Program-made: the position numbers and the translations under genes
Shown here: positions 1 through 64,000 of the stretch, one piece after another
Numbering within the stretch: the first letter of the stretch is position 1
Layout of the letters: every line of letters starts with the position of its first letter
Notes under the pieces: generated by a model
What the model was told of the DNA's origin: nothing
Seen by the model: only the letters and a program-made list of their open reading frames with translations
Databases searched by the model: none
Source of the DNA: Naegleria gruberi
Lineage: Eukaryota
Assembly (NCBI GenBank): GCA_000004985.1
Contig: GG738867.1
Length of the DNA stretch: 64,000 nucleotides
Reading direction: 5' to 3' (one strand)

Positions 1-6
1 TTCACT

Positions 7-336
7 ATGTACTACACTGTTGGTATTCAATTGTCTTCAGGAGTTTTGAATTCTACTTCAGTTTCTCAACCAATTAAGTTTGTTGAAAATTGTGATTCTG
101 CTAAGGTTGCCTGTTCACTTGATCTAACATTGCCCTGTGTACGTGAAAAACAGTGTGGAATGTACTATGACCAGTCAACAGAGAAGCAACAAGATGTAAA
201 AGTATTTATTTCTTGGACAGGAACTGATACCACTGGAACTCCATTAAGAAGTTATGGTTTATTGCCATCTAACTTCCGTTACCTTGCCTTTGAAAATTAC
301 TTTAACCAATTTGTTGGCCTTATCACTCCACAATAA
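7..336 (+). CDS. 3' end of a gene starting upstream of the window; hypothetical protein, C-terminal 109 aa
   Basis: Open frame from the window edge to TAA at 334-336. Codon usage matches neighbouring genes. No recognisable domain. Confidence 0.35.
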   Translation: MYYTVGIQLSSGVLNSTSVSQPIKFVENCDSAKVACSLDLTLPCVREKQCGMYYDQSTEKQQDVKVFISWTGTDTTGTPLRSYGLLPSNFRYLAFENYFNQFVGLITPQ

Positions 337-393
337 TTTTGTAACATCACACTATCGTTTTATTATTATAAACAACAACAAGAATATAAAAAT

Positions 394-750
394 ATGACAA
401 GATCATCATCTTGGTTTTCTTCCGAATCTTTCTTTTTAATATTGGGTGGTATTGCTTATTGGATTTTCTCAGTTTTCTTTTCTAATTATTCTAATCCTTC
501 TTCTTCTAGACCTTCACTAGATGCTAACAGTAGTAATGGTGATGGAACATTCTTTCAATTTTTAAAACAATTTGCTCAAAAGGGAGGAATCAAACACATG
601 TTTCCAGGAGATGATTCACGTGATTCTAGTATTCAATTTGAATTAATTTCACAAGTGCATTGTACTACTTCAGTTGGAAAACCCATCAGTGTCACGGTAA
701 GAAATACACCAACCGATAGAAGAAGAATGAGAATGTTCGGAGGCTTTTAA
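394..750 (+). CDS. hypothetical small membrane protein, 118 aa, one predicted TM near the N-terminus
   Basis: ATG in an A-rich context (aaaaatATG). Hydrophobic stretch FFLILGGIAYWIFSVFF. Ends in a basic RRRMRMFGGF tail. Single exon. Confidence 0.4.
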   Translation: MTRSSSWFSSESFFLILGGIAYWIFSVFFSNYSNPSSSRPSLDANSSNGDGTFFQFLKQFAQKGGIKHMFPGDDSRDSSIQFELISQVHCTTSVGKPISVTVRNTPTDRRRMRMFGGF

Positions 751-930
751 TTCATGATGATGATTTCTAGAAAGAAGGGAAATAGAATTACAATTCATAA
801 TATCATCAGACTAACATTGACAATTTAAGCTCATCCTATGTGTGTATTGGTTGGTTTGGTTTATTATGAATTGTATTAATCATCATCATTAATTTATTGG
901 AACAACATTTTAATTTCATAATTTAAAAAA

Positions 931-1677
931 ATGAGTTCGCGTATTGAATACATTTCACCTGAAGGATTGCGAGTTGATGGAAGACGTTCCCATGAAATTA
1001 GAAATATTAAATTTAAATTAAATTTATTTAGTAGAGCCGATGGATCAGCATATTATGAACAGGGCAATACACGTGTATTAGCTGCTGTTTATGGTCCGAG
1101 AGAAGTCAAAAATAAATCACAAATGAAGAATGATAGAGCAATTATTAATTGTGAATATAGTATGGCAACATTTAGTACAGGAGAAAGAAAGAGACAATTC
1201 AAAAAGGATAGAAGATCGACTGAAATTTCAGTTGTGATTAGACAAACATTTGAATCTGTAATTTTAACACATTTATATCCAAGAACACAAATTGATATTT
1301 TCATGCAAGTTCTTCAAGCTGATGGAGGTACTAGATGTGCTTGTATAAATGCTGCAACACTTGCCTTATTAGATGCAGGTATTCCAATGAAAGATTTTGT
1401 TGTTTCATGTGCTGCTGGATTTATTCAAGGTTCTCCATTAACAGATTTAAATTATATTGAAGATTGTGCTGGTGGTCCAGATGTACCAATTGCTCTTCTT
1501 CCAAAACATGATAAGGTCACTTTATTACAAATGGATTCGAAATTATCTTTGGATCAATTTGAAAAGGTTTTGGAACATGCAATAGAGGGTTGTAAACAAA
1601 TTCACAAAGTTATAGATGAACAATTGAAGAAACATACGTATGCACTGGTGAATAAAAGAGGTCTGTTTTCGGCCTAA
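931..1677 (+). CDS. exosome complex exonuclease Rrp41-like (RNase PH domain), 248 aa, single exon
   Basis: Translation shows the RNase PH/Rrp41 pattern: EGLRVDGRRSHEIRNI, GSAYYEQGNTRVLAAVYGPRE, and the C-terminal RNase PH region ADGGTRCACINAATLALLDAGIPMKD. Confidence 0.8.
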   Translation: MSSRIEYISPEGLRVDGRRSHEIRNIKFKLNLFSRADGSAYYEQGNTRVLAAVYGPREVKNKSQMKNDRAIINCEYSMATFSTGERKRQFKKDRRSTEISVVIRQTFESVILTHLYPRTQIDIFMQVLQADGGTRCACINAATLALLDAGIPMKDFVVSCAAGFIQGSPLTDLNYIEDCAGGPDVPIALLPKHDKVTLLQMDSKLSLDQFEKVLEHAIEGCKQIHKVIDEQLKKHTYALVNKRGLFSA

Positions 1678-1739
1678 TTATATTACATTGTAATATCCTT
1701 TATCTCTTTCTTTGTTATTGTTCTGAAGCCATGTAAAGG

Positions 1740-1777
1740 GTGAACTGATTTATATTTCAGAAATTAAGATAGTTGAT
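1740..1777 (+). promoter_or_regulatory. conserved 38-bp upstream element of 5S gene copy 1, with a TATA-like box (tttatattt) about 21-27 bp before the 5S 5' end
   Basis: The sequence gtgaactgatttatatttcagaaattaagatagttga is identical upstream of both 5S copies (1740-1777 and 2844-2881). Flanking sequence outside this element and the gene is unrelated. Confidence 0.6.
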
Positions 1778-1896
1778 GGCTACGGCCATATCACGATGAA
1801 TGCACCTCATCCCGTCCGATTTGAGAAGTTAAGCATCGTCGAGCCACATCAGTACTGAGGTTGGAGACAACTTGGGAACCTGTGGTGCTGTAGTCT
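1778..1896 (+). rRNA. 5S ribosomal RNA gene, copy 1
   Basis: GGCTACGGCCATATCACG...GGTTGGAGACAACTTGGGAACCTGTGGTGCTGTAGTCT aligns to eukaryotic 5S (GCCTACGGCCATACC...GGGAATACCGGGTGCTGTAGGC) and closely to Dictyostelium 5S (GGTTGGAGACAAC). Helix I pairs 5' GGCUACGGC with 3' GCUGUAGUC. Followed by T5. Confidence 0.9.
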
Positions 1897-1900
1897 TTTT
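1896..1900 (+). terminator. Pol III oligo-T terminator (TTTTT) after 5S copy 1
   Basis: T5 run immediately 3' of the 5S helix-I closing strand. Confidence 0.7.
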
Positions 1901-2022
1901 CTTGCAGATTTCACACTTTTGAACTTGGTTTTTCAACAATATTGGCTTGTTTTTATTGGTTTTCAATATTGATTCATTGAGATATTTCCACAACAAAACA
2001 AAATAACTAAATAACCAACACT

Positions 2023-2274
2023 ATGAGCAAAATGCCAGCTAGAAATACTTCATCAAATTCTTCTTACGAAGATAGAATTCCAACAAAAACGGTCTGGTCA
2101 AGATCTAAACCAATTATAGATGGAACTAGACATCGTAATAAAATTGATTATCATCTTGCAAATTTAAATGGTAAACAAATTTCAGTGAAAAGATCTTCGA
2201 AAAATTCAATTGAAAAGAGAGCTAAACAACAATCAACCACCACTAAGAAGATTACCAAATCGAAAAAGATGTAA
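2023..2274 (+). CDS. small lysine/serine-rich basic ORF (83 aa) between the two 5S genes; hypothetical
   Basis: ORF with an A-rich start context and basic composition (possible nucleolar or RNA-binding). No homology recognised. Confidence 0.25.
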   Translation: MSKMPARNTSSNSSYEDRIPTKTVWSRSKPIIDGTRHRNKIDYHLANLNGKQISVKRSSKNSIEKRAKQQSTTTKKITKSKKM

Positions 2275-2843
2275 ATTAACTTGTAACTAATTCAGTAAAT
2301 TGTAAATAACGTTTTGAAATAGATGAAGTTTCAATTTAGAATTGATCAGAATATGAGAAACCAAAATTTGCATCAAGCAATTCAACATGGCAACAGTTCA
2401 ATAAATACTAGGTTGATCAACCTTATCTATTTCTTCAAACAAAACCTGAACCAACAAGATTCTGTCTTCGTTGCCTTCACTGTTCATACAGTCAAAGACT
2501 GTAGCGGGATTGTCGCCATATTCCTGGCAGGCTTCCCGTCGTATCTAATTAATTGAAAATTTTTTTAATTGACATTGCTTCTAAGTAGCGATCTAGTAGA
2601 ATTCGACTCTAAGTTACACAACTTAAAGGCAGTTATAAATATGGTTACTAAAGTTCAAAGTGTTAGATCATTAAGTACTGGTTGGAAATAATGCTCCAAT
2701 TGTTAAAGTTATTGATAACTATAAGGATGAGCAAAATGGTTCTTTCATCCAATTTGATGGAACTCAATTGAAATGGTCATACATTTGCTATTTTACTGAG
2801 TTACGGATGTGGTTTGCCTTGTATTCAGTGGATTATATATAGA

Positions 2844-2881
2844 GTGAACTGATTTATATTTCAGAAATTAAGATAGTTGAT
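2844..2881 (+). promoter_or_regulatory. conserved 38-bp upstream element of 5S gene copy 2 (TATA-like box)
   Basis: Identical to 1740-1777. Confidence 0.6.
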
Positions 2882-3000
2882 GGCTACGGCCATATCACGA
2901 TGAATGCACCTCATCCCGTCCGATTTGAGAAGTTAAGCATCGTCGAGCCACATCAGTACTGAGGTTGGAGACAACTTGGGAACCTGTGGTGCTGTAGTCT
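2882..3000 (+). rRNA. 5S ribosomal RNA gene, copy 2
   Basis: Identical to copy 1 over the whole gene. Followed by TTTT (3000-3003). Spacing to copy 1 is 1104 bp. Confidence 0.9.
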
Positions 3001-3206
3001 TTTATCTTTTTGTCTTTTTGTGGAATAGAATGACCATTCAATTAGAAACAGTAAAAGTATGAAACAAATTTGTTGTTTTATTTCATATAAATAGGCTTCT
3101 CCCATATTTGTCAAGCTAATGAAATAATTTTCATAATATGGAATTATTGACACAACTTTTGAATAACATCTGTCAATTTTAATTTCAATTCCAGATCTTT
3201 CATCCT

Positions 3207-3756
3207 TCAAGATGAAAAGTTATAGTTCATCGTCACTATCTTCATCACTTTCTTCATATAAAAGATAAAGCTGTCCCTCCTTTCATCCACATATAATACA
3301 TCAATATTATTGTAATCTGATTGATTTAAATTAATTTCTCTTTTTTTTGATCCATTCAATAAATCCATTACATAGATTGTATTAATATTATGTATGATAT
3401 ACATTTCATTCTTTGATTTAGCACAATTCATTTTATACTTTGAACTAATCTTACTTTCCCAAATAGGAGATTCTTTTGAATAATCTGTTACATTATCTAA
3501 TATTTTATATTTCTTAATACAATCTCTTGTTCCAATATAAACATTCTGAAATTGACTGTCAATCTGAACAGAACTAAATAAAGGTAATTTAAATTTAAGT
3601 TTCCATGATTTACATTCTGAATCAAATACATAACATTGTTTCTTGGTAGTTATGGCAATTATTAAATTATTTAATTGCTTAGTTGTAACTGTAGTTAAAT
3701 ATGTAATACCAGCAAGTTCTGGAATTGTATCTATTTTATGGAAAGATCAACTAGGA
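3207..3756 (-). CDS. hypothetical protein (at least 183 aa as an open frame; 5' exon or start not resolved)
   Basis: Continuous minus-strand frame ...SFHKIDTIPELAGITYLTTV...NCAKSKNEMYIIHNINTIYVMDLLNG...MNYNFSS* ending at 3207. An upstream stop at about 3757 suggests a spliced 5' exon. Confidence 0.35.
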
Positions 3757-4091
3757 GGAAATTAATTTTGAAATAATGGATGGAATAATGGATGGAATAA
3801 TATCAGTTTTACTAATTCTTGTTCATCTTCGTGCTGTTCTCTTTGGGGAATTTCACTACATATTGCAGCTTTAAGCTTTTTGGAGTGCTGATCATTTATA
3901 CTAATTTGTCGCAGTTGACTTTCTCTTCATTTTTTTTAATTTGGGAGGAAATTGGAAGTTTTTTTAGAGGAATAAATTTCTGAATTTGACCATTAAATTG
4001 AGCAAACACATATCTTTCAATTTATTCAAATATTGGGATCATCCAGATTCATTTATTTACATTGTTATTTTTTATTTAAAATTAAAAAAAA

Positions 4092-6835
4092 TGCAAACAA
4101 TTCAAAAGGCATTTAATATTGATCATTCTTTAAATTGGATCGGAAAGGAATTAAAAATATATGATCGTTCCAATGATAATGAAGATAAATCCTATGATGA
4201 ATGGTTATTAAATTATTCGGATACACTTGTTGCTGTTTCAAGGGATTGTAAATTAGTTGGAATTGGACATTATCGTCATTGTTATTTATGTATATATGAT
4301 AATTCTATAAATGAATTTGAATTAATTCAAGTAAATTCACCATGTAAATATGAAGGGTAAATATGAATATTATTATTTTAATATTTATTTGGATTAAGAG
4401 AGAAAATTACTTGTTTAATGTGGATTTCATTTAGTAATCAAAATTTTCTAATGATTGGATCTTCGGAAGGTTATTTGAGAATTTATGATGTTCAACAAGA
4501 TAAAATTATTCGTGAAGAGAGATTTCACGATTTGGAAATTGTTAAAATTCGATCACAAAGTGTTTTTCACAACACACTTCTTCCAAATTTTCAAAAAGAA
4601 ATTATTTTAATAATATATCCTAATCATGTCATCACTATTGATCCTCTCCATCTCAAAAAGGAATTAAATAGTGAAAATCCTTCCATGGATTTGGATGATT
4701 TAGAATACAAGAAATGGAATTTACAAGAATTTGCTAAACTTAATGATGCTTGTTGTTTATATTCTCATTGTTCTGATTCTTCAATTTTTGAAGTGATGGA
4801 AGAAAAGAGTGAATTTGATATTGTAGCGGTTGGTAAATCAACACTAGCTCTCTACTCAACAGCTAATGAAATTGTTGAATATGTGAGAAAGAGAACAAGA
4901 GTGAAGAAAATTGCAACACAAGTAGCAAGCAAAGTTTATTCTCTTGCATCCAATTACAGCTCATGGTTATGGGGAGGAAATAAGGAAGTTGAGCAACCGA
5001 GTGAACCTGAAGAACCAGAAATATTACCAGGTACACGTATTCCAATTTCCAATCGATTCATAGATGAAAAGAGAGAAATATTTCATGCTGATTTGGATTA
5101 TACAGGAAAATATTTGGCAACGAGTGATTCTTTGGGAAGAATTTTAATATTTGATTTATCAACCATGACTGTTATGAAAGTATTTAAAGGATACAGAGAA
5201 GCTCATTGTTATTGGTTTTTCACTGGATCAGAACCTGAAAATATGAATAGTGAATCAAATATTGAATTATTATTGATATTTGCACCTAGGAGAGGCATAT
5301 TGGAATGTTGGACCATTGATGGAAGGAGATTATATGCACTAACCGTTGGAACTGATAAGAGATTTATTAAGGCATCTGGAAATTTCATTGAAGGAAAAGA
5401 AACAACCTTTCATCCTTCACAATTTTATCTCATCTCACAAACAGATGGATCCATTCAACAAGTAGAATTTGACATTTCACTTGAAAAGATACAAAAAAGT
5501 GATTTTATTGATAATTCCTCTTCTTCAGGTTCTGCAAATCCATTCAAATTACTAATGGAAAATAAACTCAATTAATTCAACAATACAACAATACATTCAA
5601 CAGCTTCTATTAAATTATTGAACATTACAAATTACAAAAAAATGTGGTTACTCGTAGAAACACAACAATTCGTCATCAATAATAGTGAAGACATATCGGA
5701 ACCAACACCATCCGATTCTTCTTCTATTGCAATAATTCCATCAGCAACATCATCCAATATTACTAACACTAGTGGTGATGATAATAATCAGCAACAACAT
5801 CAAGAATCAATTACATCCTCCTCTTCATCCTCTTCATCATCAACAATAATTTTGAATAATTCATTTCTTCATGAAGCACCTTTGAATGTAAATTTAACTG
5901 AATTAAATTCAGCACTTTCAAGAATTGTTAAAGGAAGACATGTTTTATTTTCATGTTTTGAATATTTACTTTCTAATCAATTAATTAAAAAGGCTAAAGA
6001 TGAACAAGAATTAAAAGAAAAAGAATCAATTTTATATAATGAATTATTTCCAATATTTCAAAATTGTTGTGACAAATCATTTATAATAAGTCATAAAATT
6101 CCAATTACACCTCAAATAATTCATGAAGAAAAGACAAATTTAAAAAAGATTTGTGAAAAACATTTAAATTCAAATAATTTTATAACTTTATGTAAACTTA
6201 TTGATGCAATTGAAAAGAATACAGATTATATTCACTCAATAACATGTTTTAATGGTAAAAAGAGTCTTTCACATTCAGATTATAAAAAGTATGATGATTT
6301 GAGACGAGTATTTGCAACAGATAATGAAAAAACAAAAATTAACATCAAGATTGAAATTAAATTGAATACACCAGTTCATATTCATTTAACTAAATGTGAA
6401 TTTGCACCTCCCCTAATAGAAAACAAGAAGAGAAAGGCAAGACAATTAACAAATCTTGAAGAAGAAATGCTTTCCAATAATGATGAAAATGGATCTTTCT
6501 TTCATATTAAAAAGAAGAAGGTTGAAAAGTATGGTCCAAGAAGATTGAAAATTCCAGATGATCTCGCAATTAAAAAGGAACAATTGGAATATATTGGAGA
6601 ATCAAGCATGTTAAAAAATAGATTAAAGAATGAAAGATTACAGAAAATGCTTTTAGAAGTTGATGCTAATTATGATAGAGAACAAGTTTTGGATTTCTTT
6701 TTGGAAACTGAACCTGAATTTTTAATATTCTGTGAAGAGTTACTTTACATTATGGGAAGAAGAGATGATAATGATTTGAAACAAATTCATGAAGTTAATG
6801 CTAAATATGAACAAATGAAACAGAATAAACAATAA
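4092..6835 (+). CDS. RAB3GAP2-like (Rab3 GTPase-activating protein non-catalytic subunit) homolog, multi-exon
   Basis: Exon 1 is 4092-4356 (donor G|gtaaat). Exon 2 is 4435-5575 (acceptor tttcatttag|). Motifs match human RAB3GAP2: EGYLRIYD versus SGYVRFYT, GRILIFDLSTMTVMKVFKGYREA versus [23 protein letters not shown], and FAPRRGILECW versus YAPRRGILEVW. ORF 5618-6835 is in the same frame as exon 2, separated only by TAA at 5573-5575. It contains RHVLFSCFEYL, compare RLPFSCLRNI. The join may be a 75-nt intron 5529-5603, or the downstream ORF may be a separate gene. Confidence 0.55.
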
Positions 6836-7160
6836 GATTATAGTACTTTAGAGAATTTGCCTTAATATATTTTCATGTGGTGTATCTTTGAAGATTACAG
6901 ATGAAACAATTGTATTCAAATGAATTAGATTAATAGACATTTTAGATTTACCGTGAGTGAACCATCAGGATTAAATCACCTCACTCTGCTCAGTTTATTT
7001 ACAGTTTTACAATACCAAATTTTGAATAAATTCCTTAAAAAGCTTTGCCAATTGTTGTACATACTAAAAGTCTAGTGCCCACAAAAACAGGAACAAAAAG
7101 GCGACAATTCCAAGCAAGACCTAAATGTTCAACTAGCCTGTGTGAAAGCAGAGAAAAAAA

Positions 7161-7310
7161 AGTCGCGCAATTCTTTTGAAATTCTCATTTTCGCGCTTAA
7201 TTCGCTGTAGACGCAAATTGTCTGCACAATGCTTTTTTGATTCTCAAACAACCATAAGCCGAATGATAGTGTAAAAATAAGCTCGTTGGTTTTTCGCGTT
7301 CCGCGTTTCT
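7161..7310. promoter_or_regulatory. CpG-rich cluster of E2F-like sites (TTTTCGCGC at 7187-7195, TTTTTCGCGTT at 7289-7300, plus GTCGCGC and CCGCG) 40-190 bp upstream of the 7350 ATG
   Basis: Four CGCG-containing motifs within 150 bp in a roughly 70% AT genome. TTTTCGCGC matches the E2F consensus TTTSSCGC exactly. Confidence 0.4.
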
Positions 7311-7349
7311 CTTTCTTCGTGGATATCAAGCCAAACAAAAAAGCGAAAG

Positions 7350-8888
7350 ATGTACCCACAACCACAAAGTATTAATCAACACTACCCTCCACCAACATCA
7401 TCATCAATTTTACCTTCAATTCCATCAACAACAAGTTTTACTAATACCAATGGTGGCTCTACTATTCTTCATCATCAATACGTGAATAATAGTAATAACA
7501 ATGGATTGATTAATTCCTCTTCACAATCCAATCAATATGGTTATCAACAACAACAAAATGATGATTTAAATAAGAAAGCTTTAACATTACTTTTCAATAG
7601 AACTCCATCAAAACCAGCTACAACTTATTATGATTCGAAGTGTTATGCTACTTCCGGTGTTAGTACTGCCTTACATTATCATGATTCCTCCAATCATCAC
7701 TCGAAAAACATGTTCAGTCAACAACAATACTATCCAAATTATTTGGTTCAAAATATTTCAACAACAACTCAACAACCTGTTAATAATACGACTAACATGT
7801 ACAATCAATTCAATCAAATTTACCCAACCACTACCAGTGCACACGCTCCAGTTAATCCTGTGAGCGCTCACACTATTCCATCCCCTCTTCTTTCCAAAAC
7901 TCAAACTACTACTTTCCACAATAATATTGTTGAATCTGGTGTCATCTCCAATACTACCAATGTTACCTCCGTTAAGACTGTTAGCACTCCTGAACAATCC
8001 ACTATTGATCAAAAAGTGATATCTTCCACAACAAATAATTTGCAATCCTTTAATGAAATTATTGGAATGATAGACGAAAAAAAGAAGCGGAAGGACTCAT
8101 CAGATCAACAACAAAACAAGAAGAGAAAAAAGGAACCTGTCCAAGTTAAGGAAGAAGATGAAGAGGAGGAATGTGAAGAAGAAGTTGTCGAAGAAGATTT
8201 TGTTAATGGTTCTTCCACTGAAAAATTGTTGCCAATAAGAGCTCTCGCTCATCTTGTTGGACTTTCTAAAGATGAAGGTAAAACATGGAGATACAGAGAT
8301 GTTCGTAGAGCTTTATTCGAGAAGACATCAAAGGAACACAGCAACTTTATTGAAAAGAATCAACAACATTCAATTCTTAGACAAAGACTTCCTCACAAGT
8401 TGACTCTTGTTAGCTTCTGTAAAAGGATTATGTTGCTTGTCTTCCACTTTATTATAAGAGATGGTAGAGAGCCAAAGTTCTTTTTGCGCACTCATGTCAA
8501 GAAGGATCTTATTGAAAATACCTTAGAAAACGAGGCACCTGAATTTTACAAGAAGATTAATTGCAATATTGCCATGAAGATACACGCTTTCATTTGTACT
8601 GGTTTATCAATTGAGCAAGCTGCAAAAAATGTTCTTCAAAATATTCCACAAGGTGATAAATCTGCCGTAGCAACAGTCAACGTTACTCAATGCTCTAGTT
8701 CAACAAATAGTTCTGAACAACATTCATCCAATTCTATAGAACCAAAAACTAGTCCAATTCTTGATTCTCCAACTCTTTCCCCAATCAATCCAACACTCCC
8801 TTCGCTTCGTGATTTGCTGAAACAACCAAGTGCTCTGTCAGCTCACGTTAATTGTCAATCCTGTCCACACTGTAAGCAAGAGATTTAA
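7350..8888 (+). CDS. hypothetical Q/N/S/T-rich nuclear protein, 512 aa, single exon
   Basis: Long ORF with homopolymeric low-complexity N-terminus. Contains a KKRKDSSDQQQNKKRKKEP NLS-like stretch, an acidic EEDEEEECEEEVVEED block, a conserved-looking C-terminal half and a C-terminal CQSCPHCKQEI. Confidence 0.5.
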   Translation: MYPQPQSINQHYPPPTSSSILPSIPSTTSFTNTNGGSTILHHQYVNNSNNNGLINSSSQSNQYGYQQQQNDDLNKKALTLLFNRTPSKPATTYYDSKCYATSGVSTALHYHDSSNHHSKNMFSQQQYYPNYLVQNISTTTQQPVNNTTNMYNQFNQIYPTTTSAHAPVNPVSAHTIPSPLLSKTQTTTFHNNIVESGVISNTTNVTSVKTVSTPEQSTIDQKVISSTTNNLQSFNEIIGMIDEKKKRKDSSDQQQNKKRKKEPVQVKEEDEEEECEEEVVEEDFVNGSSTEKLLPIRALAHLVGLSKDEGKTWRYRDVRRALFEKTSKEHSNFIEKNQQHSILRQRLPHKLTLVSFCKRIMLLVFHFIIRDGREPKFFLRTHVKKDLIENTLENEAPEFYKKINCNIAMKIHAFICTGLSIEQAAKNVLQNIPQGDKSAVATVNVTQCSSSTNSSEQHSSNSIEPKTSPILDSPTLSPINPTLPSLRDLLKQPSALSAHVNCQSCPHCKQEI

Positions 8889-8953
8889 AAAGGCAACCAG
8901 TTAAACATCAAGTCCAAGATGAATCCTTTTGATTCAAATTTTGAAATAAAAAA

Positions 8954-10368
8954 ATGTACGAAAACAAGCTAAACAGTTACAATAACAAACAAGGTTCAAC
9001 GTTATATCTGGTTGGTGAATTAATGTCACTTTCACATGCTGTATTTCCAGGAGAGCACGTATTCAAAGTTTCTTCCACTTCAGTTTCAGAATTTGAACCT
9101 TTTAAAATTGATGATACTAATTCCGATCTTACAAAGATTGCTGATGCTATTTATCAAAAAGTGGTTCATTTACCAAATATCAATGTTGTAAAAGGTATGA
9201 AATTTGCGTTACTTGCGTTTGTTAAATTTAGTATTATAATAATAATAATATCTGTAAAAATGATGTTGAACAAAATCAATCGATTAACACTGTGATATTT
9301 AGTAATTTCTGGTCGTCATCACACTCATCTCATCACATTCGAAGGAAGAATTTTGAGTTTTGGAACAAATGGTAATGGTGAATTATGTTGTGGAGTATCT
9401 GGAGCATTAGGTGGTTCTCCAATTAGAGGTCTCATTAGAGCTGAAGGTTTGTTTTTAATGATTATAAGTTTGATTGTAAATTCATTTGTTAACAAATTAC
9501 AACAACAACAACAATATAGGTGTTATCAATGAATATAAAATAATTGACGGAGCTGGAGGTGGATATCACAGTATTTTCATTTCAATTGATGGTTCAGTAT
9601 TTGTAAATGGATCTAATTCAGCTAATCAATTGGGAATTTCAGATACTGAATCTCAAAAGAAACCAGTTAAACTTCCAAGTGATTATTTTGATGGTCAACC
9701 TATTTGTAAAGTAGGAGCTAACAATACTCATTCTGTATTTATTACAAGAAATTCTCAAGTTTATGTTGCAGGATCTGATTCTAATGGATGTTGTGCAGGT
9801 ATTAAAAGTAGTTCAGTACCTTTATTATTGAAATTTCCAATACAATTTACACCAATTGATGTCAGTTGTGGTTATGATGATACTAAATTTCTAACAAGTC
9901 AAGGTGTGTNNNNNNNNNNNNNNNNNNNNNNNNNNNNNNNNNNNNNNNNNNNNNNNNNNNNNNNNNNNNNNNNNTCATTCGAGGTTTTCAGATATTATTA
10001 AAATATCAAATGGATATTTCTGTCAATCATTTCAAACAAGTGATTTTTTGGTTCATGGAAGTTCAGTAATTGAAGATCAATTTCTTGAAAATTTTCATTC
10101 AGGTGATTATGACATTTATATTACAAAGGAATTTAATCCAAAAACTAAAGGATTTGGATTTATTAGAAAGTTGGATGGAACTGATTTGACTGGTGAATTT
10201 AACTTTAATGATTTGGTTGAACAAGTTGGAATTTCATCTCAAAGAAATCATTTTATTATTCATACTTATAGAGATGATTATAATCCAATTCATGAACATT
10301 TCATATTCTTTATTAAATTAATTGGAAATGACAGATTACCTTTAAATGATATTAAATTTATTTTTTAA
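8954..10368 (+). CDS. RCC1-repeat protein, multi-exon, interrupted by an assembly gap
   Basis: Exons are about 8954-9192, 9301-9444 and 9518-gap. RCC1-like repeats are GRILSFGTNGNGELCCGV, HSIFISIDGSVFVNGSNSANQLGI and HSVFITRNSQVYVAGSDSNGCCAGI. The C-terminal part continues after the gap to the stop at 10368. Confidence 0.5.
9910..9974. other. assembly gap (65 N)
   Basis: Run of n characters inside the RCC1-like gene. The X-containing ORFs in the six-frame track are artefacts of it. Confidence 0.99.
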
Positions 10369-10676
10369 ATTATAATTGTAAAATAAAAACAATTAAATAT
10401 ATTTAATGAACCTTTATTTAACTATGGAAAGTTTAATGTTTATTAACTATAAACCAACTATTTCTGGAATCTATTGTTTGGTGTGGATTACAAAATCCAG
10501 AAACGGATGATTTTGAACATGTACTGAAAAGGCTTGAAGATTTTAAATTTCGTTATTTTAAAAAAAAAATTCAATCAGAAAACAAAGGCTGTGTGACAGA
10601 CTTTAATATTTCATCATAAACACAAATACAAATTTTTGATCGGATTTTTTAAAGTATACAATTCATCATCTTTATA

Positions 10677-11105
10677 ATGGCTTATTTACTTCCACACTTG
10701 AATTCTGGATGGGCTGTTGATCAGGCAATAGTAACAGAGGAGGATAGAATTATTGTGATACGGTTTGGACATGACTGGGATGCAACTTGTATGGAAATGG
10801 ATGAAACTTTGAGTAAAATTGCGGAAAAAGTAAAGAATATGTGTATTATTTATTTAGTGGATATTACTAAAGTACCAGATTTTAACAAAATGTATGAATT
10901 ATATGATGCCTGTTCGGTGATGTTTTTCTTTAGAAATAAGCATATTATGATAGATTTAGGAACTGGTGATAATAACAAAATTAATTGGGCAATAACTGAC
11001 AAACAAGAAATGATTGATATTATTGAAACTGTGTATAGAGGAGCTAAAAAAGGAAGAGGTTTGGTTATTTCACCAAAAGATTATTCAACGAAACATAAAT
11101 TTTAA
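10677..11105 (+). CDS. dim1: Dim1 / TXNL4A thioredoxin-like U5 snRNP protein, 142 aa
   Basis: Near-identical to the universally conserved Dim1 sequence: MAYLLPHLNSGWAVDQAIVTEEDRIIVIRFGHDWDATCMEMDETL...VISPKDYSTK. Confidence 0.9.
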   Translation: MAYLLPHLNSGWAVDQAIVTEEDRIIVIRFGHDWDATCMEMDETLSKIAEKVKNMCIIYLVDITKVPDFNKMYELYDACSVMFFFRNKHIMIDLGTGDNNKINWAITDKQEMIDIIETVYRGAKKGRGLVISPKDYSTKHKF

Positions 11106-11129
11106 TTTTCTTAGAAGAAATGGAATAAT

Positions 11130-12839
11130 TTATTCTCGATTATTGGTCATTTCTAATTTAAAACATAGAGCAAATACTTTGGAATTTTCTAATTGATATT
11201 CTAATATTATTTTGTCCATACAAAGAAATAGAGTTATTTCAAAGGATGGCGTTTCATTCCAAATTTGCTTAAATACTTTCTTTGGTATAGAGTCAGCAAT
11301 ATTAAATTTGGAAATGATATCGCCACTACTATTTCTTATCAGAAATATATCTCCATTGGATAGTAATCCACACATCAAGTCTGTTTCACTATCATAATCG
11401 AATGCTAATAATTCTGTTATGAAATATGAATCAACTCTTTTAGCAGCTCTCTTAGGTCTTTCTGTACTTGGATTATTTCTATTTCTTGAGACTAAACTCA
11501 TAATATTGATTTCATAATTCAATACCAATTCGTTAGATCTCTTATTAACCGAAATATTTCTGATAAAATTAGGATGAATGAAAATAATTCTTTCATATCT
11601 GTCTACCATTAATTCTGGGCTCACGGCTACACCTGTTAGTTTTTCATTGAACATGATCAAATCGTGTGGATCATTAATTTTACATAGCCTGTTGTTTTCT
11701 GTTTTCTTTTGATTGATTGCCCAGAGCTCATATCTTAGTTTGTTATTTTCTTTGAGTTTTTGAAGTGTTGTAATTGCACCTGGTATTGAAACATCAAAGT
11801 AAATGAAATCAGATTTCAATATTACTTTACAAAATCCATTAGTATTCAATTGAATAATTCCATTACTAGATGTATAATTTTTGTAACACTTTGGTTTTGC
11901 TGAAGAAAATGCCAATAATGGATAGCTTATTGGTATTGAGGTGTCAATCGTCATTAATGGAAGAGAATTCGGATCAATATCAAGAGTTATTGGTATTCTC
12001 TTTTTCATTCCATAATAATCTTGAACAAGATCAATATCACTTGCCAATAATGTTGTAAAATTTTGAATAAATTGATCTAGATTATAAATCTTGATTTCAT
12101 CATTCTCATATCCAAGAAACATCATTGAACTTTGTAAAGAAACTGTTGATAACTGTCGGCCGAATACATTCCTCTTTAGAAGAAACTTTGTTTTTAATCC
12201 GAATGAATGTGAATTCTTCTTAAAATTCAACACAGTTATTTCAATAGCACTTCTATCTTTTAAATTTGAAACAAAATAAATTGATTCATAATGATGATTA
12301 ATTCTAATTTTCGTTAAACCAACTGAGGAATATTCCGACTTTTGAGACCCCAAATATAAATACAGAGGCATATTATCCTCTTTAATTACCTGACTATTCT
12401 CACTATTAAAATGATAGAGATAATTTGATTTTGTAAGGCAAATGGTTTGATTCCAATAAGAACTTGATGGATTTGAAATAACCATCACATCACAAATCTT
12501 ATCATCCAATATTTCCTCACTATTCTTTTTCTTTTTTCCAGTTGATTTCGTATCAAGACTAATGTTATGAAATAAATTACCATCATCATTATAAACTTTC
12601 TTATAATTAGTTGTAAAGAATTTCTCTGCAAATACAATATTATCCTTATCTTTCAAATGATAATTATAATTATATGAATATAATTGGGATTGAATCATTG
12701 ATTCGGAAAGTATTTCCTTGTAATGAAATGCATCAGATGCATAATAATTATGAGGATTTTTCTTTGACTGATCCCTAAAATCAATGGAACGATTGAATAA
12801 TTTTCTACAAAGTGACATTCTATTATCCTGTTGTTGCAT
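11130..12839 (-). CDS. hypothetical protein, 569 aa, single exon
   Basis: Long uninterrupted minus-strand ORF with genome-typical codon usage. No domain recognised with confidence. Confidence 0.5.
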   Translation of the reverse strand: MQQQDNRMSLCRKLFNRSIDFRDQSKKNPHNYYASDAFHYKEILSESMIQSQLYSYNYNYHLKDKDNIVFAEKFFTTNYKKVYNDDGNLFHNISLDTKSTGKKKKNSEEILDDKICDVMVISNPSSSYWNQTICLTKSNYLYHFNSENSQVIKEDNMPLYLYLGSQKSEYSSVGLTKIRINHHYESIYFVSNLKDRSAIEITVLNFKKNSHSFGLKTKFLLKRNVFGRQLSTVSLQSSMMFLGYENDEIKIYNLDQFIQNFTTLLASDIDLVQDYYGMKKRIPITLDIDPNSLPLMTIDTSIPISYPLLAFSSAKPKCYKNYTSSNGIIQLNTNGFCKVILKSDFIYFDVSIPGAITTLQKLKENNKLRYELWAINQKKTENNRLCKINDPHDLIMFNEKLTGVAVSPELMVDRYERIIFIHPNFIRNISVNKRSNELVLNYEINIMSLVSRNRNNPSTERPKRAAKRVDSYFITELLAFDYDSETDLMCGLLSNGDIFLIRNSSGDIISKFNIADSIPKKVFKQIWNETPSFEITLFLCMDKIILEYQLENSKVFALCFKLEMTNNRE

Positions 12840-13086
12840 TTTTTTTTACTTTGAAACAACTAAAATTTTGGTAACACCCAAGTTTGTAAGAAATGTTGTA
12901 AAAATATTTCAGCACCATTTGAATTTAAATGAGTTTTTGCTTAATTTTCTCTATTCGGTTAGTATGAGAATTTGTACCATTTTTGAATTCTAAAATTGAA
13001 TCGAGACCGTGATGATTCATTGTAAGTTGTTCTTATAATTTTGGCGGTAATCTTTTCACGTTTTTTAATTTAATAATAATAAAAAA

Positions 13087-14192
13087 ATGCCAAATCTCTC
13101 GGCAATGTTTGCCAACTTGACGAAGGGTCTTCGTGATGGAATGAATTTTCCATTTGCGATTGAAATTTTTGCAAAGTCAAAGACTTTGAAACCACTATTT
13201 GTGCAATGTTTTATTTTGAATGGATTTTTATTTGTTGGAAGTATTATATTTTTCGATTATATTGCTGCTCCATTGTTTGATTCTGCAAGTTCTTCTTCGG
13301 GTGCTCTGAATAATATAAATAATGATAATAGTATGGATGTATCGGGAGGTTCTTATGATTATATTTCTATTATACTTGGAGTTTTATTTGCTAGTTTGAA
13401 GAATGTATGTTGTTGTAATATTAGGTAGTTGTGGTGGATGATTTATTTCGGATTAATAGTTATTTTGGATTTGGCCTCTTTATACTATCAGTTTTATTCT
13501 TTCTGCTTCGTGGTATGATGGAATTGCAGAACATGTTGCTAAAAAACTCTCACTTCACACAAGAGCTGCCAACTCGAATACAAATACGAATAGTTTGGAT
13601 TTTAGAAGGTAATTATTTGAAATTTAAATGAAATTCTCAATTTTGAATATTATTAGTAATATTATTAAGAAAATTAGTGACCTTATTTATAGGCCTATTA
13701 TTTTCTTGGTATTTGTAACTCAAGCCTCATTACTCTCCTTAATTCCAATGGTTGGAACTGTGGCAGGTTTTGTTTTATATAGTTGGCTTTATGCATTTTA
13801 TGCATTTGAATATGTATGGTCTTATAAGGGATATTCATTGAAGAAGAGAATTAAGTATTTCGAAGAAAGATGGGGTTATATGCTTGCTTTTGGTGCGCCA
13901 AATGCCTTAATATCAAATTATTTCCCATTCTTTTTATCTTCAGGTGTTTGGGCCATGATTTTCCCAATTGTAAGTTTATTGAAATTTAATTATTGAATAT
14001 TTAATAATTTTTTAGTTTATTGTTTTAGCAATGGTAAGCAAACCACCATCAGCAAGTGAAGTTGAAAGTGAAAATCTGAAACCATTTAAAATCTTCGCTA
14101 CAGCAATTCAATTTTCTAGCTGGATTCTTAACCTTGTTAAACGTGTTGTTCAAAATCAAAATCAAGAACAACCAAACAAAAAGGAGGATTAG
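13087..14192 (+). CDS. EI24 (etoposide-induced 2.4 / autophagy-associated TM protein) homolog, about 4 exons
   Basis: Multi-pass TM protein. KTLKPLFVQCFILNGFLFVGSIIFFDYIAAPLF aligns with human EI24 [63 protein letters not shown] aligns with [34 protein letters not shown]. Introns are GTAAGT-type. The last exon ends at TAG 14190-14192. Confidence 0.6.
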
Positions 14193-14229
14193 TGTAAAAT
14201 ATTGAAATTCTGTAAATATGTAAAATATA

Positions 14230-16584
14230 TTAGTTATCAGATCTTAATGAATAAAGAATAGCGCAAACAGTTGCAATAAAAGGTAAAACAACCATCCATT
14301 TGAAGAAGGAGAAGAATGAAATGTTAAAGCTCAATGTGATATGGTCAGTGTATAATTGACTAAATTCGTTTCTCATTTCAACAGAAACCATAGTGTTATG
14401 CAATCTGTCTTCAGGAGAAGTCAATTCAACTCTGTATGAACCTGGTTGAGTGTACTTTTGTTCGAAAAGAACTTTAGAGGCACCAAGAACAACACGAACA
14501 TCATAGGTAATTGGAAGATGATCTTTGGAATTCTTTCTGTTATCAATAATTTCGAATTCAATGGCAAATTTGGATCCAACAATATCCTTATATTCTCTGT
14601 TTTTGATATAAATACCATACAATCCGTTTCTATACTTGAATCCATTCTCGAATTGCATTTGGTAAGCAGTTGTTTTAAGTGGGTGGTATGGTGATTCAGT
14701 AGACAAACAGATAAGATTACCGTTCATAGTACTGACAAGGAGATCAAGTTTTCCATTTCCAGTTAAATCATCAGCAAGAACTTGACTGTATGATTTTTCT
14801 CCAATATCAACCTTATCAACGCAACCACTCTTACCATTAACAATATACAAATATCCATCAAATGAAGGCAAAACAATATCGAGAGAATTATCAGATCTTG
14901 TTCCATTTGACAAATCAATAAGGAGTGCAGGACTGTAAATTGATGAGCCAGTCTTAACCGGGAAGTGTGGTAAAACTTTACCAGTTTCACCTGAAACAGC
15001 CCAAATATGTCCAGTTGATGTACCAACAACCAAATCCAATTTACCATCACCATCAACATCACCAACAGTTGGAGCTTGAGCAGCTGATCCTGAAAGTCTT
15101 TGAGACCAAATTTCCTTACCCTTACCATCGAAACAAACAAGGTTAGAGTTAAAATCAACAGCACAAATTTCAATATATCCATCTTGATTGATATCTTCAG
15201 CAATAACTTGTCCTTGAATTTCACCCATCAAAACTGGGAATCCATCCAATAATTTTCCTTGATTGTTATAGGCATAAATCCATCCCAATCCAGTACCAAC
15301 AATAACATCCAATGATCCATCACCATCAATATCGGCAACAGTTGGATTACCATAGATATAAGCCTTTTGTTTAACATTATCTGTTGTCATATCAAGGTGA
15401 GCATGCCATTTAATTTTTCTTGTAGATAAATCATAAACAGCAATGCCACCTGCTACATATTTGTCCATATCAATATCAACGTCAAGCTCAAACATATTTT
15501 GATGATAATATTCTCTATCATAGAAATATGAAACTGATGCGATCAATTCTTCCTTTCCATCATTATCAATATCAGCAATAACTGGTGTAGATAAGATGTG
15601 AGCATCTACAGTAATAAATTCCTTTCCATCTTTTTTAACAGTAGTGTGATGAGAGAAATGTTTGTGTTCTACTGATTCAATTTTTTCTCCAATGAAAGGT
15701 CTCAAAGATTGAGGAGTGTGAACTTTTTGTTGAACTAATGAAAGAGATGCTCTTGCTTCTGAGCTCAATGATCCTTCTGTTGAAGTTGGAGCCTTTGCAA
15801 CTTGAAGTAATTTTCTCTTTTGCTTGGAACGAGTTCTTGGATTTTCTTTTGGTGTTTCTTTAGGAGCATCCTTTGGCTTATTCTTAGCAACCTCAGCATG
15901 CTTTTCAGATTCCTTTTGTGAGAGAGAAATAGATACATCAAATTTTTCATTTTCCAAACCCTTATACCAGAATTTATCTACCATTAATCCTGGAACTGCA
16001 AATGTCTTATCACTGAGTAATTCACCTTTCCAATTGAAAAACAAAATTTCACCATTTGCTGTGGTAACAACAATATCTTTGATATTATCACCATCAATAT
16101 CGTGAAGAACAATTGAAGAGTGAGAGGCAAGTTGGCTATGAGCATAAGGCCAATGGCTGTTACCTTCCTTGTGTTCAGCTCCACTATCACCATTTAAAAC
16201 TTGAATGTAGCGAACAAATGTTGGTACAACAACAAATTTCTTGTCTCCATGTTGATTTGATTTTACATTCATCAAATTTGTAATGATCGGTGTTTGATAG
16301 ACGGAACTATCTACATTGGATCTCCATGTGATACCAACATCAAGTTTACATTTTCCTTTGTTTCTAATCTTTGTTGCATCAGTGTTATGTTTAACATCTT
16401 CTGCCGAGACGGCTGTAGTTTCTGAAAATTTACTCTTTGGTTGATCAGCATCTTTTCTAATAGGTTTTGATTGTTGGGCATTCACATGATCAATAATAGA
16501 AAGGCTATTCATCAAAATAAATAAGCCTAAAATCAAAGCGATGAAGGGCAGCAATGATTTAGCCCCGATGCTTTTCGTGAACAT
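14230..16584 (-). CDS. FG-GAP (integrin-alpha-like beta-propeller) repeat membrane protein, DEX1/ITFG1-like, 784 aa, single exon
   Basis: N-terminal signal anchor LLPFIALILGLFILM. Multiple FG-GAP/Ca-binding repeats: DIDGDNIKDIVV, DIDNDGKEELIA, DIDGDGSLDVIVGT, DVDGDGKLDLVVGT, LTGNGKLDLLVST. C-terminal TM WMVVLPFIATVCAILYSL. Confidence 0.75.
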   Translation of the reverse strand: MFTKSIGAKSLLPFIALILGLFILMNSLSIIDHVNAQQSKPIRKDADQPKSKFSETTAVSAEDVKHNTDATKIRNKGKCKLDVGITWRSNVDSSVYQTPIITNLMNVKSNQHGDKKFVVVPTFVRYIQVLNGDSGAEHKEGNSHWPYAHSQLASHSSIVLHDIDGDNIKDIVVTTANGEILFFNWKGELLSDKTFAVPGLMVDKFWYKGLENEKFDVSISLSQKESEKHAEVAKNKPKDAPKETPKENPRTRSKQKRKLLQVAKAPTSTEGSLSSEARASLSLVQQKVHTPQSLRPFIGEKIESVEHKHFSHHTTVKKDGKEFITVDAHILSTPVIADIDNDGKEELIASVSYFYDREYYHQNMFELDVDIDMDKYVAGGIAVYDLSTRKIKWHAHLDMTTDNVKQKAYIYGNPTVADIDGDGSLDVIVGTGLGWIYAYNNQGKLLDGFPVLMGEIQGQVIAEDINQDGYIEICAVDFNSNLVCFDGKGKEIWSQRLSGSAAQAPTVGDVDGDGKLDLVVGTSTGHIWAVSGETGKVLPHFPVKTGSSIYSPALLIDLSNGTRSDNSLDIVLPSFDGYLYIVNGKSGCVDKVDIGEKSYSQVLADDLTGNGKLDLLVSTMNGNLICLSTESPYHPLKTTAYQMQFENGFKYRNGLYGIYIKNREYKDIVGSKFAIEFEIIDNRKNSKDHLPITYDVRVVLGASKVLFEQKYTQPGSYRVELTSPEDRLHNTMVSVEMRNEFSQLYTDHITLSFNISFFSFFKWMVVLPFIATVCAILYSLRSDN

Positions 16585-16805
16585 TTTTTTGATTGCAAAA
16601 ATGTTTTACTTCATCACAATATGCTGTGTGGCTCTTTCTAAGAGGAGGTTTTGCTTACGTGTTTTTCAGTGTAATTATTAATATTAATATTAAATATATT
16701 AAATTAAAAAGTGTATTACAATATATTATACATGACTATTACAGCTGATTGAGTGGTTCATTAGCTAAGTTACTACTACACCTTCAATTTAATTGAAAAG
16801 AAAAA

Positions 16806-19151
16806 ATGTCGCAAACAATTACTTGTTTAGATTTAGTAGAAGAAACTCTAAAGGTTAATTTGGATCATTTTCTTCGGAATGGTCAAGTTGAAGAGTGTTT
16901 TGAAAGATCTAGATATGATCAGTTTTTATCATTCCTCGATAAGAATATTTTCAATCAAGTTTGTCAAGCTAATAGTAGTCATCTATTCATTTCAAAGGCT
17001 GGATTATATGCAATTTATAATACTTTATTTGTTTTAAATAAGAGTGAAGAGTCATCACCTATTCTATGTATGAAAAGATGTATGATTATTACATTGGGAA
17101 TGTTTTATAGAAATGAAGGATTATTCAATGAACATTATTGGACATTGCCGACCAATGAAAAGATTGAAAATAATTTATTTAAGAATTACATGATTGAAAT
17201 GTTGAGAATTAATGAATCTTCTATGGATTTTACAATGAATTTAGATGATGTTGATTTTTTGAAAACTTCAATATTCAATTCTCTTTGTACATTCCTTGAT
17301 TGCCACAACAGTTCAATGAATTGGTTCACGAATGAGATTGATTGCTTTGAGACGATTTTTAAACATAATATTAAGAGTGAAAATATATATTTAAGACAGG
17401 CATGTATACAGTGTTTACTATTAGTTTCGCAGTATTGGTATCAGAATGGAAAGGGGGATTTTCTAATCAGAAAGATTTTAGATTTATTGGAACCTTTTAA
17501 GAAGGAAAATATTTTAGAATATTTGGAATTTATTCTTCAATTAGTAACTCTGAGTTTTAATGACCATAATAATACATTTGATTTTACAATGATGAGGCCT
17601 TTGAGTACAACCATTCTTCAAGAGGTTCTGCTACAAACAAAACTGATTGAAATTTTGATTCAGGATGATTCTATTTCTGAGACACATGATTTGAGAGTTG
17701 TAGAAAGGCTATACGACATTTTAATTTACCTTTCTAATCACTCAAGTGTTGAGAATTCAAATTCATTGCTAAAGTTATCAGGTCCATGTGATTCTATTGG
17801 ACATACAATTGAAATTATTCAACTATGCCTTTTATCAAATGATAATGGATTCCAAGAAATTGGTATCAAAATTATTTCCAACTTTTCCAAAGAAATTTTA
17901 TTTATTAAGCTTGCAGACAAGATTATTCCACTCATGTCAATACTAATCAATATGTGGAAATCTCTAATTAATCCAGAAACAAACTCTTTCACCAACTTTA
18001 CCTTTATGAGCATGAAACAAAAGGGAAAATTTATTTTAGGCATAACCAAATGTCTCACTAGATTCATTAATGATAAATCCATCTCAAATCTATTTGAAAA
18101 AATGGCTCTACAGAATACCATTATTGAAACTGCTAGATTGTACGATCACATTAATAATCCCCTTTGCTCTAAAGTATTTGAGTTACTGTATAGTTGGTCC
18201 TACCACTCAAATATTCAACTTGATACTGAGCATTCTAATTATTTATGGTTTCTTTTTCACAACACACTGGTACCAAAGACATTCACCGTAGTTAGCAAGA
18301 TTATTCCACTTGTATGTTTGGATGAAGAGCAAACATTTGCCATTGTATCTGATAGATGTTTGGATATGAATTGGGAAATACGTGATTCAGTAATTGATTT
18401 TTTAAGATTTATATTTATTGAGAGCAATAATCATCCTTCATTCTTAAAGATTGCAAATTATTGTTGTGAAAAGCAATCAGATCTCCTTAAATTAATTGAC
18501 CAAAAGCTTGTTGACAAGGAACACTTTGTTGTACTCATGACCTTCAAAGCTCTCTATTCAATGATACTATTTATGGTTAATTCAAAGAAATCACCAATGA
18601 CTATTCAATTTTTAATCAAAATATTTGAGACAGCCAACCAGAACACAGAATATTTCATTAAGAAGGAAGCTATTGAGATTTGCAAAAACTTGATTGTCAA
18701 AAAGGTAATAACACTGACTGACATTTTAGAAAATCCAACTATGGTGAAGTGTATATCAACTGTTGTTGAGTTTTCATCAATGGAATGTGATGTTGAGGTA
18801 GCCAACCAATTTTTACAGTTATCGAATGTTATCATTAATTTACAAGATCAACCTATTGCACAAGTTCTACAATTTCTGATAGAAATTAACTCTACACCAG
18901 TCATTAAGGAATATTTCGAAAATACCATGGTTGAAAGTAACAATAATCTATCCATTTCAATAATTGCGAACATTTCAAGACAATTATCAAATCTTCCACT
19001 TTCATCTCCTCTTCTTAACCATTCATTCTGTGAGTTCATTCAATCTTGCCATACTTCCCTCCATCATCACGATAATCACCACGAACATGTTTCTCTAGTT
19101 CAGGATTTCTTTAATTTTGACAATGATGATTATGATTGTCAGTGTTGTTAA
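16806..19151 (+). CDS. hypothetical protein, 781 aa, single exon, helical/ARM-like, His-rich Cys-ending C-terminus
   Basis: Uninterrupted ORF. C-terminus reads HHHDNHHEHV...DYDCQCC. No family assigned. Confidence 0.55.
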   Translation: MSQTITCLDLVEETLKVNLDHFLRNGQVEECFERSRYDQFLSFLDKNIFNQVCQANSSHLFISKAGLYAIYNTLFVLNKSEESSPILCMKRCMIITLGMFYRNEGLFNEHYWTLPTNEKIENNLFKNYMIEMLRINESSMDFTMNLDDVDFLKTSIFNSLCTFLDCHNSSMNWFTNEIDCFETIFKHNIKSENIYLRQACIQCLLLVSQYWYQNGKGDFLIRKILDLLEPFKKENILEYLEFILQLVTLSFNDHNNTFDFTMMRPLSTTILQEVLLQTKLIEILIQDDSISETHDLRVVERLYDILIYLSNHSSVENSNSLLKLSGPCDSIGHTIEIIQLCLLSNDNGFQEIGIKIISNFSKEILFIKLADKIIPLMSILINMWKSLINPETNSFTNFTFMSMKQKGKFILGITKCLTRFINDKSISNLFEKMALQNTIIETARLYDHINNPLCSKVFELLYSWSYHSNIQLDTEHSNYLWFLFHNTLVPKTFTVVSKIIPLVCLDEEQTFAIVSDRCLDMNWEIRDSVIDFLRFIFIESNNHPSFLKIANYCCEKQSDLLKLIDQKLVDKEHFVVLMTFKALYSMILFMVNSKKSPMTIQFLIKIFETANQNTEYFIKKEAIEICKNLIVKKVITLTDILENPTMVKCISTVVEFSSMECDVEVANQFLQLSNVIINLQDQPIAQVLQFLIEINSTPVIKEYFENTMVESNNNLSISIIANISRQLSNLPLSSPLLNHSFCEFIQSCHTSLHHHDNHHEHVSLVQDFFNFDNDDYDCQCC

Positions 19152-19180
19152 AGAAGAAAATTAAGATTAGAGAGGAAAAT

Positions 19181-20725
19181 AAATTATTTACTGGAATTGA
19201 AAAGTACACTCGCTTTCTCAATTTGTTGCTGTACATCAGTTAAGGTATAGTTCTTTTGCTCAATAATAAAAAATAGTTCTTTTTCAGCAACAGACTTTAA
19301 GGCAACCCAACCTTCTTTCTTGTTTTTCAGAATAATTTCTTTTGCCTGATTACTATTAAGGAAATTGTTTCAATTCAACATTAAAGACAATAATATACTT
19401 ACACTTTCAATTGGGAACGTATGGTACACAAATTTTGAAGAGTTTCCTTAAGTGCCAATGATGGTGTTTGCATGTTGAGACTTGTTTTAAGAGCCAAACT
19501 CGAACCATTAAAGAAAATATATTTCAAAACACTATCACCACTATTTTAAAGAAGTATGTAATCAACAAAATTATCACAATTGTTTAAACTTACTTTTTGA
19601 AAATATAATCAGATAGTGTCTTGTAAAGATTGTTAATATCCTCATTCAAATAATCTCTCAAACTCGTGTAAAATGTTAAATTTGAGCAAACTGTTGGATC
19701 CACGAATAAAACTAATTGAAGTCTATTCATCTAAATATCATAAGTTAATATTTTGTACTTGTATTATGAAATATTCTTACCTTGTAAATAATAACATTTG
19801 ATCCTTCTGTTAAATCACCATTAATAAATACTTTTGGTGCACTGAATCGTGTAACTGAAGATTGAATATCCTCTGGACCAGTTATGAAAATACCAGAGGT
19901 AGTATTTGCATTCTGAGAATTATACTTGACTCTCTCATCAATAATATTGGAAAGATATTGTGAAATAATTCTACTCTCCTCTTGAGAAATTCCATTATAA
20001 ACTAAATATGAATCAAAAATAAATAAACATCCTCTAATTACTTCATCCCTGCTCGATGAATTTGGTATTTTAGCTTTAGATTTAAATGAACTGAATTTTG
20101 AAACAACTTGATTGATAAATGATTGAATACTGAGAAAATCATTTGGTAAAATTGGAAGATAATGAACTCCTCCAAGAATATCAAAAATATTCCAATTATT
20201 GAAACTTGCATTCTTCCAGTAATTTTCCAAAAACAAGTCCATAGTTGCTCTCAAAGATTCAATACCATTTGTATTCACAATATTATCCATTTCACCATGA
20301 AATATTCTAAATGTTCTATAGGCATCTTGTAATTTAGATTTTAATAATAAATAGGGTAAATTTCCGTCATTATAAACAGAAAAATCTTGAATTGGACCAG
20401 TTGTACTCAAAGCTGTAACGCCCTGATATGTGTGTTTAACAAATAATGCCATCCAATAACCTGGTTCAGGTTCAATAAATACAAATTTTGAATTATCAGT
20501 AAATAGCGAATCACAAACTGTTTCCGATCCAAATGTTTTTGAAAAGTGTGTCAATGCTTCCACAACACCAACACTAATCATCTTGTCGTTGAGTGGTTTG
20601 TTTGGTGGAAAATATCCAATAATTTTCAAATAATCATCCTCTTCGGCTCTTCCTTCAAATTTTCTATTAAAAACAAAACATTTTTCAAATTGAATGACAA
20701 TATCATCCACATTTGATGATGACAT
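19181..20725 (-). CDS. ccz1: CCZ1 (Mon1-Ccz1 Rab7 GEF subunit) homolog, 4 exons
   Basis: Exon 1 is 19783-20725: FVFNRKFEGRAEEDDYLKIIGYFPPN...VGVVEALTHFSKTF aligns with human CCZ1 FIYNPRFGPREGQEENKILFYHPN...VGLCEAIVQFTRTF. Downstream exons are about 19690-19732, 19416-19555 and 19181-19350. These give NRLQLVLFVDPTV (human AAVCFMIDASV), LKYIFFNGSSLALKTSLNMQTPSLAL (human FKFIYFNHMNLAEKSTVHMRKTPSVSL) and EIILKNKKEGWVALKSVAEKELFFIIEQKN (human EIIVKAMSDYWVVGKKSDRRELYVILNQKN). Confidence 0.7.
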
Positions 20726-20802
20726 TTTTTTACAATTTAATCAAATAATAATTTAATTATTATTTATTATAATATCTACACATAGCAAACAATATTGTAC
20801 AA

Positions 20803-21388
20803 TTATCCTGGAGGCCATTTGAGTTGTCTACCACCAATCATGTGAATATGGAGATCTGATTTTCATATAAATTCATTAAATTGATAAAATTAAGAGTAAG
20901 AACAATCCACAAAACAATAATCACTTCTACTTACAGTTAATAGATTGTTGTCCATGAATACCACTGTTAATAACCAAACGATAACCATCCAACAAATCTT
21001 CTTGCTTGGCAACTTGACCAGCAACAAACAACAAGTGTCCCAAAGCAGGGGCATCACTTTCAGTAGTAGAATGAACATTACCAACTTGCAAAACCTTGGA
21101 AATGATCAAATAGTGAGCAGGGGCTTGTGGATTAATATCCTTGAAAGCAAGAGTCTTATCGTCCTCATAAACTTTAGCACAAGCCAATTCACCACGAGCA
21201 AACTTGGCAAACAATGTTTCACTTGGATTAACAGCAAGATGATCGGCTGATACTCCAGGCTTCTCTCCCGAACTACTCATTTTGTATGATGATGAAGTAT
21301 GAAAGTATGAAAGACTTGTATTTTTTTGATGATGAATTAAAGATTGAAAGGCTTGATGAGATTCATTCCGAGAAAAGATTGTCATCAT
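20803..21388 (-). CDS. HINT (histidine triad nucleotide-binding protein), 2 exons
   Basis: Exon 1 is 20935-21388 (probable start MSSSGEKPG): DTLFAKFARGELACAKVYEDDKTLAFKDINPQAPAHYLIISK aligns with HINT1 [42 protein letters not shown]. The donor is T|gtaagt. Exon 2 is 20803-20855 and completes the HIT motif as ...[21 protein letters not shown], compare QSVYHVHLHVLGGRQM. Confidence 0.7.
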
Positions 21389-21672
21389 GATGTGATTTCA
21401 AATGAAGAAATTTGTGTGTGTGGTTTTTATTAAGTCGACAGTTATGGAAGATTATAGATTACTAACCTTTTGATGGTGATCGGAGAGATGATAAAACACC
21501 CCTACCATTACTAATTCCAATTTTTTTCATTTTAATTTATTAAAGTTAATAATCAATTAATAGTAACAAAATAGTATTGATTGAACAATTATTTAAATGT
21601 GATGGTTGAAGTTCAAGCCAAACAATTAATTGAAATCATTGTAAAACAAAGCCAGGATTAGTTCGAAAAAAA

Positions 21673-23082
21673 ATGGAAAAACGTAAACGAGCCAATGAAG
21701 ATCCAATGATAGCTAATGATGATGAAGAAACAACACTTAGAGTAAATGACCAACTTTGTCCCCATCAATTAGCCTATGAAGAGTTGGAAACCTATAGAAT
21801 GACTAAATTGGTTCAATTCAACAAGGAGAAGGAAGATCATCTCACAAGAAAGAAAGAGTTGGAGATTTTAGCTGATTTTTTAAAGCCTTCCACTGATAAA
21901 GAAGTGGAAACTTTATCAGATCCAACATTGGAGGAAATTATAAACTCACAAGATGCAGAGAATTTAATTAAATTGAATGTTGGAGGGAAGATCTTTACTA
22001 CCACACGTTCCACAATTATGAAGAGAGATAACATGTTAAAAGTAATGTTAAATTCAGAGTTTAAAATTGATACAGATGATAATGGTAATATATTGTTTGC
22101 TGATCGAAACCCTGATTACTTTCAGTTAATTTTAGAGCATTTGAGAACTGGTAAGTTTCTAATAATTTCCGAGATTACTAATTCTTTTAAAGGTTCCACA
22201 ACACATATTGGTATTTGGGAGGGAAACAAATATTTGACTAAACTGAGACATCTTTTAGATGAATCTGAGTTTTTTGGTACAGCAAAATTGAGTGATTCTA
22301 TTCGTATCATGATTGGCGAAAAGACTGAGGATAGTCAAGAAGAGAAAACAGAAGATTCCACTATGGTTGATAGTGGTGTAGTTGATATTCCTCCAAACAA
22401 CAAAATGTTTGATGATCAAGAAAAGCAAGATGAAGATTGGATACAAGAATTCTCCAAGCTTACTATTCAACAAAAGCAAAATTTAGATAATTACTTTATT
22501 GAAACTGAAAAACAATTACAAAAGGAGAAGGAAGAAATTATTGAGAAGGAAAAGGCTCTGAAAATGTTTGATGTGACATTTAATGTTAGAGGAGTTCTAT
22601 TCAAAGTCAATATTGAAAAGATTTTGAAACATAGCAATTCTCTCTTTATTCCAATGGTAAAAAAGATTGCATTATCTGGTGAGAAGGTCATCTTTATAGA
22701 TAGAGATCCAACTGTATTCTCAGTATTTTTCCATTATATTGAAACTGGAAATGCAAACATTCCACCTGAAGATTTTAAAAAGAAACAATTGTATAAGGAA
22801 GCTAAATTATTCAAATTGGATTCGTTTTTAGAATATTTTAATCCAATCCGTTTTCCTATGGAGTTGTATGGTAAAGAGAATTTAGAAATTAAGAAAGAGG
22901 AGGATATTTTGAGAGGAATGTTTGCAACTGATAGAGAGAACCCTGTTTTAAATGATCCTTATTTATTGTTACTTAACGTTTTTGGAAAGGATGGTAATTT
23001 AAGAAATTCTTTCAAGATTAAGGAAGAAGTTCCAAAAGATATTGGTCTAATTTTTGACTTTGAAAATCCAGTAGGTTTTTAA
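21673..23082 (+). CDS. protein with two KCTD-type BTB/POZ (T1-like) domains, 469 aa
   Basis: Two copies of the BTB/T1 pattern: IKLNVGGKIFTTTRSTIMKRDNMLKVMLNSEF and FDVTFNVRGVLFKVNIEKILKHSNSLFIPMV...DRDPTVFSVFFHYIETG. Acidic K/E-rich linker. Confidence 0.65.
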   Translation: MEKRKRANEDPMIANDDEETTLRVNDQLCPHQLAYEELETYRMTKLVQFNKEKEDHLTRKKELEILADFLKPSTDKEVETLSDPTLEEIINSQDAENLIKLNVGGKIFTTTRSTIMKRDNMLKVMLNSEFKIDTDDNGNILFADRNPDYFQLILEHLRTGKFLIISEITNSFKGSTTHIGIWEGNKYLTKLRHLLDESEFFGTAKLSDSIRIMIGEKTEDSQEEKTEDSTMVDSGVVDIPPNNKMFDDQEKQDEDWIQEFSKLTIQQKQNLDNYFIETEKQLQKEKEEIIEKEKALKMFDVTFNVRGVLFKVNIEKILKHSNSLFIPMVKKIALSGEKVIFIDRDPTVFSVFFHYIETGNANIPPEDFKKKQLYKEAKLFKLDSFLEYFNPIRFPMELYGKENLEIKKEEDILRGMFATDRENPVLNDPYLLLLNVFGKDGNLRNSFKIKEEVPKDIGLIFDFENPVGF

Positions 23083-23115
23083 TTTTATATTCGATTGTGG
23101 TTAACTCTATAAAAG

Positions 23116-24986
23116 GTGGAGAAATCTGACTTGTGTACACCAAAAAATCGGCTTCAACCACCAAAAGTTCCAGAGTTATGTGAAACAAAGGAGGAATTTT
23201 ATACTCAATTTAATGCTTTTACTTATGGAATGTTTAGGAACATGGATTGGGCCAATGTATTCATTGCAGGTAGGTTTTTAAATTTATTCCAATGTGGTTA
23301 ACTGTTATTAGGTGGATCTGTGTTGGCAACTCTCTTGAAGGTTTCACATTATCTAGCTGGATCTGTAACTAAAAAGAATGATTCTAAACAGAAAATCATT
23401 TCTTGGGATATTGATGATGGAGATCAAATTTTGGAAAAAGAGGAAGATGTGGTGATGAACAGCGATAATGAATATTTTTCTGACACAGATAGTGATGCTA
23501 GTACCATTGAATATGATGGTTATCAGCCTTACTATTCTCAAAGAGAAAAAAACTCTAAGAAAACATCTTTGGTTGATGAAAGATTAGCCAAATATTTTAC
23601 AGGGGCATCTATGTGGAAAGATTCTGATATTGATATATTCTTGTATGATCTTACACCAGAACAAGCAGAACAAAAAATTGAATATCTCTATAACCTCTTC
23701 AAGAAAAACCTGAAAGATCTTTCTCCAAACAAATATTGTGATATCAAATCAGTGTCCATTGAGGAAAAAGGAAGTTATAGAGCATGGCGTCCTACCAGAG
23801 AATATTTGGAAAGTGGTCCAGTTCATAAATATGATGATCCTGAAGATATTATGATCATTAGAACAGAACATGCAATAACCTTTCGTATGAATCATCCAAT
23901 TCGTTCTATTCAAATCATTTTGCGTTTATACAAAAGCCCTGCTGAGATACTTATAGGATTTGATTTGGCATCTTGTTCTATTGGCTTTGATGGTCATGAA
24001 GTTTATTGCTTGCCAAGAACTAGAAAGGCCTTATTGACTCGGTGTAATCTAGTCGATCCAGATAGACAATCATTGTCCTACGAAACAAGATTAGTCAAGT
24101 ATGCTCTGAGAGGTAAGTAATGAAATTAAGAAATTAATGCTATTTCATGTAGGATTTCGTATTGGTGTCGCAGGCTATAATCCCAGTAAAATAGCTAGAC
24201 ACTCACTTGTTAGTAGTGTATTTTCTTTCCCCAGAAGTAATATTAAATCTGTCAGTGGTTTAGCCAGAATTCTATTAATTAGATCTGCTTATAAATACTG
24301 TGATGACCACACTAGAATTTTCACAAGAATTAGAGGAACAGGAAGTGATTTGAAAAAGACTGAGAAAGAAATTTCAAATCCACCAAGAGATCATGATTAT
24401 GCACAAGTTGATTTCTCTTCACAATTTTTTGGATTACATATCTTTAACAGAAAAATTGAAAAAAAGATTAATTATTTACAAGAGCAGAAAATATTGAAAA
24501 AGAAACCATTTTTTGAATTTGCTTTGAATGATATCCAGAAAATTATCAAACCAACACCAGACCAACAAATCTCATCTCTTCCATCACGTATTGAATGGAT
24601 AACAATTGAACCAGGAAGGCAATCTATCGGATCATTCCATCCCTCTGACAAGTAAGTTTCCAATACATTTCCCTTGATATTAACACTAACTCAGAAACTT
24701 CTTAGAAGATGCATACACAGATATTTCCTCACCTCTAACGAAAAAGAAGATTAAAATCAATTGGTATTGGTATACGAATGGAATGAAGCAACAACTATTC
24801 GATAAAGAAATGATCATTGAAATTGAAAAACAATACAGAAATCGGTCAACCCTTTCTGGAAAAGAATGTGAAATTGGCTTTTTCAAATTCAATTTTAATA
24901 ACATGAGTGTGGAACACAATGGACAATGGTATGATATTGACAGAGTTAAACAACCATACAATTACAAATATTTTACCAAGAAATAG
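23116..24986 (+). CDS. multi-exon gene: candidate nucleotidyltransferase-fold N-terminal region and C-terminal WWE domain
   Basis: Exon 1 is 23116-23270 (donor FIAG|gtaggt). Exon 2 is 23328-24113 (GGSVLATLLKV...), exon 3 is 24152-24653, and the WWE exon is about 24700-24986. GGS is followed, after a roughly 100-aa acidic insert, by WKDSDIDIFLYD, resembling the Pol-beta-like NTase hG[GS]...DhD signature. The WWE part INWYWYTNGMKQQLFDKEMIIEIEKQYRN...FFKFNFNNMSVEHNGQWYDIDRV follows the RNF146/Deltex WWE pattern W.W.dd.G.W.pY.......iE.AY......Y.vdF..M.Q.N..T...R.v.R. The phase of the junction between exon 3 (donor AA|gtaagt) and the WWE exon could not be resolved by eye. Confidence 0.5.
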
Positions 24987-25106
24987 TCCACCCTGTTAAC
25001 AAATTGTCCTCGTAAAATTCTGATCAGGTTGAACTCCAATATATTATTCCACACCAATCATCAATAAATCATCAAAATTAATATCATTGGATCACTTACA
25101 AAAAAA

Positions 25107-26413
25107 ATGGCTCAAAACATCAGTGACGAAGATTTTATCGAGAGAACAAGATCTAATATCGGAAAGAGAGGATTCTTTTATTTTATCCCAACCATTTCCA
25201 TTCTCCTCTACATGATCATTCCAATTGTTGCCTTGAGTAGTTTTGTTGGATTTTTAGCAGTTAATTTTAAAACAGAAAAAGAAAGAATTGATTATTTGCA
25301 ACATTTTGGTAATAGTGCATATAATTTAACTAGTTCCTACTCTGGAAAGGTGATCAATATGGTAAATTCTGACAAGTTGTCTGCTGAACAAAGTGTTGAA
25401 ATGGTTCATGCTAAATTACGTTCATTCTTTACTTTTACTGAATTGAATTATGCCATTATTGTAACATCAATGATTGGATTGGTTATTTATATGAGAGTTG
25501 TTGTAATGACAAAGCTTATTGTTTTTACATGGTTGAGAAGATTGATTTTTGGAGCTATTCCTGATGATTTCATGTTGGTTGACTTTTGTAAGTTTTAAAA
25601 TTTGTTTCTAATTCTTAAAATTGAAAAGTGACTTTGAAAAAGGAAAGAACCATTGAAAATATCAAAGGTTTAATTGATCAATTATTTGAAATTACCAAAC
25701 TTAACATTCAAGATATTGATACCATTATTGTTGATACCACAAATAAGGATAAGGTAATTGATGACTTGATGGTTCATTTGGATGAAAGTAAGAAGAATAT
25801 CAAAATGGTTTCACTTTGTGGAATGAATATTTCCTCATTCAATTTAGTTAAGGATACTCTTCCAAAGAAGTCAAGAGCTTTGATTGTTACAAATAATGGA
25901 AATAAGGATACAACTGTTGTTGTGGTTTCTAATAATCCAAAAGATGTTAAAATCTCCAAGTACATTCTAGGTAAGTGAATGTTTTGAATTCTAGTGTTTA
26001 ATTCTCTTTCTTCAGTTAAATCTGAAACAGTTGTTGCCAGTGAAAATTCAGAATCTGATATTGCTTCAGCATGGAATAATTCTAAATGTGCTCATCTTTG
26101 TTTGGGTATTACTGAAGAAAAGTTGAATACTGTAAAGAAAGGTATGTGAAATTTACTTAGTATTAATTTCAAATGAATCTTTTAAAGAACTTGAAGAATC
26201 AACCTTGGAACCAACTTTGAAATCTTTCCATCACTTTGGAGCAAACACTACTTCCTTTAATGGTAAGTTATTTTTTACAATAATCACATTTACTCTTTAA
26301 TAACCAGCATTGGAATTTATTGAAAATAAGCGTAAAGGAAAGAGGAATGATTTGATTCTACAAATGAATTGTGGAACCAATTCAATTACTAAAATTGTTT
26401 GGAAAGTTATATA
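25107..26413 (+). CDS. hypothetical membrane protein, 5 exons
   Basis: Exons are about 25107-25598, 25628-25976, 26017-26147, 26189-26263 and 26308-26413. All junctions are GTAAGT/GTATGT...AG. Two N-terminal TM helices. No family recognised. Confidence 0.5.
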
Positions 26414-26454
26414 AAAATTTCATTATTATTATTCTACACACAAAATTATTGGGA

Positions 26455-27027
26455 TTATTCAGATGAGGATCTTTCTTGGTTAATCTTAACCTTAACTGGA
26501 TTTTCAGTGAGAAGTTGTTGTTCAATTTGTAACAGCAGTTTTTGTGCTTGTTCAGCATCGAGTGCTTGTTGTTTCAATCCACTAGCAACGACGTTCTTAA
26601 CAATCATATTGTCATAAACGAATGATTTGTTCTTACTAATCTTTTGTCCATTATGCATAATTTGAATAATATCACCAACATCGGTTTCATTAGTTTCATC
26701 ATGATAGCTATTTTCCAATAAATAAAACAAATTCCAAACAATTCCGTATTAAATTAATTGATATAAAGATACCACACAAAATAATTCAACAACATTAAAA
26801 CATTCCATAAAAAACAAAATGTTGAACAACAAAATTAATTTCCGCGTTTCAAACATTTTCTCTACTTACAATATCTTTTTATGTTTACGGATCATAACAC
26901 CATATTTTGTATTCCAGTGATATCTAGGGACCAACAAGACACCAGTCTTTTCCATCTTCTTTGAAGCGACGGTACCGACAAGTCTTGTACTACTACTAAT
27001 GTTGGCGAGGTTTATTAAGTGACGCAT
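26455..27027 (-). CDS. mitochondrial ribosomal protein uS17m (MRPS17) homolog, 2 exons, 137 codons
   Basis: Exon 1 is 26870-27027: MRHLINLANISSSTRLVGTVASKKMEKTGVLLVPRYHWNTKYGVMIRKHKKI. Exon 2 is 26455-26707: (F)YHDETNETDVGDIIQIMHNGQKISKNKSFVYDNMI.... This matches the bacterial/mito uS17 pattern GxVVSDKMxKTxVVxVxRxxxHPxYGKxIKRxKKYxAHDExNxxxxGDxVxIxExRPLSKTKxWxLV. Intron 26708-26869 with donor TT|gtaagtag and phase-2 junction; the total is divisible by 3. Confidence 0.65.
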
Positions 27028-27292
27028 TTTTTCCAATCAATTTTTGAGGTTTTTTTATTTTTAAAAATTTTATTTAAATTTATTGGCCAATAAATTAAAC
27101 CTACGAAAGAAAGGGATGAATTTTCATAATGAATATTATTGGCAAGTTGGTATTTTGGACAAGTGGAATGGATTTACCATGTGTTGAAGGTCAACACACT
27201 TGAGGACATCTTTGGTAAATTTTTTCATTTCGTCTAAATTAGTCCTTCTGATTAAAATAGTTTCGAACAAATATCAAAAAAACATCTCAACA

Positions 27293-27976
27293 ATGAGCAG
27301 CCACATCTTGCCATCGAAAACCTCTGATCTCTCATCTAGCCACTATATTGATGGTAAATATAGTGACATCTATGAGAAGAGAAGACAAATAGAAAATATT
27401 CGATTCGATCCAAATATTCCGAATGAACAAAAGGTTGAAATATTAAAAGTTGAATTTGAAAATCTAAATAGATTGGAACATGATCTTTTACTCCTACAAA
27501 AAGAATCATACAATACTTTGGAAGAAGAACTAGATTTAGATTCAATTAAACTTGTCATTGGCTTTCCAAAATATATTCAACATGATTTGACAAGTAATAA
27601 TAATATTTCAACTTCAAACACTGTTATAAGGGATGATTCATCTATTTCAAGTAGTGGTACTGGTAGTAGTGGTATTAACACTGTTGGTGGACTTAATCCA
27701 TTTGTTGATGTTATTGTTGGAAGAGGAAGATCTAGAACACTCGATCATAATCCATTTACAAAAGCTACATCACTTGGAGCAATGTCACAAAAGGATACTT
27801 TCAGATATCATGAAAATAAGTATGAAGCAAAGAAATTGAAAGATGAAATTCGTGAATTGAGAGCTGAATTACTTTTATTAAAGAGAAAAAAGAAAATGTC
27901 AGATTTGGAAGAAGAAAGAACAATTGAATTAGAAGATCAAATTAAAGATAAGGAAAGTTCAATCTTAAAGGTTTAA
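27293..27976 (+). CDS. hypothetical coiled-coil protein, about 227 aa
   Basis: ORF with a C-terminal heptad-like K/E/L-rich segment (KKLKDEIRELRAELLLLKRKKK). No family assigned. Confidence 0.4.
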   Translation: MSSHILPSKTSDLSSSHYIDGKYSDIYEKRRQIENIRFDPNIPNEQKVEILKVEFENLNRLEHDLLLLQKESYNTLEEELDLDSIKLVIGFPKYIQHDLTSNNNISTSNTVIRDDSSISSSGTGSSGINTVGGLNPFVDVIVGRGRSRTLDHNPFTKATSLGAMSQKDTFRYHENKYEAKKLKDEIRELRAELLLLKRKKKMSDLEEERTIELEDQIKDKESSILKV

Positions 27977-28020
27977 TTAGATTTGATAAATTTGAAATTG
28001 TACATAAAATTTAATTTACA

Positions 28021-29706
28021 TTAGTTTTGATTAATGCCATCTAAATACTTTCTAAGGTCGTCGAACTGCTTATGAAGTTCATCTATTGAGATAGGTTTAG
28101 ATTCAGAAAGACGTTTAGGAGCTCTATTTAAGCTGTTTAACAATGTACCAACAACTTCTTCATCATCAAAGCCATCACTTTCTTGAAGCATTGTCATATC
28201 ATCAACTGAACCAATGAAAGGGAAATCATCATCAATTATACTTTCTTGATGGTCTTCATCTTCATCATCACTGGAATCCAGTCCTTCCAATAAATTTGGC
28301 ATAAAATCAATAACTTTATGCTTATCCAATGAACGAGGCATATCTTGGAATCCATTTCCAGTGAATAGGGAAGGAATAGTATCAATTCTTTCAAAGTTAT
28401 TCAAAGATCCAGGTGATTGTTTCAATGATTCTGATAACATAGATGGTGGATGATATGATCCCATTGGAGAAAATTTAATTTCTCCAAAGCTTCCAAATGG
28501 TGGAGAAACTGAAGATTGATAAGCAAGATTCAAATTTGCACCACTATTTTGTCTAGGAATAGAAGTTCCGGTAGCAGGTGATGCTCCCAACATTGGATTT
28601 GAGAAAGGAGGTGTTTCAGTTGGAAGGAATTTTGGTTTTTGTCTTTCAAAAGTGAGTGGAATATTCATTGGTTTACTCAATGAGCTACTTGTTGCAGTGT
28701 TAATAGTTGGTCCATCAATATCCTCTGGATTTTGAATAATTGGAGTATTCTTTTTTGGTGGCATACTCATTGTTCTCTTTCTATCAAATTCCAAAGGTGG
28801 AACCTTCTCCTTTAAAGAGGAAGGTTCAGTTTTCTGATCGTTGAAATTAACATGCATATGCGCAATAGATTGAGTTCTCTTTCTTTTATCTTCTTGATCA
28901 CGAGTATCAGAGAAGTAATCCTTATCTATTTGACTTTCTGTAAGGACTGAATGTTCATTTGTTGTCAATAACTCGGAAAGCTTTTGTTTTCTATATTTTA
29001 CACTAATTTTCATTTTACAAAGGGATGTGGCTTCTATTGATGAAAAATCAACAGTTCTCAAATATGCTAAATAGTTAAGGTAAGAATTTCAAAACTTTCA
29101 AAACTTACTTGTCTCATTTGGAGAGGTTTCAGTTGGGGAAATAGTAAAATTAAGGGTATAACCCAATCCAGTTCTATGTTTTTGTAATTTTTGAAATACA
29201 GAGTATGATGGTAATAATAAAATGTATGAGAAGAGGGATCTTATTAAAACAATAGATTTCCTATATGCAGAACGGAGATGATAATTTAAATCTTCTTGTT
29301 GTTTGTCTGAAAGAGGACTTTCCTTTGATTTATCAGTTACTTCAATACACCATCTTTCCAATAAATGTTTTTTAGAAGATCCAGTCTCTTCCGCATAAAT
29401 ATCAATATAAATGTTTTTTGGTTGATTTGGATTAGAATTATTATTATTTGTATTTCCTGAAAAACTCTTGAAAAGTCTCTCCAATAACGAATTTACACCT
29501 TCTGTTTCTTGAAGTTTAATTTGAAACTGTTGTTGCATTAGAAGAAGAATTAATTATTTGGAAAACGTACCCATGATGCTTTGTCCTTCTCGTATTTCAC
29601 TACAGGGAAGTTAATACGATTATTCAAAATAAGATTTACAGATTTATATACAAATTCCTTCCAAAGGTGTTCAAATGAAACTTTGTTTGAAGTGGCGGAA
29701 GACATG
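28021..29706 (-). CDS. atg13: ATG13 (autophagy-related protein 13) homolog, HORMA domain plus disordered C-terminus, at least 3 exons
   Basis: Exon 1 is 29580-29706: MSSATSNKVSFEHLWKEFVYKSVNLILNNRINFPVVKYEKDKASW, compare human KFIKFFALKTVQVIVQAR. Exon 2 is 29098-29538, with LERWCIEVTD (LEIWCLEMNE) and YRKSIVLIRSLFSYILLLPSY ([21 protein letters not shown]). Exon 3 is 28021-29061, the S/P-rich C-terminal region. Introns have gtacg/gtaag donors. Confidence 0.65.
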
Positions 29707-29975
29707 CTAAATTTTAAAATTGGTTAATTACTACTCGCTCGGGTTATGATCATATAAGATCACTTTACAACTATTGTACAAGAAATTATTGTTGTTATTC
29801 ACTGAACACAATGCAAATTACAACAACAAAAAAGAATCCACGTAACGTGATGAAGGTGGAAATGAATGTATGAAATTTTTTTTAAAGTTAAAAATAAATT
29901 GAAGAGAAGGAATAACAAGTAAGGTTTACAACCTCAATATCAGCACAATATACGGACACTTGACAACATATTTAT

Positions 29976-32835
29976 TTAATTGTATTGATACTTTGATTCA
30001 ACTCTTCTTTCAAAAAATTTGATAACTTCTTCAATTAACCAAACACTAGAAGAAACAAGAGTAACATAAAGTAACTCAGATAAACTCAAAGGTTCTGTTT
30101 CAAAAATACCTCTCATTACTGGAACATATAACATGGATAATTGACCTAACAAACAGCCTCCAACAGAAAGGGCAAGTGGAATATTTGTCAACCAACCAAC
30201 TTGGAAAACTGATTTCTTTTCAGATCTACAATTGAATGCATTGAAAATTTGGAAGAAAACAAAAGTAGTAAATGTAATTGATGTTGTGTGTGCTGTGACA
30301 ACTCCATCATGTGCCATTTCACGAATAAAAACGTATAATGTACCAATAACCATAATAAGGGCAGAAAGGGCAACAGACATGACAATCTTACCAGAGGTAA
30401 TTGGCTTTTTAGTATCTCTAGGTGGTTGATTCATTACATCTTCATCAACTGGTTCAACACCAAGTGATTGAGCTGGTGGACCATCCATGATAATATTAAT
30501 AAATAAAATTTGCATTGGATTCAATGGTAAAGGATAACCCATAAATGTGCAGAAAATAATGATAAACATGCAACTAACTGAGGTGGTAAGTTGATATCTC
30601 AAGAAGCTCTTAATATTTCTGAAAATACCCTTGCCTTCTTCAATTGCAGAAAGAATAGTTGGGAAGTTATCATCTGCTAAAATCATTTCTGAAGCTTCCT
30701 TACTGACATCTGTACCAGATTTACCCATAGCAATACCAATGTTAGCCATTTTGAGAGCTGGAGCATCATTAATACCATCTCCAGTCATGGCAACAACGTA
30801 TTCAGCCTTTTGGTAAGCGCTGACAATCTTCATCTTGTGAACAGGAGCCATTCTATAGAAAACTCTTGCCTTATAAATCTTATCCTCAAAGTCTGAAGTA
30901 GATAAATCTTCAACAGACAAAGCATATTCCTTTTCATCACCATCTTCAGGAACAATATTAAGCTCCTTAGCAATGGCAACAGCTGTTTTCATAGAGTCAC
31001 CAGTAATCATGACAACTTTAACACCACCCTTATATAATGCAGAGACAGCTTCCTTAACACCTGGTCTTGGAGGGTCATAAATACCAACAACACCAACAAA
31101 TGTAAGTTCAGAACTTGGTTTGTCACCAACACACAAAGCCATAACTCTGAGAGCACTTTCAGCAAAGAGTGAAGATGTATTTTCAATTTCTCTTCTCAAT
31201 TGATCGTTCAGTGGTTTCTTTTGATTTTCTGTTCCGATACAATAATGAGTACAATTTCCTAAAATGTTTTCAATAGCACCCTTAACATAGTACATTTCCT
31301 TTCCTGTTTCAATATTCTTACTCTTGACAGCCATCCACTTATGTTCAGAACTGAAAGGTATTTCTTCAACTCTCTTATGTTTAGATCTAATATCAGCAAC
31401 ATCCAATCCACCTTTTTGAGCAGCAGTGATGAGAGCAGCTTCAGTTGGTTGACCAACAATCTTGGAAGTAGCAAAATCAACTGAGGCGTTATTACAAACA
31501 ACACCAACTTTAAGTAAGGTATGAAGATGAGAAACTTCAGTTGGTTTGATAGCTTCTCCCAAATTATGATCATATCTATTCTTAAGAGAAGAAATAGAGG
31601 CCTTATGGAAAGAACCTTCGTATGCTTGATAACCAAGACCAGTAACATTAATCACAGCATCTTGTTCAGCAAGAGTGAAAGCCTTGACCAAGGTCATTTC
31701 ATTCTTTGTTAAGGTACCAGTTTTGTCGACACAAACAACATTACAAGCACCCAAAGATTCAACCGATGGTAATTTTCTAACAATAGCCTTCTTTTTAGAC
31801 ATTCTAATAACACCCATAGCAAGAGTGACAGTAACTACAATAGGTAAACCTTCTGGAATAGCAGCTACAGCCAAACTAATACCCATTTGGAACATTTCCA
31901 ACCATGGCTTACCAGTTAAACCACCAATTAAGAATATAACTCCAATAACTCCAAAAGATAAGTAGGAAATCTTTTGAGATAAATCATCCATAGCATCTTG
32001 AAGAGGTGTATTCTTTTCCTCAATTGATTTCAATAAATCTGAAATTTTACCAATTTCAGTCTTTTGTCCAGTTGAAACAACTACACCTTTACCATTACCA
32101 ACAGATACCAAAGTACCCATAAAGGCAATATTTTTACAATCAGAAACATGTGTAGATTTAGGGAATGGATTACTGGATGATTCTTCAGATTGATGGAAAG
32201 GAAGATCAGCTCTTTCAATTGTTTTGCTTGCAGGATTAACTTCTCCTGTAAAAACACTTTCATCAACTCCCAATCTCGAAATTTCAACAAGTCTAACATC
32301 TGCAGGAATTCGATCACCAGATGAAAATACCACAACATCACCAGGAACAATATCCGAAGCAGAAATAACTTGAGGATTACCATCTCTAATCACTGTAGCT
32401 TTGTGTGTTGTAAGTTCTTTTAATGAATCCAAAGCTTTATCACTTCTCCATTCTTGGATAAACGCCACTGTACATACAATGAATACTGCCAAAGAAATAG
32501 AAATAGCATCATCATATTGTCCTAAAAGAAGACTAATTGCAGCACTTCCCAACAAGAGTAAAATCATTGGTTCCTTGAATTTTTCAATAAATTTAGAAAA
32601 TAAAGATTCTTCTTCCTCTTCTTTTAATTCGTTTGGACCGAGTATATCCAATCTTCTCCTAGCTTCCTTCTCGGTCAAACCAATGTTTATATCAGTTTCA
32701 AAAACTTGTCATGTAAATATAAGCTATTTTGATAATGTACTTACTTTCTGTTATCTCTTCAGGTGCTCTTTGAACAGCCTCATCAATATCAAATTCATTG
32801 GCCAGAGCCCTTTCCGATAGAGAGTGTTGCACCAT
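29976..32835 (-). CDS. secretory-pathway Ca2+/Mn2+-transporting P-type ATPase (SPCA/PMR1 type), 2 exons, about 930 aa
   Basis: Exon 1 is about 32740-32835 (MVQHSLSERALANEFDIDEAVQRAPEEITE). Exon 2 runs to 29976. Motifs: GLTEKEARRRLDILGPNEL, IPEGLPIVVTVTLAMGVIRMSKKKAIVRKLPSVESLGACNVVCVDKTGTLTKNEMT (very close to SPCA1), TGDSMKTAVAIAKELNI, and GDGINDAPALKMANIGIAMG. Confidence 0.9.
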
Positions 32836-33408
32836 ATTATTATTTTATGAATGTTTGTATTTTTTTGTTTTCTGTTGGAAATAGATGATGGCGCCCAAGT
32901 AAAGTGGCACATGAACACGTGTTTGCACACCTTGAAGAACAAACACGAAAGTCTCGGAATTGTTGTTCATTTTGACCAAAGGGAAATTGATTCGGTGGAT
33001 CCACAATGACATCCAAGTTGTATATTAAGCTTTGTGTCCATATTCAAAATTGATTTCTTCTCATCACTTTTTATGAATTCTTAAGAGAGCATTCTAAGGT
33101 ACACAAACAAGATGTACTTGGTGTTGAACATTTAAAAAACCATTCAGTATAAGAATGTCCAAGTAAGATTGAAGTGTTATATTATTTTGATTTTTACTGG
33201 TCTTCTTTGCGTTACTCTTACGTTTAAAGTATTTCATTTACAGGTCTTTTCTGTTTTTCTTAATTGAGTGTTTTCTTTCTGTAGTTTGACGTTTTCTTCT
33301 ACTGTTTGCTTGAGAAGGGAATCCAATGTTGTTAGTTTCTTTTTAGTTTTTTCAGTTTCAATGGAGCTTGTCATTGCTTTTCAGCAATTAACATTGTGAT
33401 TGCGAATA

Positions 33409-34244
33409 TTACTTACCAATAGTTTCAAAGGATTGTATCTGAGATTTGATTGTTGTCAACTCTGATTGAATATTTTCATATAATGACTGAAATTGATCTT
33501 TAGCTTGTTGAGTGGAACTCAGTGTTGAAATCACCTTTTTGTTTTGTTCCTTTAATAAGGAACAGTTGCATTCAAGCTCAATGTTTCTTCTCTGAGAGAA
33601 ATGATAAATGAATGGAATACACTGAAACAAACCTTGATTTGTTCAAACACCACTTGTTGAGCCTCGAACTTTAGTTTAGAATCCAGTGATTCTTTCATAA
33701 GTAAATCTCTTTCTGAGGACAATTCTTTGATCCTTTCCATGTAATGTCTTTCTAACCTCTCTCTTTCTTGTTCATTCTTCTTTACTATTGAGGAGATGAT
33801 ATCCATTTCAGCTAATGATGTTGTTCTTGCTGAATCTAAATCCTTTGCGCAAAGGGATTGATATTTGGCCAGTTCTTGCTCCCTCTTATTGATGATCACA
33901 AATTGAAGTTGAAATAATTGACAATTACTTACTCTCAAATCTTGAAGTTCTTGAATCATATCAAGTAGATATTCCTTTGTTTCTCCAAACATATTTTCTG
34001 CCTTTGCAATTAATTCACTATGCAGAAGAATTGAGGAAGGCTTGTGTGTGTCATCATCGACCATTGCTGATTGTAGATGTTCCTCCTCTAATGTAGATGT
34101 TTCCATTGGTTCGGTGAAAGTTGATTCATGCTCTGAAGAAGAATACAAGCCTACTACTTCCTCTTCTGTTGCTGTTGTAGATTGATCAATAGGCTTTTCT
34201 TGTTGATTATCCTTAATTGATTCATCCATTTCTTCTTGATTCAT
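33409..34244 (-). CDS. hypothetical coiled-coil protein (at least 2 exons), acidic N-terminus
   Basis: ORF 33552-34244 (230 aa) is heptad-rich (ELAKYQSL..., ERERLERHYMERIKELSSERDLL). It probably joins the 33409-33630 ORF through a short intron. No family assigned. Confidence 0.4.
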
Positions 34245-34321
34245 TTTTTTTGAAATGTAAATGGAAAAATTAAGGAGGGAAAATATAAATAATTTCTAGA
34301 ATGTTTATTAGTGTACACTTT

Positions 34322-35738
34322 TTACAAAATTGTACAGACTCCCTTATCACAATCTGCGTTCTTCGTGAAATTAGGACAACTCTTCAAATAATTTGGAACG
34401 TTGAGAGGCAGATCGTTGTGAAGAGCTACTTTAGGATTAGTTTCGAATAATTTGTTAATCTTGTGGAATTTCATATTCTTCTTCATATTTGCAAACTTGT
34501 TAGCATCTGAAATGAGTTGATCGAATAAAAAGACACAACAAACAGCAACTCTCACATATTTTTCATTCTTTTCTTCCTTTTCATGTCTATTATTACATTC
34601 ATTTGCCAAATATGAAAGAACTTTTTCATATCCATCAGCATCTTCAGTGAAAGATGTTTTCAAAGCCTTATTAATATTATGTGGATTGACAAGGAAGTGA
34701 CGTAATGTTTCATCTTCACTCATATTGTAATCTTTTTTAACGTGTTGAATGGCTCTACGATACATGGCAAAATCGTTATTTAAACCTGCTTGCCAAGTTT
34801 TCAAATAATCCAAAATAATAACAACATCAAGAACATCAATCAAAGCCTTTGCTTCATCAGCACTTGGTGAAGCATTATCTTTGCAAAATCCCTTCACAAA
34901 GGCAACAACATGTTCTCTCATGACATCATTGAATTGGAACAAATCTCTCATAATTTGAATGTTTGGACCCAAAATAGTCAAGTTTTGTTTGTATAATTCC
35001 TTCTTGTTATCAGCATCACCTCTAACTTGGATAAGTTTACCTATTGCTGTCTTGTAAGTAAATATTGTTTGGATTTGTCTTTTACCTTCCTCAATGATTC
35101 TTTCCTGTGTTATTATTGTTGTTGTGTTGTGTTGTTATTTGTTCATCATTAGAATGATTTGTTATTGTTGTTGTTATTATTATTATTATTGTTATTATTA
35201 TAATTGTTATTGGTATTGTGTTCAATATTTGTTGTAAAATATGCGTATAGTATCGTATCACATTGGAATATATGTAACAATAGTGTTGAACCAATTTGTT
35301 AAAACACAAAATTAGTAGAAAAAGTGTTTTTGTTGTTCAGTATAAAATTAGTGTTGCGAGAGTTTAGTATAATATTATTAGAAAGGAAACAAGATAATCA
35401 TTGGCAACACATTCGCAAATAATTATCAATGATCACAAGTGATAGTTTCCAATAGAAATATATAATAAAATATTCGCATCATCACAAGTGATTAGTAATT
35501 TCAACCAATTAGAATTATATAAAGCAATATATCATAAAAAACAAATTGTTGTTCATCATTTGTGTAAATTTAAATTTTACAAATTGTGTAAAACCAACAG
35601 TTATCCTTTCCAATGTCATCAAATAAAATCACTTACCAGAGCACGAGTTCCTTTCAGATCTGTCATATCACTTTTAAAAGTCTTTCCCAATTGACTGGTT
35701 TCTTCAGCATCAATATCAATCATGTCAGACATGTTTAA
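34322..35738 (-). CDS. CYRI/FAM49 (CYFIP-related Rac1 interactor, DUF1394) homolog, 2 exons separated by an unusually long intron of about 540 bp
   Basis: Exon 1 is 35639-35738: MSDMIDIDAEETSQLGKTFKSDMTDLKGTRAL|gtaagt. Exon 2 is 34322 to about 35100. LDYLKTWQAGLNNDFAMYRRAIQHV aligns with FAM49B [25 protein letters not shown] and CYFIP [25 protein letters not shown]. The C-terminal region RVAVCCVFLFDQL is comparable to FAM49B CLRVMVGVIILYDHV. Confidence 0.65.
35106..35220. repeat. TTG/TTA-type microsatellite / low-complexity tract within the CYRI intron
   Basis: Reads tgttattattgttgttgtgttgtgttgttatttg...gttgttgttattattattattattgttattattataattgttattggtattg. Confidence 0.8.
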
Positions 35739-36037
35739 TGGAGGTAGAGTGGTGAGAGTGGATTGAATATTTTTTAACGTTGTTTTTGGATGTCTTTGAT
35801 GGTATTGTTGATGGGTGGTAATTTCAGCGTCGCTTCAATTCTTCTTCAGCCGTTGCAATGAGTTTTCTCTGTGTTTGCTTTTATGACAGTTTATTATGTT
35901 GTTTGGTCGTTTCCCGTCATTGTATCACCTTTCGCTAGTGTTGCAACAGAGCACTGGGAACTGTGAAGATTGGTTCAAAATTTCAACTCGATGGTTTATT
36001 GAGGACGAAGAGTCTTTTTGAAGGAGATGATCAGCAG

Positions 36038-39000
36038 TTACTTTTTCTTTTTGCTTGCAAGAGAGGGATAGTAATTTGATCTCTTGAGTGTATTACTTGG
36101 ATTAATAGTTTGAGTGAACATAGAGCTTGGTACAGAGCTACTACTAGAAGCAATATTGGATGTTGTTTGGGGAATGCTTTGGGAAATTGGTTCTAGATCA
36201 GTAGAGGAAGGTTGTGAAATTGGAGGAGCATTATTTACAAGCAAACTATTTAGATATTGTACCCATGATTTTGTATTATTTGCTTGTTGTGCTAGTCTTA
36301 ATTGTGGATTGCTCGTTTTCTTAATAACTAAAGTATGAGGGGAACCAACTCTTACTGTGCTTAGAGATAGATATTTTGAAAGAGGATGTAAATTGGATTC
36401 AACATGATTTCTTGTTCCTAAAGCCTCCTTCACTTCACAAACTTGCTCAGTACTATTTTGAAGGAATAAATTAACTCTTAGACAATGGGGACAATTAATA
36501 GTACAATTAAATGTTGGAAGGCGCCAATTGGTTGCATTTGCTTCCTGTTGTTTTCTGAGTGTTGGGCCTAAAAATCCAATACTACAATGAATTAAAACTG
36601 AAAATGCTGGATAAGTGTTGAAAACAGATTTGCCATAAGAATTTTCAATAAATTTGATGAGTGGAAGAAGAATTTTGCAAACTCCACTTAGGTCTGTAAT
36701 TTTTGATATAATTGTTGCGGTAACATTTGATAGGTCATCTGGTATTCCATTTTTACAAATTGTAGAAATAATTTCTTTGCAATTTTCCAGATCAATGTTA
36801 CATGTATTGGTAATAAATTGCTGAACAATATTACCTCTAATATATGAAGAAATGAAATTTGCGCCAGGGTTAGTAGTCAAACTTGTGCAATAGTTCAATA
36901 AAGTTAGAGCTTGACTATAGTTAGATGAAACAATGTCTCTTAATATTGGTTCCATGCAAGTTTGAATACTTTCATTATAAAATGTATTGAGGTAGCCAAT
37001 TACAGAAGGATAATTTTTGATGAATATCTCCTTGTTACTAAACAATATTAATAAGGCAACCATCAATCCTGGGAATGGTTCTAAGTATTTCAAAATAATT
37101 GTCACCTCATTGGGATCTGCTACTTTACAACGTTCAGCCATATATGCTGTAGTGTTGGGAGTAAATGGAATTGCAAACTCACTCATGCAACTCAGTATCT
37201 TTTGAATAAAGTCTGCATGATTTACACCTTGTTTGGTCCGTAAATAACCAAATACTTGAAAGCATAGCTCCGATATTAAGCAAGGATCATTTTGAGATTG
37301 AATAGTTTGGAAAGCATTTTCAGCAATTGATTTGTTGTTAAGGTTCAGTATGGTATATTTGAAAAATTCTTTTTTAAGGTGTTGTAAACCAAAGTTTGTT
37401 ATTAAGAATTGCCAAGATGTGTAAGAAATGTTTTTAGTAGCAATCAATACAGCCAATTTGACATCTTTGACTTTTTCAATAGTGTTCATTAGCATCTTTT
37501 CTGATAGTGAATAGGTGCTTATTAGGTCAGTAATTCTTTTGATGTTCAAAATGCTAGGAGATTGCACCTGTTTGTCAACTATCATATTGAAATATCTTAT
37601 TTTGCAGGTTTCATCCAAGTTATCCAATAATGAGCCGAATGTTCGTTTTGGTATAATTACCAAACACGCAGAAGTGTAAAATTTGCTAGCACTGACACCA
37701 GCATTTCCTGTATGCTCAACCTAGAGAATATTATTTAGAATTTGATTTAAAATAGAGTACTTACAGTTGATCTTTGATGGGGTATTTCTAGTAAAGAAGT
37801 TAAGGGAATAATTGAAGATATATCAACACGATTTAAGCGTGAAGAGAAATCACCATTTCTATCTTTGAGATTTTTCACAAAATAATCAATTTCCTTTTCT
37901 TCCATGTCATCAGAATCTACATCCTCATCATTTTCCTCATCACTGTCATCATATCTATGATAACCTCTGTAAGAATAACCATGATGATAGCCTGAATAGC
38001 TATTTAAATCTCCAGACACTTCTTTCATTAGTTGACCAATACAAAGATAAAATTCATCCCGGTTTCTATTAAAATTTTCAAGCCATTTGTAAACTCTAGC
38101 ATCAGCACCTTTTAAATTACCCACACTTATTCCATCTTTGGTGTATTTATGCTCCAAAATATGAATGATATATTTTCCTTCCCAACTAGTTAGGGTATCA
38201 TTCATATAGTCAATAACATTTTGATTTGAATCTGCACTTGGTGTTAAATGTGATGGTCCCTCGAAAAATATGTTATAAACCAGTGCTAATCTGTATCCGC
38301 TTGTTACTCTGTTAACTTTGTGTTCACAATCACAATAGAATGAAACAAATGATGTTGCATAACTAGATTTAGAGGAATAGTCATACACCACTTCCTTAGA
38401 GTTGTGTTTGACAGTTAGTTCACCTCCAGTATAAATTGATGGGAGATGCACAACTAGTGTGGCAAACATATTTTCCTCCTTTTCTGAATCTCTATGAAAT
38501 TGAAAGTGTCCATCTTCTTCATAGAGCAATAATTTGTACAAGTTAAATCCAATCTCCTTATCTCCAACACCCAATCCTTTTTTAATTTGATTTCCAACCA
38601 ATTCATCTATCATATCTTCCCAGTTTGGATTGAGTATTGCAAATTGATTTGGCTCTAATTGCCAGGTTTTTCTAACTTTTTCATCCACAATTGTTTCCTC
38701 TCCTCTGCCATAAGGTGCTTTTGCTGCAAGTTGAATTATATCATCTGCTTGTTGTTTTGTGACAAGTGGGAGTGAAACATACTTTCTTTCCACACTATTA
38801 TTTTCTGAATTGGGCACAAGTAATTGCAATCCAACAGCAGGATAAGTATCAAATTCTCCTCCCACAGAAAAACTTCCACCTGCAGTAACAGTTGGTATTA
38901 ATTCCTCTATTAATTTGTGCATTCTCCTAGTTGTATATGATGGATGATAGTCTTCTTCTTCATCAGATTCGAGTATAAAATCTTCATCGGATTCTTCCTC

Positions 39001-39453
39001 ATTTTCCTCATCTTCCTCATTTTCAGTTGTTTTGTCATTTTGGTTAATTTCTTCCTCTTCTTCCTCGTCATCACTCGAATCAATAGAAACACATTCTATA
39101 TTATTATTTACATTTTCATTATTATTTAGATTAATTGAACTTTCTGATTCCTCTGTAATATCAATAACGTTATTTCCTTCTCTTGTTTCTGTGGTTTGTT
39201 CCGAAGTCGTTTTGGCATTCTTATTTTCCTTGTCATCTCGATTTTCTTCTTCGGTATCATCCAATGCAATACTATCACCTGATTCCGATATTACATCTTC
39301 AAATGTGGGAGAACTTGTTCGATCATCTTGAATAATTTGTGGTGGTGATGAATTCAAATCCACATCACAATCTTCATCTTCTTGTTCATTTGATTCAAAA
39401 TCAATCGATTCCTCATTTATTATTTCTTGTGGTTGTTGTGTTTCATTTTGCAT
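36038..39453 (-). CDS. large 2OG-Fe(II) oxygenase (P4Hc-like) domain protein with acidic N-terminus and an about 540-aa C-terminal domain of unknown function, 2 exons
   Basis: ORF 37747-39453 carries the oxygenase triad: FQFHRDSEK (HxD), FVSFYCDCEHKV (second His) and RVTSGYRLALVYNIFF (Arg). A donor ACT|gtaagtac at the end of this ORF and acceptor ctctag|GTTGAGCAT join it in frame to ORF 36038-37663. Reading VEHTGNAGVSASKFYTSACLVIIPKRTFGSL continues into MVIIPKRTFGSL. Intron is 37701-37746. Confidence 0.6.
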
Positions 39454-39722
39454 TTTTGTTTTGAATTTTCTTTAAAATATAAACAAACAATAATTGAATT
39501 TAAATTATTGAGGGAAGAAAGCTACATTACTAAGCTGTGGTCTTGCAACAAAACTCCGTATGATCAATAGCGCATTAAGCGCATTATCAATGCCTCTATT
39601 TACAAACCAATAGGAGTAGTACCCCTCCGTTGCGTGTCCCTCAGATGAAACATCAGTTCAAAGTAAGATGTTGTTTGATGTTGAGCGGACAATATTATCA
39701 AACAATAAAGAAAAAAAACACA

Positions 39723-41656
39723 ATGATTAATCAAGTTAGAAGATCAAGAGTCGTTAGCTTGTCCAACAACATTAATAAGTACCAACAATTGGTGTTTGAT
39801 CGTGAAACAGTTCATCGCATGTTCACTAATCAAATAGGAAACAAGGTTTTACATCAACAAGCACAGGATGCTTCTTCTACTAATGCTGCTGGACAAGATA
39901 TTTCCAAGTGTCCATATCATCAACAACCACAGCAACCACCACAAGTCATTAAATCATTTGATGAAATTCCTGGACCAAAGGGTTTGCCACTTGTTGGTAA
40001 TTTGTTCCACATCATGAAAGGAGTCAAGAAGAACGCCTCTCCTTACTTTGCCTCATTATGTGAAGAGTATGGAGAAATTGTTAAACTTGATGTGGTGGGA
40101 AAGAAAATGCTATTCTTAGGTAATCCAACTGATATGGAATATCTTTACAAGCATGAAGAAAGAAGAAATGTTGTTGATCCATCTAGAAAGTTTAAACTTG
40201 AAAGAGGGTTACCATTAACTCCAATTGAAATGTATTTGCATGAACCATGGAATGAAACACGTCAACTTTATAATATTGCAATGAAACCAGACTTCCAAAC
40301 TCAAGTTACTTTGCCACAATTAACTGAAATTAATGGTGAATATATTAGAAGAATTATCAAATATTTGGAAGAAACTGATAATCCAGAAAAGTTTAGATTA
40401 GTTGATGGTGTCGGTGCTGTTTCAAGATATGGATTTGATGCAGTGTTGAAAGTTTTTCTAGGTGCTAAACTCACAGACGATGTAACTAAAACTTTCCCAT
40501 TCGATGTTGCTGATTTCGTTAAAGTTTCCACTGAATTCCTCGATGATCCCCTTAGACTCATTTCAAAACCATCTCTCTACAAGTATTTCAAAACAGCCGA
40601 GTACAAGCAAATGGAACAAGCTATGGAAAAGTCTTTATCTTATGCCAATTATGTTATGGATAGATTTAAGAATAATCCAAGTGATAAGCCAAGATTTTAT
40701 GAAACTTTAATGGAACGTTCTAAGGACGAACCAAATCAAATTGCCCTCGTTCAATCTGTAATGATTACGTTCTTACAAGCAGCCATTGATATTACTATGA
40801 GGTAGTGTATAATTAATTTGTCAATTTCTCAAATATTTTACTCTATTTCTAAAATGCTTTTTCTCAATACATATAGAATGTTAGTGAGTAAGTTTCATTT
40901 AAATTTCATGTGTTTGAGTCATACTTAATAATACAGTGATCATGTACAGATTGGCTCACTCTGCAGAATATCAGGAAAAGGTTTATCAAGAATTGTTAGA
41001 AGTTTTTGGTGAACCAACTTTGGAAGAAGTCACCTCTGAAAATGGATTGCACATCACTGCCGAGCAGTATAAGAAATTGAAACTCACCAAACAATTTGTT
41101 GAGGAAGTGTTGCGTGTTAATCCATTTGCCTTCATTGGAGGTGGTAGAATTTTGAGTGATGATATGATTATTCGTGGTTACAAAATTCCAAAAGACACTC
41201 AAGTTTTATGTATTCAAAGATTTGCTAATACTCGTGACGAATTTGTTCCACGTGCAAATGAATTCATTCCAGAACGTCATGAAAAGGGATCTCCTATTGG
41301 ATTGTCCAATAATTATATTAGTACACCTTTTGGTATTGGTGTAAGTTTTAAATTTCACATTATTTAATTGTTAATCATTTTAATGCTTGAATTATGAACT
41401 ATTTCACTTTCTAACATTTAAATAGGCTCGTAAATGTCCTGGAAGTAGAATTGCTCTCCACGAACTTCACATGGCCATCATTAATACAGTAAGACATTTC
41501 AAACTCGAACATAGTAATCCAGAATCATTCCCTCCAACAAGTTACGATCAGGCTCTTCTTTATATTGACTTGGAAAAGAATCCACTCTACTTTACTCCAA
41601 GAGATCATTTAAAGGAACACTTTTATTCTCTTAAACAATCAAAAAAGAATGAATAA
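39723..41656 (+). CDS. cytochrome P450, 3-4 exons
   Basis: Exon 1 runs to about 40797. Exon 2 is 40936-41340 and exon 3 is 41427-41656. Heme-binding signature FGIG|intron|ARKCPGSRIALHELHMA (FGxGxRxCxG) is split by a GTAAGT...AG intron. I-helix reads AAIDITM...IMYRLAHSAEYQEKVYQEL. PERF-like motif EFIPERH is present. Confidence 0.85.
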
Positions 41657-41808
41657 AAACTTATGGAGATACTTTCTAATAACTTTAGTTTTCAAAGTAA
41701 CAGCTATTAAAAGATCTTGTATCTTTGGTAGAGGCGAACAGGCCAACTTGGCTTTTCTGAAACTACTGTCAAACATCAGCAAACTGTCAAAAAAATAGCA
41801 AGCTTCCA

Positions 41809-42522
41809 ATGTCCACCACAACTGCCTCTGTTCAAAACAATACTAACGGACTAGATGAAGATAAGTCACCATCTTCTTCGACCAAGGTCAAACTCTTTGA
41901 TCGATTGCAAAACAAGATCTCCAATAGAAATTCAGTAACTGTCGATACAAGCAATAATTCCACACCAAAAACATCTTCTGTAAAGAGAGGACTCTCAATG
42001 ATGCTCTCTAAAAAGACCTCTAGTAACCTGCAATCGGAAATCAAGAAGGTGTCTCCAACTTCTGAAGGATTAGCAGAGTTGAAAGAATCAAGATTAACCA
42101 AAACTAGATCAGGTTAGTTTTAGCATAATCTAAATTTCTTCTGACAAGACATTCACAAAATTATAATCCAATCATCATTTCGGAATGTTCATATATTATT
42201 ATGTACAATACAGTTTCTATCATGGTTCCAAAATTTTCATTAGCAGATAAGCAAGGAATAAGGTAAGTTTGTTACATTATTGATTATGAAGGATTATTAA
42301 TATTGATCAAATGAATTGATATCAATATATTGATAGCAAGGAAGCATCTGAAAGAGCAAGATTATTCCACTCACAAATGCATCAAAGAAAACAGAAAGCA
42401 GGAACAAAGGCTTCATTTTCACATTTAATAGTTAAAAGATCAGCAGGAGGTTCTTCTTTGGCAACCAAACGATCCATCAACACTGCTGACATGCAACAAT
42501 TTGGGTCTTTTTTTACAATGTA
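41809..42522 (+). CDS. hypothetical small S/T-rich protein, about 4 exons
   Basis: Exon 1 is 41809-42114 (donor GG|gtagtttt). It is followed by short exons around 42246-42262 and a terminal exon 42337-42522, all with gtaag donors. No family assigned. Confidence 0.35.
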
Positions 42523-42687
42523 AATATACAAATCCACTTTTTAAAAGCCACAATGTCAATCCGCTATATTATCCGTGTCTTATCTGTTGTTCACTTTGAT
42601 TGTTATTAATTGGTTAATCATCATATGTAAATAATGAATTGATAATAAAAATACAAAAACTAAATTCAATTAAAAATAATTAAAAAA

Positions 42688-45600
42688 ATGAAGAGAAGCT
42701 TCGATCAAATATCACAGGAAGTTGATGCTTATGGTGATGCTGATACTCAACCAATGGATGATATGGAGGGTATTTCTCAGGGACAACAACAACAAAATTT
42801 ATCGGATCAGGGAAGGAAAAAAGAAATTGAAGAGTTGGATACTTTTATTAAACAATTAGTAAATTCAAAGAATTCAATCGAGATTAAAGCTGTTCTCCCT
42901 GTGTTGATTACTTATTTAACTCCCACATCAAATAATTTTATACCAAATGCTCTCTCCTATATTAATTCATCAAATTATTTATTAGAACATTTAGTAACAG
43001 TGTTTACTTATGTGTTAAATGAATTGAATATTGAATTAAGTTCAATTTATGATAGGGATACAATTGTATTATTTGTAAGATTTTCTACAGTGATGGTTTG
43101 CTCGAATATTTCCAATAATGATGTTGTAAAATTCATGTCAAGAATTAATTATTGGTCAAACTTGGTAAGTGTTGGGATTGGATTTATACTAAAATTATTT
43201 AGTTATCATATGATTCTCACAAAATTAAAAAACAAATATTTAATGGACTAGTTGACATTTCAAAGAGGAGTGAGAGTTTAGCTACTTTAATCTTTGAAAA
43301 AATGTCACAACATGCCTATATGTTATCTGATTGGGATCAAGGTATCAGAAGATCCTATTTGAAGCTATTATCTGTATCATGTCCTTTCGATAATGATTAT
43401 TTGGAGGATGAAAAAATTTCCAAAGTATTGAAAATGATAAGAACAGCATTCACTGATAGAGATTCAAGAGTTAGAACTGTAAGTGGTTAAATAATATGAT
43501 AAATTAATTCTAAATTTTAATAGCAAGCTGTAGAGTCACTAGTATTGCTTAGTAAGAGAGGATTGAAACTTTCATTTGATTTATATCCTGAAGCTGTTAG
43601 TTCATTACATGATGATGTGGAGGAGGTAAGAGAGCAAGGACTAGAACTTGTAACATTAATTGCACAATTATATCCAAATAGAGTAGTTTCTCACTCCGGT
43701 ACTCAATTGTCTCTTGTGGAAGATGCTTTTGGAAAAATTTGTAATGCAGTCAGAGATCATGTTGTCTCCGTTAGAACTAAGGCGTGTAAAATGCTTGGAA
43801 AGTTGAAAGGAATGAGTGAAAAACTCTTATTGGAAGGATTTGGAAAAATAGAACTCGAATATACTCCAAAATATAATAGGAGAAGACAAAGAGAGGAAGA
43901 GGATGCAAATACTAAAAAGAAAGCTCTTCAACAAAGACAATTAATTATGGAACAAACTTTCAACAGTGAAGATTTTTCCGAAGATGTGGATGGTGATATT
44001 TCAATCAAAGGAACTGAAAAGGATGCTCTTTTGTACAGTGGAGCTGTTGGTACATTCGTTTTAGCTTTAGAAGATCAATATAGAAGTGTAAGAATGGCAA
44101 TTATTGAATCGATATGTGAACTAAACAGAGAGTCAGACTTGTTTAGCAGAAAATCAGTAGATTATTTAATAGAAATGTTTAACGATGAAATTGACTCTGT
44201 AAGAATTCATGCTATCGACTCTGTAAGCAAAATTAGTGCAGCTTCTCTGAGATTTGATGAAGAACAATTACAAATCGTTCTTGCTATTTTGGAAGATTCT
44301 AACTCAGATATAAGAGCCTCCATAAGAAATTTATTGAGCGTAATTGTTTTGTCTAATGCTAGGTGCTTAAATGCAGCCATTAGGGGCTTACTAATTAACA
44401 ATTTGAAAAAGTACAGCTCTGACTTGGATCACATTTACAGGTGCTTGAGAGATATTGCTAAAAACCATTCCAAAATTACAGAATTTTTGATTGAATATAT
44501 GTTTAAGCACTATGCCTACCTAAGATCTAAGCACCCTAATTTATTTCCAAACTTAAACATCCGTACACTGAGCATGCAATCGAGTTCATTAGCTTACACA
44601 TTTGCAAATGGAAAGACAAAACAAACCAGTACTCAAAATGATCATTTAACACTTGTATTGCCATTTATTGAAACTTTTAATGAAATTAGATTTCTTTCTA
44701 TGACTAATGAAAAGGAAGATACCTTGGATGCTATGAAGAGTTTAAGAAATGAACTTCAAAAGACTGCAAAAAGTTCTGATAGAAATTTGAACGTATTCAT
44801 TCAATTTTTGAAATTATATTGTACATGTTGCTATTACTATTTATCTATTAGAAACATTTCCCAAACTGAAAAAGTTGGTCCTAAGGTATTTCAAAATATT
44901 ATTCAAACCACGTACAAGATTGAGACACTTTTTGGAAACTTGAGTGATAATCTGCTTTTACAACTGATGTGTCTCAGATTTATTGTTTATGTAAAATATT
45001 TACTCTACTCTTCTGAGAAAGGTGCTAGTTTATCTGCTGAACATGTAAATACTAGAAAGATTCGACAATTATGCCAAATGATTCAAGATTCTTCAAATAA
45101 GTTTGGTCTTCCAATAGATGAATCTCTTTATTCAATAATATTACACTTCCTCTCTAATGACGAAATTTCAACATCAGAATTGCAAAATAGTAATGTAAGT
45201 TTAAAATTAATTTATTTGATGAGGTAACCATTTTAGCATTTCTTTCCCAAACTTGAAGAAAGTGACATTCATAGTATGACGTACAAATCTTGTCAAATAA
45301 TCTCACCAACTCCAAATCTCGAAAAACCAATTGAATTCCAACCTTTCATATCACTCCCAATATCAGTACAGGCAAAACTTAGAGATTTAGATGCCAATGA
45401 CAAATTATTTATTGATGTTTCCTTCTCAGATGGTACCAATAGTATTTTCCCTGTCAACAAAACAACAGAAGTTTCAAATATTGGTTCATCCAAATTCCTG
45501 TTATCTAAAGAAATTCAATTGAGAACAGAGTGGTGGAGTGAATCATGTCCAATTGAAATCTCACTAAGCACTTCCTATTCTACCCAAATCTCAGATGAGT

Positions 45601-45722
45601 ACTCCCTTCTTGTCAATGAACATTCAACAAGTGAGCAAACAACAATGTCAACTTGTTTGGTACCTATTGGAAAACCCATTCAACTTTTAATCCATCCTTC
45701 ACTACATACTAAAGTAAAGTGA
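42688..45722 (+). CDS. Integrator complex subunit 4 (INTS4)-like HEAT-repeat protein, about 5 exons
   Basis: Exons are about 42688-43167, 43203-43480, 43525-45227 and 45260-45722. HEAT-type DxxxxVRxxA repeats: FTDRDSRVRT, EDAFGKICNAVRDHVVSVRTKACKMLGKL (human INTS4 DDAFGKICHMVSDGSWVVRVQAAKLLGSM), DEIDSVRIHAIDSV, and NSDIRASIRNLL. Confidence 0.65.
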
Positions 45723-45789
45723 TTTCATGTTTTTTACAACAATTTCATAACTGTTGTGGCGTTTTTTTACCCGGTCGGTATAGAACTCG

Positions 45790-48145
45790 ATGGTATCTAG
45801 TTTGATCGACCAAGAAGTAACACAGAGCAAATGGAAAATAAATTCAAAAAAACAAACACAACTGATCTGTCAAATGTTATTGTTGACTGATCTTTTACCC
45901 TTTGATTTGACAACCAGATGGAAAACACATGAAATTTTCGCAGCTGAGTTAGTTGGTGCTGATGATAACAGTTCACCACTATTTTCTTCTCAATTTCACT
46001 CACTCACCAACAATAATTCACCTTCATTCAATAATAACTCATCAATGAAACACAAATTTCATTGCCATGATGATGCAACGACAAACAGTGCAAGTACTGT
46101 ACGAAAGAATCACACCACCTGTATTATAATATCCCTCATATTTGTTATATATCTTCTCAATAATATTCAATTTGTTGTTTCTACTGCACAATCAAGAACA
46201 ACAATAATCGGAAATGAGAATCAGGACATGTTTTGGAAATTCAACATTTCTCAAACTGAGGACTATTCATTTGTTGATCTGTTAGATATTAACGTGAATA
46301 GAATGCAAACGAGGGATTTTCTAACTTCATATCTGTATCCAGTTCATCAGCCCTATATGCCACATCCAATTAGTTTTGATGCAAAGTTAGTTGATTTATG
46401 TGATGATTCACACGTTGAAACTGATAACTCTAACAAACCACTCAATGTTTCATTCTCAAATTTGGATTGTATTGAATTCTTTTGTGGAGAAAATTCATCC
46501 AATTTTTCACTTGCCACTAAATTAGAGAGATTTACCTTTTCACGAATGATTAATCATTGTTTATTTTGCATGAGTGAGAAGGCCCAACGTTTTAGAGAGT
46601 TCATTACAAATGAGAATCGAACAATTTGGAATGAAAATGATATTGTGGAGTGGAGGCAAACAATTCAATCAGAGAATTGCCCTCAATTTCCTGAATATTA
46701 TTCAATCAAATCAAGACTAGTTCGACATTGCAATTCACAATATTCAATTTCGAATAATTTTACTGATTCACTAGCAGTGGGAATAATTAATGAGTATTAT
46801 TTTGAGTATTCTTCCTATTATGGACAGAGAATTAAGGATAAAATTACAAAATTGAATAGAAAATTAACTGCATTTGAAGTTTTAAATGTTACAACACTCA
46901 AAGAACAAGAAATTCTGTACAATCCAATTATATGCTATTGCTATCATGGAAATTATTATGGATTTCAATGTGATGCCTATTCTGTTTTCTTTTCTCCATT
47001 GGTTAATAATTGGTTTCCTCTGTTTTTAGCAATAATCTATGGGATTTTAACCCCAATTATTATGATTACAACATGTATACCTCAAATTAACAACAAAATT
47101 AAGGTTATCAAGAAGAAGATTTTGACAATTGAAGGAAAATGGAAGAGAGCTAGGTCAATTTTTGCTGGAGTATTTAATATCAAGTTACAGGGTGTTTATT
47201 TTCTTGTGGCTGCTTCAATTTTCATTCTTATTGAGAATTTACATGATTTACGTAAGTTTTTAATTGATGAATTTAGAAACTCTAACACTGAAAATAGTTT
47301 CCAATTTTTCATTCTATCGACCATTTCATCAAAATTTCATTAATGGTTTATTCAGAGCCATTTCTGTTGCTTGCCTATGTTGCAGCTTTGTTTCTATGGT
47401 GGTCAATTGGTCTCACGTAGTTACAGCCACAATGGCTCACAAACCAGAAGCTAAATCTCGTCTAGGACTCAAACACAAAATAGTTCTTTCAGTTTTCTAT
47501 GGAATTTTACTTGTTTGCATTTTGGTAATGATTATTGTCTATGCAGCAACACTTGTGAACGTTTATGCTTTCATTGTGTTGGGAATTTCAGGAATTTTGT
47601 ACTCGTTTTTTGTTTTATTTGGATTTTTATTTTATGGATTGAAAATTTTTGTAAGTATTGAAATGAGAATTGTCTATTAATTTCCATAATATTTACAACA
47701 ACAATAATACTAGTATTCCCTTCGTAAAACTCAAAACATTTCCTTCTCCTCTCTAAGAATTACCAAATTCATGCTAGCCATTGATTTTTACTTTGTAATT
47801 GTCATGATTGTCTCAGCATGGGTCGTAATGGGTTATATTACTGGATGGGATAATGTGGGTTTATTCCTTGGAGAGTACAGAAATGTGGAATTGGATTTAG
47901 TATTCCTAATCTTAATATCCTTACTGAACTATATGTTATATCATTCTGAACAATTTTCTGAAATGTTTGGAGGAAAAACCTTAGGTGAGTGGATGAAAAA
48001 GTTGTGCTGTCTGATTTGTGAATTGGGGGATGATAAATGGGAAACCAATAAGAAGGGAACGACGACGAATCCTACTAAGAGTACAAGTACTGCCACTACT
48101 ACTGTTGCTGCTGCTTCTGCTGTGGATTCTCAATCAAATGTTTAA
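45790..48145 (+). CDS. 7-TM receptor-like membrane protein with Cys-rich N-terminal ectodomain (possibly frizzled/smoothened-like), at least 3 exons
   Basis: Exons are about 45790-47252 (donor gtaagttttt), about 47290-47650 and 47771-48145. A signal-anchor is followed by about 12 ectodomain Cys (DLCDD...LDCIEFFCGEN...NHCLFCMSE...ENCPQF...ICYCYHGNYYGFQCD). Seven hydrophobic helices follow and the C-terminus is T-rich and cytoplasmic. Confidence 0.5.
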
Positions 48146-48268
48146 ACTAGATACCAATTTAACTTGTTGTTTACAATAAAATATTTACAAAACTTGATCA
48201 TCATCATTTAATGTATTTAATTTATTATTTTGTTAAATATTTTTTAAATAATAAAATTATAAAAAAAA

Positions 48269-50065
48269 ATGAATATTCCGCCCCCAACAACAACTTCATC
48301 AACTCTCGCACCAACAATAACAACAACGGACCAACAACAACTTCCAACATCTCCGCTGATCATTAGAAGATCAACAGCAGTATTTCAAAGAAATTCTACG
48401 GGTACAAAGGTGATGGGTGGAGGAAAACGTTATGCTTGTCCTTGTTTAAATTTAAGTATTAATTTATCATCATCAAGGGATATGAAATATGAAGAGTGGT
48501 GTACATGTGATGGTGAAGGCTTGTTTTCAAAAACACAACTTGATGAATTTAAAATTAAATTCTCTCATGTTGATTGTAAAAAATTAAGTTTAACGAGAGG
48601 AACGTCTATTGCTGGTATTCAATCATCTTTGGATATATTTATGGAAAATAATGCTCTAGATGAATCGGAATCTATTGTAAAAGCATTTAAATGTTTAAAT
48701 TGTGAAACTTTCTTTGGCTTTTATTTTGAAAAGTTCCAAACATTCCTTGTAAATACTACTCAACTATTGGTAGGTGTTTTAATGGAAGATCTTTTTTTAT
48801 TTATTATTATCATTTGAAAATTATTGAAATAGGATGAAGTTGCTCAAGAAAAACTTAGACAACAAGAAGATTTCTCCAAAATATTTAATATTGTTCCTAA
48901 AACAACTAATATTAACACTAGTGATAATTTATTAAAACATCCACTTCTTGTACAATATCAAAAAGACATGCAAAAGAAATTAAATGATGAAAGAATTAGT
49001 ATGGAGATGAGAATTAAAGAATTTATGAAAAATGAAAAGATTCAATATCAAAAATTGCTTTTAAAAACACAAACGGAAAAGGATACAATCTTTAGGAAAG
49101 CAAAGACAATCTTGGCTGAATCAAGTGAAACTCAATCTTTTGATGTAACAAATACAGTAACAGCAGAGAATGATACTGAACTGAGTGAATCTTCTAGAGG
49201 AAGAATGAGTTCAGCAGTATCACAAGATGGCTTGAGTGATTTGATAGATGAGAGAGTTAGTCGCTCTCTTTCACCATCTGCAGTTGATGAAAAGATTAAA
49301 AAGGCAATGAGTACAAATACCTTTTTTAAACCAAATCCAACCTTAATGAATCCAAAGGAGAAGATTAGATTAGAGGTTAAACCAAGTGCCAACAAATTCA
49401 AGGCAACTAACCTAGATGTTGATGAAGATTTATTAACACAAAAGAGTTTCCATTACAAAAAGATGACAACTCAATTGATGAGCAGAACATACACTCCATC
49501 TGCATTCTTCTCTTTTGATGAAGAAGGTGCCGAGTCACAGGAACCTACAAAGGAAGAGGAAGAAGAGGAAGACGAAGTTGAAGAAGAAGAACAATCAATG
49601 GCTGAACAAACATCTCCTCAACCTCAAACAAGATCAAGAAGAAGACTCGAATTTTCAAAACCACCACCAGTTGTTGTTAAACCAGCTTTTTATGGTTCCT
49701 CTGTTCCAATTAGTATTACAATGAGACCACAAGCTCAGCAGCAAACTGCCAATGAGAAATTACCACTCTACTATGAAGAATCAAACGAAACCAAACCAGA
49801 AACGCCAGAACAAAGAAAGCAGAGAACCAAATCCTTCAAAACAAAACCTCGTTTGGATGATGATCCATTCACTGAAGTTCCTCAATCCTACATTGAAAGA
49901 TATATGACTTTCAGAGAGGAATACATGAAAAATATTGATACACTTCCAGAAAAAGCAAGCCCAGCCGAGGAACCAACAGAAGAGGAACTCAAAGACTCAA
50001 CGACTGAAAAACAAACAGAGGAAACTTTTGATTTTGATGATGAGGAAGAAGGCATGTCATTGTAA
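48269..50065 (+). CDS. hypothetical protein with Cys-containing N-terminal domain and long acidic/Ser-rich C-terminus, 2 exons
   Basis: Exon 1 is 48269 to about 48769 (donor TTG|gtaggtg). Exon 2 is about 48833-50065. N-terminal domain motifs are KRYACPCLNLS, WCTCDGEG and FKCLNCETFFGFYFEKF. The C-terminus carries the EEEEEEDEVEEEE block. Confidence 0.5.
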
Positions 50066-50097
50066 AGTTTAATATTATTCTAGTAATAATATTAAGA

Positions 50098-51242
50098 TTA
50101 GCTGTCAATCTTTATTAAATTATTGTACAAAAATTCATTATAAGAGCTGTGCTGCTCAGAATTAATAATATGGCCATTCGATTCTGTTTCATAATATTTG
50201 GTAATAATTTCTCTGTTTGGTTTTGAAAGTAAATTAAATAAGTGTTTGGTATTGCCTGTGTGAACCATTCTATCATAGGCACTATTAATGAGAAGGATCT
50301 TTCCAATATTTTCATAGGCAGCAGTGAAATCATTCTCTGAAATGTAATGTGTCATTATTCCTAAAGTTTGTTTGATTTGCCCAACAGTTCGTACATCAGC
50401 AAACAGATGGGAATATCTTTTGTACAGGTCATCATAATTTGCATTAATAAAATCTGCACTAAACATTTGTTCCAAAACTAATCTCATTCTAATCTCCAAA
50501 GAAATCAATCCAACAGTTACTTGTTTCAATAAGAAAATAGTTGTATCAAGCATTGGTGCAGCATGTGTTGAAAATACAGTTCTAAAGGTATTCTGTAAAG
50601 TAATCGATTTGAAATTACTCTTCTTTGGATACAACTCCTTTTCCAACCTAGCAAGTTCAGTAGCTACTAAGCCACCCATCGATTGAGCAATAACATTTAA
50701 ATGGAAATTCTCATTTCCCAACCATTTCAATTCTCTTAAAATTGTCAACACATCCAATGCCATATCACTCATTGAATATCTCCAAGTAAATGGGAAATCA
50801 CTCGATTTACCAGAACCTCTATTATCAATTACAAGTACTTCAGTTGTATTTACATGATTTTCATAAAAGTATTCAACATTTCTATCCCACCAATGCCATC
50901 CAGTTCCTATTATTATTATTATTACATTTTGTAATTTAAAATTATGAATAATTTAATCAAGTAATTTAAAAACAAAATACATTCCGATATTAAACATACC
51001 CAATCCAACAATAAATATCTGATGAAGAGAATTATTGCTTCACACCATCATTAATAACTTACTAATTTATGTTTTGCATTTGGATTTCCAAATCTTTCAT
51101 AATGAATTTTAGTGTAATTCCGATAATTAGTTTCTTCTTGTTTGGTGGTAATATTGAATACATCAATAATACTCAGTGGATAAATATAAAAGAGAGTGAA
51201 TAACATTCCCAAGAGAATGGCAATGAATACAAGTAGCTTCAT
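50098..51242 (-). CDS. secreted/membrane-anchored alpha/beta-hydrolase (lipase/esterase-like), 2 exons
   Basis: Exon 1 is 51054-51242, giving a signal peptide MKLLVFIAILLGMLFTLFYIY...AKHKL|gtaagt. Exon 2 starts near 50915 (GTGWHWWDRNVEYFYENHVNTTEVLVIDNRGSGKSS) and runs to 50098. It has the nucleophile elbow HLNVIAQSMGGLVATELA (GxSxG). Confidence 0.65.
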
Positions 51243-51366
51243 TTTTTTTAAATCGTTATTTTAAATCCAATTATATTAATATTCCTGATTTAGAATGTCA
51301 ACTACAAAAATGTAAATTGTTGTAATATTCTTAAAAATTGCTTCTTTATGAGATACAATTTTCAGA

Positions 51367-51863
51367 TTATCCAGCTGCGGTAGTGTATGGTTTTTGACCA
51401 ATGTAATTACCAGCAGTGGCATAATTACACAAAACAAGAATGACTGGTTTACCAGTGACTCCTTTAAAACCTTGAACACTTGAACAGGTGTGTTTAGCAC
51501 ATCCAATTTCGGTAGATTTAGCCCAAATTAATTGAGTGTAGTGTCCACAAACTTTTCCCTATTATTTTCGTCATCAATAATGAGTTTAGAATTAAAGTTA
51601 AATGTTCTATGAATCATGCATCAATGACTTACAGTACCACAAGTATTTGTCTTGAAATTGTAATCAGTATATTCATTGAACCAAGAATTAATTCCTCTAT
51701 CAATTGAGCTTCCAGTTGTGTAACCACTTTCAATGTAAATATTTTCACCAATGGTACTTCCATATTGAGTACTTCTATTGGCATTGTGAGAATAAACACA
51801 TCCCTTCAAATAGTTACCAGTAACCAAGAGGAAGATCACAATTAAAGCAAGTGGTTTGAACAT
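51367..51863 (-). CDS. CAP / SCP / PR-1 family secreted protein, 2 exons, 141 codons
   Basis: Exon 1 is 51633-51863 (signal peptide MFKPLALIVIFLLVTG...NTCGT|gtaagt). Exon 2 is 51367-51558, reading GKVCGHYTQLIWAKSTEIGCAKHTCSS...VLCNYATAGNYIGQKPY. It carries the diagnostic CAP motif GHYTQVVW. Total length is divisible by 3. Confidence 0.8.
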
Positions 51864-51941
51864 TTTTTTTGAGATGATGGATGTCGGTATTTGTTGACAT
51901 GTAATAAATCAAATTATAATCAAATTCAAAGTGAGATTTTC

Positions 51942-52934
51942 TTAATTGTAAACATAAATTGTCTTTGTACCATTGGATGCAATGTAAAGAGTTCCACTGG
52001 TCTCATCAAGAATACATCCTTGAGCACTCTGTGTATTAATTCTTCTAATTTCTCTTCCATCAGGACTAAATAATACAATAAGGGAATGCAAAGCAGCTAT
52101 AATATTGCCATTATTTGGATCAATTGCAATACCGCTGGCATAATATGAGCCTCCCTCATCTGTTCCACAAACAAAATCTCTTTTTTTGAAATCTAAGTTT
52201 TCAAGATTAGGTCTTTTGATAATTTCCAATATACCCTTGTAGAATAATGAATATATCAAATCTCCATTTCTATTCATTCTAATTCCCCAAGCATCTGAAA
52301 TGTAAATTGTAGTGATTAATAGGCCATTATGAGCTGAATATACTATAATTTCCTCATCTTCACATACATAAAGCTTTCTATTCTCAATATTAGATGAATA
52401 ATCAATACACATTCCAAAAGCATTTCTCTCTCTTTCTGAAGTCCAAATAGGTGCTAATGAATTATTGCTATCACTTGATTTCGTTGAGTCAGAACCCAAC
52501 TTTGACAGATCTATCAGACTTTTCAAATCATATTTTACGAGACGATGGTTTTTAGAGAATAAAAGAGCTTCATTCTGATTTCCATCATAATTCATTTCCA
52601 AACACAAGCATAATATCTTGATATTATATTCTAAATAGCCTAAGAATTTTCTAGAATGTAAATCAAAGACTGCCATTGTATCATCTAAAATAGAGTCACT
52701 AGAATGGTTTTTTCCCATGCACGATACAATAATTAGAGAATATTTGTAAGAAATAACAATATCAAGTGGTTCTTCCGAAAGATCTAACTTTGCAACCTGT
52801 GAGAAATTAATGGAGAGGGATTTTTTCCGCTGTTCTCTCATCTTGAATCTAAATCCATCAAACAATGCATAAATATTTTGTTTTTCTTCTCCCATGTTAA
52901 TATGGAAATCGATCAAGATAAGAAGTGTTGACAT
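51942..52934 (-). CDS. hypothetical beta-propeller (NHL/YWTD-like repeat) protein, 330 aa
   Basis: Repeated LYV/IYV...DG..I motifs (KLYVCEDEEIIVYSAHNGLLITTIYIS, GIAIDPNNGNIIAA, GTLYIASNGTKTIYVYN) are typical of NHL-like blades. Confidence 0.5.
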   Translation of the reverse strand: MSTLLILIDFHINMGEEKQNIYALFDGFRFKMREQRKKSLSINFSQVAKLDLSEEPLDIVISYKYSLIIVSCMGKNHSSDSILDDTMAVFDLHSRKFLGYLEYNIKILCLCLEMNYDGNQNEALLFSKNHRLVKYDLKSLIDLSKLGSDSTKSSDSNNSLAPIWTSERERNAFGMCIDYSSNIENRKLYVCEDEEIIVYSAHNGLLITTIYISDAWGIRMNRNGDLIYSLFYKGILEIIKRPNLENLDFKKRDFVCGTDEGGSYYASGIAIDPNNGNIIAALHSLIVLFSPDGREIRRINTQSAQGCILDETSGTLYIASNGTKTIYVYN

Positions 52935-52967
52935 TTTTTTTGTAATGGAAAAAATTCATATGTTTAT

Positions 52968-54173
52968 CTAGCTTCTTTCTCTATTTTGTTTAGAACTAGC
53001 AATATCCTTGTAGGATCCTCTGTAATAATTAGTCCAATCTGGAGAACTTGGAGACTTAGGACTGTTTAACTCTGCCTTAGGTGATTTCTTTTTCTTTTTT
53101 TCATTTGTTGGAAGGGGAGGAGATTTTTGGTATTGATTTAGTGAAACAGATATGTGGTCGGCTGTGAATTGACGTGATGCAGAGGCACTGGATGGTCTTG
53201 GTTTTACTCGTTTATCTGGTATTGAGGAATGATTGTTTTCATTATCGTAATACTCTGAGGAACCATTAATTGACCCAATACCAGACTCAAATCTTTCTTT
53301 GTAAACTCCTGTGAAATTCTGTTTATCATTCAGTCTTTCAAATACGCTTATCTGTTTTTGGGTTTTAGATTTGTTTGAAATTGATGGTGGTTCTGCTTTT
53401 TCAATATTAGTCACAATAGGTTGATTTTGAAAAACTGGGGTTGCAGCTCGTTTTTGAGGTTTTTCAACTCGTTCATATTTTTCTTCCCTAAATATTGGCT
53501 TAACTACTTCATCTTCATTATCTTCCATATCTCGTAAATTTGTTATTAAGGAAGGACTTGGTGATCGATGCTTTATCCTATGTTGGTTGTTATTGATGTT
53601 GTTGTTGTTGTTTAAAAGAAGAGATTTTACAATTTCCCTCGAGTTGAGGGAACTACTAGGTCTTCGGATTGATTGAGAAGGAGGTGATCTGTCATTGTTC
53701 GGATGAGGAAGAGAAGAGAAAAAAGGACTTGCTGAAGGTGAACGGGAAGGTGTATAACATGACATTGGAGAAGATAGAGACATTCTCCTTCTTATTGTAT
53801 CCTCAACTTCTTTGGTTTTTAAGGGAATGGCTGAAGATGATGATGTTGATGTTCCAAATGGATTACTTCTCGTAGCTGGTGTATCATGAACAAAACCCGA
53901 GTTAGTATGTTGACCAGCATCCCATCCCTTTCCTATATGAACACATGTTGAAGAACGAACGCTGGGCCGTAATATTTCCTGAAGATGATTTACATTCCCA
54001 CTTGAGGAATTGGCATTAATGTGTCCATTCTGTGTTCTAAACCTCTCAAAGTAAACTCCAGTATAATTACTAGGATCGTTTAATCTCTCAAATACGCTGG
54101 GCCTTCTACCCTTGTTCATTTTTTTTTGTTCTTGTTTCCCGCCAAATGTAATTACGATTTTTAAATAAATCAT
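52968..54173 (-). CDS. S/P-rich low-complexity protein with an internal duplicated 19-aa motif, 401 aa
   Basis: Two copies of VFERLND(P/K)(S/Q)N(Y/F)TGVY(F/K)ERF sit at the N- and C-terminal ends, separated by a Ser/Pro-rich region. Confidence 0.5.
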   Translation of the reverse strand: MIYLKIVITFGGKQEQKKMNKGRRPSVFERLNDPSNYTGVYFERFRTQNGHINANSSSGNVNHLQEILRPSVRSSTCVHIGKGWDAGQHTNSGFVHDTPATRSNPFGTSTSSSSAIPLKTKEVEDTIRRRMSLSSPMSCYTPSRSPSASPFFSSLPHPNNDRSPPSQSIRRPSSSLNSREIVKSLLLNNNNNINNNQHRIKHRSPSPSLITNLRDMEDNEDEVVKPIFREEKYERVEKPQKRAATPVFQNQPIVTNIEKAEPPSISNKSKTQKQISVFERLNDKQNFTGVYKERFESGIGSINGSSEYYDNENNHSSIPDKRVKPRPSSASASRQFTADHISVSLNQYQKSPPLPTNEKKKKKSPKAELNSPKSPSSPDWTNYYRGSYKDIASSKQNRERS

Positions 54174-54508
54174 AAAACAACGATTATTGCAATTTTAAGG
54201 ATCAAAGTAAATGAGGGATATTTGAATTTGTGTTTTAATGAATTTTACATATCAGGTCAGTGAAACAATTCTTTTCAATGGATTGAAAGAGAATTTGTCT
54301 TTTTTGAAAAAGTTGTTGAGATAATCTCTGAAAGTTTTTGTAATCTTGTGAGAACCAAGTCTTTTGTTCGAATGGAAGAGTTGACTTGAAACGAGAGAAT
54401 TGAGTACATAGTGATTTGACTGATAAATCCTGAGAATCTGTCACAATGAGAATAAACATTTGATGAATCATTGAATAATTTCTATTCTCTATAAATTCCA
54501 AGATGCTC

Positions 54509-54516
54509 ATCATTTC
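54509..54516. repeat. target-site duplication (left copy) ATCATTTC
   Basis: Identical 8-mer immediately outside both TIRs. Confidence 0.75.
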
Positions 54517-55373
54517 TAGACTAACGCTGAAGCAGTGAAAGTTGGCCCAAAAAATTTTTTGTCAAAAAAATGGCCAAGTCAAGAAAAATGGGCAAAAAAA
54601 TGCAAAGTCAGAGATTTCCCTCCTTGCAAAACAGCCCGCCAACACCGTTACGAATAAAATTTGAAATAAATAGAAATTTTTCACCTTTAAATAGTGGTTT
54701 TATTGAAGATTAAAGTAATGTTTCTACCAACAACCGTATCAGAGTACCTCGTAAGCTAGTGGACAAGGATGACAAGCAACCTAGAGTGCTCCAATTCGCA
54801 TAATTCCTCAGTTAACTGGTCAAAGAATAAGGTGTAACTTCTCCAAATTCGTTGGTGGTCAACAGCAAGGATTTGTCTACTTCCATCTATGATATTCTTG
54901 CTGAAGGAAGACAACCCTTAAAACCATTTCACATTCTTCATGTTAACAACACTATGGCTACTTGTTTTCCTGCGGCACTTGGCGATGTTCTTTACAGCAA
55001 TGGAATCCATCATACAACAATTACGAATTAATTAATGGTCCACGAGATGAGTATGAAGTTTTCGAAAAGACTTTCCTTAGAGGAGAGAGGCAGAGAAAGT
55101 ACATAACAAACTACCTCCACTGTGGTAGGAAGGCGAACGAGGTGTATAGGATTGACATCATCACAAGATATTTGTTTTTGACCAATGATATGGAAGATGA
55201 CTTGGTGCCTCTGGTGCTGACTACAGTTCCGATGATGGTGTGAGTAGTGATGATGAGTAATTAATTTTTTTTTATTAAATTTAAACATTAAGCGGGGGCG
55301 CGAGTTTTTGTAACTTTGCCATTTGTTTAAGGGTCGCGAGCGACACTTTTTACCAGGCTTCAGCGTTAGTCTA
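54517..55373. mobile_element. non-autonomous DNA transposon (MITE-like; hAT- or P-like by its 8-bp TSD) with 17-bp perfect TIRs and GC-rich subterminal repeats
   Basis: Left TIR TAGACTAACGCTGAAGC (54517-54533). Right TIR GCTTCAGCGTTAGTCTA (55357-55373) is its exact reverse complement. Flanked by direct repeats ATCATTTC at 54509-54516 and 55374-55381. Subterminal motifs: aaatggccaagtcaagaaaaa near the left end and tttttgtaactttgccattt near the right end, which are inverted copies. The interior is markedly less AT-rich, with CpG-containing tracts gggggcgcgag and ggtcgcgagcg. Only a 93-aa internal ORF, so no transposase. Confidence 0.8.
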
Positions 55374-55381
55374 ATCATTTC
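55374..55381. repeat. target-site duplication (right copy) ATCATTTC
   Basis: Identical 8-mer immediately outside both TIRs. Confidence 0.75.
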
Positions 55382-56269
55382 TCGATAGTGATCTTCTGAT
55401 ATCTTTTTAACTGGAAATTGCATTCCATTTTCATCCAATAAATGTTTGAATAGAGCAAATCTTGAAAGATGAATTAATTCTTCACATTTCTCTTGCAAAG
55501 AATGAATTTTGGATGATTTACAAGTTTCTTTGAGAAACATTTCAATAACAGACTTGCAAACTGAAATTCTGTTCGACTGTTTTGCAACAGAGAGACAGAT
55601 TCTTTTACAATTCATATAAAACCATTTCATTTTCATCAAATACGAATACAATTCCAGGATGGTCATTTCATTACACTGTAAATCATCTAAATCCAAAGTA
55701 AATTGATTAATATTTGGTGTTTTCTCTCCTAATTCCTTCAACAGCGAAATTTCATGTTGACCTCCACTCATTTCGTTTTGTAAAGCTATTTCATTAACTT
55801 GATTCATTGCTCTTGAGAAGACTGCAGACAAGAAGTTCTGCATCTCATTGAACGGTATCTTTGACATTATATTGAATGCAGAAGCATAAAAGAAAACCAT
55901 TGAAAATGATGATGAGGAACGAGAATGAATTTGTTGAGTGTCATCTTGAAGAGAGGAAAGAAAATCTTCTTTCCATTTTACTGAATCTTTCATTTGAATT
56001 AATAGAAGAAGTAAATATCTTTGGACTGAATTAATTTCAATATCTTTGAATGAGTTAATATCTCTTCCGATAGCAGTTGGGTGGTCATTGTCTGATGTTG
56101 AAGGATGGCTGTTGACATCTAGGTCTGTTAAACATAATTCTTCAGCCATTTTTTTAATGAAAACCAAAAAGGCAACCAACTGTAAGATGTATGATAGGAA
56201 GTTTTCAAATATTTTCTCACAGTTACCTTAAGATAAAAGTACTCTTTAGAAATTACATTAAAAAATAAT

Positions 56270-58153
56270 TTAATCTTGTGGAGCAACAAGTCCATTTTCC
56301 TTTGGTTTCAACAAGTATTCCAAAATTGAAGGGGTAATTTCTTCCAACAAGTCAAAGGCCTTTTGCTTATCCATGTCATTGGTTTCAACGTACCATTTAA
56401 GCTTTGGTTCAGTACCACTGTTTCTGATGGTTGCAGAAGTACCATTTTCAAAAGTGAAAGTAATCATTTGAGAAGTTGGAGTGGCAGGAAGAAGTGGCTT
56501 GTTATCCTTTTGGGCAGAATCATAGTCTTTAGTCAAATCTCTGAGAGAAGCAATCTTGAAGTGCTTTGAACTATCTCTAATACTTGGAATGAAGGTTGGA
56601 TATCCACCATTTTCAATCTTTCTGAGTTCTTCCATAACCTTGTGCAACAAGTCAGTGGATGGTGTGAAGAAGTAACGAGTCTTCATGGCAAAGAAACCAT
56701 ACTTCTTATAGATATTTTCAATTTGTTCACTCAAACGTTTAACAACACCTCCCTTGTAGTGACTGTGGGCCATTTCAGCAAAAACTGAAGCAGCTCTAAC
56801 ACCATCCTTATCCAAACTACAGTCACCAACCAAGAATCCAATTTCAACTTCATAACCTAACAAGAAAGTGTATCCATCCTTGATATATTGATCAGCTCTG
56901 TTACCAATCCATTTGAAACCAGTGAGAGTTTCATCAAACTTGAAACCTTCATGAGCAGCCATAGCTCTCAAAATCTTTGAACTGACGGTACTGGCAATCA
57001 TGACACACTTGGCGTAGTCTTCGTTTGGATGAGAAGTCTTATATTGAGTCCAAACCCAATCAGCCAACAACATGGCAATTTCGTTACCATTGAAAATTCT
57101 CCAAGATCCATCAACTTGTCTTTCAGCAACAGCCAATCTGTCAGCATCTGGATCGTTAGCCAAAATGAGAATAGCACCTTCCTTTTCACACTTGTCCATG
57201 GCAAGTTTGAGAGCACCTTTACCTTCCTCAGGATTTGGATATTTTACAGTGGTAAATTCTGGATCAGCTTCAATTTGCTCTTCAACAGGAATGCATTTTG
57301 GTAAACCATACAAATCAATAGCTCTATATGTGAAAGGAGTACCAACACCATGCATAGCAGTATATACAATTTTCTCATCGGAAATAACTGGCTTACCATT
57401 GCTGTAATTATATTTACGAATGGCTTCAAAATATTCATCAGCTTGAGTTTTGGTTGGATCTTGCAACAAGTGAGACCATGGAGACAAATCAATAACTTGT
57501 TCTTCATCACCTCCATTTCCGTCTGTCTTTAATTGTTTTCTAACTTCTTCCCAAATTGATAAATTTTGCATGATAGCAGCAGAAATGTATTCATCTTGTG
57601 GAGGAATAATTTGACAACCATTTTCCCAATATAATTTATAACCATTATCTTGCTTTGGGTTGTGTGATGCAGTAACCATGACACCAGCAATGCATCTCTC
57701 TCCACTATTACTTCTATTAATATTACTGACAGCAAAAGGAACAAATGGTGTGCATACCATTGTTCTAAACAAATGTACAGTGTATCCCTTGGAGAGGAAA
57801 ACACCAGCAGTCAAGTTTGCATATTGTTTAGAATGATGTCTGCCATCATATCCGACAACTACAGAAACTTTGCTCCTATCACTAACATCTTTTGTACATT
57901 CTTCAATGTATTTACAAACTCCTTGAGATGTTTGCAAAATAATCAATTCATTCATGCATGAAAATCCAGCAGCCATCAAACTTCTCAAGCCAGCTGTACC
58001 AAATTCAATACGCTTACATAATCTCTTTTCCAATTCAGCTACATTTCCCTGTTGGACAAGGTTTTGAATATCCTTTCTAGTCACTTCAAAAGGATCAAGC
58101 TCCAACCATTGATCGACGAGTTGTTGAATATGTTGAGGAATTGTTTGGGACAT
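56270..58153 (-). CDS. phosphoglucomutase-2-like alpha-D-phosphohexomutase (PGM2/phosphopentomutase family), 627 aa, single exon
   Basis: Active-site serine loop TASHNPKQDNGYKLYWENG. Also GTAGLRSLMAAGFSCMNELIILQTSQG, the metal-binding loop NDPDADRLAVAE, and sugar-binding GYEVEIGF. Confidence 0.85.
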   Translation of the reverse strand: MSQTIPQHIQQLVDQWLELDPFEVTRKDIQNLVQQGNVAELEKRLCKRIEFGTAGLRSLMAAGFSCMNELIILQTSQGVCKYIEECTKDVSDRSKVSVVVGYDGRHHSKQYANLTAGVFLSKGYTVHLFRTMVCTPFVPFAVSNINRSNSGERCIAGVMVTASHNPKQDNGYKLYWENGCQIIPPQDEYISAAIMQNLSIWEEVRKQLKTDGNGGDEEQVIDLSPWSHLLQDPTKTQADEYFEAIRKYNYSNGKPVISDEKIVYTAMHGVGTPFTYRAIDLYGLPKCIPVEEQIEADPEFTTVKYPNPEEGKGALKLAMDKCEKEGAILILANDPDADRLAVAERQVDGSWRIFNGNEIAMLLADWVWTQYKTSHPNEDYAKCVMIASTVSSKILRAMAAHEGFKFDETLTGFKWIGNRADQYIKDGYTFLLGYEVEIGFLVGDCSLDKDGVRAASVFAEMAHSHYKGGVVKRLSEQIENIYKKYGFFAMKTRYFFTPSTDLLHKVMEELRKIENGGYPTFIPSIRDSSKHFKIASLRDLTKDYDSAQKDNKPLLPATPTSQMITFTFENGTSATIRNSGTEPKLKWYVETNDMDKQKAFDLLEEITPSILEYLLKPKENGLVAPQD

Positions 58154-58359
58154 TTTTTTGATTTTTTTTTTAAAGATTTAATGAAGGCTATTTTTGATTC
58201 CTCCGAAAATGGCTTTATCATCATCATGGATGATAATTAAACGATTTTTATATTGACAAACGTTGATCTGAAATATTAAGCATGCTTATTGAGTGTTGGT
58301 TTTGTAAAGAGTTTTGTAAATAGATTTAATCTATTTAAATCTTTAAATTTTAAAAAAAA

Positions 58360-60913
58360 ATGGAAAGAGTTTCGCCTCATGTTCATCTCTTGGCAAATAT
58401 TTGGGAAAATGAAAATTGTAAACTTCCTATCATTATTGAAAAACATAAAGAAGAAGATTTAAAATCATCGCCATTATCTTCTAAAAGAATTGATTATTTA
58501 ATTCCGAATCAGAAACTATTGATCAATTCAAATATTTATTCAATTGATTTATTAAGTAATGATGCAAATTGTGATGATAATAATAATACATCTCCAATTG
58601 ATGATGGAATTAATCATCATGATGGGAATGAATTAGAAGAAATTACTTGTCTTGATCGATTGTTTGTGTTGGAAGAGGTTTTATCGAGGGAGGAATGTCA
58701 AGATTTGATCAATGTGACTAATGAATTAGGTTATCGTTCGATTGATAGAGAATATTCGAAAGAGTATAGAAATAGTGAGAGAGTAGTGGTAACTAGTAAG
58801 AAAGTAGCAGAAATATTGTGGAATAGGATAGTGTAGGTTTTACAGTTTGGTTCATTTACTGATAAATTCGAATAGACCATTGATGAAGAAGGAAGATATT
58901 GCTAATGTGAAACCATACGGATTTGATAATAACGGGAAATGGATTCCAATAGAATTATCAGAATGTTTGAGATTTAACAGATATAAGGAAGGAAATTTCT
59001 TTAAACCTCACATGGATTCTCACTTTGTCAGAAATGACAATGAGAGAAGCATATTTACCATTCTTATTTATTTAGATGATTCTCCTTACGGTACTACCTT
59101 TTGGAAAAAGATTCCAGACGAAACAAATGAGGAACTTGCCAGCACCAAAATGAATTTCAAGAAATTATTAACAGTTCAACCAAAAGCTGGATCCATAGCA
59201 ATATTTAATCATGATATTTATCACTCTGGAGATTTTGTAAATGAAGGGTACAAATATGTTGTCAGAACTGAAATGATTTTCAAGAGAATAGATCCAGAAA
59301 GTGTATATAGACAAGATTATAGAGAAACAGCAGAATTTCAAAAAGTGAAACAATTAGTGGACGAAAGCAATCAATTAGAGAAGGAAGGAAATTTAAAGCT
59401 TTCCACCCAAAAATATATTCAAGCCCATGAATTACAAACTACAAAAGCCAACAGTATCCAAAAGGTTAACATTTCTAACAGGATTGGGCAATTACCAGAA
59501 GAAATGTTCCTTCTCATATTTTCATTTATGAAAACAGAGGAAATTTCAAACTCTTTCATCAAACTTGATAGAAACCTGAACTCTATCACAAGACACTCAA
59601 AGGTTTGGAAGGAAAGATATTGTCAAAAGTGGTCAGACAAACCCAAAGTCCCTCTCAACAAAGCAAATGGATTTAAACGAGATTATTACTATCAAATGGA
59701 TGATGACGAAATAGTTGAAGAAGGAACAATCTACTCAATGGAAAATGCAATCACCATTCAACATGAACAAACACTGGGAGATTGGTATCATGCCTTTGCA
59801 ATGAGATCTAATCAAGAAAAATTTATGGAAGTTGTATTGCTAGATTTTGTTGGAGGCAATTATAGATATGGACTTTCAAGCCAATCATTGTTTTACGTTT
59901 CGCCTGCCTCTTGTGGAATACCGAATCATCCTCATTTCTCTCTTGTGGGTTATGATTATCAGAGTATCCTTTGTGGTGATAGGTATTTTGTATCTGCTTT
60001 CCAGTGTGATGATCTTCCACTAATGGAAAGGAATGGGCAAATATTAGACATGCGTAATTTTAAAGAAATGATTACACAGCTTTACAGAGATGATCTGAAA
60101 AAGAGTATGGCTACTCCTCTATTGATTTCCATTCCAGTTGTGTGGACAGATAAACAATTATCAGTAGTTAGTACTGAACTGGTAAGTTATTTATTAATAC
60201 TGGATTAAACAGTTTATTTAAAGATTAACATGGGATTGGATGTAATATTTATTGATGAGGCAAAACTCAGGTCATTTTACTATCAGAAACCGAATTGTTT
60301 AATCATAAAATTGACAGAAAATGGAATTTATTTCATTCCAGTTAAGGAAAATGAGATGGTTAGAAAATATTATCATTTAAAAGATATGAAAAATCAAACC
60401 AGCTACCCATACCCATCAATTCTAAAAATCGCTTTCATTCCATCTGTTGACATAATTGACGAAACAGTCTTGAATGTTGAACCAATAGATATTGGAACAC
60501 ATTATAACCCAAAGATAGTTGGGAAAGAAGAAAGAGTCAAATTAGGAACAGAAATATTATTACAGGTAACAAATGCAATAGAAGAATATAAGAATTGTAT
60601 AGAAAATTGGAAAAGCAGAAATGTGACTGATAATATAATAGTTGTTGGAGAGTTTGCTCATTTGGAAAATATGAAATCCGTAGTTATTGGCCTACTCAGC
60701 AAAAATTTTCCAAATAGTTCCATTACGTATCAAGAAAATCACTTAGACAAGACGGTCAAAATTATTAACGAAAACAGTAGAAAGATGGGATATAGAGGAG
60801 GTTCTTTTGATGTTGTGGGTGGAGCAAAGATAATTTGCAGTTTGAGTAACTTTAGGGAGGATTATTATGAAAAACGTTCTAAAAAGAAAGAAAAGCGATG
60901 CACAATTGCCTAA
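58360..60913 (+). CDS. fusion protein: prolyl-4-hydroxylase-like 2OG-Fe(II) oxygenase, TPR-like segment, F-box, and a divergent actin-related protein (Arp) domain; 3 exons, about 823 aa
   Basis: Exons are 58360-58832 (donor GT|gtaggt), 58876-60181 and 60224-60913, with introns of 43 and 42 nt. P4Hc: LDRLFVLEEVLSREECQDLI, KPHMDSH (HxD), AIFNHDIYHSG (His), KYVVRTEMIF (Arg). F-box: LPEEMFLLIFSFMKTEEISNSFIKLDRNLNSITRHSKVWKERY. Actin fold: VVLLDFVGGNYRYGLSSQSLFYVSPAS (actin [27 protein letters not shown]), TPLLISIPVVWTDKQLSVVSTELV ([24 protein letters not shown]), NIIVVGEFAHLENMKSVVIGLL ([22 protein letters not shown]), and VKIINENSRKMGYRGGSFDVVGGAKIICSLSNFREDYYEK ([38 protein letters not shown]). 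No stop separates the F-box from the Arp N-terminus (single ORF 58847-60208). Confidence 0.6.
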
Positions 60914-60916
60914 AAT

Positions 60917-61597
60917 TTAAACATGAATGACAGAGTCTACATTTTTATCATGTTTCTCGGTTGGAATGATGAATTTAGTCTCTTCACTATCGATTAATTG
61001 TTTCTCAATTAATTGGTGTTTGTAGTTATCTGAGAGTTGGAAGTTTTCGTCTATAAATTGGCATGAAAAACAAATTCCAACAAGATTAGTTTCAAATTCA
61101 GTCCTACTTTTCAATTCATCCATTTTATGGAAGAAGCTATCATAATAACCCTTTCCTCTTCCTAATCTTCTATTTGAATAATCAAATGCAAGTCCTGGAA
61201 CTACCACTAATAATTTACTATCTCCATTCAAAGAATTCAACAAATCTTTTCTATGAGATAAGCTTTCAATTGGAGGTTCCAATAATTTATATTTGGCATT
61301 GTGAATTTTAAATGTTGAAAAATCCAATTCATCCTTTAAAGAAACCATCTTCATAACATCTCCCATTACAATCGGAATAAACAATTGTTTTTCTTTTTTG
61401 AGAGCATCATGAATAATATCCATTGTATCAACTTCATTACCACTTTGCATTGGAATATAACAACAAACATGAGTACATTGTGAATAAAATTCACTATTTA
61501 AAATTCGTTGTGTTATGCTTTTGGATTCCGATTGGATTTGTTCTGGTGTTAAAAGGGAGAGTTGGCGTTTAAAGTATGAACGGAAGATATTTTTCAT
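60917..61597 (-). CDS. 5-formyltetrahydrofolate cyclo-ligase (MTHFS), 226 aa
   Basis: [28 protein letters not shown] matches MTHFS [29 protein letters not shown]. The N-terminal [23 protein letters not shown] matches KRSLRGELKQRLRAMSAEERLRQSRVLSQKV. Confidence 0.8.
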   Translation of the reverse strand: [226 protein letters not shown]

Positions 61598-61675
61598 TTT
61601 TTTTGTAAAGTGTTAAAAAAGTTGTTTTCATTTAATCTTGATTTTTCAAACAACACAGATTAGTTTTTTTACAAG

Positions 61676-63064
61676 TTAGCATGATTCTATTGAAGGATAG
61701 CATACACAGAATGCTGCACTGTCCATTAATAACATGGACTCACCATCACTATTCCATTTAAAGTTTTGTACATTAAAGCTGGCACTTGGAATATCAACAC
61801 ATGAGCATCCTTCTCTTGACCAAATATAAATTTTTCCATTTCCTGTACAAATGGCCAATCTAACATGAACTGGATCCCATTGTGCATACCTAATTGGTTG
61901 TGTTTGTAATATAAGTGAACATAATGAAAGTTTGCTAGTTTCCCAAATCCATAATGCATTTGGCATGCTATCATTCCTAGTAAAGAAATATTTTGAATCA
62001 CAACTCCAATCCATCAATCCAACGCCTTCCTGAGGATTAGCCTTCTTATAATCGACAGCCTTAACAGTTTTCAAATTGACAGGCAGCTCAGCAATAACAT
62101 CTAATAGGTTAAATTATTTTGCCAAATTGAAAAACTTACATCTTGTTTTGCTGTGAGATGCAGACTTGTTTGTTCCAACAAATTCGACTTCTTGGAAAAC
62201 TACTGGATTATTTGGATGAGTTTCTATTGATACAGGTGTACCGTGATCGTATGTTGCTGTCAATTTCCATGTTAGATGATTGAGTATTCTAGCCTTTTGA
62301 TCGAAACTGCCAATAGACAACAACTGTCCATTTGGTGACCATTTAACGCTTTTGACACCCAATAAATCGTTATATGCAGAGTAGTGAGCAATCTCTGATC
62401 CTGCTGGCGAATATATTGTGACTGAGTATTCGATTTGATGATCCCATACTACAAGGAATCTACCATCAGGAGACCATTTCAAATCAGCAAGGTTCTTTGT
62501 CCTCACAGGAAAATGTTTAACTAATTCCCAAGTTTCTGTAACAATTATTGAAATGTAATCTTTACAATCTCTTCTTTCAGCAAGTGCCATATACTTTCCT
62601 CCATTTGGAGTAAAATCTATTCCTTTAGAAGTGAATTTAGGGTATTTGATATGTGCAACGTGTCCCGAAAATTCATCATTATCAGTTAAGGAATTATTCT
62701 TCAATATCGACCAAATTGTAATTCTTAATTGGAAATCAGCAGTAACAAGAACATGTCTTGAATCTGGAGAGAATCTTGCATAGCTTACTCCTGCTGGACC
62801 TTCCTCAATCTTACATTTCCAAGTGTTATCACTAATACTCCAAACCTCAACACAAGCTCTTTTATATTGAGCACAAAGAATAAATTCATTATCAGCACTC
62901 CATTCAATTTGAGAAATTACATCCGAACAAGTATAAATTCTCAACACTTGTAAAGACTCTACATCTTTAATCACTAGCCTATATCCTGATGAACTGGCAA
63001 TGTATTTTCCATTTGGCGAAAATTTACAAATACCAGAATATTTAAATACTTCACTAAAATCCAT
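61676..63064 (-). CDS. WRAP73 / WDR8 WD40-repeat protein homolog, 2 exons
   Basis: Exon 1 is 62140-63064 (donor AGA T|gtaagt). A 39-nt intron spans 62101-62139. Exon 2 is 61676-62100. MDFSEVFKYSGICKFSPNGKYIASSSGYRLVIKDVESLQVLRIYTCSDVISQIEWSADNEFILCAQYKRACVEVWS aligns with human WRAP73 [77 protein letters not shown]. Confidence 0.8.
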
Positions 63065-63296
63065 ATTATCCTCTCCGTCTCCGAATACCTATAATGTTAT
63101 ATTGTAGTAGTTCTTTTAAAAACAGATGAATGATTGTGCACTAGAGCAATTTAGAGGTTTTCGCTGGAACCCGAATGAAATCAATTTTTTAAACTTTAAA
63201 ATACAACAAAAAAATAAGCGCCAAAAATCAAAGGCTAAATTTCATGTGATTGTTTTAAATTGTGTTTTAATTATTAGAAATTTAAATCATTGAAGA

Positions 63297-63608
63297 ATGA
63301 ATGGAGCTGATATTGCTTCAGGTTCTTTTATGACTCCGAAATTGTTTTTAAAACCATCGAGAATTAATTTAAATTCCGTACCGGATAGGAGTGTTTATTT
63401 TGCAGAAAGAAAATCTAATGATGAATATTTCGGAAATCAATTTGTTATTGATTTAAAAACAGGAAAATTGAAAAAACAAAAGTTTTTTGTGAAGGATAAG
63501 AAGGAATTGGATGAGTTGTTTAACCAAAATTATCAACCAAAACAGGAATCGTTTTTGACTCAAAATATTCATCAAACACGAAAGAAATCACCCATGAACA
63601 ACATTTAA
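63297..63608 (+). CDS. hypothetical small ORF, 103 aa
   Basis: ORF only. No homology recognised. Confidence 0.25.
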   Translation: MNGADIASGSFMTPKLFLKPSRINLNSVPDRSVYFAERKSNDEYFGNQFVIDLKTGKLKKQKFFVKDKKELDELFNQNYQPKQESFLTQNIHQTRKKSPMNNI

Positions 63609-63866
63609 AGGAGAGAGCCAAGAAGGCCACAGTAGTTATTTTCAAAAAATTGAAAATGATTGCTGAAAGGAGAAAAATGTTAAAACAGGTACAATTAAAC
63701 CTTATTGAAACAAAACAAATTATCAATCATAGACAAATAATGTCCAATAATGACAATTTGCTCAACCTTCACAACACAATAACTCAGCTTAAAAAAGAAA
63801 GAAAGGACAAAATATCTAACAACATGCTTGCGCTTGCACTACTGGAGTAGTGTGGTTTAATAAATT

Positions 63867-64000
63867 AATCACTATCACTGGAATCGTCACTACTATCCGA
63901 AGCACTATCGCTAGAGTCATCACTATCTGAATCACTACTATCAGATTGGACCTTAGTTGCCATTTCTTTAAGGTACACCTTTAAATCTTCTGCTAATTGA
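63867..64000 (-). CDS. 3' end of a gene extending beyond the window; Ser/Asp-rich acidic C-terminal tail
   Basis: Minus-strand frame ...EDLKVYLKEMATKVQSDSSDSDSDDSSDSASDSSDDSSDSD* with stop at 63867-63869, open to the window edge. Confidence 0.35.

Follow-up and report, generated by a model that had tools for sequence, protein, structure and literature searches.

Two identical 5S rRNA genes of Naegleria gruberi as probable members of a dispersed chromosomal family with a short upstream TATA-like block

In the stretch of DNA analysed here (64,000 nucleotides, hereafter the window), two 5S rRNA genes with the same sequence lie close together, and the sequence which they share extends a short distance upstream of each gene. 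The locus therefore raises the question of whether this upstream stretch is part of a promoter or a by-product of the way in which the two copies became alike, and of how such a pair fits the organisation of 5S genes in the organism.

A search with the Rfam model RF00001 identified two full-length 5S rRNA genes of 119 nt, identical to each other and both on the plus strand, at positions 1778–1896 and 2882–3000. Each scored 105.4 bits, compared with a gathering score of 38, and was aligned over model positions 1–120, which places both copies in the 5S family. Beyond this pair, the Rfam and tRNA scans of the 64-kb window found no further 5S gene and no tRNA gene. The repeat search of the window revealed one long direct repeat, its copies 1104 bp apart, in which positions 1740–1899 were perfectly identical to positions 2844–3003; this 160-bp unit comprised 38 bp of upstream sequence, the 119-nt gene and a TTT. 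Position −39 already differed between the two copies, the 3′ flanks diverged past the common TTT, and identity between the copies in the region from −80 to −45 was 22%, equal to background. The 38-mer, GTGAACTGATTTATATTTCAGAAATTAAGATAGTTGAT, occurred exactly twice in the 64 kb, at 1740–1777 and 2844–2881 on the plus strand, each time directly 5′ of a gene, and had no match in shuffled sequence, even with 3 mismatches allowed. It contained a TATA-like sequence, TTTATATTT, at 1749–1757 (−29 to −21) in the first copy and at 2853–2861 in the second, both on the plus strand and both beginning with TTTAT at −29. An earlier note on this DNA had described two identical genes 1104 bp apart, a duplicated unit consisting of the gene and 38 bp upstream, unrelated 3′ flanks and a TATA-like box at about −25; this description was borne out, with the additions that the unit includes the TTT and that the box, fairly placed in the note, starts at −29.

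Examination of the gene itself revealed a box A-like element, AGTTAAGC, at +50, which fits the box A consensus, and a box C-like element, GGTTGGAGAC, at +82, which fits a relaxed box C pattern only. By sequence match alone, the arrangement is that of the internal control region (ICR) of a type 1 RNA polymerase III (Pol III) gene, in which box A is expected at about +50 and box C at about +80. On the 3′ side, the last T of the first gene and the following TTTT, as read from the sequence, formed a run of five T residues at 1896–1900 on the plus strand, a candidate Pol III terminator. In the second copy the corresponding region (3000–3011, plus strand) consisted of four T residues (3000–3003), an A, a TC and a second run of five T residues (3007–3011).

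Upstream of the pair, on the plus strand, was the gene for RRP41, the RNase PH subunit of the exosome (931–1677, with Pfam RNase_PH and RNase_PH_C), which is single-copy. The first 5S unit started 62 nt past the RRP41 stop codon and ended 126 nt before the ATG of a small gene at 2023–2274 (plus strand), which encodes a basic protein of 83 amino acids (aa). As RRP41 is a single-copy gene and lies so close to the first unit, the locus is anchored in unique chromosomal DNA. The 83-aa ORF had four relatives by phmmer; in BLASTP it was 42% identical end to end to one homologue (P0249; E=3e-22), the homologues being 100 and 128 aa long. Since they align over nearly its full length, the ORF is taken as a real small protein gene, although a Pfam scan of this ORF and of the other small ORFs up to position 4360 gave no family. 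The small ORFs noticed earlier between the 5S copies thus include at least one real gene with conserved homologues.

The proteins encoded in the window pointed to its lineage. RRP41 had 96% aa identity to that of a Naegleria-like Logan contig and 88% to that of Willaertia magna, and the phosphoglucomutase encoded at 56270–58153 was 85% identical to that of N. lovaniensis; for W. magna, Acrasis kona and dictyostelids the values were 77%, 55% and 45–47%, respectively. By blastn, the window was syntenic with a W. magna contig across RRP41, phosphoglucomutase and two other genes. These similarities place the window in the genus Naegleria (Heterolobosea). In Dictyostelium discoideum, the 5S gene sits on the extrachromosomal linear rDNA palindrome, and the earlier note had set the pair against this arrangement. 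The comparison does not apply here, because the flanking proteins are Naegleria-like and the phosphoglucomutase shows only the above 45–47% identity to dictyostelids; with a Naegleria lineage, the pair has to be set against the circular rDNA plasmid of Naegleria and not the D. discoideum palindrome. In both organisms the large rRNA genes are extrachromosomal, but in Naegleria their carrier is a circular plasmid of about 14 kb with single-copy 18S, 5.8S and 28S genes and without a 5S gene (PMC12482156). It follows that 5S rRNA must come from many chromosomal copies located between protein-coding genes.

Such copies have been catalogued by Feng et al. 2012 (PLoS One 7:e36878, PMC3369914), who listed 279 candidate 5S genes of N. 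gruberi, unlinked to rDNA, and reported for them an ICR and a TATA box. Their Table S1 contains two entries on scaffold_23, at 33781–33897 (R33378) and 34885–35001 (R33659). Calculation from the Table S1 coordinates showed that the spacing of this pair is also 1104 bp and unique among 162 neighbour distances, and that the following copy on the scaffold, at 152238, is beyond the reach of a 64-kb window (PMC3369914). Based on this coincidence of spacing and on protein similarity, the window most probably corresponds to roughly 32,001–96,000 of scaffold_23 of N. gruberi NEG-M, so that the two genes described here had already been catalogued. Therefore, chromosomal 5S genes of N. gruberi that are unlinked to rDNA and possess an ICR and a TATA box are already known, including the coordinates of this pair. 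Our observations agree with those of Feng et al. in all of these features, namely hundreds of chromosomal copies unlinked to rDNA, the ICR, the TATA box and T-run terminators, whereas the unit boundary at about 38–40 bp, the fixed position at −29 and a comparison between species are absent from that paper.

The 279 entries fell on 117 scaffolds, and neighbouring entries were a median of 33.9 kb apart; the distance was below 2 kb in 9 of the 162 cases and below 5 kb in 32. This distribution describes a dispersed family with occasional loose local pairs, and the label in Table 1 of the same paper (PMC3369914), which gives "tandem arrangement: Y" together with "Located with rDNA units: N" for N. 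gruberi 5S, does not fit it in the former respect. One common similarity score was shared by 161 of the 279 entries, both scaffold_23 copies among them, a pattern compatible with most of the 5S genes forming one homogeneous class.

Further copies were sought in related assemblies. When metagenome contigs were scanned for a 25-nt pattern taken from 5S, one locus (L008) and a group of contigs from another protist were obtained, and scanning of viral contigs with the 5S pattern gave no match. It was also noticed that an open reading frame runs antisense to the 5S gene, which appears in the window as a spurious 48-aa ORF at 2895–3041. Used as a protein query, this ORF matched eight "proteins" that had been mis-called in ENA assemblies, and these led to loci L018–L025. 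The 5S gene at L008 was identical to that of the window at 118 of 119 positions and adjoined unrelated genes. L018 had a 5S gene identical to the window's, on a contig that ends 2 nt upstream of the gene and thus lacks the promoter region. At L019, a window-type 5S gene with a 2-nt insertion was found among tRNA-Glu, tRNA-Met and tRNA-Glu, about 100 nt from tRNA genes. The six remaining copies (L020–L025) came from one sample and represent a sister-species 5S, 90% identical to the window's, each with different neighbours. In all, 11 related copies were available from environmental assemblies, each a single gene in its own context, and in 11 of 11 at least TTT directly followed the ...TCT, as expected of an oligo-T terminator. 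Together with the unrelated spacer and flanks of the window pair and the spread of the Table S1 entries, the different neighbours of each related copy bear out the dispersed chromosomal organisation that had been proposed from the window.

At the RRP41 locus itself, the syntenic loci L001, L002 and L003 of relatives had no 5S gene, although the L001 contig stops 35 bp after the Eaf7 gene and the site is uninformative there. Eaf7 lies immediately 3′ of RRP41 both in L001, the closest relative, and in W. magna, and a tblastn search did not find Eaf7 in the window. The absence of 5S from the syntenic RRP41 site fits gain and loss of 5S copies. In fission yeasts, gain and loss of 5S copies are frequent, and 5S genes in direct repeat mediate recombination (bioRxiv 10.1101/2022.12.06.519325).

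For conservation of the upstream region, nine independent copies of Naegleria type were aligned without gaps, anchored at +1. Conservation climbed from about −43 and stayed high through to −1, which amounts to positional conservation of the upstream block among these copies. The mean information content from −33 to −21 was 0.555, compared with a maximum of 0.403 over 340 far-upstream control windows. Among the sister-species copies, the gene was 99.4% identical, the region from −36 to −1 was 52% identical and the control region from −80 to −45 was 26% identical, and here too conservation began at about −40, which coincides with the upstream limit of the window's unit. TTTAT started exactly at −29 in five of the nine copies, i.e., those of the window, L020, L022, L024 and L025. 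With a per-position frequency of about 0.003, this corresponds to a probability of about 1e-9 after correction for 40 positions, an optimistic figure as paralogues are not independent; L020, L024 and L025 in particular have a longer block in common and do not count as statistically independent. The copies at L021, L023 and L019 had no TTTAT at −29 and showed only degenerate T-rich versions. At the sequence level, the element at about −30 to −24, kept among copies with unrelated flanks, is that of a TATA-assisted 5S gene.

Two minor observations concern the N. gruberi-type upstream regions, of which there were three. Upstream of L019 there was an apparent insertion of about 7 nt, which MAFFT alignment of the three regions did not resolve. 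By eye, a proximal motif was common to all three, reading TTCAGAAATTAAGAT in the window, TTCAGTATTAAGAT at L019 and TTATAGAATTAACAT at L008.

Taken together, the two genes are probably ordinary and functional-looking copies within the dispersed 5S family on the chromosomes of Naegleria, organised as self-contained Pol III units of about 160 bp and made identical by recent duplication or conversion. Within each unit, the upstream block of about 38–40 bp would provide TTTAT(A/T) at −29 to −24 for binding of the TATA-binding protein (TBP) within TFIIIB and would thereby fix the start site; the 119-nt gene would contribute the internal box A-like and box C-like elements; and the T-run would close the unit as terminator. 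Binding of TBP/TFIIIB at −29 and transcription of both copies are predictions drawn from the comparison of copies and from other species. Since the identity covers exactly the 160-bp unit and the flanks are unrelated, the best explanation is a recent event within the locus, either duplication or gene conversion between direct-repeat neighbours 1.1 kb apart. If conversion was the process, as we infer, its tract would have been confined to the stretch already common to both copies, stopping where homology ends.

The perfect identity of the pair is, however, double-edged with respect to promoter function. Since upstream identity between typical copies is about 52%, an identity of 100% exceeds what selection alone would leave and indicates recent local duplication or conversion. 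The identical 38 bp could then be a mere by-product of that event without any promoter role, the ICR alone driving transcription as in classical type 1 genes. Such an explanation would be in line with the box A-like and box C-like elements, with the ICR reported previously (PMC3369914) and with the base composition of the genome, whose A+T content of about 69% makes TATA-like words common. We nevertheless consider it unlikely, because the region from −40 to −1 is conserved above the far-upstream controls across unrelated flanks and across species, TTTAT recurs at −29 in five of nine copies, and conservation in the sister species begins at the very boundary of the window's unit. The earlier proposal that the upstream element is functional is accordingly upheld as probable, but on the ground of the comparison between copies and species, as the identity of the pair demonstrates only recent duplication or conversion. 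The same note had named other 5S copies lacking the motif as evidence that would speak against it; related copies do carry the block at the level of a motif, but the 38-mer is not identical in them, and it is degenerate in L021, L023 and L019.

The opposite reading, in which the upstream block of about 40 bp is the main promoter (type 3-like or a TATA-dependent hybrid) and is largely independent of TFIIIA, would make the unit a portable 160-bp cassette present at about 260 sites. [quoted passage not shown] Yet TFIIIA is notoriously divergent, so that failure to detect it is weak evidence of its absence, and the box A-like and box C-like elements are kept at their canonical positions, although these fall inside a structurally constrained RNA. 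We therefore give this possibility only a small chance. If true, it would account for the spread to about 260 sites and for the apparent lack of TFIIIA, and it would be moderately interesting with regard to how Pol III promoters evolved.

Short, sharply bounded units in unrelated contexts, hundreds of copies and a syntenic site without units in relatives could also suggest a 5S-derived mobile element, retroposed in the manner of a SINE and inserted twice close together. This was rejected as very improbable for the following reasons: 1) there were no target-site duplications, the longest word shared by the flanks being 4–5 nt, equal to random expectation; 2) there was no A-tail; 3) the unit includes 38 bp 5′ of the gene that are not transcribed and would be missing from a Pol III transcript; and 4) the upstream blocks of the sister species differ from one another, unlike copies of one master element. 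Finally, the possibility that the pair arose by misassembly or from a collapsed fragment of extrachromosomal rDNA is hardly credible and was rejected, as both copies lie in unique sequence between single-copy genes syntenic with W. magna, a conserved protein gene separates them, Naegleria rDNA plasmids contain no 5S (PMC12482156), and independent metagenome assemblies show the same design of a single gene in unique context.

With the pair regarded as ordinary members of the dispersed family, it matters little beyond annotation. Modest additions are the boundary of the unit (from −38 to the T-run), the element at a fixed −29 that also occurs in a sister Naegleria species, the evidence for turnover of 5S at the syntenic RRP41 locus and the finding that the "tandem" label of the catalogue disagrees with its own coordinates.

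As a kind, the combination of dispersed 5S genes and an upstream TATA-like element is already known from Schizosaccharomyces pombe, Neurospora crassa and plants. A requirement for the upstream TATA has been demonstrated experimentally in the 5S systems of S. pombe, N. crassa and Arabidopsis. Hamada et al. in 2001, Tyler in 1987 and Cloix et al. in 2003 reportedly described the upstream TATA of 5S genes in S. pombe and N. crassa and an element at −28 in Arabidopsis. A TATA at −30/−24 in Pol III genes of S. pombe and plants promotes recruitment of TFIIIB via TBP (PMC7279448), and the 5S genes of S. pombe and Yarrowia lipolytica are dispersed (PMC2566860). The Naegleria genes resemble those of S. 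pombe, N. crassa and Arabidopsis in combining a TATA-like element near −30/−25 with internal elements, and resemble those of S. pombe and N. crassa in being single genes scattered among genes transcribed by Pol II. They differ from the fungal and plant systems in that Naegleria belongs to Discoba and has no recognised TFIIIA homologue, and in that the part played by the TATA is here predicted from sequence comparison. Y. lipolytica has about 100 dispersed 5S genes, none of them in rDNA, some of which form tRNA–5S dicistrons, and TFIIIA is dispensable for part of them (PMC2566860). The location of dispersed copies outside rDNA is common to both organisms, but in contrast to these dicistrons the two 5S copies of the window are not fused to tRNA genes, and only the variant at L019 lies among such genes.

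In Logan contig L001 (SRR29240419), the closest relative, and in Willaertia magna (contig L002), both of which are syntenic with the window at RRP41, an Eaf7 gene lies on the minus strand directly after RRP41 (L001:10748-11193 and L002:10695-11140, respectively), whereas no Eaf7 was found by tblastn anywhere in the 64-kb window (E>4). In the compared part of the window (1678-5860), its position is occupied by a stretch of about 2.7 kb, preceding a Rab3GAP2-like gene, that contains the two identical 5S rRNA genes (window 1778-1896 and 2882-3000, plus strand), a gene for an 83-aa protein and ORFs without a detectable family. The 83-aa product (window 2023-2274, plus strand) is a small basic protein without a Pfam family; it aligned end-to-end with homologues of 100 aa and 128 aa (P0249, P0252), and a 16-residue internal segment of P0249 was missing from it. 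Downstream of the 5S pair, an ORF with a Rab3GAP2_N domain (window 4418-5575, plus strand) is followed in a different frame by a 405-aa ORF (window 5618-6835, plus strand), which matches the W. magna gene adjoining Eaf7; the two ORFs are probably parts of a single gene, separated either by an intron or by a change of frame.

On a larger scale, RRP41 (window 931-1677) and phosphoglucomutase (window 56270-58153) are separated by about 55 kb in the window, as opposed to about 6 kb in W. magna (L002:10001-18077), where three segments between these two genes match window 5860-8588. These results indicate that a large insertion or rearrangement in this interval separates the two lineages.

In the catalogue of Feng et al. 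(2012; PMC3369914), the N. gruberi 5S genes were scored as "tandem arrangement: Y" in Table 1. However, the coordinates in Table S1 of the same paper spread 279 N. gruberi hits over 117 scaffolds, with neighbours a median of 34 kb apart; therefore, the N. gruberi 5S genes are a dispersed family, contrary to the tandem label. Some of the entries in Table S1, namely the 15 hits of lowest similarity (<0.70), may represent fragments or false positives.

Read on its antisense strand (window 2895-3041, minus strand), the Naegleria 5S gene gives an open frame of about 35 codons, and this ORF appears in public metagenome gene catalogues as predicted "proteins" (P0121-P0128), which are spurious annotations; the spurious ORF served as a query for fetching 5S loci via protein searches. 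A metagenome contig (L019:1-1354) carries a Naegleria-type 5S variant whose loop C region contains a 2-nt insertion; genes for tRNA-Met(CAT) and tRNA-Glu(TTC) lie about 100-190 nt away from it. Another tRNA-Glu and a partial tRNA are also present on the same 1.35-kb contig, which is a small Pol III gene cluster, in contrast to the context of the window 5S genes. In a second protist (VFQM/VFQO contigs, L004-L016), the 5S sequence is distinct (GGGTACGGTCATCTTG...), and the genes are likewise dispersed, each a single copy in a unique context. TTC immediately before +1 is common to several of these genes, and several have A/T-rich words (for example, TATAAA or CATAAA) near -28 to -23.

Follow-up and report, generated by a model that had tools for sequence, protein, structure and literature searches.

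A five-exon gene of Naegleria gruberi predicted to encode a protein with two BTB domains, a Gad2-like nucleotidyltransferase domain and a divergent WWE-fold domain

Analysis of a 64,000-nucleotide window of the Naegleria gruberi genome (contig GG738867.1) revealed a gene on the plus strand, at positions 21673 to 24986, whose predicted product carries two BTB domains, a nucleotidyltransferase (NTase) domain of the Gad2 family, and a C-terminal WWE-fold domain. Positions 23116 to 24986, which an initial annotation had described as a three-exon candidate gene, are exons 2 to 5 of this single five-exon gene. We hold the predicted gene model and domain architecture with high confidence, and the BTB-Gad2-WWE combination is genuine and has been conserved among related amoebae. 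One product uniting both BTB domains, the Gad2-like NTase, and the WWE-fold domain is the best explanation of the locus as a whole and, in our judgment, a probable one. The founding Gad2 is a phage anti-Gabija protein that AlphaFold predicts to contain an NTase domain (bioRxiv 10.1101/2023.05.01.538930), and its mechanism was listed as unresolved in a February 2026 review (PMC12904381). Literature searches on PF26128, on eukaryotic proteins of the Gad2-like or Gad2-family kind, and on WWE domains in Naegleria returned nothing on this architecture.

The spliced gene comprises 3,144 nt without internal stops and encodes a protein of 1,047 amino acids. All four introns are of the GT..AG type (45, 42, 40, and 43 nt), the frame is restored at each of them, and all features described here lie on the plus strand. 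Exon 1 (21673 to 23070, codons 1 to 466) carries the ATG start codon and encodes both BTB_2 domains as well as the N-terminal extension of the Gad2-like domain. This exon, with its two KCTD-type BTB domains, had been overlooked initially, when 23116 was taken as the beginning of the gene; that position follows the AG acceptor of intron 1 (23071 to 23115; 45 nt, GTAGGT...AAAAG, phase 0), across which the frame runs on from the 466-codon open reading frame (ORF) starting at 21673. Intron 2 (23270 to 23311; 42 nt, phase 1), which is 80% identical to intron 1, separates exon 2 (23116 to 23269) from exon 3 (23312 to 24112), which encodes the NTase core. Exon 4 (24153 to 24651, in the ORF at 24137 to 24655) encodes the C-terminal half of the Gad2-like domain, which is helical, and exon 5 (24695 to 24986) ends with a TAG stop at 24984 to 24986. 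The three exons proposed initially thus correspond to exons 2, 3, and 5 of five.

The junction between the NTase core and the WWE exon had previously seemed irreconcilable, with a phase-2 donor after exon 3 and either a hidden micro-exon or two genes offered as the remedy. The donor after ...VKYALR, GTAAGT at 24113, is in phase 1 and opens intron 3 (24113 to 24152; 40 nt, GTAAGT...TAG), and the overlooked 499-nt exon 4 resolves the junction. The phase-2 donor is that of intron 4 (GTAAGT at 24652; 24652 to 24694, 43 nt, GTAAGT...CTAACTCAG), for which the acceptor cAG at 24692 to 24694 gives the exact frame, AA|A AAC TTC. With exon 4 and this exact restoration of frame, a micro-exon becomes unnecessary, as does a division into two genes. 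Three of the junctions recreate invariant family motifs: intron 2 rebuilds AG|GSVL (AGGSVL), intron 3 rebuilds ALR|G|FRIGV in the conserved KYALRGFRIGV, and intron 4 rebuilds SDK|NFLEDAY in GSFHPSDK|NFLEDAY, which is conserved in all paralogues.

Comparison with related amoebae agrees with this model. Exon 1 is collinear with the N. lovaniensis protein P0001 from residue 3 on and with the Acrasis protein P0003, and exon 4 is collinear with its orthologues. The conserved N-terminal extension of the Gad2 domain lies in exon 1 and runs on into exon 2, in support of the join across intron 1. The whole product is collinear with proteins of Acrasis, N. lovaniensis, N. fowleri, and Willaertia. End-to-end alignments were obtained with Acrasis kona AKO1_001970 (E 5e-108, query residues 66 to 1006) and N. 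lovaniensis C9374_002782 (E 4e-124 and 5e-65), and the product is 39 to 46% identical (MAFFT) to proteins of 1,049 to 1,222 amino acids, annotated as single genes, from N. lovaniensis, N. fowleri, and Willaertia magna that contain BTB_2 and Gad2 domains and, in some cases, a WWE domain as well. An exact look-up in the protein collection found neither the 1,047-residue model nor the unspliced 469-residue ORF, and the N. gruberi protein set appears to lack a gene model matching the locus. In N. lovaniensis, the closest model (C9374_002782) is missing the catalytic core, and the annotations of both species therefore need correction. The neighboring ORF at 16806 to 19148 has the exact sequence of N. 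gruberi XP_002677291.1.

The heterolobosean paralogues share the order of two BTB domains, the Gad2-like domain and, in part of them, a WWE domain, at similar length and with 28 to 46% identity over about 950 residues. They include FDP41_000356 and FDP41_009927 of N. fowleri, C9374_002102, C9374_007475, C9374_007776, C9374_007401, and C9374_002782 of N. lovaniensis, ABK040_005242 of Willaertia magna, AKO1_001970 of Acrasis kona, and NAEGRDRAFT_82124 of N. gruberi, and they are annotated merely as hypothetical, BTB-domain, or WWE-domain proteins. The proposal that an NTase-like domain and a WWE domain share one polypeptide is borne out for the present gene, and four further heterolobosean species have paralogues with the same pairing.

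Against Pfam, the product matches BTB_2 (PF02214) only, with 77 bits (E 1.4e-21) for the whole protein in two stretches; no NTase or WWE model matches the full 1,047 residues at E<=1. The first BTB_2 (T1/KCTD-type) domain spans residues 99 to 163 (21967 to 22161; 52.2 bits, E 8e-14 alone) and the second residues 301 to 385 (22573 to 22827; 39.8 bits, E 5.9e-10, profile positions 1 to 89 of 94), so that each exceeds the gathering score of 21.4 bits by itself. Oligomerization and cullin-3 binding are the properties expected of KCTD proteins, and by analogy the BTB pair would hold the protein in an oligomer and might link it to a cullin-3 ligase.

The central domain, of about 560 residues, extends from RFPMELYG...EEDILRGMFATDRENP to PGRQSIGSFHPSDKNFLEDAY (residues ~393 to 958, 22849 to 24716, across exons 1 to 5). 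That it has an NTase fold and belongs to the Gad2 family (PF26128) is very probable. A search with the family profile returned 9,647 cluster representatives at E<=1e-3, the named members coming from fungi, amoebae, and giant viruses. In precomputed Pfam results PF26128 is annotated on nearly all homologues, and ORF call P0098, 99% identical to exon 3, carries it as PF26128:Gad2. With hhalign, the eukaryotic core profile matched the verified Brevibacillus laterosporus Gad2 with 93.5% probability (E 2.4e-7, 140 columns), and in a pairwise BLASTP comparison the N. gruberi core matched Gad2 at E 1e-4. Compact family members match the PHROGs family phrog_1614, labeled nucleotidyltransferase, at E 5.7e-7, as well as phrog_4400; these compact relatives alone match PHROGs, where the N. 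gruberi core gave no match. Neither exon 3 nor a compact relative found a match by tblastn among 50,697 phage records. Among PDB sequences, phmmer with the C-terminal 581 residues gave nothing useful, and the core HMM gave no NTase match.

The active-site-type motifs are well preserved. In alignments of 19 to 127 homologues, AGG, D-x-D-x-F, Q..R.Y, E.L.GFD, and R..KY are invariant or nearly so; the N. gruberi protein keeps all residues that are invariant in the family, and the motifs are kept in all 12 heterolobosean paralogues examined. As the initial annotation had stated, 23116 to 23269 joined to 23312 to 24112 reads ...VFIAG|GSVLATLL. Here the nearly invariant A-G-G-S (residues 517 to 520, 23266 to 23319, interrupted by intron 2) forms the hG[GS] turn that links strand 1 to helix 2. 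The full hG[GS] motif corresponds to FIAGGS (residues 515 to 520) and [DE]h[DE]h to SDIDIF (residues 622 to 627). The stretch MWKDSDIDIFLYD, also pointed out previously, comes 95 residues past the GSVLATLL junction. It holds the putative metal-binding DxD strand D-I-D-I-F (residues 623 to 627, 23626 to 23640), in which both D and the F occupy invariant columns. The most conserved block of the domain is IQIILRLYKSPAEILIGFDLAS (residues 717 to 738, 23908 to 23973), with IQLIHDRMYESPKEIFKAFDFTVC as its counterpart in phage Gad2. For the third catalytic carboxylate, the alignment columns offer two candidates, the E in SPAEIL and the D in GFD, both of them invariant. Where the common form of the latter motif is GFDxD, the N. 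gruberi protein has Ala in place of the second Asp (GFDLAS); phage Gad2 also does without this Asp, which is therefore not essential to the family.

Between the G[GS] and DxD motifs lies an insert of about 91 to 95 residues (23338 to 23610), predicted to be poorly ordered, with an acidic center. The acidic insert of roughly 100 residues reported earlier is confirmed in the 95 residues between the motifs, of which 21% are D or E, rising to 36% in the central 42. Compact relatives have 18 to 35 residues between the two motifs.

The fold was modeled on the core of the Acrasis orthologue, which is 31% identical over the full length (MAFFT) and 45% identical to exon 3 over the core. The AlphaFold model (pLDDT 78.8, pTM 0.81) contains the Pol-beta NTase core, namely a helix, a strand, the G[GS] turn, a helix, the DxD strand, a further helix, and additional strands. 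A-G-G-S falls in a strand-turn-helix and D-I-D-I-F in a beta strand of this model, and the segment equivalent to the insert has low pLDDT.

Phage Gad2 (SPbetaL7 ORF_159 and its Brevibacillus laterosporus prophage homologue), the founding members of PF26128, and the N. gruberi domain belong to the same family and have AGG[ST], DxD[IV][FY]F, IQ.I..R.Y.SP.EI...FD..C, and KY..[RK]G[FY] in common. They differ in that phage Gad2 is a stand-alone protein of ~400 residues with ~9 residues from GG to DxD, whereas the N. gruberi protein is a multidomain protein of 1,047 residues with the 95-residue insert and additional BTB and WWE domains. Direct similarity between the two is weak, and an anti-Gabija activity would be meaningless in an amoeba.

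The solved folds closest to the core are class II CCA-adding enzymes and bacterial poly(A) polymerases (head and neck), together with TENT5 (PDB 3wfo, 3aql, 3h37, 4wby, 1miv, 1ou5, and 9kma; TENT5B/FAM46B, 6jyj). These enzymes and the core share the strand-GG-helix followed by a DxD strand. Class II motifs B to E cannot be mapped on the core, and the tRNA-binding body and tail domains are not evident. In hhalign, the core profile reached a probability of 4% against Escherichia coli Cca and 1% against a three-sequence CCA/poly(A) polymerase profile, and the GG turn alone aligned. These values leave unsupported two likenesses seen by eye, that of SPAEILxGFDxxC to motif B (EDLKRRDFTxNA) and that of YExRLxKYxxRGF to motif D (EDxxRxxRxxRF). 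Membership in the class II CCA/poly(A) polymerase family is thus rejected, since no significant sequence or profile similarity was found and the likeness is at the fold level only; the acceptor substrate can therefore not be derived from these enzymes. OAS, cGAS, CD-NTases, and TUTases likewise share the Pol-beta signature hG[GS]...DxD with the N. gruberi protein. The resemblance to OAS, CD-NTase, and TUTase proposed initially stands as a superfamily signature, but neither Pfam models nor the closest structural neighbors place the protein among the OAS, cGAS, CD-NTase, Mab-21, or TUTase (NTP_transf_2) families.

It is only slightly more likely than not that the Gad2-like domain is catalytically active. 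It would then be an NTP-using transferase whose GG/DxD metal site adds a nucleotidyl group to a hydroxyl acceptor. By analogy with its nearest structural relatives, that acceptor would most plausibly be the ribose 3'-OH of RNA or of a nucleotide-like molecule.

The last exon encodes INWYWY...LFDKEMIIEIEKQY...FKFNFNNMSVEHNGQWYDIDRV, in which the WWE pattern had rightly been recognized; the feature is a divergent WWE-fold domain at residues ~970 to 1038 (24750 to 24956). The AlphaFold model of this exon has the beta-beta-alpha-beta-beta-beta-beta half-barrel topology of WWE domains, with a pLDDT of 84 to 91 over the core. In a Foldseek search against the PDB, its top 22 matches were all WWE domains (probability 0.97 to 1.00, target-normalized TM-score up to 0.73), after which the probability dropped sharply. 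In profile comparisons, nine orthologue and paralogue tails matched the N. gruberi tail by hhalign with 96.4% probability (E 1e-9), over the N-terminal 50 columns only. Against the PDB, the same nine-tail profile matched WWE chains only (DTX1 at 3e-9, RNF146 at 8e-7, and Deltex and TRIP12 within 3e-9 to 1e-4); a profile including the N. gruberi tail matched DTX1 at 4e-4. The domain has the fold of the WWE domains of RNF146, DTX1/Deltex, TRIP12, HUWE1, PARP11, PARP14, and ZAP, with which it shares the conserved strand-1 W, the E..Y helix, and the F.F..M strand. The second Trp is missing (QQLFD versus W.PYD), and the domain is attached to an NTase, not to a RING, HECT, or PARP domain.

The N. 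gruberi tail has no match to the Pfam WWE model (PF02825; gathering score, 21.1 bits) even at E<=10, in contrast to the tails of its relatives P0004 (28.9 bits) and P0003 (21.2 bits) and of the paralogues P0168, P0169, P0170, and P0173 (39 to 45 bits). Several paralogues have a canonical WWE domain, whereas the N. gruberi copy and its nearest relatives have degenerate tails; the C-terminal WWE-fold domain is a degenerate version of the canonical WWE that occupies this position in paralogues. We compared it with RNF146 Tyr107, Tyr144, Gln153, and Arg163, which we take to be the iso-ADP-ribose contacts in structure 3V3L, Gln153 contacting the adenine. The alignment was anchored on the conserved Met and the predicted strands, since MAFFT misaligned the C-terminal half. 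With moderate confidence, it places Val1022 (NMSVE) at the Gln153 position and no clear equivalent at Arg163; aromatics (W and F) are retained at the Tyr107 and Tyr144 positions, and canonical paralogues keep both Gln and Arg. The fold thus vindicates the WWE label, but the accompanying description as poly-ADP-ribose binding is not supported for this copy: given the Pfam failure and the Val at the Gln153 position, reading of poly-ADP-ribose is doubtful from its sequence, and we consider it rather unlikely that this copy binds ADP-ribose or poly-ADP-ribose. The WWE tail may target or gate the enzyme through an adenine-nucleotide-type ligand or a partner protein; with the canonical iso-ADP-ribose contacts partly lost in this paralogue, the ligand is uncertain. 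N. gruberi does encode PARP1-type and other PARP-like proteins (PMC2964712).

The domain partners also allow for a protein that works without catalysis. It could be a non-catalytic scaffold that serves as the substrate adaptor of a cullin-3 ligase, in which the BTB domains bind Cul3, the Gad2-like pseudo-enzyme merely binds nucleotide, RNA, or protein, and the WWE domain helps to recognize modified targets, by analogy with RNF146, DTX, HUWE1, and TRIP12. KCTD-type BTB_2 and WWE domains are both typical of ubiquitin-ligase adaptors, and all PDB WWE matches are E3 ligases or PARPs. Relatives of the protein are fused to F-box, ankyrin, TPR, and SAM domains or have an inserted RING, and the replacement of GFDxD by GFDLAS and the 95-residue insert inside the catalytic loop region also favor this reading. 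However, neither distant members nor any heterolobosean paralogue depart from the GG, DxD, Q, R, E, FD, R, and KY columns, which suggests a maintained active site, and the second Asp of GFDxD is absent from phage Gad2 as well and hence dispensable in the family. Moreover, adaptor and enzyme roles can coexist. We regard a purely non-catalytic scaffold as unlikely and favor the reading as a BTB protein with a Gad2-like NTase and a WWE fold.

Somewhat less probable still is that the gene represents a virus-host conflict module, belonging to a family that giant viruses and their amoebal hosts have exchanged. Its role would then lie in antiviral defense or its regulation, rather than in housekeeping RNA or ADP-ribose metabolism, as the eukaryotic counterpart of the anti-defense role of phage Gad2, through a catalytic or a scaffold mechanism alike. 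The anti-Gabija function of the founding member points in this direction, as do 61 Foldseek matches among viral models at E<=1e-3, of which the named ones come nearly all from protist giant viruses, many of them with BTB, ankyrin, F-box, VWA, or RING domains as fusion partners. The Gad2-like fold or domain recurs in 'ankyrin repeat' and BTB proteins of, for example, giant viruses (Fadolivirus A0A7D3QUG1, Pithovirus LCPAC102 A0A481Z661, and Bodo saltans virus A0A2H4UVY7), fungi (the Pholiota and Trametes 'ankyrin' proteins), and amoebae (Fonticula H696_03796), where its partners are protein-interaction modules such as ankyrin, F-box, VWA, TPR, kinase, SAM, and WD40, with no WWE. The family further shows lineage-specific expansion (at least five N. 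lovaniensis paralogues and many in Gymnopilus and Tilletia), highly variable domain fusions, and a GS-DxD loop that is an insertion hot spot. Against this reading stand the four spliceosomal introns, the host-like G+C content of the gene, and orthologues across Heterolobosea; it is therefore a resident cellular gene.

That the BTB ORF, the NTase ORFs, and the WWE-like ORF are separate genes, or that the WWE-like pattern arose by chance, is highly improbable: the N. gruberi tail does fail Pfam WWE and ORF callers do split the locus into separate ORFs on metagenome contigs, but across the junctions the frame is restored and conserved motifs reappear, annotated single proteins of five other species are collinear across all of them, the N-terminal extension of the Gad2 domain sits in the BTB exon, and the WWE fold and its homology were established independently by structure and by profile.

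The predicted NTase domain of Gad2 is thus not confined to phages but also occurs in eukaryotes and giant viruses, and in fungi, amoebae, and giant viruses it has repeatedly been fused to protein-interaction and ubiquitin-ligase-type modules. The coexistence of canonical and degenerate WWE tails among the paralogues constitutes a natural experiment on the control of an enzyme by nucleotides or ADP-ribose, and the eukaryotic members offer further ways to learn which group is transferred by Gad2-type enzymes, and to which acceptor. A bolder reading, which we consider quite improbable, is that BTB-Gad2-WWE proteins are nucleotide- or ADP-ribose-gated, cullin-3-tethered nucleotidyltransferases that, in virus-host conflict, mark ribose hydroxyls on RNA ends or even on ADP-ribose or poly-ADP-ribose chains. 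If true, such proteins would be a eukaryotic and giant-virus counterpart of the phage anti-defense enzyme Gad2 and would link nucleotidylation, ADP-ribosylation, and ubiquitination within one polypeptide.

The exons between 21673 and 24986 on the + strand assemble into a single five-exon gene model. Removal of a 42-nt GT..AG intron between 23116-23269 and 23312-24112 gives ...NMDWANVFIAG/GSVLATLL... (slash, exon junction), so that the GSVL motif is present as described in the initial annotation. Position 23116, from which that annotation started its model, comes directly after the acceptor AG of intron 23071-23115 (45 nt) and is therefore not a start; it is linked in phase 0 to 466 upstream codons beginning at ATG 21673. 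The phase mismatch noted initially at the junction toward the terminal exon proved to be an artefact of an overlooked exon. The GTAAGT donor at 24113, directly after ...VKYALR, is in phase 1, and the 40-nt intron after 24112 leads into exon 24153-24651, which shows as a 172-codon ORF (24137-24655). This exon ends in phase 2 at a GTAAGT donor (24652), followed by a 43-nt intron with a CTAAC branch-like site and a cAG acceptor (24692-24694), past which the frame reads AA/A AAC TTC (K-N-F). The five exons sum to 3,144 nt and 1,047 codons, with no internal stops.

Three of the junctions rebuild family-invariant motifs (AG/GSVL, KYALR/G/FRIGV, and GSFHPSDK/NFLEDAY), and the fourth links two portions of one conserved domain: exon 1 encodes the N-terminal extension of the Gad2-like domain, EEDILRGMFATDRENPVLNDPYL, and an extension of this type lies immediately before the core in relatives without BTB domains. 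The product is collinear with two heterolobosean proteins: Acrasis kona AKO1_001970, matched over query residues 66-1006 at E 5e-108, and Naegleria lovaniensis C9374_002782. A full-length search also returned proteins of 1,049 to 1,222 aa, annotated as single genes with identical domain order, from N. lovaniensis (four more), N. fowleri (two), Willaertia magna, and one JGI sequence, as well as NAEGRDRAFT_82124, an N. gruberi paralogue with 29% identity. Comparative sequence support for the five-exon single-gene model is strong.

The organism is Naegleria gruberi: ORF 16806-19148, next to the gene, encodes a protein identical to XP_002677291.1. Public protein sets seem to contain no gene model for the locus 21673-24986 itself. 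An exact match is missing there both for the 1,047-aa product and for the unspliced 469-aa ORF, and the sole N. gruberi match in three homologue searches is the aforementioned paralogue. In C9374_002782, the closest N. lovaniensis model, ...CAGGV runs directly into VGFDGTQ..., leaving out approximately 214 residues (window residues 522-735) that include the DxD and IQIILRLY blocks; this gap reflects either a mis-predicted intron or a genuine loss of the catalytic core. Introns 1 (23071-23115) and 2 (23270-23311) are 80% identical (36/45 positions), against 53 to 62% for other intron pairs. Both start with GTAGGTTTTTAA and include TGTGGTTAAC, neither of which has an exact copy elsewhere in the window (64 kb), and the likeness of the two introns may stem from intron duplication or introner-like gain. 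A metagenome contig (ENA ERZ929261, run ERR1078381) matches window positions 23147-26154 with 99.4% identity over 3,008 nt, so that this environmental sample contains an organism very close to the sequenced N. gruberi strain. On the same strand, a further ORF (25107-25598 onward; MAQNISDEDF...) starts 120 nt downstream of the stop codon, and the hydrophobic segments of its product are probably transmembrane.

The central domain (residues ~393-958) was assigned through its relatives; the window's own core has no match in Pfam, a PDB sequence search, or PHROGs. A first homologue search gave 62 proteins and a later one 131, and PF26128 is precomputed for almost all of them. A gene table gives this family the name Gad2, for an environmental-contig ORF call sharing 99% identity with window exon 3. 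Gad2 is the 400-aa Gabija anti-defence protein 2 of phage SPbetaL7, in which AlphaFold predicts a nucleotidyltransferase (NTase) domain (bioRxiv 10.1101/2023.05.01.538930); a February 2026 review lists its mechanism as unresolved (PMC12904381). The experimentally verified Brevibacillus laterosporus Gad2 (Supplementary Table 10, bioRxiv 10.1101/2023.05.01.538930) has AGG[ST], DxDxYF, IQ.I..R.Y.SP.EI...FD..C, and KY..KGY in common with the window protein. It matches a 25-sequence eukaryotic core profile with 93.5% probability (hhalign; E 2.4e-7, 140 columns) and the window core with an E value of 1e-4 (pairwise BLASTP). Compact family members also match phrog_1614, 'nucleotidyltransferase' (E 5.7e-7). 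Negatives from the word-indexed homologue search should be read with care: the 581-aa C-terminal query missed the 99%-identical ORF call, and all full-length Naegleria paralogues were missed until the 1,047-aa query was used.

A fold model was built for the Acrasis orthologue, covering its core at residues 333-868, from a 127-sequence alignment that included the window exon translations. In this model (pLDDT 78.8, pTM 0.81; conserved blocks, >90), a helix, a strand (VVAG), the G-S helix, the insert, a strand (DIDIFF), a helix, and three strands follow each other, which is the Pol-beta NTase topology. Together with the Gad2 homology, this bears out the earlier idea of an NTase fold. In contrast, the relatives proposed at the time (OAS and CD-NTase) need correction, as none of OAS, cGAS, or the CD-NTases appear in the fold comparison. 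Membership of the class II CCA/PAP family was rejected at the sequence level, with hhalign probabilities of only 1 to 4% and nothing retrieved from the PDB by the family HMM. In the spliced product, MWKDSDIDIFLYD lies 95 residues beyond ...GSVLATLL; Asp and Glu make up 21% of the intervening segment and 36% of its central 42 residues, in line with the acidic insert noted initially between the two NTase-type motifs. The window protein keeps all family-invariant residues, and 12 heterolobosean paralogues share the motif blocks, a pattern that favours a maintained active site. Candidates for the third catalytic carboxylate are E728 (SPAE) and D735 (GFD). The window reads GFDLAS where many family members show GFDxD, and phage Gad2 likewise is without the second Asp.

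An exhaustive profile search for the family yielded 9,647 cluster representatives at E ≤ 1e-3, of which 2,947 remain at E ≤ 1e-30. Many of the best matches are fungal/amoebal 'ankyrin' proteins of approximately 1,800 aa with the Gad2-like domain N-terminal; further fusion partners include TPR, SAM, kinase, F-box, WD40, and, within the GS-DxD loop, a RING. Among viral models, Foldseek returned 61 matches at E ≤ 1e-3, the named ones being nearly all protist giant viruses, and many of these giant-virus proteins additionally carry BTB, ankyrin, F-box, VWA, or RING domains. Insertions are frequent in the loop that separates the two catalytic-type motifs (AGGS-SDxD), a hot spot whose length is ~18 residues in Balamuthia, 95 residues in the window protein, and >150 in the homologue P0041; in another homologue, P0062, it holds a C3HC4-like RING finger. 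P0041, a BTB plus Gad2-like protein, is labelled 'Patescibacteria group bacterium' MAG. Since this architecture is distributed among eukaryotes and giant viruses, mis-binning is suspected, and the source is probably a eukaryotic or giant-virus contig.

In the window protein, the Gad2-like domain is preceded by two BTB_2 (T1/KCTD-type) domains (residues 99-163 and 301-385), both above the Pfam gathering score when scanned singly. It is followed by the last-exon segment INWYWYTNGMKQQLFDKEMIIEIEKQY...FKFNFNNMSVEHNGQWYDIDRV (residues ~970-1038), read initially as a WWE domain. Pfam WWE (PF02825) gives no match to this tail even at E ≤ 10. Tails at the same position pass this model in the Acrasis and JGI relatives (21 to 29 bits) and in N. 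fowleri, N. lovaniensis, and Willaertia paralogues (39 to 45 bits), and a nine-tail profile built with the window left out recovers the window tail at 96.4% probability (E 1e-9). In the PDB, the same profile retrieves WWE chains only (DTX1, 3e-9; RNF146, 8e-7; then Deltex and TRIP12). When the window's own last exon is modeled with AlphaFold, the core is arranged beta-beta-alpha-beta-beta-beta-beta (pLDDT 84-91). The 22 best PDB matches of this model in Foldseek are all WWE (DTX1, TRIP12, RNF146, PARP11, HUWE1, Deltex, ZAP, and PARP14), after which the probability collapses. Relatives' scores, profile, model, and Foldseek thus show that the tail is a WWE domain.

Its proposed binding of poly-ADP-ribose fares less well. 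The tail has Val (NMSVE) at the position of RNF146 Gln153, the adenine-contacting residue, shows no equivalent of RNF146 Arg163, and lacks the second Trp, whereas canonical paralogues retain ...YIDF..M.Q......R.R.V.R. The alignment was anchored on the conserved Met, and the RNF146 sequence was checked against PDB 3V3L. Judged by these residues, the window copy is degenerate. Poly-ADP-ribose reading is plausible for the family, as N. gruberi encodes PARPs (PMC2964712), and doubtful for the window gene in view of these substitutions. Of the initial annotation, the central idea of an NTase fold with a WWE domain at its end stands; its gene structure, NTase relatives, and poly-ADP-ribose-binding label need correction.

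The component families are already known and automatic annotation had already flagged the domains in the sister species; the BTB-Gad2-WWE architecture was not found in the searchable literature. We infer that the BTB pair would mediate oligomerisation and may also recruit cullin-3. For the Gad2-like domain, the likeliest role is that of an active transferase that uses NTPs and has a hydroxyl group as its acceptor; by analogy with the nearest folds, the best guess for this acceptor is a ribose 3'-OH. The WWE tail would provide targeting or regulation dependent on a ligand or partner. The main rival to this transferase reading is that the protein serves as a non-catalytic ubiquitin-ligase adaptor. 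A role in a conflict system would be compatible with the enzyme and the adaptor alike.

Follow-up and report, generated by a model that had tools for sequence, protein, structure and literature searches.

A non-autonomous TIR transposon with an 8-bp target site duplication splits an unannotated open reading frame of Naegleria gruberi

We analysed a 64-kb stretch of DNA, referred to here as the window, in which four ORFs neighbouring the locus described below are identical to annotated Naegleria gruberi proteins. The window comes from N. gruberi NEG-M, which makes the dictyostelid repeat sets (DDT, Tdd, thug), which a first-pass annotation had proposed for comparison, irrelevant. The phosphoglucomutase-family neighbour, XP_002677395, occupies positions 56270-58153 and lies on a 424-kb scaffold. 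Approximately 120 bp downstream of its gene, and approximately 60 bp upstream of the next minus-strand ORF, we found a minus-strand ORF that contains an 857-bp element (54517-55373). Such tight spacing is typical of a compact genome, and the N. gruberi genome is indeed compact, with ≈5% repeats (PMC6125883). Direct reading of positions 54100-56400 gave the following arrangement of the host ORF and the element ends.

54235-54508, minus strand: 3' part of the host ORF (...SILEF...CKIH, stop), from the ORF list and the reconstruction; codon score +0.24 bits per codon
54509-54516, no strand: left copy of the target site duplication (TSD), ATCATTTC, read directly and identical to 55374-55381
54517-54533, plus strand: left terminal inverted repeat (TIR), TAGACTAACGCTGAAGC, 17 bp, perfect, with a TAGA terminus common to a relative on metagenome contig L003
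55357-55373, minus strand: right TIR, the exact reverse complement of the left TIR, from a repeat search and direct reading
55374-55381, no strand: right copy of the TSD, ATCATTTC, directly outside the right TIR
55382-56149, minus strand: 5' part of the host ORF (MAEEL...HYRE), from the ORF list and the reconstruction; codon score +0.27 bits per codon

The two TIRs are complementary at 17/17 positions and the two TSD copies are identical at 8/8. Direct reading thereby confirmed the coordinates given in the first-pass annotation, which had reported exact 17-bp inverted repeats bracketing 857 bp and the same 8-mer outside both ends. When the 64-kb window was scanned with the 17-mer TAGACTAACGCTGAAGC, allowing up to three mismatches, the two TIRs were the sole sites obtained (chance expectation, 0.05). 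We also surveyed the whole window for perfect inverted repeats of at least 12 nt with partners within 6 kb. A direct repeat longer than 4 bp flanked 1 of the 121 repeats found, and this was the 54517-54533/55357-55373 pair. Shuffling the window 50 times yielded zero inverted repeats with a TSD of at least 8 bp. The element is a class II TIR (cut-and-paste) DNA transposon, and it is non-autonomous.

The element differs from its surroundings in composition, as had been noticed at the outset: its G+C content is 38.5% versus 31.8% for the window, and its CpG observed/expected ratio is 0.73 versus 0.41. No second copy was detected within the 64-kb window by blastn or tblastx. One copy of the element is therefore in view in the window, and the mobility of this exact family is thus indicated by a single TSD. 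Neither Rfam nor tRNA matches were found in or around the element. An exact scan for the 17-mer TAGACTAACGCTGAAGC in other collections picked up 10 loci in metagenomes, 10 in viral sequences and 3 in GTDB. Since each of these contains a single match that extends to at most 19-29 nt, we ascribe them to chance.

Excision of 54517-55381, that is, the element plus one 8-mer, joins MAEEL...HYREM to MSILEF...CKIH in frame on the minus strand. This reproduced the clean ORF of 360 codons, stop to stop, that had been proposed for the empty site. The restored ORF runs from TTG at 56179 to a stop codon at 54235-54237 and encodes 349 amino acids when counted from the likely ATG at 56149. We scored codon usage with a measure trained on the four neighbouring genes. 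In both halves, codon usage was gene-like for N. gruberi in the restored frame only, other frames being negative, and both scores were within the range seen for the window's other ORFs. The element itself scored negative in all six frames. As the locus stands, the host frame enters the element after codon 258 of the 349-codon ORF and continues for 115 codons to a stop at 55028-55030. The predicted current product is therefore a 373-aa chimera, consisting of 258 host and 115 element-derived residues and lacking the last 91 host residues.

The host ORF was described in the first-pass annotation as a coding exon. This is an overstatement: the ORF evidently lacks an N. gruberi gene model, and a search of 5.8 billion proteins gave no homologue. 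A Pfam domain was not found in it either, nor did blastn and tblastx detect a paralogue within the 64-kb window. The most fitting term for it is unannotated orphan ORF, not known exon. Given perfect TIRs, a perfect TSD and the absence of stops and frameshifts from the flanking ORF, the insertion looks recent, in agreement with the initial impression, and it probably is so; alternatively, it may be heterozygous or tolerated.

The interior of the element was organized as follows.

54534-54665, plus strand: 5' subterminal region with the repeats AAATGGCCAAGTCAAG, AAATGGGCA and GCAAAGTCAGAG, and CCGTTAC at 54645-54651
54666-55004, plus strand: decayed N-terminal remnant of a P0006-like putative transposase, disrupted by an in-frame stop, frameshifts and internal deletions
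54696-54779, plus strand: block 1 of this remnant, P0006 residues 17-44, 75% identity, one in-frame stop
54836-54868, plus strand: block 2, P0006 residues 112-122
54864-55004, plus strand: block 3, P0006 residues 121-197, 44% identity with a 30-aa gap; ungapped parts ≈80%
55005-55260, plus strand: probable C-terminal remnant of the same gene, with the acidic tail LGASGADYSSDDGVSSDDE and a stop codon, TAA, at 55258-55260
55261-55356, plus strand: 3' subterminal region with an A/T run, CpG-rich GCGGGGGCGCGAG and GGGTCGCGAGCGAC, and an inverted AAATGGCAAAGT motif at 55305-55328

A query assembled from the open stretches of the element matched one protein, EFC35415 of N. gruberi (XP_002668159, here P0006; phmmer E = 3.6e-6). 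Using tblastn, P0006 was aligned with the element in three collinear plus-strand blocks (blocks 1 to 3 above), which fall within the N-terminal 200 residues of the protein. The ATA codon at 54666 may represent a mutated start codon. By contrast with P0006, its relatives P0007 and P0008 gave no tblastn match to the element, and the parent is therefore taken to be a P0006-like element of the same genome. The tail LGASGADYSSDDGVSSDDE probably corresponds to the acidic Ser/Asp-rich C-termini of P0007 and of the gene on L003, a likeness seen by eye that is statistically not significant. In the 5' subterminal region, the repeats and the CCGTTAC motif are probable transposase-binding and promoter sequences. 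The 3' subterminal region was aligned with the right end of the L003 relative. The inverted subterminal repeats listed in the first-pass annotation are present (54564-54587/55305-55328), but they are complementary at only 79% of positions over 24 nt.

The same annotation had called the element MITE-like and its interior devoid of transposase. It does not contain an intact ORF, but it does contain the decayed P0006-like remnants. In the strict sense, a MITE is usually shorter than ≈800 bp, lacks coding remnants and occurs in high copy number. At 857 bp and with recognisable fragments of a decayed transposase gene, the element is a non-autonomous TIR transposon but not a MITE of this strict kind. 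Because its interior retains pieces of a P0006-like gene, it resembles an internally deleted, Ds-like element and not a classic MITE. Judged from these remnants, it is an internally deleted, decayed and non-autonomous derivative of a protein-coding transposon.

P0006 has 681 residues, is annotated as 'partial' and is located on a 2.5-kb scaffold. A second N. gruberi protein, P0009 (EFC35548, XP_002668292, 358 aa), is encoded on a 5.7-kb scaffold. Such small scaffolds are as expected if the two genes belong to repeats. When P0006 was compared exhaustively by phmmer with 1.84 billion cluster representatives, it matched 14 proteins in all, and three of these matches were strong: P0007 (881 aa, E = 8.5e-88), P0008 (704 aa, E = 2.6e-75) and P0009. 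P0007 stems from several environmental assemblies and P0008 from one. A separate word-indexed homologue search returned P0006 alone, and a profile search of the metagenome and viral collections with the family alignment gave no related loci.

The metagenome contig L003 (33% G+C) bears a complete relative of 2.75 kb (264-3011). Its TIRs, CTAGATCGCGGGAAGT at 264-279 and the complement at 2996-3011, are complementary at 15/16 positions and have TAGA termini. The P0008 gene is the only gene between them, so that a related element with a gene between similar termini does exist; the role of this gene as a transposase is putative. The left end of the L003 element carries three GCAAGTCGAG repeats and the right end carries GCAAAGTCGA. 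The left 210 bp of the N. gruberi element are 76% identical to the left end of the L003 element, and the aligned stretch takes in the TAGA terminus, the AAGTC(A/G)AG repeats and the CCGTTAC motif just upstream of the gene. This match ties the termini of the element to the P0006-type protein family. A clean TSD was not found around the L003 element (TAAAAAAC versus TAAAATCA, 5/8), and its removal restores no ORF in the flanks. The L003 gene has a frameshift or a short intron near 2570-2590. No TIRs were detectable around the P0007 gene (contig L001), which sits between host genes.

We next classified the proteins by hmmscan at E ≤ 10, using the superfamily Pfam markers listed in PMC5751038. Dimer_Tnp_hAT (PF05699), DUF659, DUF4371, DUF4413 and BED gave no match in P0006, P0007, P0008 or P0009. 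Likewise, Tnp_P_element (PF12017/PF12596) and THAP were not matched by these four proteins, and MULE (PF10551), Transposase_mut (PF00872) and DDE_Tnp_IS1595 (PF12762; Merlin) were not matched by the P0006-family proteins. KDZ (PF18758), CxC and SWIM were not found in P0006, P0007, P0008 or P0019, the last being one of the weaker phmmer matches. A PDB sequence search with the P0006-family proteins also returned nothing. By these sequence criteria, P0006, P0007, P0008 and P0009 appear to fall outside hAT, P, MULE, Merlin and KDZ.

The weaker phmmer matches of P0006 share an N-terminal helical module (LG..L...G......L...G.T.SY.T). One of them, P0019 (phmmer E = 1e-3), carries DUF6589 (PF20231) at E = 3.8e-49; its contig, L027, begins 34 bp upstream of the gene. 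When the family profile was aligned with P0019 by hhalign, we obtained a probability of 92.7% and E = 4e-7 over 467 columns. The helical module and the motifs aligned in this comparison, (Y/W)DNxE, GDQ, PG(D/L)(W/F)H and DE(F/D)xE, are the likeness of the family to DUF6589. The difference is that the Naegleria-type proteins lie below the Pfam threshold: none of P0006, P0007 and P0008 reached it in hmmscan. The P0006/P0007/P0008 family thus appears to be distantly related to DUF6589, the one relative detected for it, without being a member by the curated cut-off.

Where the alignment covers them, the acidic residues of these motifs are conserved: the D of (Y/W)DNxE in 10/10 sequences, the D of GDQ in 4/4 and the DE of DExxE in 5/5. 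We infer that they are candidates for a D, D, E triad in which a helical insertion, ≈215 residues long, precedes the E. P0006, P0007, P0008 and P0009 are accordingly described here as putative DDE-type transposases. AlphaFold2 models based on alignments of 4 and 14 sequences had pLDDT values of 42.7 and 51.3 and left the catalytic core unmodelled, and an RNase H fold was not visible in them. The best match of these poor models to the PDB in Foldseek had E = 0.7.

Several known systems share features with the element. The terminal consensus of hAT elements is 5'-YARNG and their target consensus is nTnnnnAn. TSDs of 8 bp are also made by P elements and by Novosib, the latter described in Repbase. 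The element ends in TAGAC, not YARNG, although 4/5 positions agree with the consensus; compared with the target consensus, ATCATTTC agrees at position 2 (T) and departs from it at position 7 (A). Other features do resemble Ac/Ds and hAT elements: short TIRs (17 bp here), an 8-bp TSD and clustered short subterminal repeats; a single-gene autonomous form of ≈2.7-4.5 kb; deletion derivatives that keep the 5' and 3' ends of the gene; and insertion into coding sequence. The proteins P0006, P0007 and P0008 differ from hAT transposases in that they lack a BED finger, the hAT dimerisation domain and the other hAT Pfam domains. The hAT/P-like signature noted in the first-pass annotation therefore stands for the 8-bp TSD and the short TIRs and not for the proteins. 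Since the family proteins match no hAT or P Pfam model, the label describes the anatomy of the DNA.

Zisupton/Dileera (KDZ) elements likewise have 8-bp TSDs and TIRs (PMC12730594, PMC11343200), and the RNase H-like transposases that they encode are large and poorly conserved. A TSD length of 8 bp makes both the P element and KDZ (7-8 bp, PMC12730594) compatible with the element. KDZ elements are, however, far larger (6-11 kb) and contain several genes, unlike the single-gene relative described here, and P0006, P0007, P0008 and P0019 lack PF18758, CxC and SWIM. Novosib is similar by description only, as a small single-gene element with an 8-bp TSD and an occurrence in protists. The Novosib transposase domain is itself considered uncertain (PMC5751038).

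Taken as a whole, the data are best explained if 54517-55373 is a deletion-derived, non-autonomous TIR transposon of the P0006-type lineage, a reading to which we assign a probability of about 0.8. Internal deletion and decay would have removed most of the gene from a P0006-type autonomous element of ≈2.7-3 kb. What remained would have been the two termini and the subterminal repeats, together with pieces of the 5' part of the transposase gene and probably the acidic 3' tail; the relation of this derivative to the parent may be likened to that of maize Ds to Ac. The defective lineage would have kept moving in trans by means of an intact EFC35415/P0006-type protein of the same genome, which presumably recognises the 17-bp TIRs and the AAGTC(A/G)AG subterminal repeats. 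One copy would then have entered ATCATTTC within the ORF by an 8-bp staggered cut, the repair of which duplicated ATCATTTC.

Could the element instead be a MITE of the hAT superfamily, or a P-like one, moved by a canonical hAT or P transposase whose gene lies elsewhere in the genome? An 8-bp TSD, short TIRs, a TAG terminus and short subterminal repeats are the usual hAT anatomy, and the partial fit of TAGAC to the terminal consensus points the same way. TSDs of 8 bp are normally produced by hAT elements (PMC12730594). The likeness to P0006 would then reflect incidental capture. This is unlikely, however, because the layout of the element, with P0006-like remnants collinear with its termini, is that seen in L003, where the sole gene within the TAGA TIRs encodes a P0006-family member. 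The family moreover has no hAT, P or THAP match in Pfam even at E ≤ 10, and ATCATTTC meets half of nTnnnnAn. An ordinary spliceosomal intron or a chance inverted repeat, suggested by the position within the ORF and by nothing else, is effectively refuted: a perfect TIR and TSD arrangement arose in 0 of the 50 shuffles, the boundaries are TA..TA and not GT..AG, the interior shows homology to a transposon-type gene, as the ends do to a TIR-bounded element. The ordinary intron, which the first-pass annotation had named as one finding that would overturn its reading, is thereby disposed of.

Two further possibilities concern the host ORF and not the nature of the insert. The ORF might be non-functional, either a dying orphan or part of another repeat, so that the insertion would be neutral and in dispensable DNA. 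The lack of a homologue, a gene model and a Pfam domain would fit this. We nevertheless regard it as rather unlikely, for an open frame of 349 codons at 31% G+C is very improbable by chance, the codon usage of both halves matches that of bona fide neighbouring genes, the ORF fits tightly between two neighbour genes on the same strand, and the window contains no second copy. Alternatively, the element could serve as a de facto intron, with cryptic splice sites near its ends removing most of it and leaving the host gene functional. A minus-strand donor, CTG/GTAAAAAG (55353), and an acceptor, TCTAG/ (54516), would splice in frame to give the original protein plus 9 residues (358 aa), and the flanking ORF is intact on both sides. 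This pair is not distinctive, because 18 GT..AG combinations in the vicinity of the ends yield in-frame products free of stops, and the exact boundaries of the element do not conform to GT..AG. We therefore consider a de facto intron improbable.

On the preferred reading, a P0006-type deletion derivative, the kind of event is an ordinary one, a defective DNA transposon splitting an ORF. It implies that cut-and-paste transposition was probably active recently in Heterolobosea, in which mobile elements have been little studied; we found no literature on Naegleria MITEs or hAT elements. The putative transposase of the parent belongs to a very sparse family that is without an annotated domain and is linked to DUF6589. 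This family may represent a transposase lineage, so far overlooked, that generates 8-bp duplications, and the link suggests a function for DUF6589. We found no published work on the function of this domain; the single mention is a rust-fungus enrichment list, in which DUF6589 appears with Tet-like oxygenases among the domains enriched in rust fungi (bioRxiv 10.1101/2025.10.24.684071). We propose, tentatively and as a doubtful but possible extension, that P0006, P0007 and P0008 together with the fungal DUF6589 proteins form an unrecognised eukaryotic cut-and-paste superfamily characterised by TAGA termini, AAGTC-type repeats and 8-bp TSDs. If this were true, the N. gruberi insertion would be the first direct evidence of such transposition and would give DUF6589 a function. 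At the locus itself, the analysis flags an unannotated gene of 349 codons, and the insertion is probably the reason why gene prediction missed the host ORF. The insertion also serves as a clean marker by which alleles or strains of N. gruberi can be told apart.

Once window 54517-55381 is removed, the minus-strand host ORF (window 54235-56149) reads through 349 codons with gene-like codon usage. It had no homologue among 5.8 billion proteins and is covered by no N. gruberi gene model. This ORF is probably an orphan gene that was overlooked by annotation owing to the insertion. Within the element, the host frame stays open for a further 115 codons (window 55028-55373, minus strand), antisense to the transposase remnants of the element. 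These additional codons account for the 383-aa ORF at 55028-56179 in a mechanical ORF listing.

In each of the three related loci, namely the window and the metagenome contigs L003 (a complete relative of the element) and L001, the heptamer CCGTTAC, or its complement GTAACGG, is repeated just 5' of the transposase-like gene:

Window 54645-54651, CCGTTAC/GTAACGG motif
L003 411-417, CCGTTAC/GTAACGG motif
L001 361-367 and 391-397, CCGTTAC/GTAACGG motif

The heptamer may serve the element family as a promoter or a protein-binding site. In L003 (region 2560-2900), the transposase-like gene changes frame near 2570-2590, ahead of the conserved acidic tail; the switch is due to a frameshift mutation or, alternatively, to a short intron.

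The family member in L001 is intact:

L001 452-3097, P0007 gene, 881 aa

It is flanked on one side by a carboxyl-transferase fragment and on the other, at a distance of 20 bp, by a BTB/pentapeptide gene; no TIRs were detectable around it in L001. The same arrangement was found in L002, from an independent metagenome. Because its context is the same in two independent metagenomes, the P0007 gene may have been immobilised or domesticated. Two putative transposases of the family, EFC35415 (P0006) and EFC35548 (P0009), both come from the N. gruberi genome, where both lie on very small scaffolds. Their sequences are only ≈ 29% identical, so N. gruberi carries at least two old lineages of the element family.

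Elsewhere in the window, we found a second perfect 17-nt inverted repeat:

Window 3813-3829 and 5997-6013, TAATTCTTGTTCATCTT, arms 2.2 kb apart

This repeat spans ORFs 4418-5575 and 5618-6835 and has no flanking direct repeat. It is mildly unexpected, since shuffles yield ≈ 0.1 inverted repeats of ≥ 17 nt per window. The scaffold also contains an assembly gap of 65 consecutive N (window 9910-9974).

What the first reader, a model, noticed from the sequence alone, without database searches (positions are those of the whole stretch)
58360..60913. Single gene fusing a cytoplasmic prolyl-4-hydroxylase, an F-box and an actin-related-protein domain
The reading frame 58847-60208 is continuous through P4Hc catalytic residues (HMD...H...R), a canonical F-box and the N-terminal half of an actin fold. 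Exon 3 supplies the rest of the Arp, with the GG...SLS adenine-pocket motif. In dictyostelids, Skp1, the F-box-binding SCF adaptor, is itself the substrate of a cytoplasmic P4H (PhyA). An F-box-tethered P4H would be physically recruited to Skp1. Adding an Arp module is an architecture I cannot match to any characterised protein.
Basis: partly seen in the sequence, partly recalled or inferred. Interest (0 to 1): 0.75.

Follow-up and report, generated by a model that had tools for sequence, protein, structure and literature searches.

The report
Hydroxylase, F-box, actin-fold fusion gene
This is a real three-exon gene of the amoeba Naegleria gruberi whose single protein joins an oxygen-dependent prolyl-hydroxylase-type enzyme, a ubiquitin-ligase docking motif (F-box) and a degenerate actin-like domain; the same uncharacterised architecture is conserved from Naegleria to slime moulds, chytrid fungi and a choanoflagellate.

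Summary
The window is Naegleria gruberi, and the locus is NAEGRDRAFT_57989 (XP_002677299.1). The public 662-aa model lacks exon 1.

My model is 822 aa: exons 58360-58832, 58876-60181 and 60224-60913, with GT..AG introns of 43 and 42 nt.

- **Oxygenase domain.** It passes Pfam PF13640. The H203-x-D205...H274 triad and K284 are present, and these positions are invariant in the family. A family profile places it with collagen-type P4Hs (1.6e-11). No PHD or PhyA match appeared even at E<=10.
- **F-box.** It is weak in this copy (E=0.12) but clear at family level.

The architecture is not unique to this gene. Three-domain homologues occur in Willaertia, dictyostelids including D. discoideum, Physarum, Arcella, chytrids, Salpingoeca and probably a centrohelid. 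Several come from single transcripts. All that carry names are 'hypothetical', and I found no paper on them.

Best reading: a Skp1-docking F-box protein with an active hydroxylase and a non-catalytic actin-fold recognition module. It is a new variant of the oxygenase F-box proteins (KDM2A/B, JcdI). Hydroxylation of Skp1 itself is not favoured.

The parts
58360..58832 (+). Exon 1 (aa 1-157 plus 2 nt of codon 158). Encodes the N-terminal extension and the first part of the oxygenase domain. Missing from the public model XP_002677299.1.
   Evidence: ORF from the ATG at 58360. Paralogues align from residue 1. tblastn with P0003 covers 58405-58845.
58833..58875 (+). Intron 1, 43 nt, GTAGGT...ATAG.
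   Evidence: Restores the frame and reproduces the conserved W.RI.P(F/L) junction.
58876..60181 (+). Exon 2 (aa 158-593). Carries the oxygenase core, helical hairpin, F-box, linker and the first part of the actin fold in one open frame.
   Evidence: Lies inside the continuous ORF 58847-60208. Identical to P0001.
60182..60223 (+). Intron 2, 42 nt, GTAAGT...AAAG, with an in-frame TAA.
   Evidence: The junction STEL|INMGLD is identical in the public protein P0001.
60224..60913 (+). Exon 3 (aa 594-822 plus the TAA stop). Encodes the rest of the actin fold.
58636..59305 (+). P4H-type 2OG/Fe(II) oxygenase domain (aa 93-301, spans intron 1).
   Evidence: Pfam PF13640, 34.3 bits against a cut-off of 27. 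Family profile against the PDB: B. anthracis P4H 1.6e-11, Chlamydomonas P4H 2e-9.
59009..59017 (+). H203-M-D205, the HxD metal ligands.
   Evidence: H and D are invariant in 92 family sequences. Coordinates.
59207..59266 (+). NHDIYH...KYVVR: distal His H274 (59222-59224), K284 (59252-59254) at +10, and R288.
   Evidence: H274 is invariant. K284 is invariant and present in at least 90% of sequences. K284 aligns with the Lys of B. anthracis P4H.
59330..59437 (+). Conserved two-helix hairpin between the oxygenase and the F-box (aa 310-345).
   Evidence: Helices H150-167 and H171-188 of model mc74bf6d52bca. Conserved consensus.
59492..59632 (+). F-box (aa 364-410, LPEEMFLLIFSFM...VWKERYCQKW).
   Evidence: Pfam F-box-like E=0.12 in this copy. 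5 of 7 close relatives pass. The family profile hits FBXL5, Cdc4 and KDM2B F-boxes. Helices H200-249 in the model.
59780..60859 (+). Actin/Arp-fold domain (aa 460-805, spans intron 2), preceded by the conserved DWYxxF helix.
59831..59878 (+). Phosphate-1 region VVLLDFVGGNYRYGLS (actin [15 protein letters not shown]). D11 is kept and K18 becomes R.
60296..60343 (+). Degenerate phosphate-2 region CLIIKLTENGIYFIPV (actin GIVMDSGDGVTHTVPI). D154 to K, G156 to T, D157 to E.
   Evidence: Family-wide loss shown.
60632..60682 (+). Degenerate adenosine motif NIIVVGEFAHLENMKSV (actin [17 protein letters not shown]). G302 to E.
60806..60859 (+). FDVVGGAKIICSLSNFRE, the counterpart of actin [18 protein letters not shown].
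   Evidence: Alignment A1. Coordinates. The correspondence to actin 337-354 was made by eye; the hmmalign mis-registers this stretch because of an insertion.

Best explanation
The locus is one real, intact gene (NAEGRDRAFT_57989, corrected to 822 aa). It encodes a divergent paralogue of an ancient, widespread but unstudied eukaryotic protein family. The fixed domain order is P4H-type 2OG/Fe(II) oxygenase, helical hairpin, F-box, linker helix, actin/Arp fold.

Shown:
- the gene structure;
- the three domains;
- full conservation of the oxygenase metal and 2OG ligands;
- the collagen-P4H affinity of the oxygenase;
- degeneration of the actin nucleotide site;
- conservation of the architecture across eukaryotic supergroups.

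Inferred mechanism:
- The F-box docks the protein on Skp1, and so probably into an SCF (Cul1) ubiquitin ligase.
- The actin-fold domain sits where F-box proteins carry their substrate receptor. It acts as a non-catalytic binding module for actin, an actin-binding protein or an Arp-containing complex.
- The N-terminal oxygenase uses O2, Fe(II) and 2-oxoglutarate to hydroxylate a protein held in that complex, either the bound target or a ligase component.
- Target modification or turnover would then depend on oxygen and metabolite supply.
For: Gene model.

Oxygenase:
- Pfam PF13640 is above its cut-off.
- H, D and H are invariant, and the Lys is present in at least 90% of 92 sequences and invariant in the 32-sequence domain alignment.
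- Profile hits to solved P4Hs reach 1.6e-11, with the distal His and Lys aligned.

F-box: 45 of 62 long family members match F-box-like, best 3.8e-15. Profile hits in the PDB are mostly F-box chains, including all of the best ones.

Actin fold:
- Pfam Actin in 30 of 62 members, best 9e-36.
- An iterated family profile scores 155 bits against beta-actin over residues 6-350.
- The AF2 model of this very protein has pLDDT 85.6 and pTM 0.80.

Pseudo-ATPase character: Q137, D154, D157 and H161 equivalents are mostly lost in the family, and G302 is E in this copy.

Single-transcript support in relatives: complete three-domain ORFs come from transcriptome assemblies of Physarum, Arcella, Dracoamoeba and Salpingoeca.

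Precedents for oxygenase F-box proteins that bind Skp1: the KDM2B F-box appears among the hits. Dictyostelium JcdI/Fbxo13 is an O2-dependent dioxygenase F-box protein (PMC9485057).
Against: - No experimental datum exists for any family member. Skp1 binding, Cul1 assembly, enzyme activity and substrates are all inferred.
- The F-box of this copy is below Pfam's threshold.
- In JcdI the F-box was not needed for the O2-sensing phenotype, and it may instead control the protein's own level (PMC9485057). An F-box therefore does not prove a substrate-receptor role.
- I could not inspect model coordinates or PAE, so the geometry between the active site and the Arp domain is unknown.
- This copy is a long-branch paralogue, 37-41% identical to its closest heterolobosean relatives and about 32% to the most distant paralogue compared. 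It may have drifted in function.
Confidence: 0.6

Rival explanations
1. The F-box tethers the hydroxylase to Skp1 so that Skp1 itself is the substrate, giving a PhyA-like Skp1 prolyl hydroxylase.
For: The F-box is a Skp1-binding motif. Skp1 is hydroxylated by a cytoplasmic P4H in Dictyostelium and Toxoplasma (abstracts of PMC9485057, PMC7864055 and PMC11570480). The oxygenase has intact catalytic residues.
Against: - The domain groups with collagen-type P4Hs. It gave no PHD or PhyA-type hit at E<=10, although PhyA enzymes are described as PHD homologues (PMC7864055 abstract).
- Dictyostelids carry this family as well as PhyA, so the two are not substitutes.
- The model leaves the strictly co-conserved actin-fold domain unexplained.
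- No paper in the library mentions the Skp1 pathway together with Naegleria.
Confidence: 0.12
2. A Skp1-bound enzyme without a ubiquitin-ligase role. As in KDM2B/PRC1.1 or JcdI, the F-box serves only to stabilise or regulate the protein. The actin-fold domain localises the hydroxylase to actin filaments or to Arp-containing nuclear complexes. There the enzyme hydroxylates actin or its partners directly.
For: - JcdI's O2 phenotype needs its dioxygenase activity but not its F-box (PMC9485057).
- A link between prolyl hydroxylation and actin has been claimed for PHD3 (PMC4161513).
- The best structural neighbours include nuclear Arp4, Arp7 and BAF53 as well as actin.
Against: - The PHD3-actin claim is in a set of non-HIF substrates that recombinant PHDs failed to modify (PMC6739866 abstract).
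- The domain order, with the F-box followed by a linker helix and a C-terminal binding domain, is the usual substrate-receptor layout (established knowledge).
- There is no direct evidence either way.
Confidence: 0.22
3. A gene-model artefact or decaying paralogue. Either two adjacent genes have been wrongly fused, or this is a pseudogene copy of the family.
For: The window copy is the most divergent member. It is the only one of 7 close relatives without a Pfam Actin hit and has a sub-threshold F-box. It sits on a long branch. The public model omits exon 1.
Against: - The oxygenase core, the F-box and the start of the actin fold lie in one uninterrupted ORF.
- The 822-codon spliced frame has no stop.
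- All catalytic oxygenase residues are intact.
- The same fusion occurs in more than 100 proteins, including single transcripts.
- The AF2 model is confident for all domains.
Confidence: 0.04

Closest known systems
KDM2A/KDM2B (FBXL11/FBXL10): JmjC 2OG oxygenase + CXXC/PHD + F-box + LRR
   Same: A 2OG/Fe(II) oxygenase and a Skp1-binding F-box sit in one polypeptide, with a C-terminal protein-binding module after the F-box. KDM2B F-box chains are among the PDB hits of the family's F-box profile.
   Different: The oxygenase class differs: P4H-type PF13640 here, and no JmjC hit. The C-terminal module is an actin fold rather than LRRs. There are no DNA- or chromatin-binding domains.
Dictyostelium JcdI/Fbxo13 (F-box + JmjC, related to JmjD6)
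   Same: It is a protist F-box protein that is itself an O2-dependent non-haem dioxygenase. It is conserved across protists and bound to Skp1 (PMC9485057).
   Different: In JcdI the F-box precedes a JmjC domain. Here the P4H-type oxygenase precedes the F-box, and an Arp domain follows it.
Collagen-type prolyl 4-hydroxylases (B. anthracis P4H, Chlamydomonas P4H-1, PBCV-1 P4H, human P4H-TM)
   Same: These are the closest solved relatives of the oxygenase domain, at 1.6e-11 to 1.2e-6. HxD...H and a Lys at +10 are aligned.
   Different: Those enzymes are free-standing or membrane/ER-associated and act on proline-rich substrates. This one has no apparent signal peptide, judged by inspecting the N-terminus, and is fused to an F-box and an Arp. 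Its substrate is unknown.
PhyA / PHD (EGLN) cytoplasmic prolyl hydroxylases
   Same: They share the superfamily and Pfam clan. They are cytoplasmic, use O2 as substrate, and are functionally linked to an E3 ligase (Skp1 for PhyA, VHL for PHD).
   Different: The family profile gave no detectable specific relationship. PhyA is a single-domain enzyme that acts on Skp1 in trans. Dictyostelids have both.
Actin-related proteins (Arp1-Arp11) and orphan Arps
   Different: It cannot be assigned to any Arp class. Phosphate-2, Q137 and adenosine residues are degenerate. It is always fused behind an F-box. The Dictyostelium actinome paper makes no mention of an F-box or an oxygenase (PMC2441452).

Membership tests
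2OG-Fe(II) oxygenase, P4H type (Pfam PF13640) | Profile match above the curated threshold | tested here: met
   34.3 bits against a cut-off of 27, aa 190-287. 62 of 62 long family members match.
2OG-Fe(II) oxygenase, P4H type (Pfam PF13640) | HxD...H iron triad plus a basic 2OG C5-carboxylate ligand | tested here: met
   H203, D205, H274 and K284 are present. H/D/H are invariant in 92 sequences; the Lys is present in at least 90% of them and is invariant in the 32-sequence domain alignment. They align with the His and Lys of B. anthracis P4H.
2OG-Fe(II) oxygenase, P4H type (Pfam PF13640) | Prolyl 4-hydroxylase activity on a defined substrate | not testable with these tools
   Needs a recombinant enzyme assay and mass spectrometry.
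PHD/PhyA-type (HIF- or Skp1-prolyl hydroxylases) | Specific sequence relationship to the PHD2/PhyA catalytic domain | tested here: not met
   The 32-sequence domain profile against all PDB chains at E<=10 returns only collagen-type P4Hs, P4H-TM, a PKHD hydroxylase, vaccinia C10 and P3H1. No PHD or PhyA appears.
F-box proteins | F-box motif recognised by a profile | tested here: inconclusive
   This copy alone gives PF12937 E=0.12 and 12.6 bits, against a cut-off of 24.3. At family level the feature is met: 5 of 7 close relatives, 45 of 62 long members (best 3.8e-15), and profile hits to FBXL5, Cdc4 and FBXW chains. The model shows the helical bundle.
F-box proteins | Binds Skp1 and assembles into SCF | not testable with these tools
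Actin/Arp family (Pfam PF00022) | Profile match to Actin | tested here: inconclusive
   There is no hit for this copy. The match is found in 6 of 7 close relatives (2.2e-17) and 30 of 62 long members (9e-36). The family profile against PDB actins gives 5.3e-13.
Actin/Arp family (Pfam PF00022) | Four-subdomain actin fold of the eukaryotic type | tested here: met
Actin/Arp family (Pfam PF00022) | Intact nucleotide-binding and hydrolysis motifs (phosphate 1, phosphate 2, adenosine, Q137) | tested here: not met
   D154 to K, G156 to T, D157 to E, Q137 to E, G302 to E in this copy. In the family, D154 is kept in 10 of 85 and Q137 in 6 of 85.
Named Arp classes (Arp1-Arp11) | Clear best match to one class | tested here: inconclusive
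JmjC-type oxygenase F-box proteins (KDM2A/B, JcdI) | JmjC/cupin domain | tested here: not met
   No JmjC family appears among the Pfam hits of this protein or of 62 relatives. The resemblance is functional and architectural only.

The most novel reading that the evidence does not exclude
The family is an ancient oxygen- and 2-oxoglutarate-gated E3 ligase for the actin cytoskeleton. A single polypeptide recognises actin or an actin regulator through its pseudo-Arp domain, hydroxylates it, and hands it to SCF for ubiquitination. It would be a fused 'PHD plus VHL' logic that predates the animal HIF system. It would act on cell motility rather than transcription in amoeboid eukaryotes.
Probability: 0.15. 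Interest if true: 0.85.

Novelty: new variant of a known kind. Interest (0 to 1): 0.6.

Why it matters
Oxygenase-bearing F-box proteins are known (KDM2A/B, JcdI). None combines a P4H-type enzyme with an actin-fold module.

This combination is conserved in Discoba, Amoebozoa, chytrid fungi, a choanoflagellate and probably a centrohelid. The fusion is therefore probably old and under selection. The hydroxylase active site is invariant, whereas the actin ATP site has decayed.

It offers a concrete, genetically testable link between oxygen or metabolite sensing, ubiquitin ligases and the actin system, because D. discoideum has orthologues. It also adds an overlooked class of actin-family proteins to eukaryotic 'actinomes'.

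On the practical side, it corrects the truncated public model of NAEGRDRAFT_57989.

Tried and rejected
- phmmer of the whole protein against PDB sequences found nothing. Family profiles were needed.
- The first AlphaFold run with a 7-sequence alignment was unusable (pLDDT 46.6). I discarded it and repeated the run with 92 sequences.
- My spliced 822-aa model could not be handed to the remote tools. The structure is therefore that of the public 662-aa protein and lacks the first 160 residues of the oxygenase region.
- The look-up of encoding contigs had no record for P0001.
- The afdb50 fold library was unavailable.
- The word-indexed search with the oxygenase-domain alignment returned only fragments without names.
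- Literature searches for the architecture, the accessions, or the Naegleria Skp1 pathway found nothing relevant.
- A tandem second copy in the window was looked for and not found.
- The two-gene and pseudogene readings were rejected (see rivals).
Full report
**Source and locus**

The best database match of the translated locus is a 'predicted protein [Naegleria gruberi]' at 100% identity (P0001). That protein is EFC44555.1 / XP_002677299.1 / NAEGRDRAFT_57989 / UniProt D2VES1. The window has 31.8% G+C and is gene-dense.

The neighbours are a phosphoglucomutase-family gene (56270-58153, minus strand), a 5-formyl-THF cyclo-ligase gene (60917-61597, minus strand) and a WD40 gene.

**Gene model**

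Joining 58360-58832, 58876-60181 and 60224-60913 removes a 43-nt GTAGGT..AG intron and a 42-nt GTAAGT..AG intron. The result is an uninterrupted 822-codon frame.

- The second junction (..STEL|INMGLD..) is exactly that of the public protein.
- The public protein starts at Met161 of my model and so lacks exon 1.
- Exon 1 is nevertheless real. All heterolobosean paralogues align with it from the first residues, and the alignment runs across the junction without a gap.
- tblastn with the N. gruberi paralogue P0003 hits 58405-58845 and 58877-60859.
- Exon 1 carries residues that are invariant or nearly so in the oxygenase domain of the wider family (EC, EY..YR...R).
- A 39-nt GTAAGT..AG intron in the neighbouring WD40 gene shows that such short introns are normal here.

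The oxygenase core, the F-box and the start of the actin fold share one open frame inside exon 2. 'Two adjacent genes' is therefore excluded for those parts by the sequence itself.

**Oxygenase domain**

Pfam PF13640 (2OG-FeII_Oxy_3) matches at 34.3 bits against a cut-off of 27. H203, D205 and H274 are invariant in 92 family sequences. K284, 10 residues after H274, is present in at least 90% of them and is invariant in the 32-sequence domain alignment.

A 32-sequence profile of the domain was searched against all PDB chains:

| PDB hit | E-value |
|---|---|
| B. anthracis P4H | 1.6e-11 |
| Chlamydomonas P4H-1 | 2e-9 |
| PBCV-1 P4H | 6e-7 |
| Human transmembrane P4H | 1.2e-6 |
| PKHD hydroxylase, vaccinia C10, P3H1 | weak |

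The distal His and the Lys align with those of the B. anthracis enzyme. No PHD/EGLN or PhyA chain appears at E<=10.

The domain is therefore a catalytically intact-looking, collagen-type P4H relative. It is not a PhyA-type enzyme. The N-terminus shows no obvious signal peptide on inspection.

**F-box**

In this copy the Pfam match is only E=0.12. The motif LPEEMFLLIFSFM...VWKERYCQKW is conserved. Five of seven close relatives pass (best 1.2e-6), as do 45 of 62 long family members (best 3.8e-15).

The profile of this region mostly hits F-box chains in the PDB: FBXL5 3.5e-4, FBXW21, Cdc4 7e-4, KDM2B, FBXL2, cyclin F. The model shows the expected helices.

A conserved two-helix hairpin (aa 310-345) lies between the oxygenase and the F-box. 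A conserved DWYxxF helix leads into the actin fold.

**Actin fold**

- Six of seven close relatives match Actin (best 2.2e-17).
- A profile of the C-terminal domain hits actins and Arps in the PDB down to 5.3e-13 over actin residues about 8-332.
- A profile iterated within the family scores 155 bits against beta-actin over residues 6-350.
- With a 92-sequence family alignment, AlphaFold2 gives a confident model of the public 662-aa protein (pLDDT 85.6, pTM 0.80).
- Foldseek against the PDB returns actins (E 5.4e-14, target TM about 0.69, about 385 columns).

No Arp class stands out.

The nucleotide site is degenerate in this copy. Phosphate-2 reads KLTENG where actin has DSGDGV. Q137 is E. The adenosine motif reads VGEFAH where actin has SGGTTM.

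Across 85 long family members, D154 survives in 10 and Q137 in 6. D11 (49), G13 (60) and K/R18 (48) are kept more often.

Selection thus preserves the hydroxylase active site but not the actin ATPase site. It corresponds to actin's [13 protein letters not shown] helix rather than to the adenine pocket (my knowledge of the Bork-Sander-Valencia motifs).

**Distribution**

A full-length profile was searched against 1.84 billion representative proteins. It found 259 proteins at E<1e-30.

- Of 62 long hits, all have PF13640, 45 have F-box-like, 33 have F-box and 30 have Actin.
- With iterated family profiles, 102 of 158 sequences are three-domain.
- Named sources, checked by Pfam, include:
  - N. 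lovaniensis (several paralogues), N. fowleri and Willaertia magna;
  - Tieghemostelium, Acytostelium, Cavenderia, Heterostelium and Polysphondylium;
  - D. purpureum, D. citrinum, D. firmibasis and D. discoideum;
  - Physarum, Arcella and Dracoamoeba;
  - the chytrids Rhizophlyctis and Nowakowskiella;
  - the choanoflagellate Salpingoeca infusionum.
- Pyxidicula and the centrohelid Pterocystis appear by family profile only.
- The Physarum, Arcella, Dracoamoeba and Salpingoeca proteins are complete ORFs from transcriptome assemblies. In relatives, therefore, the fusion is carried on one mRNA.
- Some members replace or add modules: ankyrin, rhodanese, FYVE, Macro, NADAR.
- In a rough NJ tree the window copy is a long branch inside a heterolobosean expansion. 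It is 37-41% identical to its nearest relatives.

**What is known**

Every named member is 'hypothetical', 'F-box domain-containing' or 'Fe2OG dioxygenase domain-containing'.

Full-text searches found no paper on the architecture or the accessions. The Dictyostelium actinome paper and the Naegleria actin paper make no mention of an F-box or an oxygenase.

The closest characterised systems are oxygenase F-box proteins. One is KDM2A/B. The other is Dictyostelium JcdI/Fbxo13, an O2-dependent dioxygenase that binds Skp1 (PMC9485057).

**Mechanism**

The steps below are inference.

- The F-box should dock the protein on Skp1.
- The actin-fold domain occupies the position of a substrate receptor. 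Having lost catalytic residues, it most likely acts as a binding module for actin, actin-binding proteins or Arp partners.
- The intact oxygenase would hydroxylate a protein in the assembly in an O2- and 2OG-dependent way.

I give this 0.6.

It is weakened by the collagen-type affinity of the domain, by co-occurrence with PhyA in dictyostelids, and by its silence on the Arp domain (0.12).

A non-SCF role with the Arp as a localisation device remains open (0.22). The reported PHD3-actin hydroxylation (PMC4161513) would be a parallel, but such non-HIF substrates have been disputed (PMC6739866).

Artefact or pseudogene is unlikely (0.04).

**Verdict**

The gene is not a unique oddity. It is a divergent member of a widespread, unstudied family and a new variant of the oxygenase F-box proteins. 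Interest is 0.6.

Noticed in passing
window 60911-60919: The stop codon of the fusion gene (60911-60913, plus strand) lies 3 bp from the stop codon of the convergent 5-formyl-THF cyclo-ligase gene (60917-60919, minus strand). Their 3' UTRs must therefore overlap.
   Followed up: partly
window 58360-58832: The public model XP_002677299.1 / D2VES1 (662 aa) starts at Met161. It omits exon 1, which encodes conserved parts of the oxygenase domain. The annotation is N-terminally truncated.
   Followed up: yes
window 62100-62138 (minus strand): The WD40 gene at 61676-63064 has a 39-nt GTAAGT..TAG intron. Together with the 43- and 42-nt introns of the fusion gene, this shows that very short introns are usual in this stretch.
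   Followed up: partly
P0125 (Edafosvirus AYV77919.1); Pfam PF03336 hits in A7: A giant-virus protein is a single-domain homologue of the oxygenase domain. In addition, 10 of 62 family members weakly match poxvirus C4/C10, and vaccinia C10 (8ag3) is hit at E=0.007. This is a possible virus-host link for this P4H subfamily.
   Followed up: no
window 58360-58635 (aa 1-92): Heterolobosean paralogues share a conserved N-terminal extension (MER..H...W; RR.D.L.PG..I....TV.LL) upstream of the oxygenase domain. Its function is unknown.
   Followed up: no
P0020, P0037 and other members of A7; P0173/P0074: Some family members carry other modules with the P4H and F-box core: ankyrin repeats, rhodanese, FYVE, Macro, NADAR. 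Dictyostelium cf. discoideum has two adjacent copies (ACTFIZ_002477 and ACTFIZ_002478).
   Followed up: partly
window 58154-58359: Only 206 bp separate the start codons of the divergently transcribed phosphoglucomutase-family gene and the fusion gene. They probably share a bidirectional promoter region.
   Followed up: no
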